In this document: positions 1-64,000 of the stretch, piece after piece
Position numbering within the stretch: position 1 is the first letter of the stretch
How the letters are laid out: each line of letters starts with the position of its first letter
Source of the DNA: a phage
Sequence record: OZ346228.1
Length of the DNA stretch: 64,000 nucleotides
Direction: 5' to 3' (one strand)
Translations under genes and position numbers: made by a program
Notes under the pieces: model-generated
What the model saw: only the letters and a program-made list of their open reading frames with translations
Told to the model about the DNA's origin: nothing
The model's database searches: none

Positions 1-1
1 G

Positions 2-1261
2 GGCACCTCCACACCACAACCTTTACCTAAAGAGCTGATGGATCAGGCAATAAGCGATCTGCAACAGAAGCGAATGCCTGACTGCAAGATACCTATGAAA
101 ATCAGCAATCAGGACGACATTAAGCGATACCTGATCAGTGCTGGTTGGCTTCCGACAATGTGGAGAACTAAGGATGTAACTAAGGACAGCAAGAAGAAAG
201 CTCTACCTGATGCAGATGTTGATGCACGAGTATATGCATACATGGACGAGCTTTTAGAGTCAGAGTATTGTGACCTAATTATCAACTTCTGGAACAAAAC
301 TGATGCTAAGTTTCAGACAACAGTGCACAAGTTCCGAAGCTTTCCTAACTCCGAAAGGATTAAAAAGGAAGTGTTCGGGAAAATACGCAGAAAAGCCAGG
401 GCACTTATTACTTCTCCGCAACTGAAAGATACGTTTGGACACCTATGTCCGAATCTTGAAAAATTGAACGGAGAGATGGCTAAAGATATCGTCTTGTGGT
501 TATCATTGCGAAACCGCAGATCGGTCCTTGATCCAATCAAGGAGGATAAGGTTGATACTGGTCTTCTTAATCACCCACGTTTGAAGATTGACCATAAGCT
601 TCCTGCTAAAAGCTCTGGATTAACAAACACTTCCCGACAGAAACACAGTATTTGTGCAAACATGCCTAAACCATCTCCTAAAGTGGTTATGGGTAAAGAG
701 ATGCGTAGCTTGTGGGGTGTTCCTCCTGGATACTTTGAGATCGGTATTGACGGGTCCAACTTAGAGCAGCTTATCGGGGCTTGGGGTGCCTTTGAGTTCG
801 ACAACGGCTTGTACTATGATGTTGTAAGTAACGGGGACGCACACCAAAACAATGCTGAGGCATATACAAAAGTAGCAGGCAGAGAGGTGTCTCGTAACGA
901 CGGTAAACCTATCACGTATGGGGTTATGTACGGGGCACAAAAAGATAAAGTTGCAGATATGCTGGATATCTCCCCAGAGTTGGGGCAAAGGGTGATCGAT
1001 GCACTTTGGGATGCCAACCCAGGTCTTAAGGGGCGCAAAGAGGATCTGGAGAAATTCTGGGAAGCAACAGGTAAGAAGTTTATCTACTCTTTTGATGGTC
1101 ATGCTATCTGGACCCGATCTAAACACTCTTTACTTAATGCATACCAACAAAATGGCGGCGCATCGTTGTGTGACTTAGTTGGGATACTCATGCACCATCA
1201 AATGGTGAAGCGTGGGTGGTACGATGAAGGTGTTCGTCGTATTATCTATTACCATAAATAA
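2..1261 (+). CDS. DNA polymerase family A, fingers/palm portion; 5' end lies outside window; frame stops just before motif C
   Basis: Frame open from window start. Motif A-like IDGSNLEQL, motif B RNDGKPITYGVMYGAQ, and colinear similarity to T7/PolI through ...LLNAYQQNGGASLCDL...KRGWYDEG; ends ...IIYYHK* where HDE motif C is expected. Confidence 0.85.
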   Translation, partial: GTSTPQPLPKELMDQAISDLQQKRMPDCKIPMKISNQDDIKRYLISAGWLPTMWRTKDVTKDSKKKALPDADVDARVYAYMDELLESEYCDLIINFWNKTDAKFQTTVHKFRSFPNSERIKKEVFGKIRRKARALITSPQLKDTFGHLCPNLEKLNGEMAKDIVLWLSLRNRRSVLDPIKEDKVDTGLLNHPRLKIDHKLPAKSSGLTNTSRQKHSICANMPKPSPKVVMGKEMRSLWGVPPGYFEIGIDGSNLEQLIGAWGAFEFDNGLYYDVVSNGDAHQNNAEAYTKVAGREVSRNDGKPITYGVMYGAQKDKVADMLDISPELGQRVIDALWDANPGLKGRKEDLEKFWEATGKKFIYSFDGHAIWTRSKHSLLNAYQQNGGASLCDLVGILMHHQMVKRGWYDEGVRRIIYYHK

Positions 1262-2300
1262 CATTGTGGCTTCGTGCAGTGATGCACGTCGAAAACCTCT
1301 TTAATTGACGGGAAGGCTAAGTTGACTTTTACACCTAAACATGGTAAAAGCTCAATATGCTAATCCGCAGCGAAGACTAAAGGGGTGTAGTTAAAATGGC
1401 TAGATCAGTTGAGTATCACGGATATACCGTGTTTGATGATGGAACAATACCTTTATCGAAACGTGATCATACAACAATGTTTTGTTTTGATAATGGTCGA
1501 GGTTACCTTTGCGTAACCATGTTCATCGAGGGGAAGCAGTGCACAAAAGGTGTCCACCACTTGGTTGCTGAATGCTTTGTATCAAACCCTGATCCTGAAA
1601 GGCTCACATGGGTGAACCATAAGGACGGAAACAAATACAACAATGCATACTGGAACCTTGAATGGACCACCCCTGGTGGAAATATCAAACACGCTTATGA
1701 TAATGACCTCAGAGTAAGGCCAGTCGGTGAGTATAATGCCAACGCTGTACTGACCGAGGATGAGGTAACGGAGATTTGCGAACTGTTACAAAGTGGTTTA
1801 CGACAATGCGAGATTAGGGATCTTGGGTATCCTTATGAGACGGTCAGAGCCATAAAGCAAAGAAGACAGTGGAAACATATCTCTAAAAACTACACCTGGT
1901 AGTAACGTTCAGAGACTATCGAAAGCATAGCGCCAACATAAATTGGTGCGAAGAAGCGAGTAGAGTAGACCAGCAAGTGCGGTCGAAATGGGAGGTGCCT
2001 TGGTAACAAGGTAGTGAGATAGTCCGATCCATACAGGAAACTGTATGGCTGTGCACGTAATGGTGCGGGGTAGCTTAACGACCTACCTGAACTATTGGAT
2101 GAGTACCAACTTCAAGTCCCTGACACACCGAAGTATAAGACTGTGTACACCTTCGACACAATCGAAGAACTGGAAGCATTTAAGGCAGAGCAGGAGGCCA
2201 AACTTCATGTGTTCGACGGTCATAAGTACAAAAAGGCACGCAAGGATGAGGACGGAAACGAAGTGGTTGACAGAGACGGAAACACGGTGTACGATCCTAT
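1256..2300 (+). mobile_element. Putative self-splicing intron (group I-like) carrying an HNH homing endonuclease, inserted at Pol A motif C; boundaries approximate
   Basis: Polymerase frame broken at motif C; HNH ORF inside; C-terminal polymerase residues resume in ORF 2095-2451; GNRA-capped hairpin ccatacag-gaaa-ctgtatgg at 2029-2048. Confidence 0.45.
1396..1902 (+). CDS. HNH homing endonuclease (intron-encoded)
   Basis: HNH motif region WVNHKDGNKYNNAYWNLEW; RBS-like aaagggg upstream of ATG; sits between the polymerase segments. Confidence 0.8.
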   Translation: MARSVEYHGYTVFDDGTIPLSKRDHTTMFCFDNGRGYLCVTMFIEGKQCTKGVHHLVAECFVSNPDPERLTWVNHKDGNKYNNAYWNLEWTTPGGNIKHAYDNDLRVRPVGEYNANAVLTEDEVTEICELLQSGLRQCEIRDLGYPYETVRAIKQRRQWKHISKNYTW

Positions 2301-2451
2301 CCTGAACGATGACGGAAAGCTTGAACTTATCTGGAGCCCTGTGGGTGAAATGGTGGTGCATTGCTTCTGGCAAGCTTCTAAAATGATGGGCGTCCCGTTC
2401 CAGATCACGGGTGAATACCTGTGTGGTCGTAATTGGGGTGATTGTCACTAA
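2095..2451 (+). CDS. DNA polymerase A C-terminal segment (exon 2 lies within this frame, roughly 2300-2451)
   Basis: C-terminus ...VPFQITGEYLCGRNWGDCH matches the PolI/T7 C-terminal tail (GENWDQAH / GPNWAICH); no RBS at the listed start. Confidence 0.55.
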   Translation: MDEYQLQVPDTPKYKTVYTFDTIEELEAFKAEQEAKLHVFDGHKYKKARKDEDGNEVVDRDGNTVYDPILNDDGKLELIWSPVGEMVVHCFWQASKMMGVPFQITGEYLCGRNWGDCH

Positions 2452-2500
2452 TGTAAACTATCAACACATGGAAGTGTTGTTGAGCAAAGAGGAGACTTTT

Positions 2501-2785
2501 ATGGTAGTAGAACCAACAAAAACATTTACATCCATGACTATCCCTGTTATTATGCAGGTGGAGTGTGTTCAGGTATCTCAAGTGTGGCCTGGCACCAAAA
2601 TCCCGACAGGGCCTGATTTCTTTCAGGTTGGCAAAGTGTACAATGTCTGGAAGGCACCAGATTGTTACCCTTTCATCAAAGATGACCGTGGGATGCTGTG
2701 GTATCTTGGAAATGATTTGACACTGCACCTTGGGAATGCTATTATTGCAGTATTCAGACTTAACAAGAAGGAGACTGATCAATGA
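2501..2785 (+). CDS. hypothetical protein
   Basis: RBS agaggag before internal ATG (MVVEPTK...); stop overlaps next start (ATGA). Confidence 0.5.
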   Translation: MVVEPTKTFTSMTIPVIMQVECVQVSQVWPGTKIPTGPDFFQVGKVYNVWKAPDCYPFIKDDRGMLWYLGNDLTLHLGNAIIAVFRLNKKETDQ

Positions 2786-3009
2786 CGACTTTGGTTAAAG
2801 CTACCTTTGTAGAAGAAAAGATGACAGACCTGTCATTCTTTAAAGAAGGAAAGACCTACGAGGTTTATTACGATAAAGCTCGTGCAAATAAAATGATTAA
2901 AGACGAGGAAGGGGTTGCCTGGTTTATCTCCCATCTGGCAAACGGTGAGTATCATATCTACGGAACCACCCTGCTTGCCAAGTTTGTAGCTGTTGAAGAG
3001 GACCTATGA
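2782..3009 (+). CDS. hypothetical protein
   Basis: RBS aaggagac; ATGA overlap with upstream ORF. Confidence 0.6.
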   Translation: MTTLVKATFVEEKMTDLSFFKEGKTYEVYYDKARANKMIKDEEGVAWFISHLANGEYHIYGTTLLAKFVAVEEDL

Positions 3010-3200
3010 AAGTAAAGTATCTGGCTGAGGGTATGAGTAGGTATTTCACCCTTGGTGAAGAATATTGGCCATTTACAAGCAACGGCGATGTCTACGTGAA
3101 AGATAATTTCGGCACGCCATGGTTTTTGCACCCTAACGGGTTAGGGTATTCTATTTATCGCAGTGCAATGAGCGACACAACCCTTGCAGAGTTTGTATAG
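3006..3200 (+). CDS. hypothetical protein
   Basis: Start overlaps upstream stop; RBS gaagagga. Confidence 0.5.
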   Translation: MKVKYLAEGMSRYFTLGEEYWPFTSNGDVYVKDNFGTPWFLHPNGLGYSIYRSAMSDTTLAEFV

Positions 3201-3210
3201 AGGAGGTAGA

Positions 3211-3582
3211 ATGTTAGTAAAAGGTACTCACACAGTCAAACAACGTATCGAAGTTGAGATCGATGACTGCGAGCTGAAGCATATTTTACGGTCATGTTCC
3301 AACGTTTTGCTCCTTAGTATTCTCCAGGAGCGAGCGGAGAACGAGTTCTTAAATGCACTGGCAGGCCGCCCTGGTGATTTCTGTGTGCGTAAGCGTGGTG
3401 ACAACAAGTCATGGCTGTGGGAGATAGACGCAGAATGGGATTACCATAAAAATGAGGGTATAGATGAACCTATTCGTGAATTGACGGACAACGAGGTTCA
3501 GATGTACAATGAAGTTTGTCAGTGGGCAAAAAGTCAACAAACTTATCTTGATCCTTGGTGGATGATCGAAAATAGTCGTTGA
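3211..3582 (+). CDS. hypothetical protein
   Basis: RBS gaggaggt before ATG at 3211 (MLVKG...). Confidence 0.55.
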   Translation: MLVKGTHTVKQRIEVEIDDCELKHILRSCSNVLLLSILQERAENEFLNALAGRPGDFCVRKRGDNKSWLWEIDAEWDYHKNEGIDEPIRELTDNEVQMYNEVCQWAKSQQTYLDPWWMIENSR

Positions 3583-3658
3583 CAGGAAGTAAGATTAGAT
3601 ATAAGATGCTTCACACAAACAGAGCGTTGATTGTTTAACACTTAAGGAGACCGCTAAG

Positions 3659-3913
3659 ATGAAAATTACTCTGAAGCCAGAATGCGTTGAAAATGACCGA
3701 GCTTTTAAAGATTGCACAATCGGTGCAATTTATGAAGCAGAGTTTTGTGAGAACCCTTTGGTAAAAGCCCTTCTGGAAGAAGGAGCTCCTCTATCACAGG
3801 AAGAGCTTGATGAGTTGGAAAACTCAGCACAGTGCCTTACCTTTAAAGATGATGAAGGAGACTCTGTCTGGTGCACTGTTAATGAAGTAGTTTTTGTAAA
3901 ACCTGAACATTAA
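3659..3913 (+). CDS. hypothetical acidic protein (paralogue of 3977-4249)
   Basis: RBS aaggagac; KPECVENDRAFKDCT... parallels KPDYLEKDSAFRDCT... in the next gene. Confidence 0.6.
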   Translation: MKITLKPECVENDRAFKDCTIGAIYEAEFCENPLVKALLEEGAPLSQEELDELENSAQCLTFKDDEGDSVWCTVNEVVFVKPEH

Positions 3914-3976
3914 TGCTTGACAACAGTCATAGGGCCTACTATAATGGCCCTATCAAAACGAAAGGGGACCACAGCA

Positions 3977-4249
3977 ATGACCAAACAATATCAACGAATT
4001 AAAGCCAAGGTTAAGCCAGACTATCTGGAGAAGGACTCTGCTTTTCGGGACTGCACAGCTGACAAAGTTTACACAGGGGCCGTCCTGTTGAACGATGAAC
4101 TTGAAGTAGATATTCTGGGTAAAGAGGCCACTATTAAGGACGACCAAGGCGATTATGTTTGCTGCACCACACGTGAGCTAGAAATCTTAGAATACTTCGG
4201 TGAAATCTTCACCTCTCTTGATGATTACTTAGATGATGAGGAAGCGTGA
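3977..4249 (+). CDS. hypothetical acidic protein (paralogue of 3659-3913)
   Basis: RBS aaagggga before internal ATG (MTKQYQ...); shared motif with preceding ORF. Confidence 0.55.
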   Translation: MTKQYQRIKAKVKPDYLEKDSAFRDCTADKVYTGAVLLNDELEVDILGKEATIKDDQGDYVCCTTRELEILEYFGEIFTSLDDYLDDEEA

Positions 4250-4638
4250 TGAAAAATATTTGGGATATCGATATCTTTGAAGCCTCTAAGCTTGATGGTG
4301 CTGATGGAGTGATTATGGTGTCTGATGGCAAAGCAACACTAACTTCCGGAGATATCATCTATGCCTTGGACGAGCTGGCGCTTCTGAAATCTACCGGTAA
4401 CACTTTAGAGGAGCGTCTTCAAGGCTTCGCCTTCAAAGAAGGCACAAATACCGCCATGATGTGCACCACACGGACAGTTCAAGTTGGTAACGGTGTCTAT
4501 ATGATCATTGCTGTGTGTCCTAAATTCAGCAACGTCAACAAAGATGATGCTGACGCTGTCAACGATGTGGTTGTTCTCTTCGTGGGTGACGCTATGGCAG
4601 ATCTGATGAATGCAGGAGAAGCAGCAAATGAAGACTGA
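4249..4638 (+). CDS. hypothetical protein
   Basis: RBS gaggaagc; start overlaps upstream stop. Confidence 0.55.
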   Translation: MKNIWDIDIFEASKLDGADGVIMVSDGKATLTSGDIIYALDELALLKSTGNTLEERLQGFAFKEGTNTAMMCTTRTVQVGNGVYMIIAVCPKFSNVNKDDADAVNDVVVLFVGDAMADLMNAGEAANED

Positions 4639-4930
4639 AAACATCACCCCCGCAGGGTTCTTAAAAGTATACCGTGAACTGCTATATACTACAGAGGACA
4701 GTGTTCTAGAGTATCCAGAATATCTTTTGCTGTATAAGTATCTGCAGGAGGCTGGTGAAAATCTGCCAGTTAGTGCAGAAGGTGGTCCGAACTGGATATA
4801 CAGCGCATGGAGAAAGGTTGACATTCTCCCAGATCCGGGTAAAGATATGGTAGTTTGGCAGCTTATCAACAACATCGGGATTCCAATCTTTGATGAAGCT
4901 GTTAAAATCTATTTTGAACTTGACGATTAA
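4628..4930 (+). CDS. hypothetical protein
   Basis: RBS caggagaag before ATG (MKTEN...). Confidence 0.5.
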   Translation: MKTENITPAGFLKVYRELLYTTEDSVLEYPEYLLLYKYLQEAGENLPVSAEGGPNWIYSAWRKVDILPDPGKDMVVWQLINNIGIPIFDEAVKIYFELDD

Positions 4931-4947
4931 TATCAGGAGACCTTAAG

Positions 4948-5193
4948 ATGGCTGAAGTAGTTGCTCGCGCAGGACAGAAAGTACGTTGTGTGGAAGTAGG
5001 TTTTGGTGGCAAAGGGTGTCAAAACTTGACTCAAGGTAAGGAATACGCTGTTATTTCTGGTGGTGGCGACGAGAGTATTGTGTTCGAGGGCCACATCCTG
5101 GATGCTGAAAACTTTGAAATCTTTGACGACGATGGAGATCCGATCACCTGCCTGCTGGACGGGAATTGGGGAACTTTCGAAGTGATTGGCTAA
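4948..5193 (+). CDS. hypothetical protein
   Basis: RBS caggagac. Confidence 0.6.
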   Translation: MAEVVARAGQKVRCVEVGFGGKGCQNLTQGKEYAVISGGGDESIVFEGHILDAENFEIFDDDGDPITCLLDGNWGTFEVIG

Positions 5194-5276
5194 CAAATAC
5201 CTATTGTAATTTACAGAAGGGGATGCTAAAATAGTGTCTCCTTCTATGTTGTTCAAATAAAATCGGAGATTCCATA

Positions 5277-5642
5277 ATGGAACAAATGAACGATCAAGCG
5301 TCGGTTGCGATGAACGAGCAAGAACAACCTCAAGAATTTTTCTTAGGGTTAAGTAAAGATCAAGTGTCTCTTCTGCTAGTGCTTTCTTCTTTCATGGGAA
5401 GACTTCAGGAGCTCACACAACAGCCAGAGGCTGAACAATTATTCCAAGCTTTGCGTGAAGAAGAAAAATATCGTCGTTTGGACTATGCCTTAGGTTGGGT
5501 AGCTCAACAACGAGATATGCTGATGGCCCTCTCTGGGACCACAAGTTTTGCAATGGGGCTGTTGGCTCAAGTTCAGGACAAATTAATTCAAGCAGGGTTT
5601 GCACACACGGCAAACACTAACGAAGAACAAGGAGACAAATAA
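5277..5642 (+). CDS. hypothetical protein
   Basis: RBS aatcggagat; TAATG overlap with next gene. Confidence 0.6.
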   Translation: MEQMNDQASVAMNEQEQPQEFFLGLSKDQVSLLLVLSSFMGRLQELTQQPEAEQLFQALREEEKYRRLDYALGWVAQQRDMLMALSGTTSFAMGLLAQVQDKLIQAGFAHTANTNEEQGDK

Positions 5643-6868
5643 TGAGCGTTATTCAACAATTCGCTAACCCGATGAATCCGCGTGAAACTGTTTTACTGGC
5701 TCACGGCATGATTAAACGTGTCAGCATCAAGCCTATCAAAGGTGCTGATCCTACAACAGGTATTAAAACCACTGTGTGGCAAGGTAAGAAAATTGAATCC
5801 AGCCACACCATCTCTTTACTGATTTCTGAACTGGATTCCTCTGATAACCTGCTTCAAGGTGGTGAAGAAGTTTGGATCAGCATGGGTGATAAGCTGCTTA
5901 AACCTGGTCATCAAGACTCTGTCTCTGTTAAAATTGATGACAAGTGGGAAACCGTAACGCCGGGATGGATCGTAAATATTCCTTTGAAGGCAAACGAGCA
6001 TAACGGTAAGACCTATTACAAAGGCTCACTGGCTAAGATGGTCAAGCTGGGTGCAGGAGAGGCTCCAGCAGCGACTCAGCAGCAAAAACAGCAACAAGGT
6101 GCACAATCACAAGGCCAGAAGCAGAAACCTCAGCAGAATGCCAATCAGGACGTTTTACGCATCTATGGTGATGTGACTCAGATTGTTGGCAACGTGGTTA
6201 CTGTTAATGACCACAAGATTGGCGAAGGTGCTATGGTTGTAACTGATGAGCAGCTTAAAGACCTGGTGGTAGGTGGTCGTGTTGCAGCCATTGTTGACAA
6301 AGACACCGGAAACATTATCAGTGGTTTCAAGGCCTATCCTCCTAAGGCAGAGAACGGCACTCAAGGCTCTGGTGGCAAGCGTAAATCCTCTTACGACCCT
6401 ATCGGTGTGGAAACGGGGCATAGCATCAATGCGTTGCAGATCATCCTGGATCGCGGGTTTAAGGTAGACGACCCACTGGGCGTGGCTAAAACACTGCACG
6501 TAGTCACCATTGAGCTTAAGAAAGAGTATGCTCAAGCCACCAACCGAGCTGAAGATGAAGTAGGTGCCAGTGTCGGTAATGCGGTGTTGAACGCTTGTCG
6601 CCGTATTGACAAGAAAACGAAAGTTGATGATTTTGCAGTGGCAATTACTGCAGAAGCAAAAGATGTCTTGACTAATCTAGCTGAGCCGTTGTACGATTGG
6701 ATCAAGAACGGTGCTGAGTCCACTGACCATCAAGAACCTCAGGCTGCCAAACAGGAAGCAGCTCCACAGCAAAACACTGTAGACGCTCCTCCTGTAAATG
6801 ATGCGGAAGATGACCCAATGGATCAGAATCCAGCACAGTACGTCTTTGATGATGACATCCCATTTTAA
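5642..6868 (+). CDS. SSB-like protein with Gln-rich linker and acidic C-terminal tip ...DDDIPF
   Basis: C-terminus VFDDDIPF identical to the bacterial SSB C-terminal tip; Q-rich low-complexity linker (QQQKQQQGAQSQGQKQKPQQNANQ). Confidence 0.55.
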   Translation: MSVIQQFANPMNPRETVLLAHGMIKRVSIKPIKGADPTTGIKTTVWQGKKIESSHTISLLISELDSSDNLLQGGEEVWISMGDKLLKPGHQDSVSVKIDDKWETVTPGWIVNIPLKANEHNGKTYYKGSLAKMVKLGAGEAPAATQQQKQQQGAQSQGQKQKPQQNANQDVLRIYGDVTQIVGNVVTVNDHKIGEGAMVVTDEQLKDLVVGGRVAAIVDKDTGNIISGFKAYPPKAENGTQGSGGKRKSSYDPIGVETGHSINALQIILDRGFKVDDPLGVAKTLHVVTIELKKEYAQATNRAEDEVGASVGNAVLNACRRIDKKTKVDDFAVAITAEAKDVLTNLAEPLYDWIKNGAESTDHQEPQAAKQEAAPQQNTVDAPPVNDAEDDPMDQNPAQYVFDDDIPF

Positions 6869-6930
6869 CATTTAGTTAACATAGCCCTGCCAGAAAGGGT
6901 GGGGTATTTTTGTATAAGGAGATCTAAAAA

Positions 6931-7347
6931 ATGACATTAGAAGATATCATTGTTAAACCTGAGAACTATGACCAATACAACCTGTCAACTCAATCTGTAG
7001 ACCTTGGATGCGCCACGGTCAGTGCGTGGCTGGTTAACGGAAAAGAGCTGGATAAATGCTTAGAAGCTCACATGTCTATTAACAAGTTTCTGGATGAAAA
7101 TACTCACTGGCTTGAGGGTGCAGGAGTATATGCTTCATGGTTGGAAAGTATGGGATTCGACTACCAATCTGAAGAAGGGTGGTGGAGCTATTTAGCTATC
7201 TGCCCAGAGACGCTGCAATGCTTCATGAAATATTCTGAAGATTTGGAGTACCGGGCGGTGGTTGATAGTGCTATTGCCCGTTATAGCCGTAAACCTTTTT
7301 CCCACGACATTAAAACTGTGGAAGAGTTTGTTGAAGTTTTCTGTTGA
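6931..7347 (+). CDS. hypothetical protein
   Basis: RBS aaggagat; 138 aa ORF. Confidence 0.6.
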   Translation: MTLEDIIVKPENYDQYNLSTQSVDLGCATVSAWLVNGKELDKCLEAHMSINKFLDENTHWLEGAGVYASWLESMGFDYQSEEGWWSYLAICPETLQCFMKYSEDLEYRAVVDSAIARYSRKPFSHDIKTVEEFVEVFC

Positions 7348-7443
7348 CACAGGTGGAAAGGTGTGCAATTATAACTTCATAGAACGGGAGGACGTGATGA
7401 ACGAAGAAAACTGGGATGTATAACTAACAGGAGGCCACTGCCC

Positions 7444-7641
7444 ATGATTTATCGAATCCGTGTAAGAGAAGATGCACCAGGCTGTTACTTTGACTGGCGT
7501 GGGTGGTGGTTTCTCCACCCAATGGATGGACTCACAGATAGAATGCTGGATGCTGCCCTTTATACAGATACCGACATAGAATATAATCTCTATCTGAAGG
7601 ACGGTATAGATAACGGCCTGTTTGAAGCAATTCCTGTGTAA
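7444..7641 (+). CDS. hypothetical protein
   Basis: RBS caggaggc. Confidence 0.5.
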   Translation: MIYRIRVREDAPGCYFDWRGWWFLHPMDGLTDRMLDAALYTDTDIEYNLYLKDGIDNGLFEAIPV

Positions 7642-7709
7642 GAGACTGTAATAGCTATGTTTTATGATCTTCCTGTAGCACCACCACCTGTTGAACCCGG
7701 AGAACTAAG

Positions 7710-8135
7710 ATGATCTATGAAATGCCAAAACTGATTCGTGACGATGCCCAAAACGCCCACACCTTTATCATGGGCAAGCGCATGGATATTATTTGTCATA
7801 AAGATTTCTGGGAAGGTAGTTACTTCACAGAATATTTTGGTAAACTGGATAATGGTCTGCTGATCCAGTTCTACACCGATGCGGAAAACAATATCTGCTG
7901 GGAGTTCGAAACTGAAGATATCCATAAACTTTTCACCTTCCTAGGTATTAAGGTTGAGGCCAAGTTTGAAGAAGGCGAGTGCGACGATTGTGGATTCTAC
8001 GAGGTAACAGATTTCTATCTCCCAAGTGGTGAGAACCTTTACTATGAAAGCCACTTCGGCAACTCAAATATGCCACAAGGTTGGGATGAGTTTTTTGAAA
8101 TTGCGGAAGAGGAGCTGACATACCGTGATTATTGA
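7710..8135 (+). CDS. hypothetical protein
   Basis: 141 aa ORF in same-strand array. Confidence 0.5.
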   Translation: MIYEMPKLIRDDAQNAHTFIMGKRMDIICHKDFWEGSYFTEYFGKLDNGLLIQFYTDAENNICWEFETEDIHKLFTFLGIKVEAKFEEGECDDCGFYEVTDFYLPSGENLYYESHFGNSNMPQGWDEFFEIAEEELTYRDY

Positions 8136-8583
8136 TACTGTAGCGGGAGATTTAATCTCCCTTTTTAAGAGCGGTGCTGGTCACCTGATCCACGGTTGTA
8201 ACTGCTTTCATACAATGGGTGCAGGCATAGCGAAAGATATTGCCCGTGAGTTCCCTCAAGCACTGGCAGCCGACAAAGAGACTGCCTATGGTAATCTGGA
8301 CAAGCTGGGTATGTTTTCTTGTTGGGAGCATTTTGCCAAGAACAGGGTCGTATATGGAATCAACCTGTATACCCAGTTCTACCCAGGGCCCAATGCTGAA
8401 TACTTCTCAATAATGAAAGGTTTTGAGCGAGTCAACGAGGTATTCAAAGGTGTGTCATTGCCGTTCTACATTCCTAAAATTGGATGCGGTATTGGCGGTC
8501 TAAAGTGGGAACATGTAGAAGATGTAATTAATCTTGCAACCACAGATATTGATGTGGTTGTAGTAGAGTACAAAAAGTGTTGA
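8125..8583 (+). CDS. macro-domain-like protein (ADP-ribose binding/processing family), tentative
   Basis: GAGHLIHGCNCFHTMGAGIAKDI and IGCGIGGL resemble macro-domain nucleotide-binding loops; GTG start overlapping upstream stop. Confidence 0.45.
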   Translation: MIIDTVAGDLISLFKSGAGHLIHGCNCFHTMGAGIAKDIAREFPQALAADKETAYGNLDKLGMFSCWEHFAKNRVVYGINLYTQFYPGPNAEYFSIMKGFERVNEVFKGVSLPFYIPKIGCGIGGLKWEHVEDVINLATTDIDVVVVEYKKC

Positions 8584-8834
8584 CGACCATCTTCTGAGGT
8601 GATATAGTTTCCACAACAACTAAGAGAGGAGAGCACTGTGGAGACTAAAATCTTAATTCTTGCTGTGGTAGATACAACCGAAGGAGCTATATTCGAATCT
8701 GCAGGGGGGTATTTCTACCTACCATACGGAAAAAGAACTTCCGAGCCAAGTAAAGATTCAATCCTCAAGGTGTTCCCGTGTGCTTTCTGGCTGGAGATTT
8801 TGGTATAAGATTGCAGAGGATTTGGGAGAGAATT

Positions 8835-9029
8835 ATGAGAAACAAGAAAGAGCTTTACTCTGGTGAGTGGATCAACGATCAACAGGTGGGAGAGGTAACC
8901 TGCTTCCGATGTTTTACCAGGTACAATCTTAAAACTGCACCAAAAAGTGTTCCAAAGACTGACGGTTATTACATAAAAGAACCTCATTGCCCAAAATGTA
9001 AATGCCGATTATACTGGAGTAACCTGTAA
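8835..9029 (+). CDS. small Cys-rich (zinc-ribbon-like) protein
   Basis: CFRC...CPKCKC; RBS gggagag. Confidence 0.45.
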   Translation: MRNKKELYSGEWINDQQVGEVTCFRCFTRYNLKTAPKSVPKTDGYYIKEPHCPKCKCRLYWSNL

Positions 9030-9092
9030 AAGATTGACATCTGAAAACTGCAGTGTATAATATATGCATAAACTAACAGAGAGTGATGTATT

Positions 9093-9284
9093 ATGGTAAT
9101 TTTTAACCGGGATGGTATCATAGTTAGACAGCACCCGTTCCTTGAATACTATCAAATTGAGCAATGGTGCTACGGGGATTGCAGTCACTCCTATGGGCAA
9201 AGTTGGGGATATCGTACAGTTTTTGAATCCACAGACCTTGACAAAGTAAAACAGAAAGTTTTAGAACTTCTTAACAACAAGTGA
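9093..9284 (+). CDS. hypothetical protein
   Basis: 63 aa ORF; weak RBS. Confidence 0.4.
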   Translation: MVIFNRDGIIVRQHPFLEYYQIEQWCYGDCSHSYGQSWGYRTVFESTDLDKVKQKVLELLNNK

Positions 9285-9294
9285 GTATCGTGCC

Positions 9295-9627
9295 ATGGTA
9301 ACATTGGAAAGACGTAAAGCTATTGCCGCCACACTGGCAGACATCTTTTGGGATTGTAATTTAAAATCTACCCGAAATTGTGGTGCATCTGTAGATGTAT
9401 TATTCCCACGGCCTACTATTGTTGCAATGGGCAACCTGCTCGATGTGGTATATGGAGCATGGGACAAGGAAGGTGGATTCTATATCTGGCAACCTGACTA
9501 CGGGACTTGGAAAGAGGTTAGTGGTTCTTCGGACTTCACTCCTGCAGTGGCTAAAATGGATGGCTGGAAAATCTATGTCGGTAACGACATGGAACTGAAA
9601 GGCGAAATTGTTTACTGGTTACCTTAA
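9295..9627 (+). CDS. hypothetical protein
   Basis: 110 aa ORF; weak RBS. Confidence 0.4.
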   Translation: MVTLERRKAIAATLADIFWDCNLKSTRNCGASVDVLFPRPTIVAMGNLLDVVYGAWDKEGGFYIWQPDYGTWKEVSGSSDFTPAVAKMDGWKIYVGNDMELKGEIVYWLP

Positions 9628-9648
9628 GAAAGTCCAGGAGATAAAGTT

Positions 9649-9894
9649 ATGAACAAAGGGTGGACATTTGTAGACGGCGTTAAAAACATGCCTCTAGGAA
9701 AGTATATTGTAGCCATGGCAGATGAGAATGGCAAGGTTGATTTCGGAGTTTGCGAGGTTGTTCTTGCAGGATCTGGTGACTATGCTCACAAAACTGGGAT
9801 AATTAACGGTCATTTCTACTTTGATTACAACCCTGTTGTGGCGTATATGGCTATGCCAGAGTTCGAGCTCCCAAAGGAAGGTGCAGATGTTTAA
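9649..9894 (+). CDS. hypothetical protein
   Basis: RBS caggagat. Confidence 0.55.
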   Translation: MNKGWTFVDGVKNMPLGKYIVAMADENGKVDFGVCEVVLAGSGDYAHKTGIINGHFYFDYNPVVAYMAMPEFELPKEGADV

Positions 9895-10084
9895 GCTTAA
9901 ATCTGCATGGAACATCGCTGTGGGGGACGAGATCCGTATCCCAGGTGGAAAGACCATTATGAAAATATCTCGTATCGAGTACGAAGGTGATCGTGTATTT
10001 CATATCTTTGCAGAAGATGGTCGAGAGATTTATATACAGGCAGGATCTCACATCTATATTCGTAAGAAAGGGGAGGACAAATGA
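9888..10084 (+). CDS. hypothetical protein
   Basis: RBS aaggaaggtg before ATG (MFKLKS...). Confidence 0.45.
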
Positions 10085-10410
10085 CAGAGATCATCATTTC
10101 AACTGCAGGGTATGTATTCCTGACAATCATTGCACTGGCTATTTTGGTGACAGTGTATGGGTTTGTTATCCTTCCTATCCTTGAGACATTTAGTTTGTGT
10201 CGGTGTTGGAGAAAAGCTTACGGTCCACAACCATGGAAGGACTGGCCCCACCTGGTGCGCTTAGCGTTCTCTTATGCTTACGATCACTCCAGTAGTGCAT
10301 GCATAACCGGATACCACGCCCACAACTGGAGCTGGGAAGGGTTGAGGAAATGGAATGTTACAAAGACCATACCTCTGCGCATGTACAAACCTAAAAACAA
10401 AGACAACTGA
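10081..10410 (+). CDS. hypothetical membrane protein
   Basis: RBS aaggggagga; hydrophobic segment IIISTAGYVFLTIIALAILVTVYGFVILPIL. Confidence 0.55.
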   Translation: MTEIIISTAGYVFLTIIALAILVTVYGFVILPILETFSLCRCWRKAYGPQPWKDWPHLVRLAFSYAYDHSSSACITGYHAHNWSWEGLRKWNVTKTIPLRMYKPKNKDN

Positions 10411-10990
10411 TACTTGAAAATTCCTGGCATATCAAGTATAAGGGGGATTTCTAAAATGGATTTCCTCCTTTTGATATTTCACCGGGCTGGATATTTTAAA
10501 ATTCTTAGAAAATCAGAAAATGGATCGAAAACTAAAATGGATTTTTCAGAGTAGGCGCGACAAGCTGAATAACTCATCCTATCGTTTGCACCATATTCCA
10601 GGCCACCATTATAGATTTCCCACACATGCTAACCTCTCCCTACTAGAACTTCCTCCACTTACCCTTGACCTTCTATGGTAACAATCTAACCGCTATCTTG
10701 AAGTTGCGGTGCAGCTTTCCAGGTACTCGATCTACTTTTCATTTCAGGGCTTGGATTTTCTGAAAATTTTTCTCGATAAATTTCTCAGTACTCGATCTGT
10801 TTTTCGTTTTCTGAATCGGATTTTCTGGAAATCGTTCCGGCTCTCAACCTGAAATTTTTGGGGACGAAATCGATTTTTCGTTTTCAGAAATGGATTTTTA
10901 AAATTTCTATATGGGAATATTTTAGTGGATACTGTTTTATAGGAAATTGTTACGGAGGGTAATTAGCATGCTAATTAAATTTATTAAATG
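10411..10990. repeat. iteron-like non-coding tract with several short direct repeat families
   Basis: aaaatggattt (about 4 copies), ggattttctg (2), gtactcgatct (2), cgatttttcgttttc (2); no credible ORF. Confidence 0.6.
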
Positions 10991-11009
10991 CGAGGAGTTC
11001 TCATTTAGA

Positions 11010-11240
11010 ATTTTGAATGATAATCATTCTCGTTTGCAGAATAACGGGCAGGCCCGGTGATTGTCTCCCGGCCCCTGTTGCCCCGGCTTGTTATTATAGT
11101 ATCACACAGGACAAAGAAAGCAAGGACTTTTTGCATAAATTTTTAAATGATAATGATAACCGTTCTCATTTTATGCAGCGCCCATCCCCGGTGGTTGTCT
11201 CCCCCGTCACCGGTGCCTGCCGTCCTTTCGATATGTATAT
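11010..11240 (+). promoter_or_regulatory. two Fur-box-like sequences, each heading a conserved GC-rich element
   Basis: gaatgataatcattctc at 11015-11031 and aaatgataatgataacc at about 11145-11161 resemble the Fur box GATAATGATAATCATTATC; each followed by tgcag... and a GGTGRTTGTCTCCC hairpin-like element. Confidence 0.45.
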
Positions 11241-11594
11241 TGTGCCACCTGGCGGGGCCGCTGTCAACACTTTTCAAAAAATTTTTCTAACCTGGTGCGC
11301 TAACCGTTGCAACCTGGCGGGGCCAGCCTGGCAGGACCTAACTGACCAGGTAGGGGAGAATGAAGGCTTGTAAACCTGGTGGGCCTATGCTACAGGATAG
11401 GTAACAATTGAAGAGGAGGTACAAAAATGATATGATCCCCCTGGAAAATGTAGCTATTAATGACTCTGAGGCTATCGCCCTGGTTGAAAAGGCTATGGCG
11501 GGAGCGTTGGAACATAAAGAAGAGTACGAAAATGGTGGTTAACCTGGCGGGGGCGGCAGGTGGATTCTATCATAAAAATAATTTAAAATAGTAG

Positions 11595-11623
11595 TTGACA
11601 ACAAGGTTAATCATGGTATTATT
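11595..11623 (+). promoter_or_regulatory. sigma70-type promoter
   Basis: TTGACA at 11595-11600, 17 nt spacer, -10-like ATTATT. Confidence 0.5.
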
Positions 11624-11672
11624 ACCCTACAAGGTGAACAACACCGCACTAACCAGTAAAGAGGATAAATTT

Positions 11673-11870
11673 ATGAACGCATACGGGATCAAAGTACGTC
11701 GCAACACTCGCCAGGTGGTCACCAATCAAGTGATTTGCCGGGTGGATGTAACCATCAACAACGGGCAAGGCCTTTATAAATTTCGTCGCGGTCATAGCTA
11801 TACCCTGCAACAGCTTAATCGTTGCGCCCTGACAAAAGGTCAGATCAACCACTGGTTTAATAAAAAATAA
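11673..11870 (+). CDS. hypothetical protein
   Basis: RBS aaagaggataaa before ATG; promoter upstream. Confidence 0.5.
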   Translation: MNAYGIKVRRNTRQVVTNQVICRVDVTINNGQGLYKFRRGHSYTLQQLNRCALTKGQINHWFNKK

Positions 11871-11873
11871 GTA

Positions 11874-11902
11874 TTGACATACAGTCAGACACCAAATACA
11901 CT
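11874..11902 (+). promoter_or_regulatory. sigma70-type promoter
   Basis: TTGACA with -10-like TACACT about 17 nt downstream. Confidence 0.5.
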
Positions 11903-11934
11903 AAAAGCACAAAAGACACTAAGAGGATAAAATC

Positions 11935-12120
11935 ATGAAAACCACTACCTTTAATTTTGATAATGCAGACTTTTCTTTTTCTGATGTCAAGAACTGCCGC
12001 CGTGATCGTGGATTTTACAAGGCTTATAATCTGGTGGGCCTGGACGATGACAATAATTTGCACGAAGTAGCTGAGATCCAGCTTGACAGATTGGACGGGA
12101 AAGTACTAAAAACTTATTGA
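11935..12120 (+). CDS. hypothetical protein
   Basis: RBS aagaggataaaa. Confidence 0.5.
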   Translation: MKTTTFNFDNADFSFSDVKNCRRDRGFYKAYNLVGLDDDNNLHEVAEIQLDRLDGKVLKTY

Positions 12121-12121
12121 G

Positions 12122-12167
12122 TTTATTTTTAGATGGCCTTGACACCAGGGCCATCAATAAAGTAAAC
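12122..12167 (+). repeat. repeated promoter/palindrome element, copy 1
   Basis: tttatttttagatggccttgacaccagggccatcaataaagtaaac; inverted repeat GATGGCC...GGCCATC enclosing TTGACA; directly follows a stop codon. Confidence 0.7.
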
Positions 12168-12320
12168 TAACCACAGTTGAGCGGAAAAGGAGGCTTAAAG
12201 ATGAGCACTACACGCCAGCACACAAAGGTAACCATCATCGTTTGCATCATTGGGTACATCCTGGCGCAAATGTTGATGGGTAGCGCCAACGGTGTCGCAA
12301 AATTTTTCTTAAACTTTTAA

Positions 12321-12348
12321 TTGACAAGCTAACTTAAATCGATATAAT
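12321..12348 (+). promoter_or_regulatory. sigma70-type promoter with AT-rich upstream tract
   Basis: TTGACA, 16 nt spacer, TATAAT. Confidence 0.7.
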
Positions 12349-12399
12349 AAGCACATAAACGGGAAAACTTCCCAGAACACACAAAAGGAGAAAAACACC

Positions 12400-12741
12400 A
12401 TGACTACTATGACCGCCTCAGAAAAAGCTATGCAGATCGCTGAACTGAAAAAACAGATCGCAGACCTTGAGAATAAGATCGATAACTTTGAAATCGACGA
12501 GGACAAGTACGACGAAAACTATGATGAATGGTTAGACGAGATCTACGGCGAAATTATGATCGGAAACATTTCTTTTCTTCCGTCGCGTATCCTCAAGGAG
12601 CTAGATCCTATCGCTTACCGCTGCGGATTTAGCGACTACATCGACAGCCTGGATATTGAGGACGATGAAGAATACCAGGAATTACAGACAGAGTTAGAAG
12701 AAGCAAAAGAAGAGCTTGCGGAGCTGGAAGAAAACGAGTAA
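12400..12741 (+). CDS. hypothetical acidic coiled-coil protein
   Basis: RBS aaaaggagaaaaa; promoter upstream. Confidence 0.6.
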   Translation: MTTMTASEKAMQIAELKKQIADLENKIDNFEIDEDKYDENYDEWLDEIYGEIMIGNISFLPSRILKELDPIAYRCGFSDYIDSLDIEDDEEYQELQTELEEAKEELAELEENE

Positions 12742-12742
12742 G

Positions 12743-12788
12743 CTTATTTTTAGATGGCCTTGACACCAGGGCCATCAATAAAGTAAAC
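12743..12788 (+). repeat. repeated promoter/palindrome element, copy 2
   Basis: Identical core to 12122-12167, immediately after a stop codon. Confidence 0.7.
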
Positions 12789-12830
12789 TTTATACTGTTA
12801 ACACTGAACTAATGCATAGGAGTTAAAACC

Positions 12831-13076
12831 ATGGCAGCACTAATCACCAAATATTATGCCCCTACCAACACCAAAAGCGCCCGTATCATGGTAAAAGGCT
12901 TCGGACGTAAAAAGGTGTACACCTGGGATTATGCCTTAGACACGGAAGACAACTACACCAACGCAATGACCGATTTTATTAATGAACTAAATAAGCAGAT
13001 CTTGACAAGTTATAAAGTGACCGATATTGCTTATATAGGTGAAGGCGGGATCTGTTTTGTAGGCATTGTGAAATAG
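12831..13076 (+). CDS. hypothetical protein
   Basis: RBS ataggagtt. Confidence 0.55.
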   Translation: MAALITKYYAPTNTKSARIMVKGFGRKKVYTWDYALDTEDNYTNAMTDFINELNKQILTSYKVTDIAYIGEGGICFVGIVK

Positions 13077-13150
13077 TTATTTTTTCGGTGGTCCTGGTTG
13101 CAGGGCCATCTATAAAGATAATTTATTAACACCATGAAAGGAGAAAGTAC

Positions 13151-13504
13151 ATGATCAGCGGGGCAAGTTTTATTATTGGCGCTATTGCTACGGCTTTAAT
13201 TGTAAATAAGATCCAGGATAAAAAGGAAAGAGGAAGTACCGCCCTTGCAGAATATCCATTTTGGGCATTCAACGATAACGAAGATTATATTATAAAGTAT
13301 AAAAATAAAGAAGGTGACCAAGTAACACCGCGACCGATCCCGGCTTACAAAATGCAGGAAACACTATACCGCCTGGAGGCGGGTGGCGCAAAAATTGTAG
13401 ACTTTTGGGGATACGACCACACAGATCAGGAAGTTATAAAGCGCCGTATCCGGGCTATTCAGGCCAATATTGAAGTTAGCAAGGGGGGAATATATGAAAA
13501 TTAA
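13151..13504 (+). CDS. hypothetical protein with N-terminal hydrophobic segment
   Basis: RBS gaaaggagaaag. Confidence 0.55.
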   Translation: MISGASFIIGAIATALIVNKIQDKKERGSTALAEYPFWAFNDNEDYIIKYKNKEGDQVTPRPIPAYKMQETLYRLEAGGAKIVDFWGYDHTDQEVIKRRIRAIQANIEVSKGGIYEN

Positions 13505-13691
13505 TTTCGAGAAAATTGTAAAGCGCCCTCATGATTCCGAAGAGCTGCCAGAACGCCGCCAGCGTAACAATAAACTGAATAAGCCAAAAAGGTTTGGGAA
13601 GATCTGGCGTAATCATTATGATCGTAAATTGCCCGGCCTACTTTTGGAACGTGAACGACAGGCAGAACGATACCGCCATAAAGACAAATAA
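13494..13691 (+). CDS. hypothetical basic protein
   Basis: RBS aagggggg before ATG (MKINFEK...). Confidence 0.45.
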   Translation: MKINFEKIVKRPHDSEELPERRQRNNKLNKPKRFGKIWRNHYDRKLPGLLLERERQAERYRHKDK

Positions 13692-13699
13692 CAACCAAC

Positions 13700-13730
13700 G
13701 CCCCGCCATTGTGCGGGGCTTTTTATTTCT
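13700..13730 (+). terminator. rho-independent terminator
   Basis: gccccgcc-attgt-gcggggc followed by ctttttatttct. Confidence 0.8.
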
Positions 13731-13848
13731 ATCCTACGAATAGCGCCCCTGGTTGGCCCTGTAAGCGCCAAAAAGGCCCCCACCTATGCAATCGCCCCTT
13801 TAACCTGAAAACATCGCCCAGGGCCGTTTCATGGCGTTAAAAATATCA

Positions 13849-13876
13849 TTGACATCGTCAACAGGTTAGCTATACT
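13849..13876 (+). promoter_or_regulatory. sigma70-type promoter
   Basis: TTGACA, 16 nt spacer, TATACT. Confidence 0.65.
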
Positions 13877-13908
13877 AACCACATCAAAGAGAGAAAGGAG
13901 TAAACGCC

Positions 13909-14169
13909 ATGCGTAAATTAAAAAATTTTGATAAAGTTGATGTTATCCTGAATAATTTTTACTACTGCAACAACAAGGCTATTTGGTGGCGTGATAGTTC
14001 CACCGATAAAGTCAGGGCGCGCTTTCTTCAGGGGCACTGGCAAGGCCGCCCAGTGATTAAAATCATGGGGCAATCGGTAGCGTTTAAAAATTGCCGCCGT
14101 GTTGATGACGTTGAGGAGATTTTAAACATTTTGCGCCACAATAATTTAAAAAATAGTGTTGACAAGTAA
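13909..14169 (+). CDS. hypothetical protein
   Basis: RBS gaaaggag. Confidence 0.5.
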   Translation: MRKLKNFDKVDVILNNFYYCNNKAIWWRDSSTDKVRARFLQGHWQGRPVIKIMGQSVAFKNCRRVDDVEEILNILRHNNLKNSVDK

Positions 14170-14186
14170 GCCTCAATAAGTATACT
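14159..14186 (+). promoter_or_regulatory. sigma70-type promoter (overlaps end of preceding ORF)
   Basis: TTGACA, 16 nt spacer, TATACT. Confidence 0.6.
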
Positions 14187-14243
14187 TAAACACACAGGCG
14201 GGAAAACTTCCCGCCACTAACAAAGAAAATAGGAGAAAATATC

Positions 14244-14867
14244 ATGACCACCGTTAACATTACCGCAGGTTACAATTTATCTTTCGACGTGCTGACCGAC
14301 GAACAAAAAGAAAAAGCCGTTGAAATGGTCCGCGAAAGAGAAGAACACAGCGGGGATAACTTTTTTGCAGAAAGTGTAATTGAATACTATAAAGAATATG
14401 TTTTTCCAGAGTATGGCCTTGAAGATACCGAAGTACATTGGTCAGGCTTTTGGTGCCAGGGTGACGGCGCGTCAATCAGTGCTGAAAACGTGGATTTAGA
14501 AAAATTTTTACGTAAAGTAAAGGCCCTGACCAAGTTCCGATCAATTCGTCACTTGTTCGGCACAATGCACGATGGCGAGTTATCAGCCAGTGTTGAACGC
14601 GACAAGTACAGCCATTACAGCCATGAAAACACTGTAAGCGGGTACATTGATACCACTTGGCTAGATCTGACCGCCAAACAAGAAAACAAAGTGGAAGACC
14701 TGGAAGAACTGATCACCGAGACGGTACGGGAGCTATCCCGCAAGGTTTACGTAGACCTGGAGGAGGCCTATCTAGAACAGTTCACCGCAGAAAACCTGAT
14801 CGGCCTTATCGAGGCCAATGATTGGCGGTTTGATGTCGATGAATATGGTGAGATGACTTTTTCATAA
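14244..14867 (+). CDS. hypothetical protein
   Basis: RBS aataggag; 207 aa. Confidence 0.6.
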   Translation: MTTVNITAGYNLSFDVLTDEQKEKAVEMVREREEHSGDNFFAESVIEYYKEYVFPEYGLEDTEVHWSGFWCQGDGASISAENVDLEKFLRKVKALTKFRSIRHLFGTMHDGELSASVERDKYSHYSHENTVSGYIDTTWLDLTAKQENKVEDLEELITETVRELSRKVYVDLEEAYLEQFTAENLIGLIEANDWRFDVDEYGEMTFS

Positions 14868-14957
14868 ATAAAGTGTTGCAATAACCTAAAAACCTGCTAT
14901 ATTAAAACTCAAGGGGGCAAGACGTTTGCCCCAACACAAAACAAAGAGGATAACATC

Positions 14958-15338
14958 ATGAAAAACACTACCAAGGCTATTGACACCGTTATGTTTAACC
15001 TGGTTACATTCCGTGAAGATATGAAAGATCTTCCTCGTGAAACAGTGTGCGACCATATCGAAAACTATCGCAAACTAATCAAAGAGTTGCCTTTAAAACG
15101 TGATCAATATGCGGCTAACGCCATGCTTAATGCCATGATCAAAAAGATGATCCAGTGTGATTTAACCCTGGCCTATGATTATGCAGGCGGTCGTTTTGCA
15201 GTATACAATCAGCCCGTGCCCGGTATGAGCACCACCGAAGAATTGCACGCGCTCAATCTAAAACAAGACGTGTGGGATAGTATGCCTCGCGTGGTGGTAT
15301 GGGTAGAAAGCGGAAAGATTTACGGCGATAATTTTTAA
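14958..15338 (+). CDS. hypothetical protein
   Basis: RBS aaagaggataa; promoter-like TTGCAA...TATATT upstream. Confidence 0.55.
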   Translation: MKNTTKAIDTVMFNLVTFREDMKDLPRETVCDHIENYRKLIKELPLKRDQYAANAMLNAMIKKMIQCDLTLAYDYAGGRFAVYNQPVPGMSTTEELHALNLKQDVWDSMPRVVVWVESGKIYGDNF

Positions 15339-15402
15339 TCAGGTAGCAGGCGGCATATTTGCCGCCTTATTGTTAATCAGAACTGTAAAAGAGGTACATA
15401 GA

Positions 15403-15774
15403 ATGGAATTTATTATTTTGGCTGTATTGGTTGCCTTGTTTAACGCCTGGATCGCTGGCAAGATGGGAAGATCCGCCTTTTTATGGTTTATTATATCTAT
15501 TTTCCTGGGGGTGGTTGCAACTATTGTATTGGTTATCCTTGCAATTGTTGACAAGGGGAATAATAGAAAGGGTAAAGTATTTTCAGACCTGTACGACGCT
15601 CAAACGTTTGTCAACGCCTATTATAGTGATCTTCCAGTCTCCCTACGTTGCAGCCTTGCACAACAGGTTTTCGATGAAGCTAAAACCAGAGATCACGCCC
15701 ATGAGATTTGTTTAACTGAGGCGGATCGCCTATTTGAGAGGAATAGAAAATATGTGGACCAGCCGTTTAAATAA
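15403..15774 (+). CDS. hypothetical membrane protein
   Basis: RBS aagaggtac; two hydrophobic segments. Confidence 0.5.
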   Translation: MEFIILAVLVALFNAWIAGKMGRSAFLWFIISIFLGVVATIVLVILAIVDKGNNRKGKVFSDLYDAQTFVNAYYSDLPVSLRCSLAQQVFDEAKTRDHAHEICLTEADRLFERNRKYVDQPFK

Positions 15775-16117
15775 TGCCACGTTAATTAACCCCTTTAGTA
15801 AAGATTTGAAGCCAGCCGCCTGGCGGGATGGATTCAATAACGAACGCTTTATTTTCAGGCCTGATCTTGAGGAATTTTATAACAATGGATCGAACAACAG
15901 CGGAGATAATTTTTCTTGTGGTGTGTGTCGTGATAGGACTCCTGGGGGGCCATTGTAGATCGCGTCACTACTACCAGAAGGAAAGGGGAGACGATGACAA
16001 CCAAGGATAAGCCCCGCACCGATAAGGTGCGCCGTGTTATGGTATGGCTTGAGATCATCGCCCTTGAAATATTGTTAGGCGTAGGGATGTATTTTATCTC
16101 TGTAAGTAACTGATAAC

Positions 16118-16150
16118 GGCCCCCGATCCCTGGGGGGCCTAACTTTTTTC
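16118..16150 (+). terminator. rho-independent terminator
   Basis: ggccccc-gatccct-ggggggcc followed by a T run. Confidence 0.8.
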
Positions 16151-16256
16151 AAAAAATTTTTCTTCCGGGGTGTTGCAATCCGGTCCTGAATATGGATAAT
16201 AACAATCAACGGGGAAACATCCCCACCAACACAAAAACCAGAAAGGAGAAACAAAA

Positions 16257-16457
16257 ATGAGCAACAATATCCGCGTTATTAACTTCAAAAAAGAAGAAAA
16301 AATTGCCGTGCTGATTGACGGTCAAGAAATCTTCAAGGGCGACTATGAAGATCATCAAACGGCGATTAGTATCACTCGCGTGATTGGTTACCATAATTTT
16401 TACCCCCAAGGCGCTGAGGCGGCGGTTAAACGAATCAAAGAGATTGTAGGCCTGTAA
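16257..16457 (+). CDS. hypothetical protein
   Basis: RBS aaaggagaaac. Confidence 0.5.
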   Translation: MSNNIRVINFKKEEKIAVLIDGQEIFKGDYEDHQTAISITRVIGYHNFYPQGAEAAVKRIKEIVGL

Positions 16458-16461
16458 AATT

Positions 16462-16505
16462 TATTTTTAGATGGCCTTGACTCTAGGGCCATCAATAAAG
16501 TAAAT
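16462..16505 (+). repeat. repeated promoter/palindrome element, copy 3 (variant)
   Basis: ttatttttagatggccttgactctagggccatcaataaagtaaat, immediately after a stop codon. Confidence 0.7.
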
Positions 16506-16550
16506 TTAAACCCTGTTAAAATACCACGCAGTTAACAAGGAGTAATGATC

Positions 16551-16850
16551 ATGTTTATCCAGGCTAATAATCTTTATTTCTTTGATGGTCAGATCGTAGA
16601 TGGTGTGGAAGTGGAGATCACTGGGTGCCCTGGTGGTCAGGCTATGACTTTTCGGAATAATGCCTTTGATGATTCTCATATCGTTATGAGAATGGAAGTT
16701 ACAAAGCTGGACGACAAGAAAACGCTCATTGACTATTCCGTGAAAGATCATCCAGACTACCACATGATCTATGGTGATTTGTGCATTGTTGACCGTGACA
16801 AGGTGGGCGGCATTGTGATCGCTATTGTGAACGATGTTTTCTCTGTATAG
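16551..16850 (+). CDS. hypothetical protein
   Basis: RBS aaggag 8 nt before ATG. Confidence 0.5.
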   Translation: MFIQANNLYFFDGQIVDGVEVEITGCPGGQAMTFRNNAFDDSHIVMRMEVTKLDDKKTLIDYSVKDHPDYHMIYGDLCIVDRDKVGGIVIAIVNDVFSV

Positions 16851-16907
16851 TTCCGCAAATGATGCAAAAGAAGGCCCCTAGCAGGGCCTACAGCGATATA
16901 ATCACAT

Positions 16908-16941
16908 AAAGGCCATGCAACCGCATGGCCTTTATTATTTT
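16908..16941 (+). terminator. rho-independent terminator
   Basis: aaaggccatgc-aacc-gcatggccttt followed by attatttt. Confidence 0.85.
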
Positions 16942-17073
16942 GGCGTTACAGCGGCCCCAAGGCGCTTAAAAATTTTTTAAAGAAGTACTTGCATCAAGCC
17001 CTACAATATGGATAATAGGACGTGTCAGGGGGGGAGGCCCCAATCATTAACCGGATAGATAGGAGTTAAAACC

Positions 17074-17358
17074 ATGGCTATTGTTACCGCTGGCGATGTA
17101 GTAGAAATGGAAGCAAAATACTTAAAAGCGGGTATGCATATCCTACGCAACGATCTTGAACTGGTCCTGACAATGGTTGACTATAACCCAGGGCAAGATT
17201 ATCCAAGTGTTGACTACTTTTTTGAGTATGTTGATGAAGAGTTGAAAGAGGATGAGGCCTATTGCGGTGAGTTCTGCAACTTCTTTTGTCCTGATGAGGT
17301 TGTAAAGGTTATCTATCAACCTGGCGTAGCTTTCCCGCTGCACGCTATCAATAAATAA
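17074..17358 (+). CDS. hypothetical acidic protein
   Basis: RBS ataggagtt. Confidence 0.5.
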   Translation: MAIVTAGDVVEMEAKYLKAGMHILRNDLELVLTMVDYNPGQDYPSVDYFFEYVDEELKEDEAYCGEFCNFFCPDEVVKVIYQPGVAFPLHAINK

Positions 17359-17420
17359 ACCTGGCGGGGCCGAAAAGGCCCCCGCCTGAAATTATGAAAA
17401 ATAAAAAGAGGCAAACTATC

Positions 17421-17654
17421 ATGATGGAACAAATTAAACGCGCTGAGGCTATTAATGGCAATGTAATCTATTTTGTCAGCAAAAACGAAAAAGGCGTACC
17501 CTATGCGGCGGTAATAGTACAGCCTGACGGCGATTATTGGTGCACTGTGTACGGCGCTTATTCTTTTGGGCGTCCAGTGCATGATAAAATTTTGAAAGTA
17601 GCGAACCCTACCGGGAAAAATATTACAGCAGAAAAATTTTTTGAAAAAAGTTGA
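17421..17654 (+). CDS. hypothetical protein
   Basis: RBS aaagaggc before internal ATG (MMEQIK...). Confidence 0.5.
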   Translation: MMEQIKRAEAINGNVIYFVSKNEKGVPYAAVIVQPDGDYWCTVYGAYSFGRPVHDKILKVANPTGKNITAEKFFEKS

Positions 17655-17683
17655 CATGACCATATAAAACTGTAGTATATAAA
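17651..17683 (+). promoter_or_regulatory. sigma70-type promoter
   Basis: TTGACA followed by TATATAAAT-type -10 region; precedes a 59 aa ORF at 17731-17910. Confidence 0.5.
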
Positions 17684-18002
17684 TCAAAAGGGGGCAACAA
17701 GCCCCACCAACCACAAAGAGGATAAAAAATCATGGCTATTATTGCAAAGACCGAGATCGTAGGCTTAGATTCTATTCTCCTCGCATATGAGGAAGCTATA
17801 GAAATGTATGTGGTTTCCTATGGTGAGTATATCCGTGAATATGAATCTATTGATCTAGCTTTTGAATGTTATATTCGCCAGGTTAATAAAGCGTACGATG
17901 ATTATCGTTAAAATAGTTTGACAACAAACAACCATCTAACAAAGCATAATACATAAGGTGGTAGAATGATCCGCCACCCGGAACAAAGAAGAGGTAAACA
18001 CC

Positions 18003-18248
18003 ATGAAAAGCAATAAAGGTTATAACGGTTACAAAAACAAAACTCATTGGAATGTAAGCCTTTGGATTAATAACGATGAGTCATTGTACCGGTTGGCCCA
18101 AGGATTTATTAACGCTAATGCTAATCGTAATGATGCGGCGCGGGATATGATGCTTTTTCTGGAGCTAACCGGACAAGATAAGACCCCGGACGGCTTCAAG
18201 TACAGCACTACGGCGATCCGTGCCGCGATGGTTGGAATGAAACACTAA
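18003..18248 (+). CDS. hypothetical protein
   Basis: RBS aagaggtaaa. Confidence 0.5.
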   Translation: MKSNKGYNGYKNKTHWNVSLWINNDESLYRLAQGFINANANRNDAARDMMLFLELTGQDKTPDGFKYSTTAIRAAMVGMKH

Positions 18249-18399
18249 AAGCACATAGCCGCCAGATCTCAGAATTTACGTACGCTCACCAGTCTATAGC
18301 CTGCTAAGTATTTATTCCAACCATAGAATAACGGAATAGTCAATACCTGCATAAAATAATTATTCGTGTAAACTGCATAACATAAATCGGCTAGGATGT

Positions 18400-19150
18400 C
18401 AACATTTTTCGTAAACAGCTCGAAATTATAACGGTGAGTTATAATAAACAGAGAAATCTTTAGTCGTCTAATGTTTACTGTACATTACTATACTGACTGG
18501 AATCATTAGATGACTAAGAGAAAGATAAGAAATCATTAACAATGCAATTGTTTTATTCGTAACAATAAGGCAACTATGCAAACGGATGGCATGGCGCGAC
18601 GGAGTCGCGACATAATATAAAAGCAGTAACCATCACCCCCGTGATAGTTTGTCTGCAAACTATTAATCAGATCATAGTTGCCTTGTATTTAGTTAATCAT
18701 GACATAACAAGCAAGGCAACTATAGATCTGCTAATAGTTGCCCTGCTTTTATATTATGTCATAGATTATTAGCCTGTTAATTGTTAGTCAGTCAAATCAA
18801 CAACGTTATCATTTCAGTCTTTATTGTTGTTGATCGTTATTGTTATCATGCAAACGAATGGCATGGCTTATCATTTTTGAGTAAACAATCTATACGTGAA
18901 CAGTGAGGCATGCAATAGTAAGGGCGGGAATAATGAGAGTGTAAACTGTCAGGCATGTCAATTATATCAATCGTGTCAGTTATGTCACCATTATGTCAGA
19001 CAAGTTTTTCTCCTCTTTGTCAAGTGCTGCATGAAAAATTTACAATCTTGTATGGTAGCATTTTTGCGGCCCTGTTTACATTCAGTATTGTATGTATAAT
19101 CCTTGTTGTGTGGGCGTTTAGACGTCTAGACGGTCAGAAGTCTGCAGGTT
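18400..19150. repeat. palindrome- and repeat-dense non-coding region between convergent transcription blocks (candidate origin or packaging/regulatory region)
   Basis: 18 bp inverted repeat gacataatataaaagcag / ctgcttttatattatgtc; aaggcaactat / atagttgcctt inverted repeats; direct repeat atgcaaacgRatggcatggc (2 copies); hairpins gcgcgac-gga-gtcgcg and atagtttg-tctgc-aaactat. Confidence 0.55.
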
Positions 19151-20435
19151 AATATCTAATCTATCGGCTGCTAACTATATCCCACACAAATAGTAAGAAA
19201 TATAATTGTTATGTGCGTAAACAGTAACTCATGTTATCAATCCCTGTATGTATCGCCAGTGGTGCGCATAATGGGTATTATGTTAAATTGCCCGTAATGA
19301 TAATGGTTCTCACAATGATAGGTATTCTCATTCCCCCACACAAAATAGATTGCAAATGTTGTGCCACTATGTGAACGGCCTCACCTATTAATTTGCCTCA
19401 CTGCCTCGATATTTGAGAATTATCATAAGAATGAGAAGTATTCCCATTTCGTCCGCCTGGCAGCACTCCAGTCGCTACGGCTCAGAACAGGGCAGAATTG
19501 TGTCCATTCAGATATTTCTGTCTGGCTCTTCAGGTCTGTGTGGGAAAAGTCCACCTCTCTGGCGGGGCATGGGGTCATGACGGGAAAATTGCAGGTCAAT
19601 TAAAAAATTTACGTGGTGTATGAAGCGCTCTTCAGGTAAGGCATGTATTATGGGATGAAACCCTCTTCAGGCAATGATATTTGTGGGTGTGATATTTGCT
19701 GGAAAGCCAGATATGACGGGACTCCCGGCGGGGCAGGGGTAGTACAGACAGGGGAAATATGGAGGATGTGGTTAGGTGAATTGATCAGACAGGTAGAGTA
19801 TGGAATATGTTACAGGTATGTTAAATAGGGCGGCTGAATATCTGTAGGATTTGTGTGTAAAATCAAAGACTTAAGTGGTGTTGTGGTATTTTCTATAAAT
19901 AATTCAAGTTTAATAGGTAATATTTGTCTCTATTCGCTTTGTGTGGTAAACAGATTCAGATGAGATTGGTTTACAAGCGTATACATAATATACAAATTAA
20001 AGATACAAGAAACCCCCCTCCCCCTTCGGCTACCATTCACCTTTTCCTCTGACTGGTACTTAAACACTTATTCAGACTCTTCAGGTTATCACCCATATAT
20101 CATATGGCAGTGACTGGTGTCCTCCGGCCCCTCTTTCGTCACCCGTCCGCTTCGCCATGCTAATGCCATAGCCAATGGTTCGGTTGTTCACCCTGTTCAC
20201 TCAGGTGTATCTCCATACCCCTTCAAAACGAAGAGAACAGAAAACCCGAATTACTCGGTAAAAGAAAAGAGAAGAACTTAATTTTATCAGGATAGGCAAG
20301 AATGTCAAGGCATGACTGCTCACTAAACAAGCAAACAGTCATGTGTGGGAGGTAAGTGATTGTGGTGGTAGGAAATTTAGTTGAAAGATGTGTTATAGGT
20401 GCTTCCAGCACTTTAGCCGGGCAGCTAATTGTGTG

Positions 20436-20651
20436 TCAGTCCAGCGGTTCATCCTCTACTTCACTGAAATCAATGTTCATGGTCTCTTCCCAACCATCGA
20501 TCTCAGCACAAGAGTGGAGTTCTTTAGGGTTTACTCCTAAAGCCTCAGCAACAGAGTCTATATTTAACACCTCTGGCAGGTATGATTCATCAAATTCAAG
20601 GTAAATCAGGCCACGAGTGTTGTCAGCTCCACCAAATATTTCTATCTTCAT
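20436..20651 (-). CDS. hypothetical acidic protein
   Basis: RBS gaggag upstream of ATG; last gene of leftward block. Confidence 0.5.
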   Translation of the reverse strand: MKIEIFGGADNTRGLIYLEFDESYLPEVLNIDSVAEALGVNPKELHSCAEIDGWEETMNIDFSEVEDEPLD

Positions 20652-20772
20652 AAAATCTCCTCTGGAAATGAGAGTGTGAACAGGGTTTTATACGTCCCAA
20701 TGCACAGGAATTATGCACGTTTTCCTCTTCAGGCCATGCTTTAGCATGAGGAACCTGTGTGGGCTCGGTGCT

Positions 20773-20985
20773 TCATAGTCTACCACCTCTGAACTCTTCG
20801 TGCTCAGGCATAATAGAGAACCAGATATCTACGATGTCCTCCCACGTCAGGTCATCAGCCTCAGGATCTGTCTGGGACGAAGATGAAGAGTCCTCAGAAT
20901 CTAAGTTTTCCTCTTTAACTGGCTCATCCAAGGGACATATGGTCACTCCTTCGGATGTCTCTTCAGATGCATGTGTGTTGATCAT
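20773..20985 (-). CDS. hypothetical acidic Ser-rich protein
   Basis: ORF in leftward block. Confidence 0.4.
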   Translation of the reverse strand: MINTHASEETSEGVTICPLDEPVKEENLDSEDSSSSSQTDPEADDLTWEDIVDIWFSIMPEHEEFRGGRL

Positions 20986-21345
20986 GTTCCACCCGTGAGT
21001 ATTCCGGCAACAGCTGCTATGGACGTAATGATCATCAGGATCACCACTAAAACTTCGGACAATGTTCTCATTGTGTACTCCATATTCTACAAACTATGTG
21101 TGGATACTATCACTGGATCGGTAATGTGTCAACAGAAACGCCGCGAGGGTTTGGTTAAAATCCGAGCGTATGGTGATTTGGGTCAAAACGGACGTGCGTT
21201 CTCGCTACGCTCGAAAGAGAGATTTGTTTGTAGGAAGCTCTTAAACGCTCTGTAATGAGATTATCTGTCCAAGGTATGCAATCGTGCACCAGATAAAGAA
21301 AAGGACGCCACAGAGCGTCCTAGGTGTCTTAAATTTGATATTTTG

Positions 21346-21657
21346 CTATACCCATGAGGGCTTATCAAGGTTGGAGTAGCTGAAAGGTGTCAAAAGGTGA
21401 CTGTCAAAATCTCTCAAACTATCTAAATCTTTTTCCTCGTCCTGACACCATCTGTGCCTACATTTATTGTTGTAGTGCATAGAATGCATAGCGTTCTGCA
21501 ACTTAACAGGTACAAGTGATTCAGGAGTAGATAGTATTGTTGGGTATGCCAGAATCACCTCAAACAGTGGAAACACATCGAAACTAAAGTCTACCTCTGC
21601 AGAGGTTGATGGCATATAGGAGTATTTAGCCGCCTTTGTAGACATAATCCACCTCAC
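21346..21657 (-). CDS. hypothetical protein
   Basis: ORF in compact leftward array. Confidence 0.45.
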   Translation of the reverse strand: MRWIMSTKAAKYSYMPSTSAEVDFSFDVFPLFEVILAYPTILSTPESLVPVKLQNAMHSMHYNNKCRHRWCQDEEKDLDSLRDFDSHLLTPFSYSNLDKPSWV

Positions 21658-21980
21658 ACAGGTTTGATAATACCTTTACCGAATAATTCTTCGTATCTAA
21701 TCTTATCCGGATCCCACTCTTGGATAATTTCGAAGACAATATCCAACCCAGGGATAATCACTTCTCCAGTGTCAAGTTTGGCAAGAACAAAACCAGAAGG
21801 CTGAATGGTTTCCCAGTTGCGCCGATTGGAATAGAAGACCTCGAAAATATCGCCGACCTTTATCTGTTGATCAAGATGTTCAAGATTCTCTTTCATATAG
21901 ACGCAGCGGATTTTTCGTGCAGGCCATAGACCACCTGCATCACGTTCATTTAGCTCTTTTACAGTAATCGGTATACCCAT
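21654..21980 (-). CDS. hypothetical protein
   Basis: ORF in compact leftward array. Confidence 0.5.
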   Translation of the reverse strand: MGIPITVKELNERDAGGLWPARKIRCVYMKENLEHLDQQIKVGDIFEVFYSNRRNWETIQPSGFVLAKLDTGEVIIPGLDIVFEIIQEWDPDKIRYEELFGKGIIKPV

Positions 21981-21996
21981 CTCAAATCTCCTTCAT

Positions 21997-22028
21997 AGAT
22001 AGTAAAAAGAGGGGCCCAAGCCCCCTCT
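21997..22028 (-). terminator. hairpin terminator/attenuator within leftward block
   Basis: agaggggc-ccaa-gcccctct flanked by A/T runs on both sides. Confidence 0.55.
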
Positions 22029-22034
22029 TTGTCA

Positions 22035-22340
22035 TCATTCTACAGAGCGTTTGAACAGAATGTCTGCCTCAGACATGTGCTCAACCTCTTCTTCGATTTT
22101 AGCGCGACGTTTTTCAGCCTCATAGCGAATATCGAACTCGGTAGCCACCAGAGATTTGATGAATTTAGGAGAATACAGGTGATCCTGCTTCTCAACGAGA
22201 ATGATATCCTTAATGGCATCTTTCAGATCTTTAATCTGAAGTTGGAGTTCTACCAGTTCTTCGATTGTTTTGCGAAGGCGATCACGCTCTGCAGTGTCAG
22301 AAGGAAGAGAGGTGAACAGTTCAACTTTAGATTTAGCCAT
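22035..22340 (-). CDS. hypothetical coiled-coil protein
   Basis: ORF; charged heptad-like sequence. Confidence 0.5.
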   Translation of the reverse strand: MAKSKVELFTSLPSDTAERDRLRKTIEELVELQLQIKDLKDAIKDIILVEKQDHLYSPKFIKSLVATEFDIRYEAEKRRAKIEEEVEHMSEADILFKRSVE

Positions 22341-22368
22341 AGTAAGAGTCTCCTTATGTTGTTTTAAA

Positions 22369-22686
22369 TTAACGTTCTACAAAAATACCGTTCAGTTCAA
22401 TAACCAGGAATTTCTGGTCTTCACTATCGTCTCGTGCCAGCACCTCACAGACGTATCGGTCATCCCCATCATCATCGCAGTCAAATACAAGACTGAGGAC
22501 TTTATCATGGTAAACCTTCGCCACTACCGCCTCGTAAGTATTGCCGATTGTGAATCCAAGATAATCTCCGATGCATTTGACAACAACATGGTCTCCAGCA
22601 TTTAAGTCAATCTTCGTCATTACTGCGCTCCTTGGGTAATAATACTGTATGTAAAACTTTAACCAGAGATGTGAATAACGCCCCAA
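22369..22686 (-). CDS. hypothetical protein
   Basis: ORF in compact array. Confidence 0.5.
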   Translation of the reverse strand: MGRYSHLWLKFYIQYYYPRSAVMTKIDLNAGDHVVVKCIGDYLGFTIGNTYEAVVAKVYHDKVLSLVFDCDDDGDDRYVCEVLARDDSEDQKFLVIELNGIFVER

Positions 22687-22775
22687 AACACACCGATAGC
22701 GCTAAAACAGACAAGGCCATCATTAAAGCTTCAGTAAAATCAGTCATTCCTCACCTCTTGTTAGCCACTATACTA

Positions 22776-23039
22776 TCATTTATCCTTTTCGTCAAGAACT
22801 TTTTTAAATCTTTCAGGGATATCTCCCGTTCTTAGATAGTTCATGACCTCGCAAGGTTCCCACTTGAATTTCTTACAGAGCAGGGCGGCTGAGATTGTTT
22901 CATTGCGAAAAGAAAGGATATTAATATCCCACTCTGAGAACCCCAACTTCCGAAGGGTAGCTACAGAAATCCTCACCGCAACCCAGCAGCAAAAACATGC
23001 AACAAACGCCACTGCTACAACCCACATCAGGATGTTCAT
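22776..23039 (-). CDS. hypothetical membrane protein
   Basis: N-terminal hydrophobic segment MNILMWVVAVAFVACFCCWVAV. Confidence 0.45.
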   Translation of the reverse strand: MNILMWVVAVAFVACFCCWVAVRISVATLRKLGFSEWDINILSFRNETISAALLCKKFKWEPCEVMNYLRTGDIPERFKKVLDEKDK

Positions 23040-23128
23040 ATAAGCACCTTACTGAAATACAAGACACAGTGTTAAGGTTACTGACCAGCAAATAATTAGC
23101 AGGACCATTGCAACCTTGGCAAGATTTA

Positions 23129-23416
23129 TCATAGTGCCTCTAAGATTTCATATCCTTCAGGTCGAAATACAAGCCACTCCGTGGCTCCGTTTGGTCGATA
23201 CGCTTTATACAGAACAACCTGATCTCGGCACATGCACATGGCTACATAGTTTTCATCCACACCTGCAGCCTGCATTGCATCTTCTTCTCCGGCAACTGCT
23301 TTGCTTACAACTTCCTTGGTAGGTAGGTGTGCGATCAGCTCGTCACCATCATTAATTCCAAAATGACTGAGTTCTCCATTGGTATCTTTAATCTTAATCT
23401 TAACCAGATCTTTCAT
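23129..23416 (-). CDS. small-protein paralogue array member
   Basis: MKDLVKIKIK... start; adjacent to related ORFs. Confidence 0.5.
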   Translation of the reverse strand: MKDLVKIKIKDTNGELSHFGINDGDELIAHLPTKEVVSKAVAGEEDAMQAAGVDENYVAMCMCRDQVVLYKAYRPNGATEWLVFRPEGYEILEAL

Positions 23417-23745
23417 TAGTCTTTCTCCAGGTTCAAAGGTCCTAAGATTTCATATGCCAGATTAGAAGTTACCAGAGGGTCTTCTGCATCTTTAGTATTG
23501 TACCACCCGTGAATAACCAGAGTCCCACTTTGTTTCATATCCAACTGGAACTGTTCTGCAGTTTCCTCATCCAGCTCCAAGATTTCCATAAGGTATTTGA
23601 TGTTAGGAAGGTATGCAGCTGTTACAGTTCCCTCCACCAAACCTTCGGGCCAACCTACATCCGGATGACAAGTAGGAACCAGGTTGGTCAACTTAATGGT
23701 GTACGCTTTTTCTGCACGAGCCTTCAGTAACGGGTCAATCTTCAT
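23416..23745 (-). CDS. hypothetical protein
   Basis: ORF with ATGA-type overlap to neighbours. Confidence 0.5.
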   Translation of the reverse strand: MKIDPLLKARAEKAYTIKLTNLVPTCHPDVGWPEGLVEGTVTAAYLPNIKYLMEILELDEETAEQFQLDMKQSGTLVIHGWYNTKDAEDPLVTSNLAYEILGPLNLEKD

Positions 23746-24095
23746 TATTCGTCCTCCTCTTCGGTGCCTGCTTCCAGTAATAAGTTAAGAATATCTTCTG
23801 CACAAGGCTCATAGAACTCTTGGCCTTCATTATCGATGATTTTGTAGTCATCTCCACGAATAATCAGGGGATCACTCTCAAAATTATCGAGACCTTTAAC
23901 AACGACAACACGATCGATTGCCATCATTGTAAGAACTTTATCGACATCTTCCTCTGCTACACCATACTGCAGCAGAATGTCTTTGGTAGGAGGAACAGCA
24001 TCCACCACAACGCCGTTACCAAAACCTTCTGGAAGTTTAGCTAAAATATCTTCCGGAACCACATTCACATCAAAACCGGTAATTTCTACTTTCAT
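23745..24095 (-). CDS. small acidic protein (paralogue array member)
   Basis: MKVEITG... start; acidic C-terminus. Confidence 0.5.
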   Translation of the reverse strand: MKVEITGFDVNVVPEDILAKLPEGFGNGVVVDAVPPTKDILLQYGVAEEDVDKVLTMMAIDRVVVVKGLDNFESDPLIIRGDDYKIIDNEGQEFYEPCAEDILNLLLEAGTEEEDE

Positions 24096-24356
24096 TTACA
24101 GCACCTCTTCGTCAACTACTTCATAAAAATGGCCTGGGATTGCAATAGCGTTCTCACCTTCACCTGCAAACACAGTTCCGTCAAGAATCAACATCATAAG
24201 AATTTCTGTAATATCCTCTTCCGGAACGTTGCCAAAACCTTTAATCAGCTCGTAGGTTGGAATATTTACATCTAAGATGTCACCATCTTTAGAACGGAAA
24301 TCAACACCGTCCTGAATCTCTGCCGTTTCAAGGTTTTTCAATTTAATCTTCATCAA
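24096..24356 (-). CDS. small acidic protein (paralogue array member)
   Basis: MMKIKLKNL... start; ...YEVVDEE C-terminus. Confidence 0.5.
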   Translation of the reverse strand: MMKIKLKNLETAEIQDGVDFRSKDGDILDVNIPTYELIKGFGNVPEEDITEILMMLILDGTVFAGEGENAIAIPGHFYEVVDEEVL

Positions 24357-24432
24357 TCGGTCTCCTGTCTTGTTAAGATGAAGGTATTATTTCACACAGG
24401 GTTGGCGTTGTCAACACCTGTGTGCAAGAAAA

Positions 24433-24828
24433 TTACTGAAACAGTGCGGATAAATTACCTTCTGGTGGGAACTTATCTGCCAAAAACGGTGTTAGCACAG
24501 TAGCCTTCTGAAGATCTGGGGTCCACTCGTTGTTCAGAACATCCCAGTAGTACGCAATGTTGCTGTGTGGGTGCCGCATTACGAACTTTTTCCCTTCGTA
24601 GTCGTCTGAAACCTCTACAGAAGAAATAACAACAGAATCTTCAAGGGTTTCTTCATAGAAAGATCCCCCTTCAAATTTCCAACGAGATGCAAGAGCCCCT
24701 GCCTTGAACGCTGCAGATAACGGACTGTCGGCAAGAACATACATTTCTTGCACTCTGTCGCTGCGATCTTTGCTTCTTACGTTGTATACAGTATCTGAGC
24801 TATACTCAACACGGTATAGGCTTACCAT
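24433..24828 (-). CDS. hypothetical protein (paralogue of 26640-27038)
   Basis: Shared HPxS...YW...WTP...ATxL motif pattern with 26640-27038. Confidence 0.55.
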   Translation of the reverse strand: MVSLYRVEYSSDTVYNVRSKDRSDRVQEMYVLADSPLSAAFKAGALASRWKFEGGSFYEETLEDSVVISSVEVSDDYEGKKFVMRHPHSNIAYYWDVLNNEWTPDLQKATVLTPFLADKFPPEGNLSALFQ

Positions 24829-25187
24829 TACCGCACCTCCTCAATAACTTCCACATCTGAACCTACCACAAATGCAAAAGGACAGGTTTCATGAAAGACA
24901 TCTGGATCGCCGCCAAGCTTGCTAACAATCTCTCCACCACTAATAAACACAAGCTCACCGATATTCATCAGATTGCTGAAATAGTACCCATAATGATTAA
25001 AGAATGCAGCAGGGTCAGGTAGACTGGTAGCCTCAAGCACTACATCGGTTGAGGTTACTTTCTTATCATAACCTCTCGCCTTTTGAGATGCAAGATCTGC
25101 AGAATCCTCAGGAGACCGGAGATGCACAGGAATTGTTTCACCAATAAAGCGTACTTTCATATTATCACCCAACAACCATAGCTTCAA
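24828..25187 (-). CDS. small protein (paralogue array member)
   Basis: C-terminus VVGSDVEVIEE resembles other array members. Confidence 0.5.
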   Translation of the reverse strand: MKLWLLGDNMKVRFIGETIPVHLRSPEDSADLASQKARGYDKKVTSTDVVLEATSLPDPAAFFNHYGYYFSNLMNIGELVFISGGEIVSKLGGDPDVFHETCPFAFVVGSDVEVIEEVR

Positions 25188-25428
25188 AAGGAGTCATGAA
25201 CGAATAAACGGCATCATCATCTGCTTCAGGGAATGCTCCCAAAGACTTCATATCTGAACCCTTGACAAATACAAGGTTTTGATCAAAGGCTTCTTGGGGG
25301 TCAATCCGATACATATTTCGTAGAATATCGCTTACCTCCTCATCAAGAGGTGAGTATGCTGTGCACGTTTTTCCGATCAAGCTTTGAGAATCAGGGTATC
25401 CACCTGAAGTTTTAAAATAAACAATCAT
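25165..25428 (-). CDS. small protein (paralogue array member)
   Basis: ORF; C-terminus ...FEAMVVG. Confidence 0.45.
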   Translation of the reverse strand: MIVYFKTSGGYPDSQSLIGKTCTAYSPLDEEVSDILRNMYRIDPQEAFDQNLVFVKGSDMKSLGAFPEADDDAVYSFMTPFEAMVVG

Positions 25429-25519
25429 ATAGTATCACCTCTGGTAAGAGATTGGGATTCCTTTCCCACAAATAATTACAAATCTTCCTTATCGAGGAAG
25501 TATGCTAATCCAAGCAGGA

Positions 25520-25789
25520 TTATTCCTCTACAATCTCATACACATCAGGAGTTACAATCAACTCTTCTCCGTTACCCGGTGCAACAAACACCACCAAACC
25601 TTCAGGTGTGTGCTTTTTAGCCATCTCGATAACATCTTCTCGCAGAGCTGGCTCCATCAGATCAAAACCTTCACCCAGGGCATCACGAACCACCTTCATA
25701 TAGTCAACTGGTTGTGCTTCAACAATCATGCCTTCAACCAGTCCACAGTTTTTGTCTGCCAGCTCAGTTTTGAATAATTTAATTTTCAT
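25520..25789 (-). CDS. small acidic protein (paralogue array member)
   Basis: MKIKLFK... start; ...YEIVEE C-terminus. Confidence 0.5.
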   Translation of the reverse strand: MKIKLFKTELADKNCGLVEGMIVEAQPVDYMKVVRDALGEGFDLMEPALREDVIEMAKKHTPEGLVVFVAPGNGEELIVTPDVYEIVEE

Positions 25790-25926
25790 TTAGAGGTCTC
25801 CTCAATTATTTGATATTAATAGCCGTAACCTAACACATTAACTACAACTGCGATTGCAAACATAATTTCAAAGCATGCAATCTCTACATTTGGGACTAAT
25901 TTCTTAATCACACCCATTGTAGCACC

Positions 25927-26247
25927 TCATTCTCCAAAGTCAATCTTTACTTTGCCTTTCCCCTTACCTTTCTTTCCACCGCATTTAGCCAGCTGACGTG
26001 CTGCAACATCTACCATACGGTCAGTTGCCTCGTAAGCATCACTGCCTTTAGCCTTGGCAATAACTTCTTTTCCAGAATTGTCAAAAATGAACGCCATAAC
26101 TTCCTGGTGATCATTTTCAACTTTTACACTTACACGTGCATAGTTAACAGAGGGATGTAAACGCTCCAGCTTGGACATTTTGCGGGAAATAAAAGATACC
26201 ATACCTTCTGTGATTTCTACATTGTTGCCAGTGATTTCAATTTGCAT
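25927..26247 (-). CDS. hpf: ribosome hibernation promoting factor / RaiA (YfiA) family homologue
   Basis: MQIEITGNNVEITEGM...KLERL...VSVKVE...ARQLAK is colinear with bacterial HPF (MQLNITGNNVEITEAL...KLEQY...VVLKVE...ARQLTK); Lys/Gly-rich C-terminal tail. Confidence 0.8.
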   Translation of the reverse strand: MQIEITGNNVEITEGMVSFISRKMSKLERLHPSVNYARVSVKVENDHQEVMAFIFDNSGKEVIAKAKGSDAYEATDRMVDVAARQLAKCGGKKGKGKGKVKIDFGE

Positions 26248-26331
26248 AACGTGTTCCTTTTAAGGAAGAGGGAATAACTATCTCTCTTTGAAAACAATGA
26301 TACTAAATCTGAAGCGTTGTGTCAACAGTTT

Positions 26332-26622
26332 TTACAGCTTGTTGTCGATAGTTTTTAAAATATCCACAGCAAGATCTGCCATTTTTCGAACATACTCTGC
26401 AAACTCAACAGGATCCTTGATCAAAGAATTCACAGGGTCGTACCCTAGAGCGTTTAAAATGGCTGCAGCATCTACAACCTTCTCATCATTTGCGAAGATC
26501 TCTCCGTCAAACTTGTAGGTCCATTTTGAGTCAACCTTAGCAGAGCAGGGTTTGTCCATGCTTGTTACACCATCGTCTTTAAACTCTCCTGCGTTATCAA
26601 TATTTAGAATTAAATCCATCAT
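26332..26622 (-). CDS. hypothetical protein
   Basis: ORF in compact array. Confidence 0.5.
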   Translation of the reverse strand: MMDLILNIDNAGEFKDDGVTSMDKPCSAKVDSKWTYKFDGEIFANDEKVVDAAAILNALGYDPVNSLIKDPVEFAEYVRKMADLAVDILKTIDNKL

Positions 26623-26639
26623 GGTGACACCTCACTGTT

Positions 26640-27038
26640 TCAGTTTAGCTTTTCTTCAACAACCCCATAACTTGGGGCAGAGTCAAGAGCTTTCTGGTTT
26701 AAAAGTGGCGTAGCAGAATCTGCAAACGGTGTCCAAGTTTTTGTTCTGGAATTCCAGTAATGCTTCACTCTGGAATCTGGATGCACTATAACAAAAACTT
26801 TTTCACTTGTCAACACATTAATTTCTTCTACACCCTTGCTGATAATTTCTCCGTCATAGCCCCCAGTCTGGTATCCTTCGTACCAGGTTCTTGCATAGGC
26901 ATAGCCAGCCTGCCAGCATGCAGCCTCCTCCGAGGTGGAGACTACGTAGAAGTCTTTCTCAAATTCCGGAATACGCCCTTGCTTTACGCTCCAAGCTCCG
27001 CGAATTTTCATTGTTACTTTGAAAAGCTTGTTCTTCAT
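26640..27038 (-). CDS. hypothetical protein (paralogue of 24433-24828)
   Basis: Shared motif pattern with 24433-24828. Confidence 0.55.
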   Translation of the reverse strand: MKNKLFKVTMKIRGAWSVKQGRIPEFEKDFYVVSTSEEAACWQAGYAYARTWYEGYQTGGYDGEIISKGVEEINVLTSEKVFVIVHPDSRVKHYWNSRTKTWTPFADSATPLLNQKALDSAPSYGVVEEKLN

Positions 27039-27039
27039 A

Positions 27040-27294
27040 CTACCGCTCTACAATCTCTACGTCTGTTCCTACACCGAAGGCATAGTAATGTTCTTCCCCA
27101 AAGTAATACTTGGGGACACCCGCTTTGATCAGATCTAACCCGCGAATAAATACCACACCGTGTGATACAGTGGAATGCTTCTGACGCACAGGATCGTTGT
27201 CAGGCAACCATTCAAAGTACACCGCAGGTACAACCTTTCCCTTCAGGAAGGATTGTCCCAAGTAGACGTTAGAATCAAGAATTTTAACCTTCAT
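27040..27294 (-). CDS. small protein, MKVK-family paralogue
   Basis: MKVKILDSNVYLGQSFLKGKVV...GLDLIKAG...DVEIVER; clear paralogue of 27284-27511 and 30934-31167. Confidence 0.6.
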   Translation of the reverse strand: MKVKILDSNVYLGQSFLKGKVVPAVYFEWLPDNDPVRQKHSTVSHGVVFIRGLDLIKAGVPKYYFGEEHYYAFGVGTDVEIVER

Positions 27295-27511
27295 TCTCGT
27301 CCTCCACTATCTCTGCATCCTCACCAAGGGCAAAGTTGTAGGTCCACTGGCTGTCAAAGCAGTCTTGAGATGCACCAGCGGCAATAAGATCTGCACCTTT
27401 TATTTTTAAAAGGTCAGGATAATCTTCGTTAGGGATAGCGGTAAACACTTTCCCCACTAAGGGCTCCTGACCAATATAGAAGCTTGAATCTAAAACTTTA
27501 ACTTTCATCAA
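27284..27511 (-). CDS. small protein, MKVK-family paralogue
   Basis: MMKVKVLDSSFYIGQEPLVGKVF...KGADLIAAGA...AEIVED. Confidence 0.6.
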   Translation of the reverse strand: MMKVKVLDSSFYIGQEPLVGKVFTAIPNEDYPDLLKIKGADLIAAGASQDCFDSQWTYNFALGEDAEIVEDENEG

Positions 27512-27795
27512 CGGTCTCCCTCAGGCGGTTGTGGGACGTAAACACTGTTACGAATATCGTCAGCAGTGTAGTAATAAGTGGTTCCAACCCTATCTCGGGC
27601 TGCAATGTACTCTGCTATACCAACAAGTGCCATTGATTTGGTGGCGTATCTTCCCCACTCGTTAGCTCCCCAGTAGAATTTAGACCAGTAGGGAATAAGA
27701 CCGAACAAATATACCTTTTGACGAACTTCCCAGTAAGTGCCTTTTCCGACAAGTTTAAACTCTACTTCACTACTGTTAATCTTTTTCATTATCAA
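27508..27795 (-). CDS. hypothetical protein
   Basis: ORF in compact array. Confidence 0.5.
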   Translation of the reverse strand: MIMKKINSSEVEFKLVGKGTYWEVRQKVYLFGLIPYWSKFYWGANEWGRYATKSMALVGIAEYIAARDRVGTTYYYTADDIRNSVYVPQPPEGDR

Positions 27796-28088
27796 TCTCC
27801 CTCTACCGTGGTCGGATTGTCAGTAAGAAATTGAGCATTGGCTGGAGGCACGCCTGACATTTTCCACACAACCATAAGTTTATAACCAGGCACTCTATTA
27901 AGTGCAGATCGAGTAGAGTTTGTGCACGTATACTTTCGCTTTCCAAACCCGTTCTCCATCATAATCCAGTACCCAGTATCTTTGTCACCAGGTATCGGTA
28001 GACCACCTTCATCAACCCACTGAATTGACCACGGCACGATGGCTACAGCTTTATATTTAAACTTTTTAAACCACTCAAAAAGTTTCAT
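27792..28088 (-). CDS. hypothetical protein
   Basis: ORF in compact array. Confidence 0.5.
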   Translation of the reverse strand: MKLFEWFKKFKYKAVAIVPWSIQWVDEGGLPIPGDKDTGYWIMMENGFGKRKYTCTNSTRSALNRVPGYKLMVVWKMSGVPPANAQFLTDNPTTVEGD

Positions 28089-28388
28089 AATTCAGCCCCG
28101 CATAGACATAATCACTATAAATAGGCAAACAATGAATCCGAATGCCACGCCACCCATAAACGTTAATATTGATGCAATCATAGTCAATCAGCCTCGCCTG
28201 GCAACTCTTCTACCTTAACATGCCGAAAAGTGTTACCGTAATGGTTGATCCATGACATCAGCTCACTTTCTTGCTCTTCCTCTGGGATGAACTCTCGAAT
28301 ACTGACAAGTTTTAAGAAAACCTAATCACAATCTGCACCCATTCTACCAGACAGACAATAGTGCTTCATAAAAACCCTCCCGCCCGGT

Positions 28389-28583
28389 TTAGAATATTGC
28401 TTCTTCCATTGCGCCTGAGAGCAACAAAGAGGTGATCTGGCTAACATTCATCTCAGACTCTACTTCCTCCCCTTTGAAAGGTTCGCGGCAGAATAGGACT
28501 GTTTCAGGACTTTTACTTCGAACAATATAATACAAATCATTCAATGTGTTGTAGTAATAAGTGTTAAAACGTAAGTTTTTCAT
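28389..28583 (-). CDS. hypothetical protein
   Basis: ORF with ATGA overlap to next. Confidence 0.45.
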   Translation of the reverse strand: MKNLRFNTYYYNTLNDLYYIVRSKSPETVLFCREPFKGEEVESEMNVSQITSLLLSGAMEEAIF

Positions 28584-28867
28584 TTTCTAGTCCTCTTCTT
28601 AGATTTTTGGGGAGAAACGCTTTCTGCAATACGAGACAGACGTTCTTCTGAAGCCTTACCTACTCCAGGTTTTTTGAGTGGATTATCTTTATGACCACAA
28701 TCCAACTGGATATTGGATACCTCTCCAACTTTGTAAGTCAATTCTAGCAAAAGGTTGTCGTCCTTGTCAAATGTTTTTACGATAAATTTTTTATCGTTCT
28801 CCTGAACTTCATATCTGGTACCTGCAGTATACAGCATGGTGCCATCAGCATAGGATATCCAGATCAT
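28580..28867 (-). CDS. hypothetical protein
   Basis: ORF; basic C-terminus. Confidence 0.5.
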   Translation of the reverse strand: MIWISYADGTMLYTAGTRYEVQENDKKFIVKTFDKDDNLLLELTYKVGEVSNIQLDCGHKDNPLKKPGVGKASEERLSRIAESVSPQKSKKRTRK

Positions 28868-29211
28868 TGAGCCTCCTTTTGCTGCAACAGCATTAACTCT
28901 TTGTTAGAGATCTTTACTGCTGTTTTTATTGTTCCATCTTCACGAAACCACGACCAGAACTCTACAGTGTCACCACTATCAAGTAAAGCATGCCCATGGT
29001 AAAAATCTTTGTCCTTAGACAGTTTCTCATCTATATCTGCATCAACACATTCGTGATCCAGAGCATTTTGCCTGAACGCATCGGTTATGCCAATGCACGC
29101 CTTGCTCTCAAGACTGGTATATCCGATATCTTTTAATTCAGTTTCCCAAGTCCAGTACCCTATAAAAGCTAAAACAGCTACCCACAGTAATAACGTTTTA
29201 ATCTTTGGCAT
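28864..29211 (-). CDS. hypothetical secreted/membrane-anchored protein
   Basis: N-terminal signal-like hydrophobic segment LLLWVAVLAFIGYW. Confidence 0.5.
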   Translation of the reverse strand: MPKIKTLLLWVAVLAFIGYWTWETELKDIGYTSLESKACIGITDAFRQNALDHECVDADIDEKLSKDKDFYHGHALLDSGDTVEFWSWFREDGTIKTAVKISNKELMLLQQKEAQ

Positions 29212-29273
29212 TCTCTCTACCTCTTTCTTAGTTTATTTCACTATGGCACATCCTTTGTGCCATATCTCAACTA

Positions 29274-29744
29274 CTACTTAAATAGTAGTTCAAAATAGTG
29301 CAAAATTAACAGAAGTTGAACTACACCTAGTGCAACGGCGAGTATGTTAATCTTAGAATCGAAAAACTTCTTAACTTTTACTCTAAAAGGTTCCTTAATG
29401 TCCTTTACGATCCTATCTATAGATGACCTCATATCTCTGATTACCATCCTGAACATTAAAGACGGATGCTCCCCCATCTCCGTAACGGAATCGAAAACAT
29501 ACTCTCTTCGGTCATAAGGGCCGCCAGCTCTGCGTATTAACCTCTCCACAGAGACCTCGAACGTCACACCTGTAACGTAATCATCTATAACAAGTCGTGA
29601 CGGGTCTTTACCTTTACTATCAAGAGGTATCAAAGTTATCTTTCCAGATTTTGTTAAAATTTCCCCTTTTTCAAGCAAGGTGTACCAATGCTCTCTGCCA
29701 AGACTGTTGAGGCACGTTTTTACATATTTAACAAACATCGTCAC
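29274..29744 (-). CDS. hypothetical protein with C-terminal transmembrane segment
   Basis: C-terminal ILAVALGVVQLLLILHYF. Confidence 0.5.
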   Translation of the reverse strand: MTMFVKYVKTCLNSLGREHWYTLLEKGEILTKSGKITLIPLDSKGKDPSRLVIDDYVTGVTFEVSVERLIRRAGGPYDRREYVFDSVTEMGEHPSLMFRMVIRDMRSSIDRIVKDIKEPFRVKVKKFFDSKINILAVALGVVQLLLILHYFELLFK

Positions 29745-29944
29745 CCCTCATCGCACGTCTGATATAACCACTCTATAAAATCTTGATACCATTCGCCCTC
29801 TGAGCGCTCCGTAGGCCAATAATCTTCACCCTCTCGTGCATTAAAATCTGAGTATTCAACTTTCCACTCCTTTACCAGCTCGTGGAGAAGGTTTTCAGCC
29901 TGCTCTAAAGATTTATTTTTTACCATTGCTGTCTCCTTTTTCAA
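29741..29944 (-). CDS. hypothetical protein
   Basis: ORF overlapping neighbour start. Confidence 0.45.
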   Translation of the reverse strand: MKKETAMVKNKSLEQAENLLHELVKEWKVEYSDFNAREGEDYWPTERSEGEWYQDFIEWLYQTCDEG

Positions 29945-30145
29945 GATAGTTATACATCAGAACTGCACCACCTAAGATGGCTACCAGTAACAATATCCCA
30001 GATAGCATCTCAATAAACATGGCTTGAAACACTGGAAGGTCTCCCTAAATTAACGCACCATTTTAAATACATGCTCTTTTCCCATAAAGGTGCCTGGCTA
30101 AGATCTGCGTAGAACGCAATCTCTTTAAGAACAGTATAGATAGTT

Positions 30146-30373
30146 TTAGGTGCGGTCTCCATCCCTACTCTCCTTCCTGATATTCTTGTAGTAATCAACT
30201 AGGCACATTATTACGATGAAGATAACAACAGGCCAAAAAGGTGCAGCAGTGATGATGGTGATAAAATCATCAAACTTCACCCTTCGTCTGGACACGATGC
30301 ATACACCTGTCAAGAATACCGCTGTTATAACGGACATTACCAGGTAACCTATTAGCACAACATTTATACTCAT
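30146..30373 (-). CDS. hypothetical small membrane protein
   Basis: Two hydrophobic segments. Confidence 0.45.
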   Translation of the reverse strand: MSINVVLIGYLVMSVITAVFLTGVCIVSRRRVKFDDFITIITAAPFWPVVIFIVIMCLVDYYKNIRKESRDGDRT

Positions 30374-30403
30374 TGGTCCTCCCTTTGTAGGTTAAATTGT
30401 ATA

Positions 30404-30937
30404 CTACAAATGGTCGCTGAGGGTGTCAAGAAAATTATCCCGTTCTTTCTCAGAGTTTTCATGTGTGTAGCTGAAAAACATATCGAGAATAACCTTATTG
30501 ATATATTCCAGCTCCTCTGTGTTCAGATGCTTAGCAGGATCTACAATGACATCCCAAATATCATACAGACCGCACTCATGATACCCATAACGCCACTCAA
30601 TTGTCAAGCTGAGCGGCAAATCTTTACCTTCACAAACAACCTTCCATCTACATATGTTGGTATCTGGTCGTACCTGTGCACGGTACACCTGCACAAAATC
30701 CAATTTGAATTTGAGGTACTCGTCATACAATTTAAGCACAAAGCTCTCGATTTGTGGAGACACTTTTGCAGCAAACTGTGCGTATTCGTACTTGCACTGG
30801 ATGATCTTTCTGCGTTTTGCAGTTAAATTTTTTGCCGCCAGTTGTTCTTCAGTGTATCTCCACCTACGATCAACAAACGCAACAGGGTCTTTGTCCCCAT
30901 AGAGGTCTTCCCAGTTAATCAGAAGCATACCTGTCAC
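30404..30937 (-). CDS. hypothetical protein
   Basis: 177 aa ORF; ATGA overlap with upstream gene. Confidence 0.55.
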   Translation of the reverse strand: MTGMLLINWEDLYGDKDPVAFVDRRWRYTEEQLAAKNLTAKRRKIIQCKYEYAQFAAKVSPQIESFVLKLYDEYLKFKLDFVQVYRAQVRPDTNICRWKVVCEGKDLPLSLTIEWRYGYHECGLYDIWDVIVDPAKHLNTEELEYINKVILDMFFSYTHENSEKERDNFLDTLSDHL

Positions 30938-31167
30938 TCCTCCACAACTTCAAGGCCTTTACCGCCTCGCTCTGGCAGATTACTTAAAGATAGGTAATAC
31001 ATATAATCAGGAGAGATCCTGCCAGACTCTGCACCTGCAGCTAGTAAATCCTTCCCTTTAACCAGGACAACATTCTCGTTTGCAGATAGCCGTTTTGCTT
31101 CCACAATTTTACCAACACAGTCAACCAAGGAAGGGTACCCTAAATCTGTAAGAAATTTAACTTTCAT
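30934..31167 (-). CDS. small protein, MKVK-family paralogue
   Basis: MKVKFLTDLGYPSLVDCVGKIVEA...KGKDLLAAGA...LEVVEE. Confidence 0.6.
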   Translation of the reverse strand: MKVKFLTDLGYPSLVDCVGKIVEAKRLSANENVVLVKGKDLLAAGAESGRISPDYMYYLSLSNLPERGGKGLEVVEE

Positions 31168-31204
31168 GCTACCTCCTACCTACCGTCCCTGGTAAGATAA
31201 ATTA

Positions 31205-31603
31205 TTACTGAACAGAGCGCGGTGCTGGGAAGGATAACTCTTCTAAAGAGAAGATTTCATTTCCTACCACCCAAGTTGCTGGGTCATCTGGATCAACAGG
31301 TTGGATAATCATTACCTCATCCGCCTCGCACACACGTTTCCCACCCATAGTAGCGTCAGCCACTAACATACGCGGCTCTTCAGAAATGCACAGGTAGCCA
31401 CCTCGGCCCACTGTTCCTTCCACGGGATCCTGCCCTTTGACCACAATGAATACCTTCTCTCCTGTGGCGATATTACTTTTCACACTAACAGTTTGACCAA
31501 CTTTAGATGTACCGATCTTGGTGGCTTCAAACATTAAATCCCGAATTACTGTTGCATAGTTGCCGGACACTTTCTTACCTTCTTTAGTAATCTCAATCTT
31601 CAT
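31205..31603 (-). CDS. hypothetical protein
   Basis: MKIEITKEG... start; 132 aa. Confidence 0.5.
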   Translation of the reverse strand: MKIEITKEGKKVSGNYATVIRDLMFEATKIGTSKVGQTVSVKSNIATGEKVFIVVKGQDPVEGTVGRGGYLCISEEPRMLVADATMGGKRVCEADEVMIIQPVDPDDPATWVVGNEIFSLEELSFPAPRSVQ

Positions 31604-31872
31604 AACCTAGGCTCCTTAAATGAATCTATGTAATCAATTAAATCCCAAGCATCGCGATGGGCTGTCAGAGGGTATACTTCTCCGAGAGGGATCATAGCAA
31701 TAAGTCTATCAAAAACCCAGTCTGGACGCAACATTTTATGGTGATATTCCCACTCACCTTCCACAGATTTTTTCTGAGTGATCAGGATCTCTGTGTAGTG
31801 TTTCGCCTGTCTTGAGTAGATTGAAAATGACTTGTACATAAAGACCCCCTCTTGTTGAAAACAACAATACAC
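31600..31872 (-). CDS. hypothetical protein
   Basis: ORF overlapping neighbour. Confidence 0.45.
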   Translation of the reverse strand: MYCCFQQEGVFMYKSFSIYSRQAKHYTEILITQKKSVEGEWEYHHKMLRPDWVFDRLIAMIPLGEVYPLTAHRDAWDLIDYIDSFKEPRL

Positions 31873-31874
31873 AA

Positions 31875-32189
31875 CTACCAGGTTACTGTCAAGTAGGCAA
31901 CCGTATTATTTTTCTCTGGGGAGATGCCAACAACATCTACCTGCAGACCTCCTGCCCTTAAATCTCCAACAATGTGCGGGAAGTAATCTGAGAGATGCGA
32001 GGGTAGATTTATCGAAAATCCGCACCCCAGAAAGCCTGCTAACGCTTTATTTTGTATCTCCCCTACAATCGCATCATAAATGGAGTTAAGCTCGTCAGGG
32101 AGCGTTACAGGACGTTTTAGCGCTAACTGGTGTAATTTGTCCTTAGCACTCATTTTCATTTCAGGTCTACCTCTGGTGGTGCCAACCAC
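31875..32189 (-). CDS. hypothetical protein
   Basis: ORF. Confidence 0.45.
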   Translation of the reverse strand: MVGTTRGRPEMKMSAKDKLHQLALKRPVTLPDELNSIYDAIVGEIQNKALAGFLGCGFSINLPSHLSDYFPHIVGDLRAGGLQVDVVGISPEKNNTVAYLTVTW

Positions 32190-32689
32190 ATAAATGGCGG
32201 CAAGCCTAAACGGTTTTTCTTATCCCACACAAAATATGCATATGCTTGCCCGTCAGTTCTGCCATTTGATTGAAAAGATGGACGCTTAGATATTGTGATC
32301 ACAGTGGTAGGTGCATTATCAAGCCACCATTCAAATCTGGCTTTGCTTTCCAGAAAATTAAGACGCAAAAGCATAATAACTACGTCAGCATCTTTCAACG
32401 CCTTGTCTACAAACTCACGAGCCAAACTGTATGGTGGGTTGGTGATAATACAGTCAACATGGTTGTATTCTGTATTCAGATAGTCAACACCTTCTTGGAT
32501 TTCTCCCCATGCAGATCCTAACGGCATACGGGAGTAGAACACACCTGAGGCACTATTCCTGCAAGGCTCTAAGTAGGTCCAGTCTTCTGGGAACGGAATA
32601 AGGTCATACAGCCCTTCTGCACACCACTCCGGTGTCACATACTCATCGTAGGCGTTACGTTGTTCATCAGGTTTTCGAGCACAAGTCAT
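32156..32689 (-). CDS. putative DNA N6-adenine methyltransferase (small, DPPY-type)
   Basis: Catalytic motif IV CIITNPPYS. Confidence 0.6.
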   Translation of the reverse strand: MTCARKPDEQRNAYDEYVTPEWCAEGLYDLIPFPEDWTYLEPCRNSASGVFYSRMPLGSAWGEIQEGVDYLNTEYNHVDCIITNPPYSLAREFVDKALKDADVVIMLLRLNFLESKARFEWWLDNAPTTVITISKRPSFQSNGRTDGQAYAYFVWDKKNRLGLPPFMWLAPPEVDLK

Positions 32690-32740
32690 GCAAATCTCCA
32701 GATCATAAAAGCCCTCCGAAGAGGGCTTTAGAATTAATGT

Positions 32741-33790
32741 TTAAGCTTCTTCGACAATTCCTGCACCCAGGATTTTTTCATTGAGCTCTTTTGCTGTTTT
32801 AATAATATTGTCCACCAGACGCTTGCGAGTCTTATCTTTTACCTTAACCTCTTCACCGCCGTTCAGGGTTGTCTTCAATTGGGACAGAATGTCTTGAAGT
32901 TCAACGACAGAGAATCGCTGCAGATCTTCTGAGGTAATCTCGCCTAAGGCAATCTTAACGGTCTCACCACTTTCCATCTGCAGGTTCAGGAACACAGTGT
33001 GAACATCACCTTTCGAACCACCCGCTTTTGCAGATTCAACAGCATGAACTAGCTCATCTAAAGAGGTGCACTGGTGAATCTCCGGAAGACCTGCTTCACC
33101 TAGCACACCTTCTTCATCACCTTTTGCCAAAAGCTTTTTAGGTTTTTGTCCGTTCTGGATGCGTTGTATGTTGCCTTCATCCAGAATGATAGCTCCAGTT
33201 CGAGCTGCCAGCTCCTCTCCGTCCAACCACACTTCGCCACCCGCTGTGATGGATGCGATCTCATCTTCTGTCAGCACCCAACCGTAGTATTTTTCGATCA
33301 GGCGTTCGAAACGTTTTTTCCAGTAGCTGACCTGAGTATTCATGTTCACACCATTGCCATAAGTGCCGCCTTGATAGTAGTGGAACATAAACTCTGTGTC
33401 CGGAGCCACAGTGCGTTCTTTGCAACCCAGCCATAGGATTGTTCCAGCAGAGCAGCACATCCCTTCAGCATGTGCAACAACGCTTGCCTGAGACTCGCGG
33501 AATGCCTGTAGATAAGCCATTGCAATGTGCACGCAACCCCCAGGGCTATTGATGATCACACGAATGCTTTCTTCCGGCTGAGCCATACGGATCGTCTGCA
33601 GACGAGACATATGATCCTGCAGGTCCTCCAAATCGTCGATATAAAGAACGTGGTCAACAACAGGTGTTGGGTAGCTGTATGTTTCCATAATACCACCCGG
33701 CATACCAAACATTTTATTACTCATAGGTTCGAAACCGTTCTGTTTTTCTTTCATGCCGTGTACCATGGTTCTGCGAGGTGTTAAATTCAT
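32741..33790 (-). CDS. ClpP-family serine peptidase (S14) with extended C-terminal domain
   Basis: INSPGG and GMCCSAG match ClpP signature regions. Confidence 0.75.
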   Translation of the reverse strand: MNLTPRRTMVHGMKEKQNGFEPMSNKMFGMPGGIMETYSYPTPVVDHVLYIDDLEDLQDHMSRLQTIRMAQPEESIRVIINSPGGCVHIAMAYLQAFRESQASVVAHAEGMCCSAGTILWLGCKERTVAPDTEFMFHYYQGGTYGNGVNMNTQVSYWKKRFERLIEKYYGWVLTEDEIASITAGGEVWLDGEELAARTGAIILDEGNIQRIQNGQKPKKLLAKGDEEGVLGEAGLPEIHQCTSLDELVHAVESAKAGGSKGDVHTVFLNLQMESGETVKIALGEITSEDLQRFSVVELQDILSQLKTTLNGGEEVKVKDKTRKRLVDNIIKTAKELNEKILGAGIVEEA

Positions 33791-33850
33791 GAGAAATCCT
33801 TAATATTGGAAGTTGAAAGCTATTTATTTAAACCTGATTCACATTTACCT

Positions 33851-34162
33851 TTATTTAGCAATCACTATGGAATACTTACGATTGTCAGAAGCATCACAAC
33901 TCAATGATTGCCAGTCTACCACATACCACGTATCATTGTCAACAATTACTTTATCGCCTGTTCTGTAGCAAGTGCTGCTTTCAATAATTCGAGACTCGAT
34001 AAAGAATCTGTGTCGGCGCTCACGTAGCAACGCTAAGTTAATTATATTACCACCGCTGTCCTTGGTCCACACATTCTTGGATCCCTTATTTGCCAAAATT
34101 GTCTCGCCGTTATAGACAAACAGGCAGTATATTTTATTCAGTTTCTCTTGTATTGTAGCCAT
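33851..34162 (-). CDS. hypothetical protein
   Basis: ORF. Confidence 0.45.
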   Translation of the reverse strand: MATIQEKLNKIYCLFVYNGETILANKGSKNVWTKDSGGNIINLALLRERRHRFFIESRIIESSTCYRTGDKVIVDNDTWYVVDWQSLSCDASDNRKYSIVIAK

Positions 34163-34263
34163 ACTGTCCTTCTCTCTGTTTTGTCCGATAATAATATCTA
34201 AAGCTTACCTATTTGTCAACAACTGTTTTAGATATTTAAGGGTGGAATAACCACCCTTCTGTA

Positions 34264-35052
34264 TTACTCGGAAACAGGGGTCCAAATATGATTTGCACGA
34301 TCCTCAATAAGATTGAGTGCGATCTGACGACCCAACCCAGAACGAACGACATCGTCTGGACTATCAAAGCTGATCATTCCAACCTCAGGATCTGGATGAC
34401 GAGTAAAGAAATCCGTCACCCATGCAAGGCCAGATTTACCAGGGATGTCACGTTGGCTATTATCACCCATAATTACAAGGGTGGCTTGATCAGAGATCCT
34501 TGTGATAATTGACAACATTTCTTCAGGGTTAGTTTGCTGTGCCTCGTCAATCAGGACAAAGCATCGCTCATCGAAACTACGACCACGAATGCTTTCAACT
34601 TCACAAATCTCGATACGGCTGTTCTGACCGTCTCCCAGCATTGCGGCAAAAGCACCTTTGCCAACACGACGACAAATCGTGTCCATCATGCTTCGAAGAT
34701 AGGGCCACAGTTTCTGCATTGCATTTCCAGGTTTAAATCCTGAAGTCTTTCCTGTCTGAACGTAAGGACGTGCAACAATAATCTTATCAATCTCGTTCTT
34801 ACGCAGAAGATCACCTGCATATGCAGATGCCATGAATGTCTTACCGGATCCAAACACACCGTTTACAATAATAATCTTACGTGACCCTAGATAATCAAGA
34901 TACTTTTGCTGCTTCTTATTCATTGGTCTGAGAGCTGGAGCGGTGTGCTCTCTTTCGTCAGCAAATTTCTCAGCAGCCTTACGCAGGCGATCAGATTTGC
35001 GAGCCTCTCTAGCTTCATCACGCATGCGTTTTGTTTCTTTAGCTCGACCCAT
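34264..35052 (-). CDS. phoH: PhoH-like ATPase
   Basis: Walker A GVFGSGKTF; PhoH-like colinear sequence (...IVNGVFGSGKTFMA...LIDEAQ...). Confidence 0.8.
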   Translation of the reverse strand: MGRAKETKRMRDEAREARKSDRLRKAAEKFADEREHTAPALRPMNKKQQKYLDYLGSRKIIIVNGVFGSGKTFMASAYAGDLLRKNEIDKIIVARPYVQTGKTSGFKPGNAMQKLWPYLRSMMDTICRRVGKGAFAAMLGDGQNSRIEICEVESIRGRSFDERCFVLIDEAQQTNPEEMLSIITRISDQATLVIMGDNSQRDIPGKSGLAWVTDFFTRHPDPEVGMISFDSPDDVVRSGLGRQIALNLIEDRANHIWTPVSE

Positions 35053-35090
35053 GTTGGGACTCCTTTCAGATTGAGATGTGCCAAGTACTT

Positions 35091-35441
35091 TTACTGCAAC
35101 AGTTTTTCAATAGCCGCTTCCATGCTGCTTGCAACAGCCTGAACTCGGATATTCATCTCTTCTTGGTGGATCAGCTCCTTAAGCTCTTTAATGGTAAATT
35201 CTTTAGAGAAACCTTCCACCATAATCTTGTGCAAGGCTTCTTGCGTGTCTACTTGCAAGAACTTTTCCAGTTTGTTGGCAGAGGCTTCTAAATCAGCCCG
35301 AATACGAGGGTCATCTGTGCGATTCAGCATTAGGCGTAAGCCATCAAGATTAGTAGAAATAGCATCTGCATGTTGAGTAACTAACCGTGGCAAAATGAGA
35401 TCTACAAACTTATTAGCCAAATCGATACGTTCTTGTGTCAC
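35091..35441 (-). CDS. hypothetical alpha-helical protein
   Basis: ORF. Confidence 0.45.
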   Translation of the reverse strand: MTQERIDLANKFVDLILPRLVTQHADAISTNLDGLRLMLNRTDDPRIRADLEASANKLEKFLQVDTQEALHKIMVEGFSKEFTIKELKELIHQEEMNIRVQAVASSMEAAIEKLLQ

Positions 35442-35613
35442 TGTTGCACCCCCTCTTCATCTTCATGATGTTTCTTTTCACGCTTGTGTTTTTTCTTAAG
35501 CTCAAGCGCAATCTCTTTCTTGTACGCCTTCTTCAAGGCTTTTTTAGCCATTTGGCACCTCCTCTGCTTTCATTACGGCAATTATAACCAACTCAACAAA
35601 GCTTTGTCAACAA

Positions 35614-36087
35614 CTAGTCTACCTGAACCCAACCGCCTGATACTTTTTTAAACATTCTTTGGTTATCACTGCCTCGGAACGGTTTCTTGGTTGGTAAATC
35701 TTTTACATACTTACCGTCAATGATGATATCAGCCAGTTTAATAACATCACTAGAGATATGGTCAAATGTGAACCCAGTATATACAAGAATAGTTTTCTTG
35801 TCACCAAATTTTTCCTTAATTTTCTCCATCAGGCTAATAATATCTGGCTCATTATAGTATGCTAAGGGTTCTCCACCCAGTAGAGAGATACCGCACACAG
35901 ACGGGTTATCTAAATCTGACAAGATTTTTTGCAAGTCTTCTTCAGTGAACTTCCTCCCCTTATCTTTTGACCAAAATGCCTGATTAAAGCAACCAGGGCA
36001 AGCGTGTGGGCACCCAGATACCCACAAGGCAGTTCTAATACCTGGTCCTTCGGTGTAAGATATTTCTGTGTATCCAGCAATGTTCAT
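35614..36087 (-). CDS. nrdG: anaerobic ribonucleotide reductase activating protein (radical SAM)
   Basis: Cys cluster CPHACPGC; adjacent to nrdD. Confidence 0.8.
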   Translation of the reverse strand: MNIAGYTEISYTEGPGIRTALWVSGCPHACPGCFNQAFWSKDKGRKFTEEDLQKILSDLDNPSVCGISLLGGEPLAYYNEPDIISLMEKIKEKFGDKKTILVYTGFTFDHISSDVIKLADIIIDGKYVKDLPTKKPFRGSDNQRMFKKVSGGWVQVD

Positions 36088-36200
36088 AGATACTCCGCAT
36101 CACATTTAGGGCAATGCCAAATAAAATCGTCTAGTGCCTTGCACCAACGAAGATTACAACTACAGCCGCACTTGCAAATTTTATAAATACCTGATGACAT
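36084..36200 (-). CDS. small Cys-rich zinc-ribbon-like peptide (38 aa), translationally coupled to nrdG
   Basis: Not in ORF track (below length cut-off); RBS aggagg; MSSGIYKICKCGCSCNLRWCKALDDFIWHCPKCDAEYL; stop overlaps nrdG ATG. Confidence 0.45.
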   Translation of the reverse strand: MSSGIYKICKCGCSCNLRWCKALDDFIWHCPKCDAEYL

Positions 36201-36263
36201 ACTGCACCTCCTAGCTCACTGTGTGTCAATAATATGCCACATCCTTGTGGCTTTTGTCAAGAA

Positions 36264-37472
36264 TCAGCAACCACAACTTCCGTAGTGCTTAACTCGCTCG
36301 ATAACTTCCGCTTGCTTACCTTTATTGTAAGGACGGGAGTTAGGACTGGAAAGGTATCCAGACACACGTCGAATTACACTGATCGTTCCCTCTTCATGGT
36401 TTCCACACTCTGGGCATACAAAGCCTTTAGCTGTTGCACTGAACTCACCAGAGAAACCACACTTGAGACATTTATCCACAGGTTGGTTAATACCAAAATA
36501 CATAATGTGTTTATACCCGAAGTCAACAAGAGCCTCTAAAGCATCCAGGTTGTTTTTCAGGTTAGGTGTTTCTACGTATCCGATGTTGCCACCAGAGGAT
36601 ATCATAGCAAAACCTTCTTCATACTCCCACTTATCAAAAGGAGAGCTATTGATCCATACTGGCTGATGGAAACTGTTGGTGAGATATTCATGCTCGTGCT
36701 TCAACACTTCAGGATATTCACGATCCAGACAGGTTGCAGCTTTATAGCATAGACTCTCAGAAGGGGTGCCGTACAAACTAAACGCTAGTCTACTTTTCTT
36801 CTTGTATCGCTCACAAGCATCTCTCATGTGCTGAAGTATTCCAAGAGCTAAAGCCTTGTCACCCTCTCTGCCCAAAATCTGACAGGTTTCATACACACCA
36901 ATATACCCAATACTGATGGAAGCGTACCCGTCATAGAAGAGTTTATCAATACTCTCTTCAGGATCCAGGCGAGCAAGAGCGCCTTCACACCACATGATAG
37001 GGTTCTGCCCTGCCTTAGTGCCTTTCAGACGGTTAACCCTTACAAGGTGAGCTTCATATGCCAAATCCAGATACTCGTCAAGAACGGAAAAGAAATCAAC
37101 ACCTTCCGTCTTAGCTTTTGCCGCAATCATTGGCAGGTTAAGACTAACAACACCCAAGTTGAATCTGCCGAGGTATTTCTCCTCACCTGTTTCCAAGTCA
37201 TTGTATTTGCTAAGAAAACTCCGGCAACCCATGCTCGTTACTTTACCATCTGTCGAGCCTGTCACTTTACGATTTAGTGGAACAGAAACAAAGTCAGGAT
37301 AAATCCGCTCTGCAGAGCATTCCAGAGCTAATCGTTTCAAATCATAGTTAGGATCTCCAGGGTTCATGTTGACACCCTCTTCTAGGAAGAACAACACTTT
37401 AGGGAACACAGGTGTGATACGTTCTTCACCAAGACCCATTTTGTGGACTTTCAAGTAGTTTTTGGTAATCAT
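36264..37472 (-). CDS. nrdD: anaerobic ribonucleoside-triphosphate reductase, C-terminal part (glycyl radical domain)
   Basis: C-terminal glycyl-radical motif RVSGYLS and terminal Cys pair; N-terminal part is in separate upstream ORF. Confidence 0.8.
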   Translation of the reverse strand: MITKNYLKVHKMGLGEERITPVFPKVLFFLEEGVNMNPGDPNYDLKRLALECSAERIYPDFVSVPLNRKVTGSTDGKVTSMGCRSFLSKYNDLETGEEKYLGRFNLGVVSLNLPMIAAKAKTEGVDFFSVLDEYLDLAYEAHLVRVNRLKGTKAGQNPIMWCEGALARLDPEESIDKLFYDGYASISIGYIGVYETCQILGREGDKALALGILQHMRDACERYKKKSRLAFSLYGTPSESLCYKAATCLDREYPEVLKHEHEYLTNSFHQPVWINSSPFDKWEYEEGFAMISSGGNIGYVETPNLKNNLDALEALVDFGYKHIMYFGINQPVDKCLKCGFSGEFSATAKGFVCPECGNHEEGTISVIRRVSGYLSSPNSRPYNKGKQAEVIERVKHYGSCGC

Positions 37473-38320
37473 TCTACCAAAGACTGAGGTGTCCAGACCT
37501 AAACTTAATGTGATGAATGGAGTCTGCTGTCTCCTCCCTGTGTTTCCACAGGGCCAGACTATCTCTTACTCTACTTCAATAAGATAATAACCCTTTATTG
37601 TGAGATGCTTACCTTCGGCATTTCCTTCGATAGCCCTATGAACGTTACCTACGTTCAAATTTAAGGCTTTTGCACAGGCATAGAGTGAAGGATATTCACC
37701 CACCAAGGTTTTACCTTTGTATGCCTGCACTTTCCTATAGCACTTACCTGGACAAAGTCCTGTTCGGAAAGCATGTCTCTTATTATCTTCCGGCAAAACC
37801 CACTCTAGGTTAGACGGATGATCATTCAATGTATTGCCATCTTTATGATTCACTTCCCAGTTTTCAGGGTCTTCTGGGACATCCGGCAAACAATACAAGG
37901 CAACAATCCTTGAGGTTTGGATTCGAATCTTTTTACCTTTGTGGTTGAAAGAGTACATATAACGGCGTTTAACATGCTTGTTACCTTTTCCATAACCTCC
38001 CCACAATATTGGGTGTAGCATTCCACGTTTTCCGTATACGTTTCCAACCTCATCAATCACATAGTTTGATTCTTCACCATTAAGAATGATCTTTTTCATA
38101 GAGCCTCTCCATTTCGAAGTTAGTATTTCAACTAACCCCTACACTACTTGGTTCAGAAATGTTTGTCAAGCATTTCTGCCTTTCGTTAGTCGTTACAACC
38201 GTTCCAACTCCTGTAAGAACTAGTCACGGGATTGGCATAGCTTTCGCCTTAGCGTTCCCCGTTAGCCGGATTTACCGACCCCTCTTATGAGGTTAGGAGA
38301 GTTTTACAACGGCCAGTTTG
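37473..38320 (-). mobile_element. intervening sequence in nrdD (intron-like) carrying HNH endonuclease; bounds approximate
   Basis: nrdD reading frame split into two ORFs flanking an HNH ORF; about 220 nt of ORF-free hairpin-rich sequence at 38100-38320. Confidence 0.45.
37566..38099 (-). CDS. HNH homing endonuclease
   Basis: WEVNHKDGNTLNDHPSNLEW HNH motif; paralogous to 1396-1902. Confidence 0.8.
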   Translation of the reverse strand: MKKIILNGEESNYVIDEVGNVYGKRGMLHPILWGGYGKGNKHVKRRYMYSFNHKGKKIRIQTSRIVALYCLPDVPEDPENWEVNHKDGNTLNDHPSNLEWVLPEDNKRHAFRTGLCPGKCYRKVQAYKGKTLVGEYPSLYACAKALNLNVGNVHRAIEGNAEGKHLTIKGYYLIEVE

Positions 38321-39184
38321 TTAACCGTTGACAGAAGTTAACGTGTTGATTTGATAGAGCAAAGTCTGCATGCTGTCAAATACGTCTTTATCTGTCATTT
38401 GCATTGCAACAGTTTCAGCATCCGGCAACCAATGTTCCTGGCAAAATTTAAGGTTCTTCTCATAGGTTGCTTCAGCATACTGTGCCAGATAATGATCAAT
38501 ATGGCTCATAGTCTGACCACCATATTGAGCACTAGCTACCGCACTAGAGATTTGGCTAAGGATTGTTGTTGCAACCCCTATTGACTTCGGCTTACTGACA
38601 TGGGCGTTACCAATGTTGAATCCGTTTTCCAACATATCTGGATAATTTACCAAACAACAGTTTGTTAACGGACTGATCAAGTAGTCAAGATCATGCACAT
38701 GGATGAATCCTTTATTGTGCTCTTCGGAGACACGGTCTGGCAGGATCTGTGTTGATGCAAGGTGTTTGCTAAGAATACCTGCAAGCAGGTCGCGATGAGT
38801 GTGTACATGATTAGTAGGCTTATTTGCGTTTTCTTTTGTAAATTCATCACAAGTTCGATCCAAGAAGCCACTAATATCTGCAAGCAGTTTTCCACCTGCC
38901 TCTCTGTTATTATCTCTTGTCTGTCTATACTGGATGTATTCTCTGGCTGCACATTTTAAACCCATATCCATAAGAGCATCTTCAACAAGGATATGGATAT
39001 TTTTTACAGAGATCGTGCACTGGTCGGTTGGTAGATTGTTAGCAACAACTTCATTAACCGCGCAGGCGATCCGGTAAGCTTCTTCTTCAGTATGTCCAGA
39101 CTCAAGTAAGGCGGACTCTGCCGCCTTGATCACCTTAATTCCGTTATAGAACTCTTCTCTACCGTCCCGTTTTACAACTTTCAC
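38321..39184 (-). CDS. nrdD: anaerobic ribonucleoside-triphosphate reductase, N-terminal part (ATP-cone)
   Basis: N-terminus MKVVKRDGREEFYNGIKV ATP-cone-like; continues in 36264-37472. Confidence 0.75.
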   Translation of the reverse strand: MKVVKRDGREEFYNGIKVIKAAESALLESGHTEEEAYRIACAVNEVVANNLPTDQCTISVKNIHILVEDALMDMGLKCAAREYIQYRQTRDNNREAGGKLLADISGFLDRTCDEFTKENANKPTNHVHTHRDLLAGILSKHLASTQILPDRVSEEHNKGFIHVHDLDYLISPLTNCCLVNYPDMLENGFNIGNAHVSKPKSIGVATTILSQISSAVASAQYGGQTMSHIDHYLAQYAEATYEKNLKFCQEHWLPDAETVAMQMTDKDVFDSMQTLLYQINTLTSVNG

Positions 39185-39459
39185 TTTTTCTCTCCAAAAC
39201 CATTCTTAACAAAAGAGATGAAATCGTCGGCACCGCCTATATGGACACTGTCAAGATCGCTTTCTAAGAAGATCTGCGGCAACGTTCTGGGGACAATTGG
39301 ACTGCACTTCTCAATAAGCTCTTCTTTTGTGTAGCCCTCGCCAAGTGTCTTATATACAAAAGGCAGACCTTTGCTGATTGCAAATTCTTTTGCTCTGACA
39401 CAATGTGGGCAGTTATCATTACCGTAAATGATGATGAAAAAAGATTTTTCGCAGCTCAT
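39181..39459 (-). CDS. glutaredoxin/NrdH-like redoxin
   Basis: CPHC active-site motif; sits between nrdB and nrdD. Confidence 0.7.
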   Translation of the reverse strand: MSCEKSFFIIIYGNDNCPHCVRAKEFAISKGLPFVYKTLGEGYTKEELIEKCSPIVPRTLPQIFLESDLDSVHIGGADDFISFVKNGFGEKK

Positions 39460-39462
39460 ATA

Positions 39463-40552
39463 TTAAAACTCCCAAATTTCTTCTTCAGCGTCGTTAACAG
39501 TTGTGTTGACGCGGTAGTCAGTGTTCGACATTTCTTGGTTCGCCGTCTGTTGTAATGAAGGTTTCATCCACACCTGCATAAACGGTAGCGGGTCCTTTGT
39601 TGGCGGCACAAAGTCTTTGTCGATGTCGTAGTAATCATAAATCGGTGAGCAGTTATAGTCAACCCACTCTTTAAGCAACGGTGAGTTAAGACCTATAATC
39701 GCTCTTCCTTCGCTGAAAATATAGTCACTCCAACCGTACTCTTTGGTTCGTACTTCATCAAGAATCTCTTTTAACTCCCCCTTTATCTCAAGGAAGCTTT
39801 TCTCCCATGCGGGATCATTAAGCAAGATATCAATGATGGCAAAATCACCTTTCGAATGTAGCATTTCGTCAAGCATGATTTTTTGAACAAGCTGCGCCAC
39901 CTGAACAAAGATACCCTGTTCAGCTACTGCGAAAGTGCATGCAAAACTTGCAATAAACTCAATACTTTCCAGAGCTAAAAGTGCAAAAAGCGCTCTAAGA
40001 ATGCATTTCCGCACAACATCTTCTTCAACACTAGAAGGATCCAGTCGGTATTTTGCACCAATAACCTCAAGCTCTTGCATGTATTTGACAATAACGCCAG
40101 ATCTGCTCAGAACGTTTTGGTTTTCCTGAATCTCTTCTATAATCTCACGGGCATTGGGGAGGCATTGTCTAACAATCTCTGAGTAAGTTAGTGCGTGAAG
40201 AACTTCAATCTCTGACTGTTTCATCAATAGAGTGAAAAGCTCACTATTAGTGATGAATGGTGAAAAGAGGCAGATGATCGATCTTGCCGCAACGCTATCA
40301 GCCTCCCATTGCCACATCAAGGTCTGCACCATCACGTCATAAGTTGACTTTGAGCATGTTACAAAATCTGAAATAGATTGCGACAAATCCACTTCATCCT
40401 CTGCCCAATCTTGCTCTTTTTGTTTTTTGTATAGTTCAAACAGTTGTGGATATTTTTTGTTGATAGAGTCGTACATACCCATTTGCTGTCCCAGAAACAG
40501 CGGATAGTCACCAGTTTTATGAGCGGTGTTCTCAGCATTAAATACAGCCATT
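39463..40552 (-). CDS. nrdB: ribonucleotide reductase class Ia small subunit (R2)
   Basis: Colinear with E. coli NrdB (LFLGQ, WAEDEVD, ALESIEFIASFACTFAVAE, DEMLHS, DYIFSEGRAIIGLN); start set at ATG after RBS agaggtag. Confidence 0.85.
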
Positions 40553-40565
40553 ATTCTACCTCTAA

Positions 40566-40586
40566 AATGGGGCCGAAGCCCCTTTA
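40566..40586 (-). terminator. intercistronic hairpin between nrdA and nrdB
   Basis: aaaggggcttcggccccatttt on the - strand. Confidence 0.4.
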
Positions 40587-40589
40587 AAA

Positions 40590-42905
40590 TTATAGTGCAC
40601 AGCTTTCGCAATACGGATCTTCAACTGAACTATCTGCAATCAAAGGATAGTTCTTTCTGGTTTCATCTTCAGCCTGTTTCTTGGCATGGAGTTCCTCTGC
40701 CAAGGAGTCACCAGCACCAACCCTAGAGTTTAAATAATACCATGTCTTCATCCCGAATTTAGTGGCACGGATAAGGTACCCTAGCTGCTCCTTCATTGAA
40801 ATTTTACCATCTTTCAACTTGGTGTAGTCTATGTATAAATCCGCGCTGATTGCCTGACCTGTGAATTTTTGAATCACAGCATACATATCGATCATGTCGT
40901 TAGTATCAACGTCCCAAGCCGAAGTGTAATACTCTTTCAACTCATCGTATTCAGGAACGATAAACAGCACCTGCCCTTGTGGCGACTTTTTAAAGATAAT
41001 GTGCTCACGGACAGGATAAACCCCGTTAGTGGTGTTTGTTGCCAGCGAAGAGCTTTCATTAGGCATATATGCTTCAAGAACGCTATTACGTAGCCCACCA
41101 TTTTCAATGATTTCTTTACGTAACCCTTCCCAATCCTGTTTAAGAGAAGGATCTTTCACCACACTATCGACCTCTTTGTTATAAGTGTCGATTGGTAACC
41201 AACCTTCTGGATATTTTGTTTTATACATCCACTCGCAGACACCACGCTCTTTTGCCAACCGTAAACTTGCCTTATGCAAGCTGTAGCTGTGAAGTTCTGC
41301 AAGATCGTGAACAAGCTGTTTACTTTCAGGAGATCCGTAAGTAACCTTGTGGCTGGCAATAAAATGTGCAACATTGGTAAGGCCAACCCCGATGGATCTG
41401 CGTTTTTTAACAGTACTCTCCATGTTTTCATACGGATATGCCATGATTTCCATAACATTGTCAATCATAAGCACCGTGTAGTATGCAACATCCTCATACT
41501 CCTCTGGGGTAACCCTTCCAGCTACAAGAGATGACAGGAAGCACAATGCAACCTCACCATCATCAACATCGTACTTGAAGATATTACGCATATCTGAATA
41601 GCCTTTTGTCGGGAGGGCTATTTCTGCACACAGGTTGCTTGAATAGATCACATCTTTAAAAGGTGTATGTCTATTCATCTCATCTGTCCAGTATACGTAC
41701 AGCCTTCCCACCTCAGTACGCTGCGTGATCAGCTCAACAGCAAGATCTCTAGCCCGGATCCATGTCTTAGGAATACTGTCATCTTTAGCAATACGCTCAA
41801 CCTCTGCATCGAACTCCTCCATAGACATGGTGAAGATACCCTCATACAGTTGAGGAGCGTGCTTATAAGAAACAAGCATCCAATCTAAATTCTTAGCCAC
41901 ACGGTTGATAAACGACCTATTAATACCGATGGAGTAGTCCATGGTGTTGATTCTTTTTGAAGCAACAGTCATAGGGTTTCTCAAACGGATTAGCTCATCA
42001 ATCTGCGGGTCCAGTGCAAGGAATGATACTGTTGCAGAACCGCCACGTGATTGTTGTCTGTTCTCCTTAACACCAGCATCAATACCTCGATAATATGGAA
42101 TCTTACCCATGTGTTTAATAGTGTTACCGCGAACACCATCACCTGCAGATCTTGATGATAAATAGTAGCCGATACCTGCTTGGTTAACCGTCATTGTGTA
42201 CGCAACTTCACGTGCCACACCAATAGATTTTGCTGTATCGTCAGCTTTTATTACACAACAAGATGCATACCCTGTCTTACCTGTGCGCAGCCCGTTTAAG
42301 TACGGTGTCGGGGCATTGATCTTTAAGTCGGACAGATAAGTGTATAATTTTACAACATCGTTGATACGACGTTCTTTCGGCATATTCTTCATGACAGCCA
42401 TTGCTATCCCCATAAACATCATCTGGGGAGATTCAAACAAGGTGTCTTTAAGAGTATCCTTGATCCCGTATTTGTCGCGAAACTGTTTAAGGACTGCATA
42501 GCCATAGCCGAGATCTTTACTGTGGTCAATAACAGCGTCTAAAGTGTTTAGCTCGGTAAAGCTATATCCCATATCCTCCCAATACCCTTTCTCAACCATG
42601 TCGTTGTAAAATGATGGTAAGGAAGGGATCTTTGTAAACCCTCCAAAAGCCTCTTTATAAATCTGACCAATAAGAACACGACCAGCCATACGGGAATGTG
42701 CTTCGTCTTTACGGCTAACACAGGAGTCTATGATAGCTTGGTTAACTTCTTTGGTTGTACATCCATCATACAGTCGTTTGTATGCATCCAGTGCAATATG
42801 TGACCAATTGCCGTTACCGTCGTCACCGAAAATAGCTGCCTTATTTAAACGTTCTGGATCGAATGCCACTTCACATCCGTTGCTTTTAATTACCTTGGTG
42901 ATCAA
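40590..42905 (-). CDS. nrdA: ribonucleotide reductase class Ia large subunit (R1) with ATP-cone
   Basis: N-terminal ATP-cone (VIKSNGCEVAFDPERL), 771 aa, C-terminal Cys pair ...CESCAL. Confidence 0.85.
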   Translation of the reverse strand: MITKVIKSNGCEVAFDPERLNKAAIFGDDGNGNWSHIALDAYKRLYDGCTTKEVNQAIIDSCVSRKDEAHSRMAGRVLIGQIYKEAFGGFTKIPSLPSFYNDMVEKGYWEDMGYSFTELNTLDAVIDHSKDLGYGYAVLKQFRDKYGIKDTLKDTLFESPQMMFMGIAMAVMKNMPKERRINDVVKLYTYLSDLKINAPTPYLNGLRTGKTGYASCCVIKADDTAKSIGVAREVAYTMTVNQAGIGYYLSSRSAGDGVRGNTIKHMGKIPYYRGIDAGVKENRQQSRGGSATVSFLALDPQIDELIRLRNPMTVASKRINTMDYSIGINRSFINRVAKNLDWMLVSYKHAPQLYEGIFTMSMEEFDAEVERIAKDDSIPKTWIRARDLAVELITQRTEVGRLYVYWTDEMNRHTPFKDVIYSSNLCAEIALPTKGYSDMRNIFKYDVDDGEVALCFLSSLVAGRVTPEEYEDVAYYTVLMIDNVMEIMAYPYENMESTVKKRRSIGVGLTNVAHFIASHKVTYGSPESKQLVHDLAELHSYSLHKASLRLAKERGVCEWMYKTKYPEGWLPIDTYNKEVDSVVKDPSLKQDWEGLRKEIIENGGLRNSVLEAYMPNESSSLATNTTNGVYPVREHIIFKKSPQGQVLFIVPEYDELKEYYTSAWDVDTNDMIDMYAVIQKFTGQAISADLYIDYTKLKDGKISMKEQLGYLIRATKFGMKTWYYLNSRVGAGDSLAEELHAKKQAEDETRKNYPLIADSSVEDPYCESCAL

Positions 42906-43210
42906 TTTGCTTCCTCCACTTCATCAACGTATTTATCAAGGCAGGTATCAGTATCTTGCTGGATAAAGGTATCCTCTTCTACAGAGATATTTATAATTTT
43001 GCCTGTATACTCGTCATAATAAACATCATCATACATTTTAATATCGTTTGTCAGGCCGTTGAACCAAAGCCAACCAACATACTCTGACCGACTTGCAAAA
43101 CCAAGATCCTTCCACTTGGAGTTATGACTCATCTTCACCACCTTAGCTTTCAATACCGAATAATTTTTCCAGGCGATGCAGATCTTCAAAATTGAAAGGT
43201 TCATCAACAA
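42902..43210 (-). CDS. hypothetical protein
   Basis: ORF. Confidence 0.45.
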   Translation of the reverse strand: MLMNLSILKICIAWKNYSVLKAKVVKMSHNSKWKDLGFASRSEYVGWLWFNGLTNDIKMYDDVYYDEYTGKIINISVEEDTFIQQDTDTCLDKYVDEVEEAN

Positions 43211-43643
43211 TATGAATATCTTCAGCCTTTTCAGATTGTTTTGTATACTTTCTTACATTAACACGATCCTCTACAGGAATATCATACGGAAGATCTTGAA
43301 CAAGCATTGCCTCACCAGGTGCTTTATCCACATCTAAAATATCTACACCGTTATACATTTGCGGGTATCTAAAGTCTGCACGCATGACACCAGCAAATAC
43401 ATCTGCCTTTCGATAATGTGTTGGCTTATTTTTGCATCGAACGTTTTTTCCACGAAGAACATCAATACTTTTTAAATCAAACCCTACGGCAAAGAGTGCA
43501 GCTCGGAGACCGTTTCGTGTGCGAACGTTAAACCCGGGAACGGTAGATAGGAAATCCAAAGTAACTGAAATAAATGTCTTTTTAGGAATCATAACATTAC
43601 TCATATCTGTCTCCATTTCTGGCTCACCAACAAAGTGAGCCAT
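43143..43643 (-). CDS. hypothetical protein
   Basis: 166 aa ORF. Confidence 0.5.
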   Translation of the reverse strand: MAHFVGEPEMETDMSNVMIPKKTFISVTLDFLSTVPGFNVRTRNGLRAALFAVGFDLKSIDVLRGKNVRCKNKPTHYRKADVFAGVMRADFRYPQMYNGVDILDVDKAPGEAMLVQDLPYDIPVEDRVNVRKYTKQSEKAEDIHIVDEPFNFEDLHRLEKLFGIES

Positions 43644-43702
43644 TATTATAGATTATCTAATACTATTAGTCAACACAAAAGTTACCTATCGCTGTGATAG
43701 GA

Positions 43703-44686
43703 TTAACCTTTCACGAAGTGGTTATTAAGCAGTTGTCTGTGCTGAACCCACCCACAAAAGTTGGCAGACCAGAATTTACCATCACGGTCTTGATGGGTTA
43801 CACCTTCCTGCCAAGTACTGATGTCTTGTGTGATTTCACATGAAGACAGGTAGTAGTTTAAACGTTCCATTGCGTTATCGTGATCCATAGGTGTTGCCTG
43901 GTGCTCGTAAGGGCTTGCATGAATACGATCCCCACCAATCAATTTTTTAGCCACACTGTCTGCCTTTTCAAACGTGCTGTCAATATTTCGATAAGATACT
44001 TGTGCACAGCAACTAGCACTGATAGACAGAGCTTCTTTAGTATCGAGAATGCAGAGCTTTCCTTCTGTGTCACGTACAGCGTAGTTAAACTCCCCGTCCA
44101 AATAAACGTGCTCTACATATGGAGTGTGCCATTGACCCGGTTTAAGGATTTCAGGAGTGCTATTCACAAGAGCCTCCCACATACAATTAGCTAACATCTG
44201 AATCGTAGGATCCGCATCGTGCCAGCAACGGAGGTGGAAAAAATTATTCCACTCGGTGCTTGTTACAACTGTTTTCATGCGCTGAAAAGGCTCCACTAAG
44301 CGGTTACATACTTGCTTATGGTAACCAGCAAGGGCAAACTTCTCTGCATGCCAAGCGGCGTTTTTTGCAGCTTCTTTCCAAAACTCTTCCGGAGTTAGCT
44401 CCATATCAGTGTACTCTACACGGATCTTTTGATCGTGTTCCCCACCATCTTCCATTCCTCGCTTATTTACACCGAAGCGAACTGGCATTGCCGGATTCTC
44501 CACAATCTGTTGCAGCATCTTTCCGACAGGCACTGCACGGGAAGACATGGCGTTTCGGCTGAACACTCGGTGCGTCATAAGCTCTGAGTGAATAATTCGA
44601 GGATACTCTAGCTCAAAAGTGGTGATGCGCTTACCTTTCTCGGAAATGCTGTCAGCAATGATCTTTGCAGTGCACAGTTTTAGCAT
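43703..44686 (-). CDS. thyX: ThyX-like (flavin-dependent thymidylate synthase family) protein with variant signature
   Basis: THRVFSRNAMSSRA parallels the ThyX signature RHRxxSxNExSxR with T in place of the first R; 327 aa, longer than typical ThyX. Confidence 0.6.
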   Translation of the reverse strand: MLKLCTAKIIADSISEKGKRITTFELEYPRIIHSELMTHRVFSRNAMSSRAVPVGKMLQQIVENPAMPVRFGVNKRGMEDGGEHDQKIRVEYTDMELTPEEFWKEAAKNAAWHAEKFALAGYHKQVCNRLVEPFQRMKTVVTSTEWNNFFHLRCWHDADPTIQMLANCMWEALVNSTPEILKPGQWHTPYVEHVYLDGEFNYAVRDTEGKLCILDTKEALSISASCCAQVSYRNIDSTFEKADSVAKKLIGGDRIHASPYEHQATPMDHDNAMERLNYYLSSCEITQDISTWQEGVTHQDRDGKFWSANFCGWVQHRQLLNNHFVKG

Positions 44687-44886
44687 TATTTAGCTCTCCT
44701 TGTTTTAATTTTGGAAATTTCGTCTGGGTTTATGTTGGCCTTAAATGCAAGGTATCTGTTGAACATATCGGAGCACATGTCTTGGGTGATCCTGGAGGCA
44801 TACACCAGCTTACCTCCCAGATCATACACCTCTAGCCAGTCACCGTATCTGACTACAGGATCGCCACCTTTAGAACATCTGCCCAT
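44686..44886 (-). CDS. hypothetical protein
   Basis: ORF. Confidence 0.4.
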   Translation of the reverse strand: MGRCSKGGDPVVRYGDWLEVYDLGGKLVYASRITQDMCSDMFNRYLAFKANINPDEISKIKTRRAK

Positions 44887-44887
44887 T

Positions 44888-45481
44888 TCAAATACCTTCT
44901 AAAAACTTTCCTATTTTATACCAGCTATTAGCGGTATAGTCAACACTGACCTTTAACTCCTCAAATTGCTCATAAGGCGTATCTTTTAGGATTTTAATAA
45001 CTTCAGGGCGTGAAGCGAATTGGTTCAGGTATTCATGCCTGTCGTCAATTATAACATCTACAGCCACATTTCCCTTGAAATGCGTGGCGTAGAAGCCGTG
45101 ACCCTGGGTGTGATCGTCCAGATCCATAAAATCACTAGTCCAACGCTTTAAGAACCTTGATTTAGATGCAAGGTGACCTTTCTTGCATACCGAGATAAAT
45201 GCAAGCTTGTGACCACGAGCCACCAAATCTTTCATAACCTCAATAGCCCCCTCTTCAGGCTTAAGAAAGTCGTAGAGGAACGGGTCACTCCAGAAATCAA
45301 AAGGCCCTATGATGTTTTCTTTGGGGCGATCAGGCCAATACTTTGACAGATCGTAATACATTAACCCATTAGAAGGTTTAGTGACTGTCTTACTGGCTGG
45401 ACCATATAAACGCTCCAACCACTCCCACCATGCTGTTCCTGAATCTACCAGTGTCAAATCTACATCAATACCGATTAACAT
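44888..45481 (-). CDS. HAD-superfamily phosphatase/5'-nucleotidase-like
   Basis: N-terminal DxDxT-type motif IGIDVDLTLVDS. Confidence 0.5.
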   Translation of the reverse strand: MLIGIDVDLTLVDSGTAWWEWLERLYGPASKTVTKPSNGLMYYDLSKYWPDRPKENIIGPFDFWSDPFLYDFLKPEEGAIEVMKDLVARGHKLAFISVCKKGHLASKSRFLKRWTSDFMDLDDHTQGHGFYATHFKGNVAVDVIIDDRHEYLNQFASRPEVIKILKDTPYEQFEELKVSVDYTANSWYKIGKFLEGI

Positions 45482-46092
45482 TCTTCTTGGGCCTCTTTAG
45501 CATCAATATACTTGCACACAATCTCCGATGCACATTCCCAAGGTGCACCTTCAGGGTTTACAACATCGAACTCAATTCCTTTTATTCCGTTCTTTTCCAG
45601 ACTTAGATAGGTTCTGGAATCATTTCCCCAGTCATATCCGACACGGTGAATACGGAACAACAACAGATCTCCACCTGTGCTGTACGCGTACTCGCTAAGG
45701 CATGCCAGCTCCTCTTTGAATCCACCATCGGAGTAAACAACAACCCCTTTACCTTTAGGGAAATCTTTCTTCAAAGATGCGACTGCGGCTTTACCGAAAG
45801 CATCTTCACCAAAGATAGGTTTAATCAGATTTTCACTACAATGGATCATCCATTCTCGCGGAGAAACATGCTTGCCGTCTATCATTAAGAAAGGGCAAGG
45901 CTCTTCTTTGTAGTGGCGGTCATAAAGTGCATTCCAGAGTTGAGGAGTTACACCAGCTGCCTTAATTGCCACACTGAAGAGCATCTCCTTAACCTCACGG
46001 TGGTGTGAGTTAGGAATAGCTTCCAACAAGAGATCTGCAATGTGATCCTTACCACTGCTGGGTGGGGCGTTAAGAACAATAATATCCATCAA
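45475..46092 (-). CDS. deoxynucleoside monophosphate kinase (T4 gp1-like)
   Basis: N-terminus MMDIIVLNAPPSSGKDHIADLL resembles T4 gp1 MKLIFLSGVKRSGKDTTADFI. Confidence 0.65.
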   Translation of the reverse strand: MMDIIVLNAPPSSGKDHIADLLLEAIPNSHHREVKEMLFSVAIKAAGVTPQLWNALYDRHYKEEPCPFLMIDGKHVSPREWMIHCSENLIKPIFGEDAFGKAAVASLKKDFPKGKGVVVYSDGGFKEELACLSEYAYSTGGDLLLFRIHRVGYDWGNDSRTYLSLEKNGIKGIEFDVVNPEGAPWECASEIVCKYIDAKEAQEEC

Positions 46093-46292
46093 AAACCTCC
46101 GTGGTATTCTTCAACTGCATCAATAATACTTTTACACTTATCTACCAGCTCGTTAGCCACTACAGCATCGTCTTCCCAAACAGCTTCCTCGATCTGATCA
46201 AGCAATGATCGCATCTTACCCATCATTTCTGGGATAAAGTCTTCTGAAAAGCTGTCTGGAATTGTTAACTTTAGTGTCATTGCGTTCTCCAA
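46089..46292 (-). CDS. hypothetical acidic protein
   Basis: ORF. Confidence 0.4.
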   Translation of the reverse strand: MENAMTLKLTIPDSFSEDFIPEMMGKMRSLLDQIEEAVWEDDAVVANELVDKCKSIIDAVEEYHGGF

Positions 46293-46307
46293 TCATACTA
46301 TGCGTTA

Positions 46308-46766
46308 TTAGAAGTTTGTTTTTACACGTCCCTTTTCATCAACCTCGTTGTTGGCTAGAAGCGTTACAAAGTCTGTGAAACGGACATGAAGAACTCTTTT
46401 CTTATCAAGGTATCCTAAAGCCACCCCTGAGAAATTTAGCATCAAAGGGGCTAAAGAAGCTCTGGCACTGAAATGCTGTTGTTCTACCCTTCCAACACCC
46501 TTAGTGTAGGATGGGTTAAGATTGTAAGTTCTGAATCCCAGTTTTGTTGGAGCTTTAGAATTAAAAACAACTTTATAGCGTTTCTTACTCAACTTATGCT
46601 CCAGGATAAGCATTCCCTTATCACCCTTGATAAGTTGAAAATCTGTAAAGTGCTCTTTTAATACGAAAGGTAGTGCCAGTCCCATCGCCTGCCCCCTTTG
46701 TACCGCTGTCTCACCAAAAGCTTTTGCATCAGTAAGTTCTTTGGTCAAGTCTATGCTTTTGATCAT
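46308..46766 (-). CDS. hypothetical protein
   Basis: ORF. Confidence 0.45.
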   Translation of the reverse strand: MIKSIDLTKELTDAKAFGETAVQRGQAMGLALPFVLKEHFTDFQLIKGDKGMLILEHKLSKKRYKVVFNSKAPTKLGFRTYNLNPSYTKGVGRVEQQHFSARASLAPLMLNFSGVALGYLDKKRVLHVRFTDFVTLLANNEVDEKGRVKTNF

Positions 46767-47577
46767 ACCTAGTCTCCAAAATGTATTGTAGTTCTTTCTT
46801 ACCTATACTCTTCATTCCGGCAGTCTTACCTGCTTCTTCTTGAAAAGAAGAATAGCATTCAGCAAACACTCTGTCAACACCGTCAACTAAAGATTTTATG
46901 AAATATGTTGATTCTTCAGATTTTGGGTCATCCTCCCCCAATACTTTTCCAGCATTATACCCAACACGTCTTACACAGAAGTCGTAGTCATCTGGAGTGC
47001 TAAAAGAAAATAACTTATTCTCCCCAATCTCTACAGGATCCCTGTTGCACGCCTTTTTCTCCCAAATTTGGAAAACACACGGCACGTCATAAGGTTTGCC
47101 ATTAAGTAGAAACGAGTTCTTAGGGCACCTTTCACTGTAGACAAGGTGCATCGACATGTCCAGTTTGTTTGCAAAAAATATTTTTTCAAATGTCCGTGGC
47201 AAGATGAAGGCTATAGCCCCTCCAAGCTCTAGCAATGATGCACAATGGTTAAAGAATTTGCAAGCTAAAGATGAATTCTTGCCAAATGGTGGGTTACCTA
47301 TGAAGACATCTGCCTTGGGATGCACCTCCAAGAAGTTTGCCTGAATGCACGGTGTTGGTCCTTCAAATTCAGGATCTGGTACTAGATCGTAAGACAGTAT
47401 CTCTGAAAATAGTTTTGAAAAAGAACCCCTTCCAGCAGAAGGCTCAACGTATGCACAATTTCCATACTTATCTTTTACTTTACCAACAAGATATTCTGCA
47501 TACTCAGGGTTTGTGTAATATTTGTCGTTGGACTCTTTCTTGCTCAAAGTGCCTCCAAAAGGAAAAGGGAGGCGCAA
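46729..47577 (-). CDS. DNA methyltransferase (amino-MTase, NPPF motif)
   Basis: Motif I-like EPSAGRGSF and motif IV GNPPFG. Confidence 0.7.
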   Translation of the reverse strand: MRLPFPFGGTLSKKESNDKYYTNPEYAEYLVGKVKDKYGNCAYVEPSAGRGSFSKLFSEILSYDLVPDPEFEGPTPCIQANFLEVHPKADVFIGNPPFGKNSSLACKFFNHCASLLELGGAIAFILPRTFEKIFFANKLDMSMHLVYSERCPKNSFLLNGKPYDVPCVFQIWEKKACNRDPVEIGENKLFSFSTPDDYDFCVRRVGYNAGKVLGEDDPKSEESTYFIKSLVDGVDRVFAECYSSFQEEAGKTAGMKSIGKKELQYILETRYDQKHRLDQRTY

Positions 47578-47593
47578 GCCTCCCTATACTTGA

Positions 47594-48583
47594 TTAGATT
47601 ATCTGAATCAGGGTGTTTTTCATTTCTTCTCTGGTACGGATGTTGTTACGGTCACGAACAACAGATCCACAACCTTCGCAGCGATATGTTTTAAATGCAC
47701 TCAGTTGAGTATACGCCAAAGCTTCTTCCTCGTGAAGGTGTTCTCCACCGCAGCGTGGGCAACGAACTTTTGGCTCCTCATCCTGGTAGTACAATGACAT
47801 ATTGGGGTGCTGCTTAGCAAACGGGCGTGCCAGCAAATACAGGCCTTCCAGAGATAGGATATCACCAACATTGTACTCCCGCATCTGTTTAAACGCCTCA
47901 AGATCACCATGAACACACTTGATCCACATTTCAAATGTGTGGTCAATCAGTTTCTGTCGGGCAAGTTGGAAGTATTTGCATGCATACTCCAAAGTGTTTG
48001 CATTCAAACGGAATGCCTTCTTGATCATTTTAAGGGTGTCAACCTCTTTGTATGGGCTTGTTGGAGGCAACCCGTGAAATGCAAATCGTTGGTTTGCCCA
48101 CCCACAGTCAAAACCTGAATTGTGGGCTACTGCGACATCACATTTATCCAGATAATACCACAAGTCCTGAATCAATTCGAGGTCATTGTGAATATCCTCA
48201 TCCCACATTTTGTAATCGGGAAGAGCGCAGTCAACCACACTAGGACTGTCTAACCACTTACCTGCGAAAGTTAGCATATAGGGCATAATTTCAATACCGC
48301 AGGTTTGAATGTTGGTCTTATAGTGCCCAAAGAACCAGCCGTTTGTTGGTGATGTTTCTGTATCATACACCCAAACTTTAGCTCCTTTGTGTTCTTCAAG
48401 GAAGCGCTCAGTTGCTTCTCCTACAATCTCTGACATATTCTCTTGTGCACGTTTAAGCTGTAGTCGGATCCAACTCTCACGTGACTCACGGCCTAAAAAT
48501 TCACGAGCAATTTGTCTATTAGTGTATCCCTGCTGCTTTAGTGTTAAAATTTGCTCAAGAGTTAACTTTGTCATCATCGTCAA
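47594..48583 (-). CDS. DnaQ-like (DEDD) 3'-5' exonuclease with N-terminal HTH-like and C-terminal zinc-ribbon segments
   Basis: Exo I VYDTET, Exo II VAHNSGFD; C-terminal CPRCGG...CEGCG. Confidence 0.6.
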   Translation of the reverse strand: MTMMTKLTLEQILTLKQQGYTNRQIAREFLGRESRESWIRLQLKRAQENMSEIVGEATERFLEEHKGAKVWVYDTETSPTNGWFFGHYKTNIQTCGIEIMPYMLTFAGKWLDSPSVVDCALPDYKMWDEDIHNDLELIQDLWYYLDKCDVAVAHNSGFDCGWANQRFAFHGLPPTSPYKEVDTLKMIKKAFRLNANTLEYACKYFQLARQKLIDHTFEMWIKCVHGDLEAFKQMREYNVGDILSLEGLYLLARPFAKQHPNMSLYYQDEEPKVRCPRCGGEHLHEEEALAYTQLSAFKTYRCEGCGSVVRDRNNIRTREEMKNTLIQII

Positions 48584-48749
48584 AATTCCTTAGTAAAACT
48601 GAAGAATGTCTTTTAAAGCGAAGTCACGATATTCGCCCTTGTCTACATCAAAGGCATGCATCAACCACTGCTCTTCTTTATGATACTCTGTAGAGCCAAA
48701 CCATAAATTAGGCTCAGTAACGCAGCGATCTGCAACAACACCTTTCCAG

Positions 48750-49355
48750 TTACGGTATTTCATCCTGATCAGGACTGAGTCGCAAGGATTGAATACCTTT
48801 TTCATCCCCATAGAAATCTCTCTCCTCAGTTTTCTTTATAAACTCCTGCATGTAGGACTCAATAGCCTCATGCTTGGTGCACTCTGGATTAATGACAAGA
48901 TTGAGATCTGATTCTGCTCGTGCAATAATCGTAGCTTTAGAGCATCTCCTCAAGAACTTTGTCATATCATCTCTGTAGTTTTTGTGGAGCGGGAAGTCGC
49001 TGTAGTCTTTCTCCAGATAGTCAGCCATCCGGCGCAACGCCTCTGATAAACTGCAATCTGTATACTCGTTACAGTATTTCATCCAGTATTTAAGCACATA
49101 CCCCTCAAAGGTATTAGTGCACTGAGACAAAACACCCCTGCAACGACCAGTCAGATGATCATGATCTAAACAAGGCTTACGAAGTGGCTCGCACAAGATC
49201 GGATCAAGACCATCCTGCTCCTCTGACAATTCTTTTCGAAAGTTGGCTATGTCCTTAGAATCTTTTAGCCACCCGCTATGAACGGGGGCTTTGACAGCTT
49301 TCTTTCTTATTTTACGCTTTGCGATAACCCCTCCAGATGCGCCCTGCCTATCCAA
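48750..49355 (-). CDS. endonuclease VII-family junction-resolving nuclease
   Basis: CLDHDHLTGRCRGVLSQC matches the T4 endo VII zinc/HNH-like signature. Confidence 0.7.
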   Translation of the reverse strand: MDRQGASGGVIAKRKIRKKAVKAPVHSGWLKDSKDIANFRKELSEEQDGLDPILCEPLRKPCLDHDHLTGRCRGVLSQCTNTFEGYVLKYWMKYCNEYTDCSLSEALRRMADYLEKDYSDFPLHKNYRDDMTKFLRRCSKATIIARAESDLNLVINPECTKHEAIESYMQEFIKKTEERDFYGDEKGIQSLRLSPDQDEIP

Positions 49356-49936
49356 TAAGCATCTGCGAGATCGGCCTTACCTTGTACCAAATTGATCCCA
49401 TCTAGGAACCCAGGTTCAGATACTTCGCAGGCCTTAACCATCAACTTTTTATCCATCGTAACAGGTTTCTTCACAGTATGCTCTTTACCTGTCTTTTTGT
49501 CAAGCTTTTTCTTCTCCTCAAAAGCAAGTTCCTCAGGAAGATGACTACGAGCAAACTTTTTGGCAGTTGTTGGTGTCACAGTGTGGACCTTAAACAGGCC
49601 GTCATTTTCACAATCAGCTAAAGCATCCCAAAGCATAACTTCAAGACCGTAAAACAACCCAGCCAGTTCGCGTGTGGCATCCCCGCGTGATCCAAAGGAA
49701 AGCCCTTCCATAACCACGGTGTCAACGCCGTGCGTGTGGATGTAATATCTGACCTGTTTGCAGATCCAGTCAATACGCTCAGCAGCTGTTGCAAAAGAAA
49801 CCGTCCCTGGTTTCTTCTCTTTTGCAGATGAGCTTTGAGTTCGTAACACAACCTTATGAACAGGCTTTCCATCGTCCCATACAACGCAAGCTGTGTGTGT
49901 CAACGACTGGTCTATGGATAATAGACGCTCTCTCAT
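49307..49936 (-). CDS. RuvC-like Holliday junction resolvase, tentative
   Basis: N-terminus LLSIDQSLTHTACVVWD resembles the RuvC first beta-strand/Asp motif. Confidence 0.5.
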   Translation of the reverse strand: MRERLLSIDQSLTHTACVVWDDGKPVHKVVLRTQSSSAKEKKPGTVSFATAAERIDWICKQVRYYIHTHGVDTVVMEGLSFGSRGDATRELAGLFYGLEVMLWDALADCENDGLFKVHTVTPTTAKKFARSHLPEELAFEEKKKLDKKTGKEHTVKKPVTMDKKLMVKACEVSEPGFLDGINLVQGKADLADAYWIGRAHLEGLSQSVK

Positions 49937-50265
49937 GCTTCCTCGTCCTCCTCTCCTTCATCAGGAGCATAAGCCTTATCTTTGAACAAGACGAGAGAGC
50001 AAAGCTTAACATCTGTTTCCACACTGGTGAACATGCATAACCGCTCGCCCTCAATCAGCTCACAATCCTCTTTTAAAACAGCAGACCATACACGGTCATC
50101 TGCGTAATCATCCGTGTACAGGATGTATGAAATGGTGTCATCTTCATACAACCGCCACATACCTGTGGCAACAACGAATGTATTTTTTGTTTTAAGTGTC
50201 CCTGTTGTGTGATCATCCTCAAAAACAGCTTCCATAATTGCGTTATCTACAGCATTTTTAGTCAT
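49933..50265 (-). CDS. hypothetical acidic protein
   Basis: ORF. Confidence 0.45.
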   Translation of the reverse strand: MTKNAVDNAIMEAVFEDDHTTGTLKTKNTFVVATGMWRLYEDDTISYILYTDDYADDRVWSAVLKEDCELIEGERLCMFTSVETDVKLCSLVLFKDKAYAPDEGEEDEEA

Positions 50266-51404
50266 CAGATTGCTCCAACATTTCTAAGAACGTTAACAAG
50301 TTTTGTCTGGTCATTAAATGTCCGCTTCATATACAAACAGTCAAAAATTATACTCATCCATTGACCTACGGAAATTCTACGATCAATACCATTGAAGTCA
50401 GTATACTTAACAACACCTTTCGGGAACCACTTCTTGTACTGATCAATAATAGCCACCCACATCTCCTTTGGAGTGCTGCACTGAGACAGTAGGTAGAATG
50501 CTGAGGCATCCCCGAACTTACCCTTACCGATAAGTCCTTGATACGGCTTGATGTTGTCAGCAGAGTCACCACACAGCATTTGGTATCCGAAGAACAGCAT
50601 CCCGTAACCGCCAACCTCTCCATTGGGCTTCATGAAGATGTTCCCCATACCGTTATCGATCAGCATAGGGGTTTCCCTTACAAAATCTCCCTTATCGTTT
50701 CGCATGGGATCGAACACAAGCCCCGGTAGTGTTCTTTGGTCCTTATCAATAGAGATAATAAACTTGTTGAACTTACCTGTTTTTTGGTAGTGGTTCCAAC
50801 CTTCAAATTGCTGGATAGCTAACCAGTCGTCAGCCTCGATACCGTTGATCACTTGAGCATTATACTGCTTTTGGAGATACTGTCTTGCATCTCCAAGCAG
50901 CAGTGGTCGAAGAGTATTGTTACGGTTGGCTTTATATCTTTCCGGCATGGGAAGATCTAGTCTGAAATTACCTGTGCCTCCAAGTACCCCCACGCACCGA
51001 TCTTCCGGAATACCGAGATAATTAAGGACTGCATTAGCTTTACACTTAATTGTGTGCAAGCAGTTCTCTACAGGATCAGGGGTTTGGATATCCAAGACAT
51101 CGAAATCTTCTCGTGTCCACGGAATAAACTCCTTGCCAGCCTTTTTACATGCAGCTTCACGGTTGGTATTCTCAGCTTTTAACCAACCACCAACGGTGTT
51201 CTTCTGCCGCCCCCAGAACTCTGTTCGTGTTTTAAACATCTTCTTACGTCCGGAGGCTTTGTGTGTTACCTCAATTGTCCTTTTTTCACAACTTGCTGCA
51301 GCTTGATATGCAACCTGATCGAAGTCATAATAAACTATAGCGTCAGGTTCAAGAAGATCAGCCAGACAATCTATGGACTCAATAAGTGGATATTCTCTAC
51401 TCAA
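50265..51404 (-). CDS. 5'-3' exonuclease / flap endonuclease
   Basis: CGDSADNIKPYQGLIGKGK resembles the FEN/5'-nuclease GDxSDNIPG helix-three-turn-helix motif. Confidence 0.65.
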   Translation of the reverse strand: MSREYPLIESIDCLADLLEPDAIVYYDFDQVAYQAAASCEKRTIEVTHKASGRKKMFKTRTEFWGRQKNTVGGWLKAENTNREAACKKAGKEFIPWTREDFDVLDIQTPDPVENCLHTIKCKANAVLNYLGIPEDRCVGVLGGTGNFRLDLPMPERYKANRNNTLRPLLLGDARQYLQKQYNAQVINGIEADDWLAIQQFEGWNHYQKTGKFNKFIISIDKDQRTLPGLVFDPMRNDKGDFVRETPMLIDNGMGNIFMKPNGEVGGYGMLFFGYQMLCGDSADNIKPYQGLIGKGKFGDASAFYLLSQCSTPKEMWVAIIDQYKKWFPKGVVKYTDFNGIDRRISVGQWMSIIFDCLYMKRTFNDQTKLVNVLRNVGAI

Positions 51405-51705
51405 AGACCCTCCTGTTAGTTATTCTGCAAGATGGTTGGATGCTGTAATGGAATGCATCATCACTCTCTGCAATAAGTGACTCAACATCCCAATACTTTT
51501 CAAAAAGGAACGGATTAGACCCCCAGTGGTGGGTTATTTTCATCAAGGAGTCTGGTATCATATAACCACAGATCTTAATTACATCGCCAGGTTGAATTGT
51601 GTTTTCATGAAGGTTGCTTGCCTTCTTCAGAATCATACCTTTATGATTCTCGTTTGCATACAACTGGACAATATCTTTATCTTCAACAATAAAAATTTTA
51701 AGCAT
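51397..51705 (-). CDS. hypothetical protein
   Basis: ORF. Confidence 0.45.
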   Translation of the reverse strand: MLKIFIVEDKDIVQLYANENHKGMILKKASNLHENTIQPGDVIKICGYMIPDSLMKITHHWGSNPFLFEKYWDVESLIAESDDAFHYSIQPSCRITNRRVFE

Positions 51706-51764
51706 ATCTAGTTCTCCTAGTTTATAGATATCTGACCGATAATATCAGATTAATAACACTTTTG

Positions 51765-52058
51765 TCAAGACTTTTTAGTCTTTCTTGGAGAGCTTTTTGT
51801 TGATCTTTTCCTTTTGTGGTAGATTCCAAGTGCAGCGTTTTCTTGGGCGCACGTTTTAACAGTTCTCAGAGAAGAACTTTCAGCTTTAGGCAGGTTTAAC
51901 TCCCACCAACCGAGCCAGTAAAGTTCTGATTCCGACAGCTGCTCAGATTCAGCCTTCCGATACAATGATTGCATACCTCTAATGATGTCGTCCAGAGGTG
52001 TATCGAATACAAAAGCTGTCTTATCGAATTTCTCTTTTACAGGTCTCTTAGCCATCAA
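51765..52058 (-). CDS. hypothetical basic protein
   Basis: ORF. Confidence 0.45.
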   Translation of the reverse strand: MMAKRPVKEKFDKTAFVFDTPLDDIIRGMQSLYRKAESEQLSESELYWLGWWELNLPKAESSSLRTVKTCAQENAALGIYHKRKRSTKSSPRKTKKS

Positions 52059-52563
52059 GGTAACCCTCTATCCACGAAAAGTCAGTCTTCCATTCTGGAA
52101 CTTTACTAAGCTCACGCCACTCTGCAAAGCAGTCTCGGTAATACGCCTCTGCCATACTCTTGGTGATCTTATTCACCTTAGCCAACTGATTAACTGCCTG
52201 AGCATACTTTCCACGGATATTTGCTAACCCAGGATGCACCGATGTGTGACAATCCGGGCACAGTGCTATCAGTCCGACAAGCCGGATCACTCCCTCTTCG
52301 AAAGTGTAAAGTTCATGACACTCCACTGGGTGTTTGCTGCCTTTACCGCCGCACACCTCACAAGTGTAGTTGGCTTCTCTATAGCACTTCTTACGTATCT
52401 TATCCCACTCACTCTTCTTCACAGCGTTTCGGAGGTTATTATACCAAGCTGTTTCTGGGATCAGTTGCACAATAAGCCTGCGTTCAGACTTCATTAAACG
52501 TCCGTCTTCCACGTGTTCTCCCTCATTCAAAGAAATGGGTGCGAGGGCAGGAACCTGCCTCAC
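52048..52563 (-). CDS. putative HNH-type zinc-binding nuclease
   Basis: CEVCGG...H...CPDCH arrangement. Confidence 0.45.
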   Translation of the reverse strand: MRQVPALAPISLNEGEHVEDGRLMKSERRLIVQLIPETAWYNNLRNAVKKSEWDKIRKKCYREANYTCEVCGGKGSKHPVECHELYTFEEGVIRLVGLIALCPDCHTSVHPGLANIRGKYAQAVNQLAKVNKITKSMAEAYYRDCFAEWRELSKVPEWKTDFSWIEGYLDG

Positions 52564-52729
52564 CTTGTTTCACAAGCTCGTAGAGCTCACCTTGACTTGT
52601 CTCATAAAGGCAAATACGTTTACCATTGTCCCGATATACATCGACAAGATACGCTGTTTCACCTGCAAACACGACACCACAGGCCAGACATGCTACCATG
52701 AACAAAATTGCCAATAGAAAATCTTTCAT
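52523..52729 (-). CDS. small secreted protein / possible lipoprotein
   Basis: Signal-like N-terminus MKDFLLAILFMVACLACG. Confidence 0.4.
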   Translation of the reverse strand: MKDFLLAILFMVACLACGVVFAGETAYLVDVYRDNGKRICLYETSQGELYELVKQGEAGSCPRTHFFE

Positions 52730-52792
52730 GGTTAAGCCCTCCTAAACATTTTATGAGGTAACAATACCACGTCCGTGTGGTTATGTCAATGA

Positions 52793-53263
52793 TCAATCAA
52801 GGACAACACCGCCTGCCTTTTTAAACACCTCGATCAACTTCTCGATCTTCTGTTCATGCTGACCATATCCAGCACCAGGTAACGAAGCCCAGCGGGAACG
52901 GCATTTATGGATAGCCTCGTGGATACGCCCTTCGTCAATGTCGGCGAGAGCCTTGCACTCACGGATCAGTTGCAACGCAATCTTGTCCTGACTGGCGGGG
53001 CCAAAATCTGGCAATCCTAACTGTTCCATGTAGTGTTTAGCAAACTTCTCCAAAACCTGGTAACGACCAGCAGCGGAGGAGGTAAGTTTAGCATTTAGCT
53101 TAACGTACACACCTGGATGCTTGCTGTAATCGCTAAACAGCTTGCCACCAACTATGACATCGTATCCCCGATCCTTAGTGGGTTGCCTACCATTATCTGT
53201 GCCTTCCGAATATGCGATCATGTCCAAGAAAGCTTTTCGTTGAACATTTTTATCAAGTTTCAT
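52793..53263 (-). CDS. endolysin, lambda R-like lytic transglycosylase
   Basis: QRKAFLDMIAYSEGTDNGRQPTKDRGYDVIVGG...RWASLPGAGYGQ closely parallels lambda R. Confidence 0.9.
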   Translation of the reverse strand: MKLDKNVQRKAFLDMIAYSEGTDNGRQPTKDRGYDVIVGGKLFSDYSKHPGVYVKLNAKLTSSAAGRYQVLEKFAKHYMEQLGLPDFGPASQDKIALQLIRECKALADIDEGRIHEAIHKCRSRWASLPGAGYGQHEQKIEKLIEVFKKAGGVVLD

Positions 53264-53386
53264 TTTTCATACTCTCCAGTTTACTCATAACTAACACGAT
53301 CAACAACACTACACAGTGTGGTTATGTAGGTGCCGATTGAAAACCATCATTCAATTGGCTACCGTTACCTACTGAACCTTCCTACA

Positions 53387-54670
53387 TCATTCAAGCACCT
53401 CCCAAGTGTCTGGGTTAACATTTCGGACGCAGATACCGACAGGGAATTGGTAATTGTTGTCTTCTGTCCTTGCTTGGTATTTGAAGGTGACAAACTTGCC
53501 GATCATTTCCTGCATCCTGTCATAGCTACGCTCCTCGTGCGTGCCTTTCATCTTCATTTTAACAACAACACCTTCCTTGTCAACACAGATAAGAACACCT
53601 TCATCATTCTTATCTTTCTCAACGTCAATAACTTTCACCTCTGCGTCGTTGAACTTTTTCCATTTCAATGCTTCAGATGTTCGCTGACCATACTCATATT
53701 TACCGCAGAAATTACGCATGATAGTACCTTCATATCCTTCGGACATGAATATACCAACAGATTCTTCGCAATGATCAACTGTGTACGCAAGCTCTGCGTC
53801 AACAACCTTGATATGATCAAGCATCAGAGTGGTAACGGTATCCTCTGCATCCATAAGATCCTTGCAGCGTCCAGACTCTGTTTCTGGATCCCACCACACC
53901 TTGTCGCTAGGAATATCAAAAATGTGATACTCCAGATCGTAGCTACAGTATCCACCGTAACGCAAATCATCACGAACAGGCTCAACATCGACAGGAATAT
54001 CTACCTTGTTGAAGTTTTTGTATGTTGATAAGCCTGCCTTAATTGCTGCATGACGGCGTTTTTTATCTGCCTCATAGTCTTTATCGATCTCGGCCTGAAT
54101 CTCTTCCTGTGTGCGCCACCGTTTAGCAAGAGACACTATTTTCTGCAAAGGAAGACCATGAATGTATAGTTCCCCATCAAGTTGTTTAATCCCAGTGGTA
54201 GAATGGAAAGAACGAAGTTGCTCTAAAAGCTTTCCTTGAATAGGGTAGGACTTATTACCACGGGAAATAAATTTAGGCTCACCATTTTGGAAAACAACAA
54301 GCAGACGAAGGCCATCTAACTTACGCAAGATCCAGCAAGGTAATTTAAGTGCCTTGCCACGCTTCAGGTAGTCATGCACCAGCATAGGTAAAAGATCAAC
54401 ACCCTGCTCGCAATCTTCCATGTTTTCAACATACCCCAGACGGACTTGTTTTTCCCACTTGCTGATAGCCTCAAGCTCGGCCTGTTGCTCAGCTGTAGTC
54501 TCGTTGGCACGACCTACGTTTTTAGGTGTACATACCGTCTCTTTGTACTGCAATTTACCGTCAAGCTTGCCAAACTCTACGATAACCTTTTCGCCATCAG
54601 TGAATACTTTCCACTGTTGGTAGCTGCCATCTTTGTTCAGTGCGTACAGTGTTGTTTTGATTTGATGCAT
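53387..54670 (-). CDS. ATP-dependent DNA ligase
   Basis: Motif I KLDG, motif IV-like EGTIMR, motif V-like KWKK; 427 aa. Confidence 0.7.
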   Translation of the reverse strand: MHQIKTTLYALNKDGSYQQWKVFTDGEKVIVEFGKLDGKLQYKETVCTPKNVGRANETTAEQQAELEAISKWEKQVRLGYVENMEDCEQGVDLLPMLVHDYLKRGKALKLPCWILRKLDGLRLLVVFQNGEPKFISRGNKSYPIQGKLLEQLRSFHSTTGIKQLDGELYIHGLPLQKIVSLAKRWRTQEEIQAEIDKDYEADKKRRHAAIKAGLSTYKNFNKVDIPVDVEPVRDDLRYGGYCSYDLEYHIFDIPSDKVWWDPETESGRCKDLMDAEDTVTTLMLDHIKVVDAELAYTVDHCEESVGIFMSEGYEGTIMRNFCGKYEYGQRTSEALKWKKFNDAEVKVIDVEKDKNDEGVLICVDKEGVVVKMKMKGTHEERSYDRMQEMIGKFVTFKYQARTEDNNYQFPVGICVRNVNPDTWEVLE

Positions 54671-54939
54671 TACTCGGCCTCTTCCTTAAAAATTTTAAAC
54701 ATCTCTTCTTTACTCATTACCAACCAGTCTCCCATAAAGTCAACTAACCAATCTCCCTGGTACAAAACCAAGTTGCCAAACGGCTCAACAAGCTCACACA
54801 TGCGACGAATATCTCTGGTCCGAACAGGTGACGATGTAAACACACCTGTATCAATCCACCGTTGCAGATCAGATACTGATGAAGAGCTTCCATCAAACTG
54901 GTGTGCTTCTACAGGTTTAGCAAGATTAAATAACGGCAT
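54670..54939 (-). CDS. hypothetical protein
   Basis: ORF. Confidence 0.45.
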   Translation of the reverse strand: MPLFNLAKPVEAHQFDGSSSSVSDLQRWIDTGVFTSSPVRTRDIRRMCELVEPFGNLVLYQGDWLVDFMGDWLVMSKEEMFKIFKEEAE

Positions 54940-55234
54940 TGCAGTCCTCCTTCTGTAGTAGGTCTTTTATAGGATAAACAAGTAAGTGTGGATCGGAATA
55001 ACGTATAGTCCTATTCTGCCACACTATGAACTTTATTACAACCAAATTTACAATATCTTTATCACCATGTAGCCCAACACACACATTTGTCCATATTTTG
55101 TGGTTGAAGATCTTGCTATCGATGTAGATTTTAGTGTCAAACTTATCTTCCATTCTACCTATAAGTTTGATCAGCTCCTTCATCTGGTCGCCAAACACAG
55201 CATCTTTTTCAAGATCTCTGGAATGCTTGTACAT
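54926..55234 (-). CDS. hypothetical protein
   Basis: ORF. Confidence 0.45.
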   Translation of the reverse strand: MYKHSRDLEKDAVFGDQMKELIKLIGRMEDKFDTKIYIDSKIFNHKIWTNVCVGLHGDKDIVNLVVIKFIVWQNRTIRYSDPHLLVYPIKDLLQKEDCNAVI

Positions 55235-55296
55235 AACTAACTACCTCACTGCATACTTTCCATAATAAGTAAAGCCGGGTAATCCCGGCTATGTTG

Positions 55297-56010
55297 TTAA
55301 ATATACTCTGTTACATCCTTGAAGCTCGAAGGCTTCATAATCTTACCTTTACTGTCAAGGAATATAATAACTTTATTACCGTTGTAGAACTCCTCTTTAG
55401 CAACGAAACCTTCGTAGCGACCACCAAAACGACGCTCAAGATCTTCAATCTCTAACTCTATGAGCAATTCAGTAGACATATCTGCACTGGCACCGTGAGA
55501 ATATCGTAGATGGTTGATCCGTGCAAACTTGCTGTCATTAGATTTGAGAACCTTCCGCATCATCCCACACACATCGCCGCGAAGCTGGAACAGCAAAGCT
55601 GTTGACAACTCCGCTAAGCGGTAAGCTGACGCTCTTTGCTTGGATGTGTTTTTCGCAGCGATCAGTGTATCATAGAACTCACCGATCTTGAACTTAAGAC
55701 CTCGTGGATTATCAAACAGGTTTGACCACTTTTCGTGATTATCATTAACAAGATAAGCGGCATAACTTGTGACAACGTGAAGATCGCAGGCCTCTTTTAG
55801 CAGGTGATCTCCACCATCACCTTTCTCCAGCTCTTCCAAAACCTCATTGAACTCTTCCTCAATGAAGCTAAGCTGTAATTCGAATGGTGTGTATGATTTT
55901 TTCACTTTAGCTGCCACACGGTTCCAGTTTTCCACCCAGTTGGCAGACCAAAGGTAGTTTTCAGGCTGAGACAGTTTTTCCAGGTTGTCGATCAGTTTAG
56001 TATTCAGCAT
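55297..56010 (-). CDS. MazG-like all-alpha NTP pyrophosphohydrolase, tentative
   Basis: FIEEEFNEVLEELEKG...EACDLHVV resembles the MazG/dUTPase-like EExxE...D metal-binding motif. Confidence 0.4.
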   Translation of the reverse strand: MLNTKLIDNLEKLSQPENYLWSANWVENWNRVAAKVKKSYTPFELQLSFIEEEFNEVLEELEKGDGGDHLLKEACDLHVVTSYAAYLVNDNHEKWSNLFDNPRGLKFKIGEFYDTLIAAKNTSKQRASAYRLAELSTALLFQLRGDVCGMMRKVLKSNDSKFARINHLRYSHGASADMSTELLIELEIEDLERRFGGRYEGFVAKEEFYNGNKVIIFLDSKGKIMKPSSFKDVTEYI

Positions 56011-56023
56011 TAAAGGTCTCCTT

Positions 56024-56785
56024 TTAAAGTTCCATAAAGTTTTCTACAGTTTCAATAAATGCTTTATCAGAGAAAGCGTCAACAGCACCGTTAAACCATA
56101 CAGGGATCCCGCGATCCTCATATTGATAAAGGTCGCTACGTGAAATGCCACTCCCATCTGCACTCTGCGAGTCATACTTGTTTACAATCAGCAGTTTTGT
56201 GCCTTTACAAGTAGCAGGAAACAATTCCCAGTTAAAATTAATAACTGTGTTAGAACAACCTACTAGGATCACCATATCATTGCTTGTGAGAGATGTCAAC
56301 AGGTCATACATGTCTGTATACTTAGGAGCAACCTCACCGAAGAACACTACATTGGGCTTAACCCAGGTATACTTGCCTGTATCTACCTCCGTGTATCCGA
56401 TATTTTTAATTACATCATTACCTTCAGCATCTTCGTAGGTGATTTCAGGCAAATACCCGTGGACATGTAAAATATCTTCATGTTTTACACCAGCACGCTC
56501 CAGCAAATCATCTACATTGGTGGTAAGGTTGATCACACGACCAGACCAGCGGGAATACCACTCAGCGATCCGAAGATGTGCAAGGTTAGGATCAACACTG
56601 CCCAGAGCTACACGACGTGCATTGTAAAAGTCATGCACCTTATAGTAGTTCTTGGCAAAGGTGTGGATGTTGCACACCTCATCGATGCTGAAATTCTCCC
56701 ACATTGCAGTGCTACCAGATCGGAAAGTGGGAATACCAGATTCAGCGCTCAAACCAGCACCGGAGATAATAATCAGTCGTCGCAT
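56024..56785 (-). CDS. Sir2-family (sirtuin-like) NAD-dependent protein
   Basis: N-terminal GAGLSAESGIPTFRSG matches the Sir2 NAD-binding signature. Confidence 0.7.
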   Translation of the reverse strand: MRRLIIISGAGLSAESGIPTFRSGSTAMWENFSIDEVCNIHTFAKNYYKVHDFYNARRVALGSVDPNLAHLRIAEWYSRWSGRVINLTTNVDDLLERAGVKHEDILHVHGYLPEITYEDAEGNDVIKNIGYTEVDTGKYTWVKPNVVFFGEVAPKYTDMYDLLTSLTSNDMVILVGCSNTVINFNWELFPATCKGTKLLIVNKYDSQSADGSGISRSDLYQYEDRGIPVWFNGAVDAFSDKAFIETVENFMEL

Positions 56786-56793
56786 AAGTGTCC

Positions 56794-57144
56794 TCAGTAG
56801 ATGTTTTGTTTAATCTCTATTCCAAACTTCTTGAATGAGTCAGCAGCAAGCATAAATTTACGAGCTGCCGATGGATTAGAAGTATGCACGAAAATAATCA
56901 CGTTGTCAATAAGTGGTGGCTTTCCGAATACAAGTTTCTCCTCTAGCGCAGAGAAGCAGTCGTACCCTTCAAGCACTTCACCTAGATCATTGTCAAAATA
57001 CCACTCAGATACGCGTCTGTAGAGCTTTCTCTTATCATTAAGAAAATCCATAAACTCAGAAGAATTCTTTAGCCACAGAGCGTCTGGGAGTCCATAATCT
57101 GACGGATCTCTAAAATCATCAAGCCACACAATCCACTTCTTCAT
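56794..57144 (-). CDS. hypothetical protein
   Basis: ORF overlapping RNA ligase stop. Confidence 0.45.
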   Translation of the reverse strand: MKKWIVWLDDFRDPSDYGLPDALWLKNSSEFMDFLNDKRKLYRRVSEWYFDNDLGEVLEGYDCFSALEEKLVFGKPPLIDNVIIFVHTSNPSAARKFMLAADSFKKFGIEIKQNIY

Positions 57145-58076
57145 TGCATATAGTCCTCGTTGTGGAAATAGTAGTCCAGTATCTCACGACGCTCCTGCTC
57201 TAATAAGCAATTCCACACATCTTCTGTATAGTTGCTACGAATAAATTTTACCATACCGTAAAACTCTTCGTCAACACGTTTAAAGATATCATCATCCCAA
57301 ATCTTCCAAGCTTTACCCCTCATTACTGCCTTCCGTGCCAGATAGTATGGAGACTTGATCTTCAGCTGCAGATCATAAGGGTAGTAAGGCTTACGAATCA
57401 TATACCCTTCACCTCTTGTTTCTGCAGCTAATTCTTTTGCATAGCTGAACGGAATTTCACGCACAGTGTTAGGACGTTTTGCACCAAGGTATTTGGCAAT
57501 CCCATCTAAAGCTGCTTCTGGTAGCATTATTCCAGAATCATTATATCTGCAACCTATCAAATATGCGCCATGGTCTTCTTGAACAATATGCGGATCTGAA
57601 GGGTGACAAATTTCAAACATGAATGTCATGTTTTCATTGCCCATAACCTTCTTGATAAGATCTAAATTACCACATTGCTCTTGGATGGTTTCCTTTGCAA
57701 GGTTACAATATGGAGAATCAAGAGACCCGGTTGTTGAGAACAATAGGTCACCTTTATGAGATGATACCACACCAAGGAATCCGTTCTTTTTCTCTACCGC
57801 AGTCACAAGCTTATTGTCAGGCAGGTTGGTGGAGTTTTCTCCCAAGTTAAACACTTTTGTGAAGGGCCATGCCACAACATTTCCTTCATTACCTACAACA
57901 ATGCCTCGGCACTCCAGTAAACGAGGGGACAAATGCCATAAATTGTTGTAAAATACTTTTCTAGCATATTTATAGATCTTTAACCCGAGATCTGGGTAAT
58001 ACCTACTGGTTACAAGACCTTTGTCAACTAGGTCGTCTGCATTAAAATACTTCATTATATGTTCCTCATTTGTCAT
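57141..58076 (-). CDS. RNA ligase, T4 Rnl1-like
   Basis: LLECRGI, KVFNLGEN, motif I EKKNG, motif IV EGYMIRK, motif V LQLKIK colinear with T4 RNA ligase 1. Confidence 0.8.
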   Translation of the reverse strand: MTNEEHIMKYFNADDLVDKGLVTSRYYPDLGLKIYKYARKVFYNNLWHLSPRLLECRGIVVGNEGNVVAWPFTKVFNLGENSTNLPDNKLVTAVEKKNGFLGVVSSHKGDLLFSTTGSLDSPYCNLAKETIQEQCGNLDLIKKVMGNENMTFMFEICHPSDPHIVQEDHGAYLIGCRYNDSGIMLPEAALDGIAKYLGAKRPNTVREIPFSYAKELAAETRGEGYMIRKPYYPYDLQLKIKSPYYLARKAVMRGKAWKIWDDDIFKRVDEEFYGMVKFIRSNYTEDVWNCLLEQERREILDYYFHNEDYMQ

Positions 58077-58118
58077 TTTGTCAGTCTATCCTGCCACACA
58101 AATAACCTAGTGTCAACA

Positions 58119-58147
58119 CTTGAAATTAACAAAACAGTTAGGTATAC
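58119..58147 (+). promoter_or_regulatory. sigma70-type promoter in divergent intergenic region
   Basis: TTGAAA, 17 nt spacer, TATACT. Confidence 0.6.
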
Positions 58148-58176
58148 TACCGTTGAAATTAAAACGGAGGGTCGCT

Positions 58177-58587
58177 ATGTCTAAAATGCTATATATCGTG
58201 CGTGGTCTACCAGGGTCTGGCAAATCAACACTGGCAAATGAGCTATCTTTAGAGGGTCTGTATCCACATTTTGAGAACGACATGTTCTGGTATGACGATG
58301 ACGGCAATTACAACTGGGATGCAAGTAAAGTAACACTCGCAGCAAAATGGTGCAAAGATAACGTAGAAGATATGATGCGTATGGGATACGACCGTATCGT
58401 GGTAAGTAATACGTTTACAAAAGAAAAACATGTGCAGGAATATGTTGACATGGCAATCACTCACGGGTATAGTTATACCGTGATCGTGGTTGAAAACCGC
58501 CACGGTAATAAAAGCATTCATGATGTTCCAGACAAGGTTGTGGATCGTATGGAACGCCAGCTTAAAAACTGCATTAAACTTAAATGA
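58177..58587 (+). CDS. P-loop polynucleotide kinase-like protein (T4 Pnk kinase-domain-like)
   Basis: RBS ggaggg; Walker A GLPGSGKST; N-terminus parallels T4 Pnk MKKIILTIGCPGSGKSTWA. Confidence 0.6.
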   Translation: MSKMLYIVRGLPGSGKSTLANELSLEGLYPHFENDMFWYDDDGNYNWDASKVTLAAKWCKDNVEDMMRMGYDRIVVSNTFTKEKHVQEYVDMAITHGYSYTVIVVENRHGNKSIHDVPDKVVDRMERQLKNCIKLK

Positions 58588-58594
58588 GGAATGT

Positions 58595-59149
58595 ATGAAA
58601 TACTTTGTAACAAGCGACACACACTTTCTCCACCAGCGGGTCATGGAGTTTGATTCATGTCAAAAACACAGATCTCAGTATGATCACAATCTTGACAGTA
58701 TGAATGCAGGAATCATCGCCGAGTGGAACTCTGTTGTGTCACCTGCAGACACTGTGTTCCACTTGGGAGATATTGCGTGCACTAATGATAAGAATATCAA
58801 CAACTTACTTCCAGATATTCTAAATATGTTGAACGGACATATTATTCTTGTTCGTGGCAACCATGACACAAGGACGACTGTCAGAATTATGAAAGAGTTC
58901 GGTCATGAGGTTGTAGATTATTACGAGCTTCGCCACAACAAGAATTTGATCTGTATGAGCCATTACCAGTTTGCAAAGTGGAACAGAAAGCCTCACGGAT
59001 CAGTCCAACTGTTCGGTCATGCTCACGGAACCACACAACAGTTGTTTGGCAGGCAGCTTGATGTCGGTTGGGATGTGTGGGGGAGACTCTTACCATTAGA
59101 AGAGGCATACCGTATTGCAATGAGTTTTGATATTGACAGCAGGGAGTAA
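58595..59149 (+). CDS. calcineurin-like metallophosphoesterase
   Basis: SDTHF, GDIACTND and VRGNHD motifs; RBS gagga before ATG (MKYFVTSD...). Confidence 0.75.
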   Translation: MKYFVTSDTHFLHQRVMEFDSCQKHRSQYDHNLDSMNAGIIAEWNSVVSPADTVFHLGDIACTNDKNINNLLPDILNMLNGHIILVRGNHDTRTTVRIMKEFGHEVVDYYELRHNKNLICMSHYQFAKWNRKPHGSVQLFGHAHGTTQQLFGRQLDVGWDVWGRLLPLEEAYRIAMSFDIDSRE

Positions 59150-59196
59150 TCCCTGCTATTTTAAAGAAAATTGCCACACAAGGAGAATCAGGAGAT

Positions 59197-59547
59197 ATGA
59201 AAGATGGGGATAAGCTGCTATATCTTAAAGTCCCCCTTGAAATACTATCTATGTCAAAAGTTTTGAATGACACAACTGGGGAGGTTGTTGTTCTTGACTT
59301 GTATGACAAGATCGTATACTGCTACCTGCACAACTGGTATAAGCTTGGAGGAAATTCACGCTTCACACCAAGCACAAGGAAAATTGCAGCAGATGTTGGG
59401 ATAAAGAAAACAAAAGCAGCAGCGTGCGTTAAAACTTTAGAATGTGCAGGAGTGGTTGAAACATCCACACAAGGGAGAGGTAAAAGATGCACATTTTCCA
59501 AAGTTTTGCCACCAGAAGAAGTTATTCGGATGTCAACAACTGGTTAG
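59197..59547 (+). CDS. putative DNA-binding regulator (winged-helix-like), tentative
   Basis: HTH-like segment STRKIAADVGIKKTKAAACVKTLECAGVV; followed by palindromic operator array. Confidence 0.4.
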   Translation: MKDGDKLLYLKVPLEILSMSKVLNDTTGEVVVLDLYDKIVYCYLHNWYKLGGNSRFTPSTRKIAADVGIKKTKAAACVKTLECAGVVETSTQGRGKRCTFSKVLPPEEVIRMSTTG

Positions 59548-59619
59548 ACCAGTAAAAACTTAAATATCTGTACTATAAGGATTCGTATGTTTTATGTTCG
59601 CCATGGAACGGATACTATT

Positions 59620-59705
59620 AACTGTCCGTGATACGGACACTACTGTCCGTCACGCGGACACATCTGCCCGTAATACGGACACTAACTGTCCGTGATACGG
59701 ACACA
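59620..59705. promoter_or_regulatory. four tandem palindromic operator-like sites
   Basis: GTCCGTgatACGGAC (59624-59638), GTCCGTcacgCGGAC, GCCCGTaatACGGAC, GTCCGTgatACGGAC (59688-59702), centre-to-centre about 21 bp. Confidence 0.6.
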
Positions 59706-59825
59706 TAAAGAATATAACTAAAATAACTAAATAATAAAAAATAAAAGATCTAGTACTTATGGTACTAAGTACATATACTTAACTTATGTAGAATATACTA
59801 GATCCTAAGTACCATGTTTTAAATT

Positions 59826-60110
59826 TATTACTTACTATGGGCAGTGTCGGCCCTTCATTGGCACTCGCCTACGAGGGGGCGAGATGCCGGGCCTCCTTGG
59901 CGCACACAATAACAGAAGTTCATACATGCAGGTCTGTTAACATGTGTGGGAGCGAAGCGATAGCGCAGGCCAAAGGCCGAGCACTGATGTGGACCACCGA
60001 CGAAAGCTTGCCAGCGCCGTAAGGAGTCGGTTGAGAGTCTCCCGCGCGAGCTTGGATGAAGTTTATGTGTGGAAACTGACAAGAAGGCCCCTAAATCGCT
60101 CCACAGCTAT
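59826..60110. other. GC-rich non-coding island, candidate structured RNA
   Basis: Abrupt rise in GC relative to flanking AT-rich DNA; hairpins such as cgcc-tacgaggg-ggcg; no convincing ORF or RBS. Confidence 0.35.
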
Positions 60111-60208
60111 ATAAACTATACCAGGTAATGCAATCGCACCAGTTTGATAGAAAAGCTCGTTACAAAGCGATACAGTGAGTTTTTCTATAACTTGAAGAGG
60201 AGGCAGCT

Positions 60209-60787
60209 ATGGGTTCACGCAAAGATGACCGTGAAAAGATTGCAAAACGTTATCAGAATGAAGAACAGATGGAGAAAACTTTCAAGTGGAAGCCAGGTTT
60301 CCAGCGTAATCATTCTAACGCTCGTGATCGTAAGCATCCGGATAAGTGGCTAACACCGCCAAATGATGGCATGCAGGTTGGGGATGAGAAGGAGATGTCG
60401 CCTGGAAAAGATGGCAACTACATTCGCACTAAGGACGCTGGTCCAAAGGATGACAGCTATCTTGTAGATAAGGTTCTTGATGGTATCAATGTAGATGTTG
60501 ACACTGCACGAAACCTTTTTCTTGGGTGGTATCGCACAGGTTTTTTCGACATCAAGGCTATTCGTCGTGTTTGTGATATTAAAAAGTCTGCATATGATGA
60601 CGACTCGTTACATCGCACCCTGAGACAATATTCAGAAAGATATGGTCATCCGGTTATCACTCTTGACGATGTTAACGAAGTGATGTATCATGCAGAGGTT
60701 GTTGCAGGAAGATTCGGTGATGCATATCTTGATATCCTTTCTGCAAAGGATGAGGTAATGTTAAATAAGATTTACTATGAACGCTGA
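60209..60787 (+). CDS. hypothetical protein
   Basis: RBS aagaggagg; 192 aa. Confidence 0.6.
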   Translation: MGSRKDDREKIAKRYQNEEQMEKTFKWKPGFQRNHSNARDRKHPDKWLTPPNDGMQVGDEKEMSPGKDGNYIRTKDAGPKDDSYLVDKVLDGINVDVDTARNLFLGWYRTGFFDIKAIRRVCDIKKSAYDDDSLHRTLRQYSERYGHPVITLDDVNEVMYHAEVVAGRFGDAYLDILSAKDEVMLNKIYYER

Positions 60788-60797
60788 GGAGCGCTTA

Positions 60798-60986
60798 ATG
60801 AACAACCCGGTAGCAAAGAACTGTAATAAGTTCAACAAGTCTGCAATTCACACTGACAGGAAAAAGAGCTGGTCTCCTGACATTGACGAGGAGCTTGAGA
60901 GTTACTTTGAAGACCTGGTCACTAATGCAGATGAGGTTGCGATTAAAGAATACGCAGACAGGAAGGATAAGGCCGGAATCTGTTGA
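60798..60986 (+). CDS. hypothetical protein
   Basis: RBS gaggag before ATG (MNNPVAK...). Confidence 0.45.
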   Translation: MNNPVAKNCNKFNKSAIHTDRKKSWSPDIDEELESYFEDLVTNADEVAIKEYADRKDKAGIC

Positions 60987-61062
60987 CAAAAATAGTGTTA
61001 CCTGATAAGATCTGCAATATGATGTGATGCAATTTTAACTTACGAGGTCTACAGGTAATGCT

Positions 61063-61305
61063 ATGTTTAAGGTTAAGCTCGTTTTTCGTTCCATGAATGA
61101 GGATTATTTAGAAGATGAAGGTGAATTTCGTGCACTGGATGATGCAATAGATTTTGCCAACGACTTAGCTTGTATGAATACGGGTTATGGGCTATGCTGT
61201 TGGGATGGTGGTGTTCAGATCGGTGATAGCAAGATCTTCTACTTCTACCCTGAACCTGATAACAAACAAATTAAGTATGTTTTATTTATTTGTGCTTTAC
61301 AATGA
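61063..61305 (+). CDS. hypothetical protein
   Basis: RBS-like gaggt; 80 aa. Confidence 0.45.
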   Translation: MFKVKLVFRSMNEDYLEDEGEFRALDDAIDFANDLACMNTGYGLCCWDGGVQIGDSKIFYFYPEPDNKQIKYVLFICALQ

Positions 61306-61329
61306 GGTTGTTTTCGTGTATCATGATGA

Positions 61330-61590
61330 ATATCCAATTTAAAGATGAATTTGATGGCTTTATCTCCGGATGCTTTGAAACAGGGTTCGGAGAAGGCTGA
61401 GTTCCCCTTAGAGGGCTTGATAGTGCACCACACTTAAAATGGTAGGGGCAGCCAGCACATGACGATGTGACCCCAGCCAACCTGTAATAAGGTCGAGCCA
61501 AAGTGCGGTAATGGGCTCTGGTAACCCACTTGTTGGGTCTTGCTGGTCCAGGACGCTGGACAAGTCGCAGGGAATACCACCCTGCGGCGA
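61330..61590. other. second GC-rich non-coding island, candidate structured RNA or leader
   Basis: GC-rich, hairpins cgcaggg-aatacca-ccctgcg and gtccag-gacg-ctggac; overlapping ORFs on both strands lack RBS. Confidence 0.3.
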
Positions 61591-61592
61591 AC

Positions 61593-61621
61593 TTGACAAT
61601 CAGTATTTGCTATGATAAAAT
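61593..61621 (+). promoter_or_regulatory. sigma70-type promoter followed by 12 bp perfect palindrome TATCACGTGATA (61627-61638)
   Basis: TTGACA, 17 nt spacer, TAAAAT. Confidence 0.65.
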
Positions 61622-61649
61622 CCACCTATCACGTGATAATGGAGGAAAC

Positions 61650-61988
61650 ATGGCGGATACAACTAAAAAGCGTCGCCGTAGAGGCAGACCTCTGAAAGAG
61701 GAGTCCAACGCCATTCAGCTAGAGAAGAACATCCTTGATATGAAGGAATCTTTTATAGCGATGGTTCCAGAAGCTCACAAAGTTTTAAGAGAGCTGATGT
61801 TGGACCCGAAAACCAAACAAAATATTCGTCAAAGCATTGCAGAGTATGTTCTTGATAAGGCAGACCGAATGCAGGAAGAATATGATGAGATGTTTGGTGA
61901 AGAGGAAGAGGTGGTAGTAGAAGAGGCTGAAAAACCAGCACCTTTTATGCCATTCACCACAGAAATACAGCCTGTTGGCAATAGTTAA
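61650..61988 (+). CDS. small basic/acidic DNA-binding-like protein
   Basis: RBS ggagg; N-terminal KKRRRRGRPLKE (AT-hook-like), acidic C-terminus. Confidence 0.55.
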   Translation: MADTTKKRRRRGRPLKEESNAIQLEKNILDMKESFIAMVPEAHKVLRELMLDPKTKQNIRQSIAEYVLDKADRMQEEYDEMFGEEEEVVVEEAEKPAPFMPFTTEIQPVGNS

Positions 61989-61997
61989 AATATTTTC

Positions 61998-62026
61998 TTG
62001 ACAAACTTTGCTTAACAGTGTAATAT
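61998..62026 (+). promoter_or_regulatory. sigma70-type promoter upstream of tRNA cluster
   Basis: TTGACA, 17 nt spacer, TAATAT. Confidence 0.65.
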
Positions 62027-62084
62027 TGTAAACATGGTCTCCCACCTTTTCTGGCGGCTAAGGTGTAAAAGAAAGCCACCCAGT

Positions 62085-62159
62085 GCCCTGTTAGCTTAGT
62101 GGATAAAGCAGCGGCCTTCTAAGCCGTTGACACTGGTTCGAGTCCAGTACGGGGTGCCA
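62085..62159 (+). tRNA. tRNA-Arg (anticodon TCT)
   Basis: Manual fold: D stem GCTT/AAGC, anticodon loop CTTCTAA, T loop TTCGAGT, 3' CCA encoded; acceptor stem has two G-U pairs. Confidence 0.7.
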
Positions 62160-62163
62160 AATT

Positions 62164-62250
62164 GGGGAGTTATCCCGTAGAGGTAGCGGTGTAGACTGTA
62201 AATCTATTGTCATTGCGACTCGGGTGGTTCGACTCCACCACTCCCCACCA
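62164..62250 (+). tRNA. tRNA-Tyr (anticodon GTA), long variable arm
   Basis: Acceptor GGGGAGT/ACTCCCC, anticodon loop CTGTAAA, T loop TTCGACT, CCA encoded. Confidence 0.8.
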
Positions 62251-62364
62251 AATTTATATTTTTAGATGCATAAATAATACAGATAATGGCATTGATATTT
62301 ATCGTCGTTTATACTAGTCACTAACTGCTCGAAAATCAGTGTCATTATCAGTATTATTTATAAA

Positions 62365-62455
62365 GGAGGGTAGGGAGCAATGGTGCTCAATCGGTCTTGA
62401 AAACCGTCCCGTTGAGGATGACTCGATGATGGTTCGATTCCATTACTCTCCGCCA
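62365..62455 (+). tRNA. tRNA-Ser (anticodon TGA), long variable arm
   Basis: Acceptor GGAGGGT/ACTCTCC, anticodon loop CTTGAAA, T loop TTCGATT, CCA encoded. Confidence 0.7.
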
Positions 62456-62553
62456 CATTGTTGACCTTGTAATTAAGCGAAAGTCGGAAGCAGAACCGGA
62501 TTATCAAATGTTACAGTCGTCATCGCCGACTAGCAACATGGTCAACATACTGA

Positions 62554-62652
62554 GCTAGGTAAGCCCTTTGGCAAGGGCGAGGATTTTTAATCCTGAAAAT
62601 AGACGAGGTAGTCGTTGAATACATAGGTGGTTCGATTCCATCACCTAGCACC
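62554..62652 (+). tRNA. atypical tRNA-like gene; anticodon loop TTTTTAA (Lys-TTT-like), about 28 nt extra between anticodon and T arms; may be a pseudo-tRNA
   Basis: Acceptor GCTAGGT/ACCTAGC, D arm GCCC-TTTGGCAA-GGGC, T loop TTCGATT; variable region far longer than class I; CCA not fully encoded. Confidence 0.35.
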
Positions 62653-62657
62653 TTTTT

Positions 62658-62733
62658 GCTGATGTAGCACAATCGGTAGTGCAATTGATTTGTAATCAAT
62701 AGGTTGTAGGTTCAAGTCCTGCCATCAGCACCA
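62658..62733 (+). tRNA. tRNA-Thr (anticodon TGT)
   Basis: Acceptor GCTGATG/CATCAGC, anticodon stem-loop ATTGA-TTTGTAA-TCAAT, T loop TTCAAGT, CCA encoded. Confidence 0.8.
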
Positions 62734-62734
62734 A

Positions 62735-62809
62735 GGCCCTGTAGCTGGAAGGTTCAAGCAAGCGACTCATAATCGCCAGACGGTGGTTCAATTCCACCCA
62801 GGGCCACCA
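62735..62809 (+). tRNA. tRNA-Met/Ile2-type (anticodon CAT)
   Basis: Acceptor GGCCCTG/CAGGGCC, anticodon loop CTCATAA, T loop TTCAATT, CCA encoded. Confidence 0.8.
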
Positions 62810-62820
62810 AATAGTAAATA

Positions 62821-62897
62821 CTCCGCGTAGCTCAGCTTGGTAGAGCGCCTGATTTGGGATCAGGAGGTCGAGTGTTCGAATCACTCCGTGGAGACCA
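62821..62897 (+). tRNA. tRNA-Pro (anticodon TGG)
   Basis: C1-G72 acceptor, D stem GCTC/GAGC, anticodon stem-loop CCTGA-TTTGGGA-TCAGG, T loop TTCGAAT, CCA encoded. Confidence 0.8.
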
Positions 62898-62943
62898 CTT
62901 TCAGTTATACTTTAAACATATATAAACAAAAGGAACCTTTAAA

Positions 62944-63213
62944 ATGTATACACTTAAAATTGTAGAGCGTGTAAATCCAACTCATACCGTAGATTTTCGT
63001 GACGATTTCAATCCTCTGGCTGTAAATCTTCGAGAGTCATATCATGAACTCAGCTGCGATGCAGTGGTGGTCTTTTTTGAAGACAACTCTGAAGGGGCGG
63101 TAGCTTGTGTTGTTGATAGTGAGCAGAAGTTTTATATTTACAGAGATGTAGATGCATACTTGATGAATGAAAACGCAGTTACTGTTAGAATCATCCACCG
63201 AGTGCCTCGATAA
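62944..63213 (+). CDS. hypothetical protein
   Basis: RBS aaaaggaacc; terminator downstream. Confidence 0.55.
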   Translation: MYTLKIVERVNPTHTVDFRDDFNPLAVNLRESYHELSCDAVVVFFEDNSEGAVACVVDSEQKFYIYRDVDAYLMNENAVTVRIIHRVPR

Positions 63214-63265
63214 GTATTAGTCTCCTTTTAGTTAGTTTCGATCTATTTAGGTTACTCAATTTTAA

Positions 63266-63300
63266 CCCGCCCCGTTAGCTGTATAGCTGCGGGGTTTTTT
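63266..63300 (+). terminator. rho-independent terminator
   Basis: GC-rich hairpin ccccg...agctgtatagct...cgggg followed by tttttt. Confidence 0.8.
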
Positions 63301-63318
63301 CGTTTCTGGAGCCTTAAA

Positions 63319-63717
63319 ATGATTTCAGGTTTAACATGGCTGAGTAGGTATAGAGGGATCATAAAAGGTTTAGTTTTTGCAGCGGCTATAGGTACAGCTT
63401 ATCTTGGGGCCGTGTATTGGTTTAACTCTAAGCTTAATGAAGCCTACCAAGAAGGTGTGTTAGCAACAGAGTTGAAGTGGGAACGGATCCTTGATCAGCA
63501 ACAAAAGCAGGCCGACAAAATTAAAATGGGCCACGCAGAGGAGGTTAAAAACCTTGAAAAATCCCTTTCTGATCTACAGGATAAATTAAATATAGCTGAG
63601 AGGGCAGGTAGAGAAAAGCAGATTATCTACCTCCAATCACCTGAAGGTAAGAAGTCAACACTTCCTGATCAGCTTATAGATATTTATAATGAGAGTATCA
63701 ATCAGGAGGATCGATGA
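63319..63717 (+). CDS. i-spanin (Rz-like)
   Basis: N-terminal transmembrane segment followed by charged coiled-coil-like periplasmic domain; immediately followed by lipoprotein ORF. Confidence 0.55.
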   Translation: MISGLTWLSRYRGIIKGLVFAAAIGTAYLGAVYWFNSKLNEAYQEGVLATELKWERILDQQQKQADKIKMGHAEEVKNLEKSLSDLQDKLNIAERAGREKQIIYLQSPEGKKSTLPDQLIDIYNESINQEDR

Positions 63718-64000
63718 GAGTTGCCGCACTGTTTATTGCGTGCTTGTTATTATGTGGGTGTGCAACAAGCGTTGAGAGAGAATACAAGATTGACCCTCCG
63801 GATGTAGGAAGGTTGATTGTTAAACCCCCAGAAGGTGCCATGAAACCACCTGCTAAGGCTATGCCTTTGAAGAAAGGTGCGCCAGATGCAGTGAATTCTG
63901 GCATTATGAGGGATAATAATCTGTCTTGTAGCAATGATAGAGCTAAATTGATCATTTTGCAAGACTATATTAGAACACTGTTTCCAAAGGAGAGAGGTTA
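63714..64000 (+). CDS. o-spanin (Rz1-like) lipoprotein, 3' end beyond window
   Basis: ATGA overlap with Rz-like gene; signal/lipobox-like LLLCGC, Pro-rich mature region, ...PKERG reminiscent of lambda Rz1; no stop before window end. Confidence 0.5.
   Translation, partial: MRVAALFIACLLLCGCATSVEREYKIDPPDVGRLIVKPPEGAMKPPAKAMPLKKGAPDAVNSGIMRDNNLSCSNDRAKLIILQDYIRTLFPKERG

Follow-up and report, generated by a model that had tools for sequence, protein, structure and literature searches.

A probable mobile group I intron in catalytic motif C of a Vequintavirus DNA polymerase gene

Introns in the polymerase genes of related phages

The intron considered here is already known, since it is annotated in sister phages, and it is a textbook selfish intron. 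In the BASEL phages, intron boundaries were set through comparative genomics, and the text of that paper describes neither the RNA structure nor the splice site (Maffei et al. 2021, PMC8594841). The polymerase of WalterGehring (MZ501111) and of MaxTheCat (MZ501094) is annotated as a two-piece joined CDS with a homing endonuclease nested within it; the span of this CDS minus the intron equals the 2778 nt of the intron-less gene. The intron of AlexBoehm (MZ501048) shows 100% identity across its 842 nt to that of the window, by which we mean the whole 64,000-nucleotide stretch of phage DNA analysed here (OZ346228.1). The paper on the rV5 genome reports terminase introns only and does not mention one in the polymerase gene.

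A same-site intron of the Pectobacterium phage CB7 was shown by RT-PCR to be spliced (PMC7344957). It shares with the window the insertion site (...RRIIYYH/DEY..., where the slash marks the junction), P1, the guide sequence and the core. However, it is 687 nt long versus 842 nt in the window, its HNH ORF, CB7_50, is 384 nt long versus 507 nt, and CB7 possesses a second intron at a motif B site (GVTYG/VMYGA) that is absent from the window. The 3' domain of the CB7 intron is nearly the same as that in CR9.

The window comes from a Vequintavirus (an rV5-like coliphage). With a probability that we put at about 95%, its T7-like family A polymerase gene is interrupted in motif C by a mobile IA2 group I intron of 842 nt (1256-2097), a phase 0 insertion that separates the His codon from the Asp codon. 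All features described below lie on the plus strand.

Polymerase exons and allele classes

The interrupted gene encodes a family A DNA polymerase. Exon 1 (2..1255) is partial, as the gene start lies left of the window. Translated from base 2 onward, its last codon is the His of motif C (CAT, 1253-1255), and its frame then runs into the intron as ...RRIIYYHK followed by a stop at 1259-1261, the intron opening with AAAUAA, whose second triplet is a stop in the exon 1 frame. Exon 1 alone matches Pfam DNA_pol_A with an E-value of 2.9e-7 and 30.2 bits, for a cutoff of 34.3. Exon 2 (2098..2451, 117 aa and a stop) starts with the Asp-Glu of motif C (GAT GAG, 2098-2103) and ends with ...GRNWGDCH and the stop codon. 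It lies in an ORF (2095-2451) whose frame in the ORF list is not that of exon 1 and which matches PHROG 8888 'DNA polymerase' (E 4.5e-58) over profile positions 186-295 of 295, which is the C-terminal end. An earlier sequence-only reading of this DNA had described a polymerase frame with T7/PolI motifs A and B that breaks off at ...IIYYHK, and a C-terminal tail that reappears downstream in another frame; both descriptions are borne out by the position of the stop, the alignment with T7 polymerase and the profile match. The same reading had failed to find an HDE in the downstream ORF and had left the splice junctions unresolved. The HDE is nevertheless there, divided between the last codon of exon 1 and the two codons that follow immediately after the TTG of the downstream ORF, and intron-less alleles now place the junction exactly at 1255/2098.

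Removal of 1256-2097 leaves joined exons of 1608 nt that are in frame and read ...YYHDEYQ.... Among PDB entries, phmmer ranks T7 DNA polymerase first for the joined product (E 1.8e-14), with motifs A, B and C all aligned: GIDGSNLE pairs with GIDASGLE of T7 at motif A, GKPITYGVMYGA with AKTFIYGFLYGA at motif B, and yyHDEyql with wvHDEiqv at motif C. The motifs that define family A are thus found in order in the joined product (A, D..LE; B, K...YG..YG; C, HDE), which is also collinear with the intron-less polymerase of phage magaca and with T7 motif C. Alignment of the conceptual spliced product with Pol A motif C, a check suggested earlier, superimposes YYHDE on WVHDE of T7. A variant of motif C, which had also been envisaged, is ruled out, since joining the exons restores the canonical HDE.

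The intron-less sister phages read ...TATTACCAT/GACGAA... across an uninterrupted junction, which makes the intron boundaries exact and unambiguous. In magaca the sequence is ...ATCTATTACCAT/GACGAATATCAG..., exon 1 passing after CAT straight into GAC GAA; at the same place the window reads CAT[842 nt]GATGAGTACCAA. The intron-less alleles encode one continuous polymerase protein and are shorter than the window by exactly 842 nt. Together with the Rfam match presented below, this exact difference shows that the arrangement is not a chance pattern. A megablast search of window positions 1-3000 against Vequintavirus records returned spans of 3000, 2434 or 2158 bases. These correspond to alleles having the intron with its ORF, an ORF-less intron of 276 nt or no intron, and all three classes coexist among phages that are >95% identical. 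At least 33 phages, all isolated and propagating, have the intron-bearing allele. A terminal G ends the intron at all 15 intron-bearing loci (15/15; ...UAUUG 2097 in the window). The exon sequences flanking the junction also differ between alleles: the His codon is CAT and exon 2 opens with GATGA in 12/12 intron-bearing alleles, while the His codon is CAC in 10 of the 14 intron-less ones. Among Vequintavirus alleles, those with the intron differ from those lacking it by four synonymous changes within the opening 12 nt of exon 2.

Ribozyme core and HNH endonuclease ORF

A covariance-model search for a group I core, another of the checks proposed earlier, gave a match of Rfam RF00028 to positions 1246-2047, over the full model, with 39.1 bits and an E-value of 1e-7 (gathering score 50). 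The match skips 510 nt in P6, whose strands are separated by 528 nt. It is because of this skipped stretch that the score of the window falls under the gathering score, as the ORF-less relatives show: the introns of JEP1, MaxTheCat and Avunavirus score 73.7, 64.7 and 91.2 bits with the same model, and the core of the ORF-less JEP1 intron is 96.6% identical to that of the window.

According to the Rfam alignment and the helix map, P1 (1252..1269) is formed by CCAU/AA (1252-1257) and the guide sequence UUGUGG (1264-1269), with the wobble pair U1255·G1266 at the 5' splice site. This wobble is invariant in the homologues, and all six P1 pairs are kept in 10/10 of them. CAUU (1262-1265) could pair with GAUG of exon 2 (2098-2101), forming a putative P10. 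On the helix map, the 5' half of the core (1273..1372) contains P2 (1273-1278/1283-1288, GUGA loop), the 5' strand of P3 (1295-1301), P4 (1306-1312/1364-1369), P5, P5a and P5b (1315-1361) and the 5' strand of P6 (1370-1372). P6a, in which ACUA (1376-1379) pairs with UAGU (1900-1903), bears the HNH ORF in its loop. The 3' half (1906..2097) comprises the 3' strand of P6 (1906-1908), P7 (1914-1918 with 2020-2024), P7.1 (1930-1936/1943-1949), P7.2 (1968-1971/1981-1984), the 3' strand of P3 (1990-1996), P8 (1997-2002/2007-2012, GUAA loop), P9 (2029-2036/2041-2048), P9.1 (2052-2056/2063-2067) and P9.2 (2069-2073/2083-2087). The GNRA-capped hairpin that the sequence-only reading had spotted at 2029-2048 turns out to be P9, with eight pairs and a GAAA loop (CCAUACAG-GAAA-CUGUAUGG). 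Introns of subgroup IA2 carry P7.1 and P7.2 between the P7 5' strand and the P3 3' strand, linked by G-U-A (PMC3428280); both helices are present here, and GUAG immediately precedes P7.2.

We analysed covariation on an alignment that brings together 10 homologous introns, 68-97% identical, of seven phage groups. In this alignment, 92.2% of the helix cells pair, versus 37-41% when the partners are slid, and 37 of 83 pairs have changed on both sides, versus 6-15 for slid partners. In none of 500 shuffles was the observed value equalled for the percentage paired, for double-sided changes (counted by pair or by cell) or for the covariation score, but alignment and structure were drawn by hand on these same, related sequences and the shuffle counts overstate the significance. 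The slid-partner control is a fairer comparison and is still decisive. Compensatory changes are found at all 6 pairs of P2, 3 pairs of P3, 2 pairs of P6 and 3 pairs of P7.2, and also in P7, P8, P9, P9.1 and P9.2. A single-sequence fold recovers P7.1, P8, P9 and P9.1 (z = -3.75). P5a and P5b are poorly aligned by MAFFT (61% paired), and their structure therefore rests on the window sequence and the single-sequence fold.

The ORF looped out of P6a (1396..1902, 168 aa) is an intact I-HmuI-like HNH gene for a putative homing endonuclease. Its earlier assignment as an HNH endonuclease is supported by PHROG 59 'HNH endonuclease' (E 6.5e-38) and by its best match among solved structures, I-HmuI (1u3e, E 4.4e-6), which is aligned as ...HKDGNK.NN...NL.W.T and covers the N-terminal HNH half only. 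Pfam HNH_3 gives 17.7 bits for a cutoff of 24.8. Polymerase introns in four other phages encode HNH homologues with 46-57% identity, and residues H54, H75, N82/N83 and N87 are invariant in the comparison of homologues (six intron-encoded ones for H75, N82/N83 and N87). A Shine-Dalgarno-like GGGG is located 10-13 nt upstream of the ATG, and the UAG stop falls within the P6a 3' strand. A scan for an internal promoter of the endonuclease gene returned 4 promoter-like sites, no more than background (2.5 ± 1.9 expected), none of them upstream of the ORF, and the same scan found no terminator.

From the general behaviour of group I introns and their endonucleases, we infer that splicing takes place in this phage. 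The transcript would fold, and P7 would bind a free guanosine, which would attack after U1255; the freed 3'-OH of exon 1 would then attack after G2097, with P1 and P10 aligning the exons on the guide sequence. The predicted spliced junction is ...TATTACCAT/GATGAGTAC..., and ligation of the exons would allow the whole polymerase, about 925 aa long, to be translated. Translation of unspliced RNA would end at the second intron codon (AAA UAA), giving a product without the catalytic Asp. During mixed infection, the HNH enzyme would nick or cut polymerase alleles that lack the intron, at a place close to the insertion point, and recombinational repair would then copy the intron and flanking exon sequence into the recipient, which is homing.

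Alternative readings, distribution and comparison with known systems

The arrangement that the sequence-only reading had thought most natural, a self-splicing intron with an HNH homing endonuclease at motif C, is supported by the Rfam match, the covariation, the ORF-less relatives and the intron-less alleles. The trans-split polymerase that it had also considered, with two pieces translated apart and assembled non-covalently around a free-standing HNH gene and non-coding DNA that is never spliced, appears very unlikely. Many GenBank records do list three CDSs, polymerase, HNH and polymerase (for example CM1, FFH2 and FV3), and ORF finders assign a TTG start to 2095-2451. However, no Shine-Dalgarno sequence precedes TTG 2095 in the upstream sequence (CGACCUACCUGAACUAUUG), and this TTG is the conserved 3'-terminal triplet of the intron. 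The break, moreover, splits a single catalytic motif between His and Asp, the intervening DNA contains a covarying group I fold that is not expected to persist in a spacer, the intron-less alleles encode a single continuous protein, and the homologous CB7 intron is spliced (PMC7344957).

We give very little credence to a decayed remnant that no longer splices, which would make this polymerase allele a pseudogene, or to an intron that depends on a helper protein. The Rfam score of the window, under the gathering score, would fit such readings, but the polymerase is the replicative enzyme and its intron-bearing allele is found in the isolated, propagating phages counted above. No core helix is disrupted, conservation extends to the U·G of P1, to P7 and to the terminal G, and the near-identical core of JEP1 reaches 73.7 bits. 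As for an intein removed by protein splicing, or an error of sequencing or assembly, the probability is almost negligible. Protein-splicing elements do visit this gene, since an intein is found at another place in the polymerase gene of sister phages (a Pfam search with that intein gave no match), but the element described here cannot be translated through, given the stop two codons past the junction and the other frame of exon 2; it is not an in-frame insertion, and the reading frames refute an intein. An assembly error is ruled out, since the 842-nt insertion recurs, unchanged or nearly so, in dozens of phages that were sequenced independently.

The mobile group I intron that we favour may have a wide distribution. 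A single lineage inserted at H/DE may be shared by four rV5-like genera, Vequintavirus, Seunavirus, Certrevirus and Avunavirus, and may extend to Aeromonas Plateaulakevirus and Pseudomonas Pakpunavirus; the introns of the T7-like phages PhiI and W31 possibly belong to it too. The endonuclease genes appear to have been exchanged for one another and to lie in different loops, an HNH gene in P6a and a LAGLIDADG gene in the P7.1/P7.2 region of PVP-SE1. The synonymous changes clustered where exon 2 begins may indicate where the endonuclease acts, and may shield alleles that have the intron against its cleavage. Taken jointly, the picture of one old, horizontally travelling ribozyme lineage with exchanged endonucleases and exon 2 changes that mark or protect the target is, in our judgement, evenly balanced between right and wrong. 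Each of its ingredients is well known by itself. Full-text literature searches found no paper on this breadth of distribution or on the endonuclease swapping.

The main value of these results lies in annotation. Many rV5-like GenBank records give two "DNA polymerase" CDSs and a stray HNH gene, where a single joined CDS (2..1255 + 2098..2451 in window coordinates) would be correct. The locus also offers a clean example of mobile introns aiming at the most conserved codons of essential genes, of a host gene constrained at the junction (His as CAT, not CAC), and of intron-bearing, ORF-less and empty alleles occurring together in one phage population. None of these points changes current understanding.

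Like the window intron, the T4 td intron with I-TevI is of the IA2 type, has P7.1 and P7.2 and loops its endonuclease ORF out of P6a; it differs in its host gene, which encodes thymidylate synthase, and in its endonuclease, which is of the GIY-YIG and not the HNH family. Group I introns in family A polymerase genes, as in the window, are found in phages SPO1, SP82 and Bastille, with the nicking HNH enzymes I-HmuI, I-HmuII and I-BasI, and in cyanophage Pf-WMP3, which has I-PfoP3I. In those introns the insertion site is Pol I position 674, which belongs to the fingers subdomain and not to motif C (PMC3428280). The introns of PhiI and W31 (AY769989 and AY769990) are reported to lie at E. coli Pol I position 881, to belong to subgroup IA2 and to have an HNH ORF in P6a (PMC3428280). 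Their hosts are T7-like podoviruses, versus rV5-like myoviruses here. Since position 881 is the His of QVHDE in the numbering of that enzyme, the reported site of the PhiI and W31 introns is that of the window intron.

Boundaries of the intron in the polymerase gene

Megablast with positions 1-3000 of the window matched 121 phage records. The majority are Vequintavirus (rV5-like) coliphages with 92-99% identity, the top matches being phages of the BASEL collection, e.g. WalterGehring (98.3%). In the same type of search, about 16-18 unannotated 'Campylobacter phage' deposits (MG0656xx, host C. jejuni) are 93-99% identical to E. coli rV5-like phages, and their host label looks doubtful. We classed the matches according to their span in the record: 3000 for the arrangement of the window, 2434 for 566 bases fewer and 2158 for 842 fewer. 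Phage magaca belongs to the 2158 class and has a single continuous polymerase gene of 2778 nt. Its junction reads ...ATCTATTACCAT followed directly by GACGAATATCAG..., whereas in the window ...ATCTATTACCAT is followed by an insert running from AAATAAC to ACTATTG and then by GATGAGTACCAA... This comparison places the insert at 1256-2097 (842 nt), and these boundaries cannot be shifted.

The sequence-only reading had proposed a self-splicing intron with an HNH homing endonuclease at catalytic motif C (His-Asp-Glu, HDE) of a family A DNA polymerase. Its description of the sequence is confirmed as accurate: the exon 1 frame, read from base 2, extends beyond the left edge of the window and closes with ...GVRRIIYYHK* at 1261, while the polymerase tail lies in the ORF 2095-2451, which terminates in ...GRNWGDCH* and aligns with the C-terminal end of the phage DNA polymerase family PHROG 8888 (E 4.5e-58). 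The splice junctions that it had left unresolved are fixed by the intron-less allele, after 1255 on the 5' side and after 2097 on the 3' side. It had also found no in-frame HDE downstream. Exon 1 closes with the His codon, and exon 2 opens with those for Asp-Glu, right after the TTG taken as start by ORF callers. Joining 2-1255 to 2098-2451 gives 1608 nt in frame. Among PDB entries, the joined product matches T7 DNA polymerase best (E 1.8e-14), and the alignment includes motifs A, B and C (motif C, rriiyyHDEyql versus aymawvHDEiqv in T7). Motif B of the window, GKPITYGVMYGAQ, is intact and carries no insertion.

Group I ribozyme core

The Rfam group I model gave a full-length match at 1246-2047 (E 1e-7) scoring 39.1 bits against a gathering score of 50, and skipped 510 nt in P6, where the HNH ORF is located. 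ORF-less forms at the same site exceed the threshold (JEP1, 73.7; MaxTheCat, 64.7; Avunavirus 19-1-2, 91.2 bits) and the cores of JEP1 and the window share 96.6% identity. The low score is thus due to the ORF and not to a defective core, and the interpretation as a self-splicing intron with an HNH homing endonuclease is supported. With only the intron as query, a blastn search of higher sensitivity retrieved homologues in the polymerase genes of Seunavirus (SSE121, PVP-SE1), Certrevirus (CR9, CB7), the unclassified Vequintavirinae phage LTH01, Avunavirus, Aeromonas Plateaulakevirus and Pseudomonas Pakpunavirus. In all of them exon 1 ends in ...YH, the intron starts with A(A/G)... and ends with ...TG, and exon 2 starts with DE.

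Ten cores were aligned after cutting out the ORF loops, and a structure comprising helices P1-P9.2 was written on the alignment. On this structure, which was drawn on the same ten sequences that were scored, standard pairs fill 92.2% of cells, both-side changes affect 37 of 83 pairs and the covariation score reaches 0.363. Sliding the 3' partners by 1-3 columns lowers these values to 37-41%, 6-15 pairs and no more than 0.091. None of 500 shuffles matched the observed percentage paired, the number of pairs or of cells with both-side changes, or the covariation score. P2 shows both-side changes at all six pairs with its GNRA loop always kept, and compensatory pairs are present in P3, P6, P7, P7.2, P8, P9, P9.1 and P9.2; P5a/P5b are poorly aligned (61% paired). 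P1 (CCAU|AA with UUGUGG) is invariant except at its last pair, where a single conservative change turns A-U into G·U. This helix puts the U1255·G1266 wobble at the 5' splice site, and G2097 is the terminal base of the intron. P7.1 and P7.2 are located between the P7 5' strand and the P3 3' strand, a signature of subgroup IA2 (PMC3428280). The GNRA-capped hairpin already noticed at 2029-2048 (eight pairs, GAAA loop) corresponds to P9. Folding of the window core as a single sequence, with the short JEP1 P6a hairpin replacing the ORF loop, gave -103.6 kcal/mol (z = -3.75) and recovered P1, P5-P5b, P7.1, P8, P9 and P9.1.

According to the mechanism that we consider most likely, translation of exon 1 from the precursor RNA would end at AAA UAA, giving a product without the catalytic Asp. 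The ribozyme would fold and a P7-bound guanosine would attack after U1255; exon 1 would then attack after G2097, and the ligated mRNA would encode the full polymerase. The HNH product would promote homing into empty alleles in mixed infection. Of this scheme, our data demonstrate the structural and comparative parts. Splicing chemistry and endonuclease activity are those expected from the intron and endonuclease families.

Endonuclease genes and mobility

The HNH ORF at 1396-1902, recognized in the sequence-only reading, encodes 168 aa and matches PHROG 59 (E 6.5e-38); the GGGG Shine-Dalgarno-like run belongs to this gene itself. The nearest solved structure is I-HmuI (E 4.4e-6), an intron-encoded nickase of phage SPO1, and the Pfam HNH_3 match is below cutoff. 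HNH proteins of same-site introns in LTH01, SSE121, CR9 and SPA01 are 46-57% identical to that of the window, and the catalytic His and Asn residues are invariant. Salmonella phage PVP-SE1 (locus L011, 701-1619; L-numbers denote sister or related phage loci) shares this ribozyme and its H|DE insertion site, but its endonuclease gene is of the LAGLIDADG type and lies in the P7.1/P7.2 region, while P6a is a short hairpin with no HNH gene. Endonuclease genes have therefore entered the intron more than once, which points to one intron lineage independently invaded by different endonuclease genes.

Three alleles (intron with ORF, ORF-less intron, no intron) coexist among phages whose flanks are more than 95% identical. 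The His codon is CAT in 12/12 intron-bearing alleles, its U being needed for the splice-site wobble, versus CAC in 10/14 intron-less alleles. Exon 2 starts with GATGA in 12/12 intron-bearing alleles and could pair with CAUU 1262-1265 as P10. In Vequintavirus, GATGAGTACCAA of intron-bearing alleles and GACGAATATCAG of intron-less ones show four synonymous differences over 12 nt, and the final 12 nt of exon 1 show none. Such a cluster would be expected from co-conversion, or from selection for a target that resists cleavage. I-HmuI-type enzymes nick in exon 2 (PMC3428280), and the exon 2 differences may be linked to the HNH enzyme of the window.

A second mobile intron is predicted in the anaerobic ribonucleotide reductase gene nrdD, at 37527-38323 (minus strand, about 797 nt). 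It separates the N-terminal part of the gene (ATP-cone/NRDD, 38321-39184, minus strand) from the C-terminal part (NRDD/glycyl-radical, 36264-37472, minus strand), and contains an HNH ORF at 37566-38099 (Pfam HNH_3, 29.3 bits). The uninterrupted rV5 gene reads ...AACGGG|CAAACT..., versus ...AACGGT, the insert (TAAC...GACAG) and CAGACT... in the window. The Rfam group I match is weak (27.8 bits, 37536-37823) and leaves the 5' part of the insert uncovered. Three states of this locus exist among sister phages, namely the intron with its ORF, an intron shorter by 540 nt, and an uninterrupted gene. Magaca has the nrdD intron and lacks the polymerase intron; the two elements thus move independently. 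Elsewhere in the window, at least six tRNA genes are clustered at 62085-62894 (plus strand), with two more weak tRNA-like matches at 62164-62246 and 62365-62451.

Phages VB-EcoM-WM (L004), 241Ecol014PP (L005) and JEP1 (L006) carry a 323-aa in-frame polymerase insertion at ...SNGDAH|QNNAEAY..., a site around 844/845 that is empty in the window. Its start (CYSGDTQILT...) and end (...KVAVCGN, then Cys) are intein hallmarks, although no Pfam family matched it; one gene can therefore hold an intein and a group I intron together. Two loci show further elements upstream of the motif C intron: CB7 (L028, 2608-3322) has an intron splitting motif B (...GVTYG|VMYGAQ...), and Avunavirus 19-1-2 (L009, 114-317) a second Rfam group I match (47.5 bits). 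Free-standing homing endonuclease genes lie directly up- or downstream of the polymerase in several sister phages, as in WalterGehring (L007, 701-1435), 241Ecol014PP (4375-5022) and CB7 (67-633 and 4640-5125). The polymerase locus is a hotspot for selfish nucleases.

Comparison with known polymerase introns

In a Salmonella phage S.Kent 1-2-1 contig (L029, about 1250-1884), another polymerase gene is interrupted by a sequence of which part is 78.6% identical to the 3' domain (P9.1/P9.2) of the window intron. Its site, ...TGRLSASNP|(E)NMQQLP..., shares the TGRLS..P|N motif with the introns of SPO1, Bastille and Pf-WMP3, the latter inserted between Pro363 and Asn364 (PMC3428280). The similarity suggests that ribozyme modules at two distinct polymerase sites are related.

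The intron of Pectobacterium phage CB7 that contains the HNH gene CB7_50 has the same ...IIYYH|DEY site and the same core as that of the window, and was shown to splice by RT-PCR (PMC7344957). BASEL records already annotate the same polymerase as a join of two pieces, the endonuclease being nested within it; their intron boundaries were set by comparative genomics (PMC8594841). The BASEL join span minus the intron is 2778 nt, and the AlexBoehm intron is 100% identical to that of the window. The element is a mobile group I intron of an ordinary kind that had been annotated before.

We take position 881 of E. coli Pol I to be the His of HDE. The T7-like phages PhiI and W31 are reported to have IA2 introns with an HNH ORF in P6a at this position (PMC3428280), so that their site, compared by reported position, is the same as that of the window. 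In contrast, the introns of SPO1, Bastille and Pf-WMP3 are inserted at position 674 (PMC3428280), unlike the motif C intron described here.

Follow-up and report, generated by a model that had tools for sequence, protein, structure and literature searches.

The C-terminal tip peptide of the host SSB (the protein that binds single-stranded DNA) organizes more than 12 replication and repair enzymes, and canonical recognition of this tip requires the free carboxylate of its terminal phenylalanine. A 64,000-nt stretch of phage DNA (sequence record OZ346228.1; hereafter the window) contains an open reading frame (ORF) whose 408-aa product ends in the host-type tip DDDIPF (…NPAQYVFDDDIPF, followed by TAA), which raises the question of whether this protein is an SSB of the phage or a decoy directed at host SSB partners. 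A preliminary description of the locus had named both possibilities. The first is supported here at the level of fold, genomic context, and published genetics, and a pure decoy is less likely. The ORF probably encodes the replicative SSB of an rV5-like phage, belonging to a non-canonical, phage-specific family.

Gene Organization and Genomic Context

The SSB-like gene (5642..6868, plus strand) runs from an ATG start to a TAA stop. A ribosome-binding site, AAGGAG (5629..5634, plus strand), is followed 7 nt further on by the ATG, and the stop of a 121-aa, helical-looking ORF directly upstream (5277..5642, plus strand) overlaps this start in the sequence TAATG, indicating translational coupling. 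Both ORFs are flanked by terminator-like hairpins found in a consensus scan. The one located 5′ of the two-gene unit has a 14-pair stem (5215..5245, plus strand), and the other resembles an intrinsic terminator (6884..6912, plus strand), with a hairpin at 6884–6905 that reads GCCCTGCC-AGAAAG-GGTGGGGT and is followed by ATTTTTG. The 121-aa ORF belongs to phrog_7310, of unknown function, and a Pfam search gave no match for it. It is labelled “putative SSB” in phage JLBYU08, a label for which no support was found in the present analysis. A small ORF also lies before the SSB-like gene in phages phi92 and nieznany, with no detectable homology to the 121-aa ORF.

On one strand, the genes are arranged in the order primase, family A DNA polymerase (PF00476 match on the window ORF 38–1261), about 10 small ORFs, the 121-aa ORF, the SSB-like gene, a macro-domain protein, and others; the neighboring small ORFs all fall into PHROGs without known function. 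At the DNA level the SSB-like ORF is 99.9% identical to that of Escherichia phage Murica, and 116 phage records, essentially all of them Vequintavirus (rV5-like), match it at 92% identity or higher. Most records label the gene as “hypothetical protein,” and JLBYU08 gives “putative single-stranded DNA-binding protein.” A canonical SSB was found neither in the window nor among the annotations of a further 50 kb of JLBYU08, which together cover the genome apart from about 28 kb of presumed structural genes.

Predicted Domain Architecture

The structure of the 408-aa protein was modeled with AlphaFold2 on the basis of 47 homologues. Residues 1–140 (5642..6061, plus strand) form a confidently modeled all-beta domain, predicted to be an OB fold of the SSB/PriB/RPA type and thus a putative ssDNA-binding module. 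The preliminary description had considered this N-terminal domain not obviously an OB fold, a view that the structure prediction does not support. The next segment is a Gln-rich linker (residues 141–170; 6062..6151, plus strand), in which 13 of 30 residues are Q and pLDDT is 26–35; the model shows residues 141–169 as disordered, and the linker differs in length between the orthologues P0002 and P0005 (95–98% identical).

A small five-stranded beta-barrel, possibly a second mini-OB, occupies residues 171–235 (6152..6346, plus strand; pLDDT 82–85). In the AlphaFold2 model it spans residues 171–232 in the order b1-b2-b3-short helix-b4-b5 and is followed by a short disordered linker (237–249); for Bas52_0087 this barrel has been described as a second OB fold (bioRxiv 10.64898/2026.04.29.721553). 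Residues 251–356 (6392..6709, plus strand) are predicted to form a four-helix bundle with four long helices at 253–355, which carries D252 (6395–6397) and Y351 (6692–6694) as well as the conserved motifs G-x-E-T-G-H-x-x-N and V-G-x-S-V-G-N-A-V-L-N-A-C. No specific relative of this bundle was found, and it has no known counterpart in SSBs. The remaining residues, 357–408 (6710..6865, plus strand), form an acidic disordered tail with a net charge of −12 and pLDDT below 50 for residues 363–401; it is rich in Pro, Gln, and Ala, and terminates in the DDDIPF tip (residues 403–408; 6848..6865, plus strand), with TAA directly after.

Two further points had been made earlier for this protein. A Gln-rich disordered linker had been placed before the tip: the disorder holds for both segments (pLDDT <50), but the Gln-rich stretch is the one between the first and second domains, and the segment preceding the tip is acidic and contains 7 Q. 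The remark that 408 aa greatly exceeds a canonical SSB is borne out, the protein being over twice as long as E. coli SSB. A Foldseek search against viral models returned members of the same family, among them that of Erwinia phage Hena1, and weakly matched phage SSBs and DUF2815 proteins, namely a single DUF2815 protein (E 9.5e-3) and a few “phage ssDNA-binding domain” proteins.

Family Size, Conservation, and Distribution

The whole protein (residues 1–408) matches phrog_4477 (“unknown function”) with an E-value of 1.7e-172. A word-indexed search identified 56 homologues, and an exhaustive HMM search of 1.84 billion representatives with the N-domain profile retrieved only 121 clusters. Nearly all members share a common plan that consists of an OB fold beginning at residue 1, a low-complexity linker, an optional second barrel (missing from short forms of 270–310 aa), a helical domain that occurs in several sequence flavors, and a charged disordered tail ending in D-D-[DSE]-[IVL]-P-F. 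Mean identity is about 22% overall, and across 52 members at this level of divergence the near-invariant positions are G22, T54, H55, G108, G259, G308, G312, D394, P407, and F408. Of 174 collected sequences, some of them fragments and a few of them false positives, 130 have PF, PW, or LF as their last residues, and 42 of these 130 terminate in exactly DDDIPF.

Members from isolated phages are confined to myoviruses of the rV5, phi92, phAPEC8, CR8, and KB57 types. The idea that the short forms of 270–300 aa correspond to the N4 SSB was rejected, as tblastn with one short form finds only rV5, phi92, CR8, and KB57-type myoviruses. Two metagenomic members are 30–36% identical over 21–36% of the query; one follows a Toprim primase gene and a polymerase gene, the other follows a DnaB-like helicase gene and DNA_pol_A, and both are set apart from these by a few small ORFs. 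Association with a replisome of the family A polymerase type is therefore conserved.

Sequence-level searches of several kinds returned no link to a known SSB family. Pfam gave only noise for the 408-aa query (PIN_9 and DCX2 at E ∼0.1) and six unrelated single matches for 52 diverse members; PF00436 matched neither the query at E up to 1 nor any of the 52 members at E up to 0.01. Searches of PDB sequences with the whole protein and with profiles of its N-domain and its helical domain produced spurious matches only (e.g., T4 lysozyme, D7 protein, and sorting nexin). In hhalign, the N-domain profile was related to an EcoSSB-type OB fold with a probability of 0.3%, a weak negative, as the SSB profile was a thin one of three close sequences.

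The DDDIPF Tip

The identification of the terminal VFDDDIPF as an SSB tip is confirmed, the last six residues being identical to those of E. coli SSB. In a six-frame translation of the window, DDDIPF occurs once, at 6848–6865; the chance expectation for such a hexapeptide is roughly estimated as 0.002 per window, and is lower directly before a stop. When E. coli SSB was compared with the window by tblastn, the tail of the SSB-like ORF was the sole match (E 0.002). P407 and F408 are invariant among 47 homologues, and they stay nearly invariant among the 52 members with 22% mean identity. The tip codons differ synonymously between phages. Judged from these sequence comparisons, the tip is evidently under selection. 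In several members from enterobacterial phages, such as the phi92-type short forms (P0052–P0054) and that of phage nieznany, the likeness to E. coli SSB extends over the last 11–12 residues, (E)PPMDFDDDIPF.

Comparison With Known SSB Systems

Like E. coli SSB (PF00436), the window protein has a disordered linker and then an acidic tail that ends in D-D-D-I-P-F. It differs in that its OB domain shows no homology detectable by sequence, that a beta-barrel and a four-helix bundle are added between OB fold and tail, and that it has two disordered linkers where E. coli SSB has one.

A second comparison is offered by phage T7, in which both gp2.5 and the gp4 primase-helicase carry acidic, Phe-terminated tails that dock on the family A polymerase and compete for it. 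The primase of JLBYU08, a 99%-identical phage, also has an acidic end (…DPVPGFEDDETPF; last residues GFEDDETPF), so that the same module contains a second -PF tail. The primase tail and the SSB-like tip parallel those of T7 gp4 and gp2.5: an acidic Phe-ended tail, a similar primase tail, and a family A polymerase are encoded together. The window protein nevertheless shares no sequence similarity with gp2.5 (there are only weak Foldseek matches to DUF2815-type proteins), its tail copies the host SSB tip and not the T7 type, and gp2.5 is without the extra domains.

In phage HK620, the last six residues of the SSB recruit the phage recombinase Sak4 onto SSB-coated ssDNA, a case that may be analogous in that a phage SSB tail recruits a phage-encoded partner. 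The HK620 protein, in contrast, belongs to the canonical SSB family as a distant member, forms a tetramer, and ends in NDYPPF, and no Sak4-like gene adjoins the SSB-like ORF of the window.

Homing-Endonuclease Cassette at the Tip

Many orthologues have 15 further residues after the tip (…DDIPF-APVGLQYGKSRIHAL), among them P0001, the largest 90% cluster, with 533 member sequences. In phage DrSchubert, the insert comprises the 15 codons and a gene, bas50_0089, for a 207-aa homing endonuclease, and relative to the window allele it sits at the precise junction of Phe codon and stop; the ATG of the endonuclease lies inside the extension in a different reading frame. Among 60 sampled records of Vequintavirus, the alignment ends at the Phe codon in 16 or more, rV5 included, which suggests that they carry the extended allele, directly confirmed in DrSchubert only. 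Roughly 240 phage genes with the extension were identified in all. The hairpin sequence found at 6884–6912 also stands after the inserted endonuclease gene in DrSchubert, so that the stop codon at 6866–6868 marks an empty insertion site, and the window carries the “empty site” allele, in which the tip is free.

The arrangement recurs in phage nieznany, where the common part of the endonuclease is limited to a 44-aa N-terminal CxxC…FYKH…DGHxNKCKEC module (57% identity). Phage phi92 has kept the extension and lost the endonuclease, of which an 11-codon remnant is left. The same type of extension ends the canonical SSBs of Salmonella phage epsilon34 (…PPMDFDDDIPFAPVTLPFPRHAIHAI) and Vibrio phage phiV039C as well as a Klebsiella phage primase/helicase (…DDDTPFAPIGLQYAKHAIYVI). 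Between phi92 and nieznany, 6 of the 45 nucleotides of the extension differ, and because all six changes are synonymous in the SSB-like frame, the extension looks selected and not a dead scar; a neutral scar is further disfavored by its retention in phi92 after loss of the endonuclease. A beta-clamp motif was considered for the extension, which does not fit QL[SD]LF. A literature search on the string “IPFAP” or on tip mimicry found nothing relevant.

Since tip recognition needs the free Phe carboxylate, the extended alleles should either alter tip function or undergo processing. A further and rather doubtful proposal, which we put forward tentatively, is that the SSB tip constitutes a portable, endonuclease-targeted docking module that acts as an on/off or altered-specificity switch for the host SSB interactome in natural phage populations, with a replisome (SSB-like protein and primase) organized around host-type tip docking. 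Free-standing homing endonucleases with the shared 44-aa zinc-finger module may, on this proposal, insert precisely after the Phe codon and ahead of the stop in any D-D-D-I-P-F gene, be it for the non-canonical SSB, canonical phage SSBs, or a primase/helicase, and the 15-aa extension A-P-[IV]-G-L-Q-Y…, under purifying selection, may make a terminal tip internal.

Near-Identity With Bas52_0087 and DRT10 Defense

The SSB-like ORF corresponds to bas52_0087 (QXV84166.1) of Escherichia phage RudolfGeigy (BASEL Bas52), at 97.8% nucleotide identity and with 402 of 408 residues identical at the same length; only six substitutions separate the two proteins (e.g., A303T, V333A, and V401S). A preprint of 30 April 2026 describes Bas52_0087 as “SSB-like” and as the trigger of the reverse-transcriptase defense DRT10 (UG17), with an architecture of two OB folds, a disordered C-terminus with the SSB C-tip, and an “oligomerisation interface” (bioRxiv 10.64898/2026.04.29.721553). 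Because the window protein is 99% identical to it, the protein and its SSB-like reading are already known.

According to that work, Bas52 evades DRT10 through D252V or Y351C in Bas52_0087; supplied on a plasmid, the wild-type protein boosts DRT10 restriction and the mutants do not (bioRxiv 10.64898/2026.04.29.721553). The protein is required for DRT10 activation, as shown for Bas52, and when expressed alone it leaves E. coli viability unaffected and is insufficient to trigger DRT10 (bioRxiv 10.64898/2026.04.29.721553). Overexpression of SbcB (ExoI) weakens DRT10 restriction of Bas52, for which the authors propose competition with SbcB (bioRxiv 10.64898/2026.04.29.721553). That both escape mutations are missense fits an essential gene.

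The window protein has the same tip and the same predicted architecture, and both D252 and Y351 are present at the Bas52_0087 positions; D252 is kept in at least 90% of homologues. Different from the published description, the present models place the escape positions in a separate four-helix bundle without a known relative, at one end of the bundle where helix 1 starts (D252) and helix 4 ends (Y351). The two residues are thus predicted to mark a surface on the bundle and not on an OB fold.

A Probable Replicative SSB and Alternative Explanations

As a replicative SSB, the protein would bind ssDNA exposed at phage replication forks through its N-terminal OB fold, perhaps aided by the small second barrel. 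The four-helix bundle would mediate self-association or contact with a partner, with D252 and Y351 marking its functional surface, and the long acidic disordered tail would display DDDIPF as a docking peptide. The partners of the tip are probably components of the phage's own replisome, namely the family A polymerase and the primase; since the tip is identical to that of the host, binding to host partners of SSB, exonuclease I for example, is probable as well. DRT10 would then detect either that the protein loads onto ssDNA or that it interferes with ExoI. The predicted architecture, which shares with bacterial SSB the OB fold, the disordered linker, and the acidic tip, argues for this reading, and so does the module of primase, Pol A, small ORFs, and SSB-like gene. 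Further points in its favor are the selection on the tip, the lack of a canonical SSB in the window and the further 50 kb of JLBYU08, the parallels with the T7 and HK620 tails, and the DRT10 genetics of Bas52_0087. Points against it are the lack of any sequence-level link to an SSB family in the Pfam, PDB profile, and hhalign searches, the net charge of only +2 in the N-terminal domain, and the helical domain, for which SSBs offer no known counterpart. Moreover, because canonical tip binding needs the Phe carboxylate, phages with the extended allele cannot depend on a free tip unless the extension is removed.

The identity of the last six residues with host SSB would equally suit a decoy or hijacker, in which multiple copies of the host tip sequester or redirect ExoI/SbcB, RecQ, RecJ, PriA, the chi subunit, and UDG. 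Phage ssDNA ends would thereby be protected, or host replication and repair shut down, and the OB domain would be a scaffold or targeting device. The 11–12 matching residues of P0052–P0054 and nieznany, seemingly beyond the needs of an internal phage interaction, point in this direction, as does the weakening of DRT10 restriction by SbcB with its proposed competition (bioRxiv 10.64898/2026.04.29.721553), and an oligomerizing helical domain would render the tip multivalent. We consider such a role unlikely to be the main one, given that Bas52_0087 alone is harmless to E. coli viability (bioRxiv 10.64898/2026.04.29.721553), that alleles with 15 residues after the tip are common in nature, and that the conserved synteny with polymerase and primase, the SSB-like OB fold, and the lack of another SSB candidate in the window and the further 50 kb of JLBYU08 indicate a role in replication. 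The SSB and decoy roles are compatible and not mutually exclusive.

A mediator of recombination or repair with an OB fold and a helical domain, like RecO or of the DdrB/DdrC type, would anneal or protect ssDNA, possibly with a part in recombinase loading or fork restart, its tip joining the networks of host SSB partners. The generic OB match is the only point in its favor, and the RecO-type features (an OB fold combined with a zinc-finger-bearing helical domain, in a protein that binds rather than carries the SSB tip) were not found here; this assignment seems quite unlikely. It is very improbable that the tip is functionless in itself and a passenger laid down or kept at the 3′ end of the gene by homing-endonuclease traffic through co-conversion of flanking DNA. 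Many relatives do carry the cassette precisely at the tip, and canonical SSBs and a primase/helicase show that same cassette edge. The tip has, however, been retained over 121 clusters at about 22% mean identity, mostly without the extension, and the peptide persists despite synonymous variation in its codons. Co-conversion as a route of recent tip transfer was rejected, as the tip-coding DNA of unrelated carriers is only 36–77% identical.

Significance

Phage SSBs are recurrent targets of bacterial immune sensors, among them retron Eco8, and DRT10 joins the sensors aimed at these proteins. Many myoviruses of E. coli, Klebsiella, Cronobacter, and Pectobacterium carry a putative SSB that standard annotation has missed, with no Pfam family and a PHROG of “unknown function.” The family is unannotated and the protein is an immune trigger; new angles come from the endonuclease-borne extension and the tail shared with the primase. 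If ssDNA binding and tip interactions hold true, they would explain how DRT10 senses infection, and the protein would represent a new SSB architecture composed of OB, OB, helical bundle, and tip. It would also provide a natural system in which phage use of the host SSB interactome can be set against copying of its docking logic for the phage's own replisome, with the endonuclease-borne 15-residue extension as a natural experiment on these two alternatives.

Genes surrounding the SSB-like gene

The SSB-like gene (5642-6868) is preceded by a 121-aa ORF (5277-5642) assigned to phrog_7310 and without a Pfam match. The two genes are translationally coupled and lie within one hairpin-bracketed unit, and the product of the smaller one may be a partner protein. 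In the closely related phage JLBYU08 this ORF, like the SSB-like gene, is labeled "putative SSB," a label for which we found no support in this analysis. Phi92 and nieznany each have an ORF at the corresponding place, but no homology to the 121-aa ORF was detected in either. At 1.3 kb downstream of the SSB-like gene, a 152-aa ORF (8125-8583) has an N-terminal match to the Macro domain (PF01661, E 1e-5); it could encode an ADP-ribose-processing enzyme, possibly with a role in counter-defense.

The primase of JLBYU08 (693 aa; 781-2859 of locus L008, minus strand) is encoded just upstream of the position at which the window starts. Its C-terminal end, ...DPVPGFEDDETPF, is an acidic -PF tail resembling the SSB tip, so that two proteins of one replication module carry such an end. 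Phage T7 likewise has this type of tail in common between two proteins, gp4 and gp2.5, the counterparts here being the primase and the SSB-like protein.

Mobile endonucleases in the replication module

A homing-endonuclease cassette has been identified in genes ending in DDDIPF, where its insertion point falls precisely after the Phe codon and directly before the stop codon. The window allele lacks the cassette and has an empty site at 6865/6866. The cassette or its extension was located in other phages at L002 2534-3176, L007 2025-2538, L006 2025-2072, L003 1525-1572, L004 1078-1125, and L005 2516-2563. It contributes a 15-aa extension (AP[IV]GLQY...), the peptide of which is kept while nucleotide changes are synonymous, even in phi92 despite loss of the endonuclease. 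Carriers include members of the SSB-like family, canonical phage SSBs (epsilon34 and Vibrio phiV039C), and a Klebsiella phage primase/helicase.

A second mobile-endonuclease polymorphism of the module is a 528-bp insertion (1376-1903) relative to JLBYU08 (97% identical), containing an HNH-endonuclease-like ORF (1396-1902) with a weak HNH_3 match. It separates the main DNA polymerase ORF (38-1261, DNA_pol_A) from a downstream fragment (2095-2451) also labeled "DNA polymerase" in JLBYU08.

tRNA genes and public records

Seven tRNA genes are clustered at 62085-62897, namely Arg-tct, Tyr-gta, Ser-tga, Thr-tgt, Met-cat, Pro-tgg, and a 99-nt call (62554-62652) with the four-base anticodon "atcc," which may represent an artifact or pseudogene, or else a tRNA that carries an intron or resembles a frameshift suppressor.

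Sixteen public records titled "Campylobacter phage" (host C. jejuni; MG0656xx, e.g., MG065654 and MG065666) match the E. coli Vequintavirus SSB-like gene at up to 99.9% identity, and probably reflect wrong host labels or contaminated isolates.

Variable domains of the SSB-like protein

The Gln-rich linker (6062-6151, residues 141-170) differs in length between orthologues of 95-98% identity, being shorter than in the window protein by 4 residues in P0002 and by 13 in P0005, which fits a disordered spacer whose coding DNA is prone to slippage. The helical domain (residues 251-356) occurs in at least four sequence flavors in the family alignment (GxETGHAxN...VGHAVLNA; KDDLPIRLGNA...LGARLGQ; VVAGNARTAA...VGVSVGQA; DWAAKDAGAAASASIDKA). 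Because all of them retain two small-residue motifs, G259 and G308/G312, the alignment suggests a conserved but fast-diversifying helix-packing or binding site, whose diversification is perhaps driven by immune sensors such as the reverse-transcriptase defense DRT10.

Follow-up and report, generated by a model that had tools for sequence, protein, structure and literature searches.

The question raised by positions 10411-10990 of this sequence is what some 580 bp of repetitive DNA do in the early region of a phage genome. The initial annotation took them for an iteron-like array of the kind found at replication origins, partition sites, or protein-titration sites. The present analysis supports the part of this proposal that assumes a cis-acting site bound by a protein, while the specific picture of an iteron origin finds no support, and the tract is tentatively read here as the upstream part of a promoter control locus. 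The window (the whole stretch of DNA that was analyzed, 64 kb in length) comes from a phage of the genus Vequintavirus, that is, from an rV5-like myovirus, and the region has 97-99% identity to the Escherichia phages EdH4, FFH2, and JES2013 and to about 115 other Vequintavirus records. Phages of the rV5 type are in wide use against E. coli O157, Salmonella, Klebsiella, and Cronobacter, and none of the conserved non-coding elements in their genomes is larger than this locus, which is older than the genera.

The gap itself is already in print. The genome map of rV5 (Kropinski et al. 2013) shows a grey "non-coding" box "containing no ORFs" (PMC3606486), which, judging from close relatives rather than from the record of rV5 itself, is probably this region. 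No anatomy, conservation, or function is given for the box on that map, and in the literature that was searched the box is the only trace of the locus; its anatomy, its conservation, and the Fur boxes beside it appear to be undescribed. The kinds of element involved, namely protein-binding repeat arrays and Fur-controlled promoters, are already known, and no new category is introduced here.

The label "early region" fits the surroundings of the tract well. In the close relative EdH4, the tract sits within a long one-directional transcription unit that also contains the genes of PolA and the helicase-primase, 8-15 kb upstream, and the neighborhood is dense in promoters, with 21 sigma-70 consensus sites observed around the tract against 9.3 expected, two of them being perfect (TTGACA-16-TATAAT). 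The upstream neighbor is a 109-aa ORF whose stop codon ends at 10410. That no credible ORF follows, as had been claimed, is borne out by a six-frame comparison of nine vequintaviruses, in which no ORF is conserved in the tract. A coding tract was rejected because indels shift the stop-free segments between frames among the relatives. Several annotators of related phages have left the same gap of ~1015 bp, and others have placed small ORFs here that are mutually inconsistent. The tract is thus indeed non-coding, but its extent of ~580 bp was set too short, since the ORF-free stretch continues to ~11426 and measures roughly 1 kb. A 32-aa ORF at 10456-10554, which in our own reading has a good ribosome-binding site, may be real; a 1-bp indel in relatives alters its C-terminus. 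Tentative tRNA-like relics were also considered, and ARAGORN finds none in the tract.

The repetition of the tract exceeds what its composition would give. The direct k-mer repeat scores for k = 7-11 are matched by 0-1 of 1000 dinucleotide-preserving shuffles (at k = 10, the observed score is 15, compared to a shuffled mean of 0.70), and the tract ranks in the top ~1% of all 580-bp segments for direct repeats. The comparison with shuffled sequence, which the initial annotation had named as a possible refutation, leaves the repeats standing. The individual words fared less uniformly. GGATTTTCTG (10753 and 10818) and GTACTCGATCT (10723 and 10788) occur twice each, exactly as reported. AAAATGGATTT, on the other hand, was given as present about four times, whereas it has two exact copies (10453 and 10534) and reaches four only if degenerate copies are counted; its shorter form, AATGGATTT, occurs three times (10453, 10534, and 10889). 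For CGATTTTTCGTTTTC, reported twice, there is a single exact copy at 10871, the other being the degenerate CTGTTTTTCGTTTTC at ~10797. These five counted words are absent from the rest of the window. They are fragments of a larger design, which consists of three degenerate tandem units of 65-74 bp, 70-74% alike, and a separate cluster at 10445-10550 (Table 1). TGATATTTG was also considered as a genome-wide motif and discarded, as it is not enriched (23 found against 27 expected).

Table 1. Positions of the features of the locus and of the gene at 59.2 kb in the window.
Feature	Position	Strand	Remarks
AT-rich inverted repeat, CTGATACTTGA / TCAAGTATAAG	10407-10442	+	spans the stop codon of the upstream ORF
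A-rich short-repeat cluster	10445-10550	+	GATATTT twice (10473, 10491); AAAATGGAT three times (10453, 10517, 10534)
Fast-evolving C-rich, G-poor spacer	10551-10712	+	pi = 0.255
Repeat unit A	10713-10777	+	core 10723-10760, GTACTCGATCTACTTTTCATTTCAGGGCTTGGATTTTC; followed by palindrome ATTTTC-T-GAAAAT and a T-run
Repeat unit B	10778-10851	+	core 10788-10825, GTACTCGATCTGTTTTTCGTTTTCTGAATCGGATTTTC; best cross-genus profile match, 28.1 bits
Repeat unit C	10852-10925	+	core 10863-10898, GGACGAAATCGATTTTTCGTTTTCAGAAATGGATTT; most conserved unit in the genus, pi = 0.025
AT-rich linker from array to first Fur box	10926-11012	.	variable in the genus, pi = 0.137
Sigma-70-like promoter	11013-11042	+	TTGAAT (11013-11018), 18 bp, CAGAAT (11037-11042)
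Fur box 1 (predicted), AATGATAATCATTCTCGTT	11016-11034	+	in promoter spacer; 1 mismatch to AATGAKAATCATTCTCATT
Fur box 2 (predicted), AATGATAACCGTTCTCATT	11152-11170	+	2 mismatches to AATGAKAATCATTCTCATT
Leftward promoter-like sequence	11239-11267	-	TTGACA-17-CACAAT with TG extension; converges on the Fur-box units
116-aa HTH protein (HTH_36)	59197-59547		phrog_12838 "replication initiation protein", E = 5e-80

The inverted repeat at the left edge of the tract is not a canonical terminator, because no U-run follows it. Within the short-repeat cluster, the genus shows almost no variation over 10495-10550 (pi = 0.040); by eye, similar-looking GATATTT(G) and A-rich periodic stretches are present in other genera (CR3-like phages, Kashira, Hena1, and IMG/VR relatives). 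The spacer between the cluster and the units changes no more slowly than third codon positions do (pi of 0.255 against 0.10-0.19), yet it keeps its bias of C over G, which is found in all seven vequintaviruses tested and in Serratia phage Kashira. The GC skew of the spacer is given by values of -0.39 to -0.59 and goes down to -0.65, and 10571-10670, with 38 C against 8 G, is the most extreme case in the first 20 kb. On the other side of the tract, the A/T-tract periodicity near 10.5 bp over 10711-10920 is above the 99th percentile of the window, which points to intrinsic curvature, and among the 100-bp stretches of the window 10890-10989 ranks second in AT content (76% A+T). In the printed sequences of PVP-SE1, EC152, and Mydo, the linker is, by eye, shorter and less AT-rich.

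The three-unit array is found across the Vequintavirinae, whose members are virulent phages of enterobacteria. The gap-free alignment of 23 units from eight lineages over 38 columns gives the core consensus G-T-W-CTCGATC-N3-TTTTTC-N12-G-K-ATTTT (full form GTTCTCGATCGATTTTTCAATTTCnAAATCGTATTTT), with no variation at C4, A8, T17, and G31 and a conservation of at least 90% at eight other columns. The core is followed by a variable 25-40 bp, which in most lineages end with a T-run/A-run palindrome (ATTTTTC...GAAAAAT) or, in other genera, an A6T6 tract. The loci examined come from Vequintavirus, Seunavirus, Mydovirus, Certrevirus, and Henunavirus, from Serratia phage Kashira, and from four uncultivated contigs. 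When searched with a profile HMM of the core, the window, eight vequintaviruses, PVP-SE1, CR3, Mydo, BIS47, Hena1, Kashira, and four IMG/VR contigs each give three copies at the locus, all on the same strand, while EC152 has two copies and a partial one at the start of its record. The profile detects no further copies elsewhere in the window, nor in the ~70 kb that make up the rest of the EdH4 genome. The units are spaced by 63-78 bp in the eight lineages, and this spacing is neither constant nor helically phased.

In blastn searches, the tract itself is confined to Vequintavirus, and the element downstream of it, at 11013-11125, matches 264 phage records, which include PVP-SE1, CR3, Mydo, BIS47, Hena1, Kashira, EC152, and the phAPEC8-like phages. 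The array lies directly upstream of this Fur-box element in every Vequintavirinae genus examined. The flanking genes, in turn, vary by genus, with HNH endonucleases directly upstream in PVP-SE1 and Hena1, and the locus thus has the character of a self-contained module. The A, B, and C units resemble, by eye, their own counterparts in other genera; if this likeness is real, the unit was already triplicated before the genera diverged.

The units and 10495-10550 are under purifying selection in the genus; the units have a pi of 0.025-0.11, compared to 0.10-0.19 at the third codon positions of the neighboring genes. The core contains a dyad, CGATC...GATCG, which pairs in 68.8% of the cells, compared to 66.3% in shuffles, and only in three cells are both sides changed; no base-pair covariation is seen in the core beyond the conserved sequence. 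The signal is thus one of primary sequence with fixed internal spacing, which resembles a protein-binding site on duplex DNA. Repeats that exceed chance, purifying selection, and an array of three units kept across genera together make a cis-acting protein-binding site a reasonable assignment.

Two other identities of the units were considered and rejected. A CRISPR-like mini-array, which the period of 63-78 bp might suggest, does not agree with "repeats" that are 60-80% alike and with "spacers" most of which share the A/T-tract palindrome. A phage-wide promoter class is at odds with the restriction of the core to this locus in the whole genome, and by eye the spacing does not fit sigma-70.

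The initial annotation also suggested a search for matching DNA-binding motifs, and the outcome was mixed. The consensus sites for DnaA and IHF (TTWTNCACA and WATCAANNNNTTR) are absent from the tract, while boxes matching the consensus of Fur, the host iron regulator, directly adjoin it and are predicted sites of the textbook type. The element consists of 19-bp palindromes of the 9-1-9 type, which are present in one to four copies in the relatives, where tandem boxes are exactly 29 bp apart. The palindrome equals the Fur-box consensus AATGAgAATcATTctCATT derived from Xanthomonas (PMC1790865), with which the boxes of the window agree at 17-18 of the 19 positions, and it is also resembled by the Fur boxes of Acinetobacter (PMC3055841). 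With up to three mismatches allowed, four sites are found in the window against 0.07 expected. The -35 and -10 hexamers around the box are conserved in eight lineages, and the box nearest to the GC-rich block lies in the promoter spacer. Both the 9-1-9 palindrome and the overlap with promoter hexamers that characterize Fur boxes are therefore present in the sequence, from which promoter activity and Fur binding are predicted. The first Fur box is ~90 bp from the array in the window and, by eye, closer elsewhere; in PVP-SE1, unit C starts at 2389 and the Fur box at 2504, ~115 bp apart.

Fur box 2 belongs to the second copy of a duplicated unit of ~135 bp, in which a Fur box is joined to a GC-rich hairpin; the loop of this hairpin is GGTG(A/G)TTGTCTCC in the window. 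The fold energy of the hairpin region is unremarkable, and no terminator was found for a putative small RNA downstream of the Fur promoter. By eye, the hairpin after the box has a conserved loop, GGTGWTTGTCT, and its stem displays apparently compensatory variation (CCGG/CCGG, GGGG/CCCC, GCG/CGC). Relatives also have, at a place comparable to that of the leftward promoter of the window, a promoter-like sequence that was recognized by eye (TTGACA or TTGCAA, 17 bp, and a -10-like hexamer). At least 120 IMG/VR contigs whose flanks are unrelated also contain the Fur palindrome, where fewer than one chance hit is expected according to our rough estimate. The palindromes in these contigs often stand directly after promoter-like sequence and are sometimes in tandem.

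Our preferred reading, which we put forward tentatively and with somewhat less than even confidence, is that the tract is a protein-binding upstream control module of a Fur-gated promoter locus. According to this reading, rV5-like phages would share a conserved, non-coding control locus of ~1 kb in their early region, and the tract would form its upstream half. A sequence-specific protein, encoded by either the phage or the host, would bind the units as double-stranded DNA, and three bound sites on curved, AT-rich DNA would give rise to a nucleoprotein complex directly ahead of the Fur-box promoter or promoters, which the complex would either set in their activity or insulate. The output downstream would be a short GC-rich hairpin leader or a small RNA, followed by small early genes, and its expression would depend both on the phage program and on the iron status of the host. 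In Vequintavirus, the C-rich spacer may additionally allow Rho to stop the read-through from the strong early promoters upstream.

A regulatory reading is preferred mainly because of the phapecoctaviruses. In these phages the Fur boxes and the GC-rich blocks are kept, while a different triple AT-rich repeat occupies the place of the array, which points to an older promoter core to which the array is a lineage-specific accessory. Several observations count against an upstream control module, among them the unphased spacing of the units, the presence of replication genes in the same transcription unit, and the lack of a DNA-binding domain in the ORFs flanking the tract. Direct activation over the distance found in PVP-SE1 would be a long reach, and this reading has to assume that the DNA is wrapped or looped. 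In addition, the nucleotide conservation across genera is unusually strong for an upstream regulatory region, and it would suit an essential cis-acting site such as an origin equally well.

We have also considered a wider proposal, in which the tract, the Fur boxes, and the GC-rich blocks together constitute an undescribed, subfamily-wide locus that couples the iron status of the host to an essential early step. The coupling would proceed via Fur, either to the transcription-activated firing of an origin or to a switch in the early program, with the array serving as a docking platform for a phage protein. This proposal is possible but on the doubtful side. If it were true, the palindromes in the IMG/VR contigs would indicate that Fur-gating is a common phage strategy.

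The main alternative is that the tract is a replication origin, either primary or secondary, which we consider unlikely. The units and the upstream short repeats would then bind an initiator or host factors, the AT-rich DNA would melt, and the convergent promoters on the two sides would provide transcriptional activation or a primer. Analogies are offered by the promoter-dependent origins of phages with T7-type helicase-primase replisomes and by the GATC-containing T-rich repeats of oriC and P1 oriR. Several repeat families do occur together within a conserved ~1-kb non-coding locus flanked by convergent promoters, the DNA at the array is curved and includes the AT-rich 100 bp described above, and PolA and the helicase-primase are encoded in the same transcription unit. 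Two of the units begin with GATCTnnTTTTC, which we take to resemble the 13-mer consensus of oriC and have counted for an origin. It should also be mentioned that the authors of the rV5 genome could not place its origin by skew analysis (PMC3606486).

However, several of the parts that would make this an iteron origin, as initially proposed, are not found. No initiator gene is adjacent to the tract, the flanking ORFs having no Rep or HTH match, and the hits to the DnaA and IHF consensus in relatives are only sporadic. The long, unphased period of the units is unlike the 17-22 bp of iterons, other genera seem, by eye, to lack the AT-rich linker, the DNA beyond the + strand promoter is GC-rich and not easily unwound, and Fur boxes are no known component of an origin. 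A textbook layout exists instead at 59197-59835, where the gene of the HTH protein (Table 1), the only ORF filed as a "replication initiation protein", is followed by four repeats of 21-22 bp (TAACTGTCCGTGATACGGACAC) and then by the most AT-rich 100 bp of the window (81% A+T). Annotators more often call this HTH protein a transcriptional regulator. In favor of the tract, the array is present throughout the subfamily, whereas the HTH protein at 59.2 kb is found only in Vequintavirus-type records (tblastn, E limit 1e-5). On balance, the layout at 59197-59835 appears to be the better textbook candidate for an origin, and the tract stays a candidate at lower odds.

A second alternative places the function at the level of RNA. 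Read-through early transcripts would carry the rut-like C-rich stretch followed by three U-rich hairpin modules. These would either terminate or pause transcription, and so insulate the Fur promoters, or serve as a decoy RNA built of repeats, in analogy to the pseudo-ToxI repeats of the related phage phiTE. As no terminator follows the upstream ORF, transcription probably runs through the tract, and every unit has inverted repeats followed by T-runs. The composition of the spacer, which is untranslated, C-rich, and G-poor over ~80 nt or more, is like that of a rut site, and this makes the spacer a candidate zone of Rho-dependent termination for the upstream early operon. The retention of this composition in the vequintaviruses despite the high pi of the spacer argues in the same direction, and a Rho-dependent stop in Vequintavirus is plausible as part of an RNA-level function. 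The rut-like composition is missing, on the other hand, in PVP-SE1, Mydo, Hena1, and CR3, although the array is conserved in them.

The folding of the array is no better than that of shuffles on either strand (z = -1.38 and +0.22), and it displays neither covariation nor unusual stability that would mark a structured non-coding RNA. The hairpins of the units, at -1 to -12 kcal/mol, are weak and mostly A:U-paired, in place of the stable G+C-rich hairpins with a U-tract expected for an array of intrinsic terminators. The sole terminator-like call in the tract is a weak one at 10854-10891, within unit C, and such sites are not enriched over 9000-13000 (3 found against 3.3 expected). Known RNA families were dismissed, as Rfam, ToxI included, gives no match in the locus of the window (E up to 10) or in the loci of six relatives. 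A precedent for a repeat non-coding RNA in an rV5-like phage exists in the pseudo-ToxI of phiTE (PMC3475682), but this lies at a different locus, for which reason homology to it was rejected, and the likeness of the units falls short of that of antitoxin repeats. The tract has no similarity to E. coli chromosomes or plasmids either; mimicry of the host was discarded as there is no match in 5,426 E. coli genomes and the sole plasmid match is a mislabeled phage genome. Taken together, we judge an action of the tract as RNA to be rather unlikely.

Some other DNA-level site, namely a headful pac region, a centromere-like site, or a sink for a nucleoid protein of the H-NS type, is in our view quite improbable. 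In the pac version, the two conserved repeat modules would flank a variable cleavage zone, which corresponds to the arrangement around the spacer, and relatives are terminally redundant and circularly permuted (PMC3475682). The records of EC152 and phiWec189 begin or end inside the locus, but record ends inside repeats are equally explained by assembly breaks, and the terminase gene is distant, being at ~90-92 kb in the 136-kb record of EdH4 with the tract at ~12 kb, i.e., tens of kb apart either way. The unit cores contain GATC and the phage encodes an adenine methylase, whereas the units of Hena1 are without GATC. As regards a centromere, a scan of ten ORFs (eight around the tract, two around 58-60 kb) gave no ParA/ParB-like genes, and the phage is virulent. 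As for a nucleoid-protein sink, the DNA is curved and AT-rich, and TCGATAAATT at 10772-10781 equals what we take to be the high-affinity motif of H-NS.

That the tract is functionless, consisting of decayed duplications in a dispensable spacer, is highly improbable: its central spacer does evolve at or above the synonymous rate and annotators treat the area inconsistently, but arrays of three units, whose 38-bp cores align without gaps, are retained from genus to genus despite differing flanking genes, and the units vary less within the genus than third codon positions do.

The assignment bears on the use of these phages. If iron gates early expression or replication, the performance of the phage would depend on the availability of iron, which is scarce both in an infected host and in the gut, and this would have consequences for phage therapy. 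If the tract is an origin, it would offer a handle for the engineering of rV5-like phages and for plasmid-based amplification. Either way, the three-unit array defines a putative protein-binding site.

It is useful to compare the locus with the known systems that it resembles. With the iteron-type origins (lambda ori, P1 oriR, and iteron plasmids) it shares direct repeats in non-coding DNA with AT-rich and curved DNA nearby. The iterons of these origins are 17-22 bp long and phased, whereas the array has a period of 63-78 bp with a 38-bp core, its copies are 60-80% identical, and it lacks an adjacent initiator gene and DnaA/IHF sites; where the origins have an unwinding element, the Fur boxes and a predicted promoter stand here. 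The sopC-type centromeres, built from tandem units of ~43 bp with an inverted repeat, are similar in having tandem units with a dyad core, CGATC...GATCG in the present case, but here the units are three and degenerate, the ORFs scanned include no partition genes, and the phage is lytic. The pseudo-ToxI of phiTE, a mimic of a type III antitoxin, comes from the same group of phages and is likewise an intergenic, non-coding tandem repeat. Its repeats, however, are 36 nt long, near-identical, and resemble the toxIN locus of the host, while the units of 65-74 bp described here are 60-80% alike, and so differ from the near-identical repeats of ~34-45 nt, matching a host antitoxin or an Rfam family, that define the ToxI type. 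The downstream half resembles Fur-repressed promoters, in that the predicted boxes lie in a sigma-70-like spacer and in tandem, as at strongly regulated iron genes. The differences are that the boxes are here located in the early region of a virulent phage, without an iron-uptake gene downstream, and that the described Fur promoters have no counterpart of the three-unit array upstream of the boxes, whose binding of Fur is in the present case a prediction.

The element made up of the Fur-box palindromes and the GC-rich hairpin that follows them is conserved at the DNA level in 264 phage records from several subfamilies. The spacing of the tandem Fur boxes is exactly 29 bp, and the hairpin carries the conserved loop GGTGWTTGTCT. 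In genera other than Vequintavirus, a second conserved GC-rich block is present (CTACCGGCGATCCACCTTCC...GCCCCGCCTTTTCGCCGTGGGGTGGCG), for which Rfam gave no match. Downstream of the GC-rich blocks, these genera (loci L009, L010, L012, and L015-L017) carry, on the opposite strand, a conserved gene of small size, which falls into two families, MENxKVITSETMVTL... and M..T...LM..LGWQGGTVHQVA.ATGLKV, and which is absent from the window. The upstream flank also varies among the relatives, HNH homing-endonuclease genes near the conserved non-coding locus being found in PVP-SE1 and Hena1 and not in other genera.

Features of the window and of related phage loci (L-numbers); positions refer to the window unless a locus is named
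Feature	Position	Strand	Remarks
Fur-box palindromes within conserved promoter-like sequence, then GC-rich hairpin	11013-11300		Also in L009-L018, L083, L127
HNH homing-endonuclease gene, PVP-SE1	L010 1393-1980		Near the conserved non-coding locus, on its upstream side
HNH homing-endonuclease gene, Hena1	L014 226-792		Near the conserved non-coding locus, on its upstream side
Second ORF-poor region	18900-20100		End of the + strand unit
116-aa HTH ORF	Start of 59197-59835		phrog_12838 'replication initiation protein', E=5e-80; HTH_36/DUF6945
G+C-rich stretch, ~260 bp	59840-60100		Between AT-rich region and next gene; without convincing ORF
tRNA cluster	62085-62897
99-nt tRNA, type undetermined, 4-base anticodon	62554-62652		Inside tRNA cluster; ARAGORN

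In the window, the interval from the Fur-box units to the next gene (11243-11554) contains three to five copies of a AACCTGGCGGGGCC-like sequence; in some relatives (FV3, YP-6, and Mangalyan), about 40-50 bp of this interval are deleted. A stretch of 7 bp (AAAGGTA) that eight relatives carry directly behind the start codon of the first small downstream gene (11427-11542) is missing from the window. Its loss brings a stop codon close to the start (ATG ATA TGA), and a shorter version of the gene, starting at 11431, is probable.

At least 120 IMG/VR viral contigs (L019-L138) with unrelated flanks contain an exact match to the palindrome AATGAKAATCATTCTCRTYT. Among the matches listed, it often lies directly 3' of promoter-like sequence (…TAAAATCGGCGC…) and is sometimes present in two to four tandem copies. 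Judged by these sequence matches, Fur-type operators seem to be common across phage genomes. Within the window, further Fur-like boxes are located in the second ORF-poor region, at 19314 and 19430, and one more was recognized by eye near 19297, just upstream of the first of these. The same region holds two exact copies of TGATATTTG, at 19675 and 19690, 15 bp apart.

Two linear records have an end inside the conserved locus: that of EC152 starts, at position 1, within unit A of the repeat array, while LC739538.1 (phiWec189) ends within Fur box 1. These ends are probably assembly breaks at repeats; alternatively, they may be physical ends. Further, 16-18 GenBank records titled 'Campylobacter phage' (MG0656xx) share 95-99% identity with vequintaviruses of E. 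coli, and the 137,565-bp PLSDB 'plasmid' CP057073.1 is the genome of a vequintavirus, all of them being probably mislabelled. The 99-nt tRNA, which was scored at just 35.5 bits by Rfam, may be an intron-bearing or pseudo-tRNA.

The G+C-rich stretch near 60 kb could be a structured RNA; an Rfam search of it returned nothing at the gathering threshold. The preceding region, 59197-59835, is the rival origin candidate to the repeat tract at 10411-10990 and is located at a strand-switch point. In tblastn at an E limit of 1e-5, matches to its HTH protein were confined to Vequintavirus-type records. Downstream of the HTH ORF there are four tandem repeats of 21-22 bp (TAACTGTCCGTGATACGGACAC), each with the palindrome GTCCGT-N4-ACGGAC, followed by the 100 bp with the highest A+T content in the window (81%, at 59701-59800). 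As read from the sequence, this arrangement is origin-like or operator-like, of the textbook type.

Follow-up and report, generated by a model that had tools for sequence, protein, structure and literature searches.

Temperate phages are well known to carry operators of host transcription factors, whereas for strictly lytic phages such operators have, to our knowledge, hardly been described. Calderwood and Mekalanos reportedly found in 1987 that the stx1 promoter of Shiga-toxin phages is regulated by iron and Fur. FURTA, a plasmid-based laboratory assay of Fur titration, is said to go back to Stojiljkovic, Baumler and Hantke in 1994, in whose work multicopy Fur boxes reportedly derepressed Fur-controlled genes, and we know of no phage that exploits Fur titration. 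Proteins of the LacI, CodY and CcpA type can act as roadblocks to transcription elongation. In E. coli, Fur boxes usually overlap promoters, Fur clusters contain overlapping sites 6 bp apart, and footprinted Fur sites lie in the fepB-entC, fepD-entS and fepA-fes regions; Fur sites downstream of promoters may repress weakly, and a site downstream of the start is atypical (PMC2189734). For Xanthomonas, Shewanella and B. subtilis, the Fur consensus in the literature is a 9-1-9 palindrome, AATGAKAATNATTMTCATT (PMC1790865). Full-text literature searches, together with the genome papers of rV5 and Certrevirus, gave no description of a Fur box in any lytic phage or in the present phage group.

The whole stretch of DNA analysed here (the window, 64 kb, OZ346228.1) comes from a virulent E. 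coli myophage of the genus Vequintavirus that resembles rV5. According to the original prediction, two Fur-box-like sequences near 11 kb head two paralogous GC-rich segments, as two small iron-regulated RNAs or transcription units would. We found two copies of a unit that appears to be read in the other direction, in which a predicted minus-strand promoter comes first, a GC-rich hairpin follows and a Fur-type operator stands last (Table 1). The surrounding 1.6 kb shared 98.7% identity with phage EdH4, and the stretch was found in 122 phage records. In the rV5 record it is annotated as “ORF 198, hypothetical protein”, and the rV5 genome paper makes no mention of Fur (PMC3606486). To the left of the non-coding gap lie small + strand genes. 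To the right, the promoter scan placed the first consensus + strand early promoter at 11595, and from there on runs a series of consensus sigma-70 promoters with a small gene after each. The gap also holds three tandem repeats, which may share one functional module with the boxes. Repeats of about 66 nt and of similar kind were seen left of the box in PVP-SE1-type phages.

Table 1 Predicted features of the non-coding region near 11 kb of the window
Feature	Position	Strand	Description
Non-coding gap holding boxes, hairpins, promoters and repeats	10411-11594 (1.2 kb)		Between + strand genes; ORF list and promoter scan
Three tandem repeats, 65-74 nt	10713-10898		Core GTACTCGATC...TTTTCG...GGATTTT; left part of the non-coding gap; repeat search
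Degenerate third Fur-like box, AATGCGAGGAGTTCTCATT	10987-11005		4 mismatches; 18.2 bits with the phage-box matrix
Weaker site overlapping box 1	11010-11028		6 nt upstream of the strong site
Fur box 1, AATGATAATCATTCTCGTT	11016-11034		1 mismatch; phage-box matrix score 26.2 bits
GC-rich hairpin element, copy 1	11035-11092	-	Apical loop carries GAGACAAUCACC; covariance model 57.9 bits, E 6.6e-12
Sigma-70-like promoter, copy 1	11093-11123	-	TTGCTT-N19-TATAAT; predicted start about 11086
Site overlapping box 2	11146-11164		3 mismatches; 6 nt upstream of the strong site
Fur box 2, AATGATAACCGTTCTCATT	11152-11170		2 mismatches; phage-box matrix score 26.9 bits
GC-rich hairpin element, copy 2	11174-11215	-	Apical loop GAGACAACCACC; covariance model 17.8 bits, E 0.046
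Sigma-70 promoter, copy 2	11239-11267	-	TTGACA-N17-TGgCACAAT (TG-extended); predicted start about 11232

The strings on which the original prediction was built were all located: gaatgataatcattctc at 11015-11031, GATAATGATAA at 11149-11159, and GGTGRTTGTCTCCC at both 11056-11069 and 11190-11203. It had described copy 1 as matching the Fur box at most positions, and by eye 15 of 19 positions agreed with the classical consensus. Copy 2 (11149-11167) agreed with the classical consensus GATAATGATAATCATTATC at 16 of 19 positions and was the sole site with 3 mismatches to it in the 64 kb, where 0.02 were expected. On sequence, the 9-1-9 palindrome is a better and more natural register for the phage boxes than the classical consensus. 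In this register (19-bp consensus AATGAnAATnATTnTCATT) box 1 had 1 mismatch and box 2 had 2, so that both sequences proved Fur-box-like at 18 and 17 of 19 positions. The window contained 4 sites with at most 2 mismatches to the palindrome (0.03 expected) and 6 with at most 3 (0.23 expected), the expectation being taken from 200 first-order Markov randomisations of the window. All these sites were confined to two non-coding regions. Besides the boxes near 11 kb, three more were found at 19.3-19.45 kb. The pattern of overlapping sites 6 bp apart was present at both loci (11010/11016 and 11146/11152), and the degenerate box lies 29 nt upstream of box 1, which is the array spacing of the relatives. 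A scan of the sequence collection with CCGGTGRTTGTCTCCC gave more than 120 contigs, mostly unrelated and roughly at chance level, and was uninformative.

A weight matrix was then made from the phage boxes alone (102 distinct 19-mers from related phage loci) and applied to 49 kb of E. coli K-12 that included the enterobactin cluster. The six best matches (11.5-16.1 bits) all fell in fepB-entC, fepD-entS and fepA-fes, and the next match had 6.3 bits. A matrix scan had been proposed along with the original prediction, and it retrieved the footprinted ent/fep operators as its top six. By this comparison the motif is a Fur box. The phage boxes had 0-2 mismatches to the 9-1-9 palindrome versus 3-4 for the six chromosomal ent/fep sites, and this smaller number of mismatches suggests, without proving it, that they are high-affinity operators of the Fur type. 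Three of the four testable features that define a Fur box were found, the exception being overlap with the -35/-10 of the regulated sigma-70 promoter; the conserved promoter is on the minus strand and ends 68-80 nt from the box centre. A homologue of the phage unit was found in none of 5,426 complete E. coli genomes, and because these genomes hold no counterpart, capture of the unit from the host was rejected.

The box together with the next 60 nt or so was found by blastn in Mydovirus, Certrevirus, Seunavirus-type and Phapecoctavirus phages, whose hosts are Klebsiella, Cronobacter, Pectobacterium, Serratia, Salmonella, Proteus and Escherichia, with one phage recorded on Acinetobacter; the unit was also present in IMG/VR contigs of 115-150 kb. 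Judged from these alignments, the unit is conserved over two subfamilies, Vequintavirinae and Stephanstirmvirinae. Written on the + strand, its order is 1-7 boxes, TTTGCAGAATGAC-GGCAGG, five variable bases, GGTGTTTGTCTC, a GC-rich segment and an A/T-rich block. The boxes of the relatives are mostly exactly 29 nt apart, and their number is 4 in phAPEC8, 4 in CR8, 7 in phiWec190 and 1 in PVP-SE1, compared with 2 strong and 1 degenerate in the window. The distance from the proximal box to the hairpin element is fixed in all genera. Box 1 was unchanged in the Vequintavirus alignment except in L171 (one substitution) and in L040, where it is absent, and the same box was present in phages of the genera Mydovirus, Certrevirus, Seunavirus and Phapecoctavirus. 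A 291-bp core had 95-99.7% identity in 112 of 116 Vequintavirus records, compared with mostly 90-95% for the surrounding 1.6 kb and likewise mostly 90-95% for a second non-coding stretch, at 19.3 kb. Since the core is more conserved than its surroundings and the box and GC-rich element recur across genera, the unit is under selection. Two unrelated phage contigs (L011 and L030) also bear box arrays.

The direction of reading was judged from the promoters. Of 24 units, 19 had a minus-strand promoter of the form TTGnnn-N16/17-TAnnnT at a fixed place on the right-hand side of the GC-rich segment, and in 19 the distance from promoter end to box centre was 68-80 nt. The relatives have TTGCAA-N17-TATATT (Mydovirus, Certrevirus), TTGATC-N16-TATTAT (PVP-SE1 type) or TTGACC-N17-GATAAT at this place; the hexamers are kept while the spacers are wholly different, and therefore we regard this as a genuine promoter signature. 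The copy 2 promoter had 10 of 12 matches plus the TG in the promoter scan, and in phage AlexBoehm this promoter serves the unit that ends in box 1. The copy 1 promoter aligns with the conserved promoters of the relatives, and its 19-nt spacer is suboptimal. From the two predicted starts, the box centres are about 60-70 nt downstream. The claim that the boxes head the GC-rich segments thus holds only when the plus strand is read, whereas by the conserved minus-strand promoter each box trails its segment. This leftward reading, as far as the promoter alignment can tell, is the reverse of the earlier interpretation. In some relatives an additional minus-strand promoter was seen immediately left of the boxes.

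The GC-rich segments had been called paralogous, and they are: two units of about 134 nt agreed at 89 of 124 ungapped positions (72% identity), with an alignment score of 61.5 versus -4 +/- 9 for shuffled sequences. In the natural isolate AlexBoehm a 134-bp deletion joins copy 1 to copy 2 in register and leaves one fused unit. Because the deletion joins both copies in register, the copies recombine, and a phage with a single unit is viable. The minus-strand RNAs of both copies gave a long imperfect hairpin, while the + strand folds were at the level of shuffles. The minimum free energy of copy 1 was -21.6 kcal/mol on the minus strand (z -1.5; + strand z -0.1 in the same shuffle comparison), and that of copy 2 was -20.1 kcal/mol (z -2.5, equalled by 1 of 200 shuffles; + strand z -0.7). 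The conserved apical loop of the minus-strand hairpin is GAGACAAYCACC, and GAGACAA is in the loop of both copies. A covariance model trained without copy 2 found copy 1 and copy 2 in the 64 kb and no other credible match.

RNAalifold of 19 homologues gave a 6-bp closing helix in which the predicted 5' end, AURGCG, pairs with CGYYAU abutting the box. One pair of this helix was AU in 7 homologues, GC in 7 and GU in 3, with two mismatches. About 20 cells of the closing helix are G-U, which would be C-A mismatches if read on the + strand, and 74% of the cells were paired versus 34-47% with slid partners. None of 500 shuffles reached the covariation score of the closing helix, although related sequences may exceed shuffles without any structure. 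The consensus helix energy was -1.17 kcal/mol, 1-2 pairs truly covary, the inner helix differs between lineages and the homologues are related in sequence, so support for a conserved minus-strand RNA structure is moderate. When the region was folded as a whole with local alifold, the two strands had similar energies, so that this comparison favoured neither. No match to Rfam 15 (including RyhB) was obtained at E up to 1 for positions 9000-13000 of the window and four related loci, and a scan of the minus strand between 11240 and 10900 gave no terminator-like site.

We tentatively regard a roadblock by Fur-Fe2+ to leftward non-coding transcription as the best model for this arrangement. Host RNA polymerase would start at the minus-strand sigma-70 promoters and run leftwards, so that a GC-rich RNA hairpin of about 50 nt, with the conserved apical loop, would be made first; the predicted 19-bp operator in the DNA begins 4-8 nt past this hairpin. 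When iron is plentiful, we infer that Fur-Fe2+ would occupy the operator, or in relatives up to 7 operators arrayed at intervals of mostly 29 bp, and would stop the polymerase just past the formed hairpin, which would leave a short hairpin RNA alone. When iron is scarce, transcription would read through leftwards into the remaining non-coding region with its tandem repeats. A side effect would be the titration of host Fur by the many phage genomes under replication. Several points stand against the roadblock: the position of the operators past the start, which is unusual for Fur, the 19-nt spacer of the copy 1 promoter, the weak consensus helix, and L040, which has the hairpin without a box. 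No evident gene or terminator for a read-through transcript was found further left, and Fur could instead act from upstream on the second leftward promoter of some relatives.

The boxes might alternatively serve as a sponge in trans, with hundreds of replicating genomes titrating Fur and derepressing the iron-uptake regulon and RyhB to the benefit of the phage. That the phage boxes are nearer to the palindrome than the ent/fep sites picked by the matrix would suit such a function, as would the range from one to seven boxes among close relatives, which a dosage trait would predict, and the additional boxes at 19 kb and in the two unrelated contigs. But the proximal box keeps its distance to the hairpin in all genera, and therefore a function in cis is indicated; phages of the PVP-SE1 type carry only one box, Vequintavirus variants occur with one box as well as with two, and derepression within one lytic cycle may bring the phage no benefit. 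We therefore consider titration unlikely as the main function.

We know of no replication origin described for these phages, and the boxes could belong to one, either bound by a phage protein or with Fur as an architectural factor, at an origin primed by transcription to which the tandem leftward promoters, the GC-rich RNA and the A/T-rich repeats would contribute. The regularly spaced palindromes, mostly 29 nt apart, recall an origin, by resemblance only, and two tandem promoters read into A/T-rich DNA with repeats of about 65 nt further left. Relatives have A6T6 tracts, and the replication machinery resembles that of T7 in having a Pol A and a helicase-primase of the gp4 type (PMC3606486). 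However, the box is the same across genera and agrees with the Fur motif of the host at each position, which an initiator-specific iteron need not do. We found no DnaA boxes or IHF sites in the gap, GATC occurred 4 times in 1.2 kb compared with a window-wide density of 5.3 per kb, the window has no initiator gene next to the region, and the only GC-skew switches there are those tied to transcription direction (PMC3606486). An origin at this place is accordingly improbable as well.

The roadblock on leftward transcription also has to be weighed against the model that the original prediction implies, with a + strand promoter overlapped by each Fur box and two small + strand RNAs under repression by Fur. 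The first bases of the proximal box are TTGAAT in most Vequintavirinae, after an A/T-rich tract, which resembles the early promoter of the family, AAAA(N3-4)TGTTGAC (PMC7344957), and nnGAAT follows 18 nt later; overlap of Fur boxes with promoters would moreover be the usual arrangement (PMC2189734). This TTGAAT-N18-nnGAAT was the sole candidate for a + strand promoter that could drive the GC-rich segments, and it did not stand up to comparison, having no conserved -10. By eye, several lineages have CTGAAT, CGGAAT or CAAAAC as the -10 candidate, without the essential A2 or T6, and the candidate promoter is missing from copy 2. In the Vequintavirus variant L040 the + strand candidate is also missing, with copy 1 keeping its GC-rich element without box or -35, while the minus-strand promoter and hairpin are kept; therefore the hairpin unit can exist without a box. 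The + strand folds no better than shuffles, the G-U pairs of the closing helix turn into C-A mismatches, and no + strand terminator was found in the scan. Repression of + strand RNAs thus seems quite doubtful.

It is hardly credible that the boxes are chance A/T-rich palindromes, with 4 sites observed against 0.03 expected, or that the region codes for protein. In favour of coding, the records of rV5 and many relatives list ORF198, which has a match in phrog_14993, and sequences of the PVP-SE1 type have an open minus-strand frame that includes an ATG. Against it, ORF198 is broken in L015 and AlexBoehm, and the minus-strand frame is stopped, startless or shifted in relatives. The ORF at 11017-11373 had been noted to lack a ribosome-binding site, and we agree that no Shine-Dalgarno sequence precedes it. 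In L015 the frame is interrupted by an insertion of 1 nt and in AlexBoehm by the 134-bp deletion, and because indels in relatives break the frame, this + strand ORF is not a gene. It has 118 aa in the window versus 92 aa in rV5, and its sole family match, phrog_14993, is of unknown function and has 92 positions, like rV5 ORF198. The small minus-strand peptide RETNTxPARYSANENDxHS, with a frame that at first seemed conserved, was rejected as well: stops lie directly upstream in L036 and L038, the CR8 type has no start, and copy 2 is in a different frame.

Other identities were tried and set aside. A tRNA-Met is annotated over the element in the Klebsiella phage record OY978796; ARAGORN found no tRNA at 11 kb of the window and none in the related loci L001-L005, and because it finds no tRNA, the tRNA coordinates of OY978796 are probably misplaced. 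The sequence GGCAss-N4-GTG resembles the -24/-12 of a sigma-54 promoter by eye, and the invariant GC of the -12 is missing. The record of Salmonella phage R7 begins 71 nt left of the box and has attL and attR annotated, which would point to a physical genome end; its ends are most likely an assembly overlap, a 91-bp identical stretch inside the tandem repeats. A leftward 89-aa gene of the relatives, guessed to encode a helix-turn-helix protein, gave no significant match in Pfam.

Among nutrients, iron is the one whose supply chiefly varies in the gut and in inflamed tissue, and many isolates of these phage groups are candidates for phage therapy or biocontrol. A conserved module of Fur operators close to the ideal would tie infection by the rV5, PVP-SE1, CR3 and phAPEC8 groups to iron status. 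It also marks a conserved non-coding region that was left as “hypothetical protein” or “non-coding” in earlier genome papers. In a wider and rather unlikely reading, the operator arrays in virulent phages of two subfamilies would be an iron switch on a non-coding, possibly replication-priming unit and also a Fur sponge that reprograms the iron metabolism of the host.

Compared with known systems, the locus shares with the enterobacterial Fur regulon (fepA-fes, fepB-entC, fepD-entS) the 19-bp palindrome and the overlapping sites 6 bp apart (PMC2189734, PMC1790865). Unlike those operators, the phage boxes are in a virulent phage, have fewer mismatches to the palindrome than the six ent/fep sites examined, form arrays with a spacing of mostly 29 bp and are placed downstream of a conserved promoter rather than over its -35/-10. 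Like stx1, the unit would be a phage-borne transcription unit under host Fur, here predicted from sequence; stx1 is a cargo toxin gene of a temperate phage with one operator over its promoter, whereas the phages here are strictly lytic, and their unit is non-coding, present in two subfamilies and equipped with box arrays. As in FURTA, many strong Fur boxes per cell would be expected to lower free Fur. The regularly spaced palindromes and the tandem promoters reading into A/T-rich DNA recall the iterons of the lambda ori and the primary origin of T7, but the phage sites equal the motif of a host repressor and no initiator gene is adjacent. With RyhB the unit shares a short structured RNA, here a predicted one, associated with a Fur box; in contrast to RyhB, the phage element has no Rfam match, Rho-independent terminator or evident Hfq site, and its box lies off the promoter. 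The closest likeness in mechanism would be to protein roadblocks, with a putative repressor site downstream of the start and just past an RNA hairpin, a combination of hairpin and operator that we infer here. The motif itself is known, and what appears to be new, judged by the literature searches, is the conserved non-coding unit of promoter, hairpin and operator, with its phased arrays, in virulent phages.

The paralogous Fur-box units each have a predicted minus-strand promoter followed by a GC-rich hairpin element and a predicted Fur box. The AACCTGGCGGGGCC motif has 10 matches in the window at ≤3 mismatches against 1.9 expected. The occurrence at 11246 forms the spacer of the predicted promoter of copy 2, and that at 17358 is part of a hairpin, GGCGGGGCC-gaaaa-GGCCCCGCC, directly 3' of an ORF. 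PVP-SE1-type phages have repeats of about 66 nt, similar to the tandem repeats of the window, on the left side of their Fur box. The palindrome TAATTAGCATGCTAATTA was identical in most of the aligned Vequintavirus relatives, with one substitution each in rV5 and the related locus L170, and it was lost in two others (L040 and L082).

Coordinates of repeats, predicted sites and conserved elements in the window and in related loci (L-numbers)
Feature	Position	Description
AACCTGGCGGGGCC motif	11246, 11311, 11373, 11541, 17358	Recurrent
Three tandem repeats, 65-74 nt each	10713-10898	Core GTACTCGATC...TTTTCG...GGATTTT
Perfect 18-bp palindrome TAATTAGCATGCTAATTA	10960-10977	Right of the tandem repeats, left of the degenerate Fur-like box
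Near-consensus sigma-70 promoters, TTGACA-N16-18-TAnnnT	11595, 11874, 12139, 12321, 12760	Each upstream of a small + strand ORF
Three further Fur-like boxes	19296, 19314, 19430	2-3 mismatches; inside the gene-free region 18250-20350
Second conserved element of relatives	L002 1680-1810; L004 1690-1830; L159-L166	Order: CTACCGGCGATCCACCTTCC, variable hairpin, GTTAGCCCCGCCTTTTCGCCGTGGGGTGGCG

The two units were found joined in phage AlexBoehm (MZ501048), where a 134-bp deletion, corresponding to window 11061-11195, fused copy 1 in register to copy 2, and the product is a single hybrid unit that combines box 1 with the promoter of copy 2. Arrays of the same Fur-like box were also seen in unrelated viral contigs (L011 1460-1670; L030 3760-3830). 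One of these contigs is GC-rich, 33 kb long and carries 6-7 boxes within 200 nt, next to a gene that was guessed from its translation to be possibly the small terminase subunit, and the other has two perfect boxes within 44-nt tandem repeats.

In relatives, a second strongly conserved non-coding element, which is not in the window, lies to the right of the Fur-box unit. It has its own predicted minus-strand promoter and two TCTTTACA repeats, the U-G pairs in one of its helices seem to favour the + strand, and a leftward 89-aa gene (phrog_19316) is present in several relatives.

The 16-18 phage records MG0656xx are labelled as Campylobacter jejuni phages and have 93-99% identity to this E. coli Vequintavirus region, and this host label looks doubtful. 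In OY978796.1, tRNA-Met and tRNA-Ile are annotated across the Fur-box unit (10891-11044, equal to L002 1511-1664), but this was rejected because ARAGORN gave no tRNA at that place, and the feature coordinates are probably misplaced.

Elsewhere in the window, the series of promoters and small ORFs from 11595 is a typical early-gene block. At 62554-62652, inside a cluster of seven tRNA genes, ARAGORN predicted a tRNA of 99 nt whose anticodon has four bases (atcc), and this tRNA may be frameshift-type, intron-containing or degenerate. GATC occurred 340 times in the 64 kb; this density of 5.3 per kb exceeds the approximately 3.9 per kb expected if base frequencies are equal.

The blocks of + strand and − strand genes converge at a second region without genes (18250-20350, 2.1 kb), which also contains CTGGCGGGGC-type motifs and numerous short repeats. 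Its identity is 88-96% and confined to the genus, and it corresponds to 104.9-105.2 kb of rV5, close to the box that the rV5 paper marks as "non-coding".
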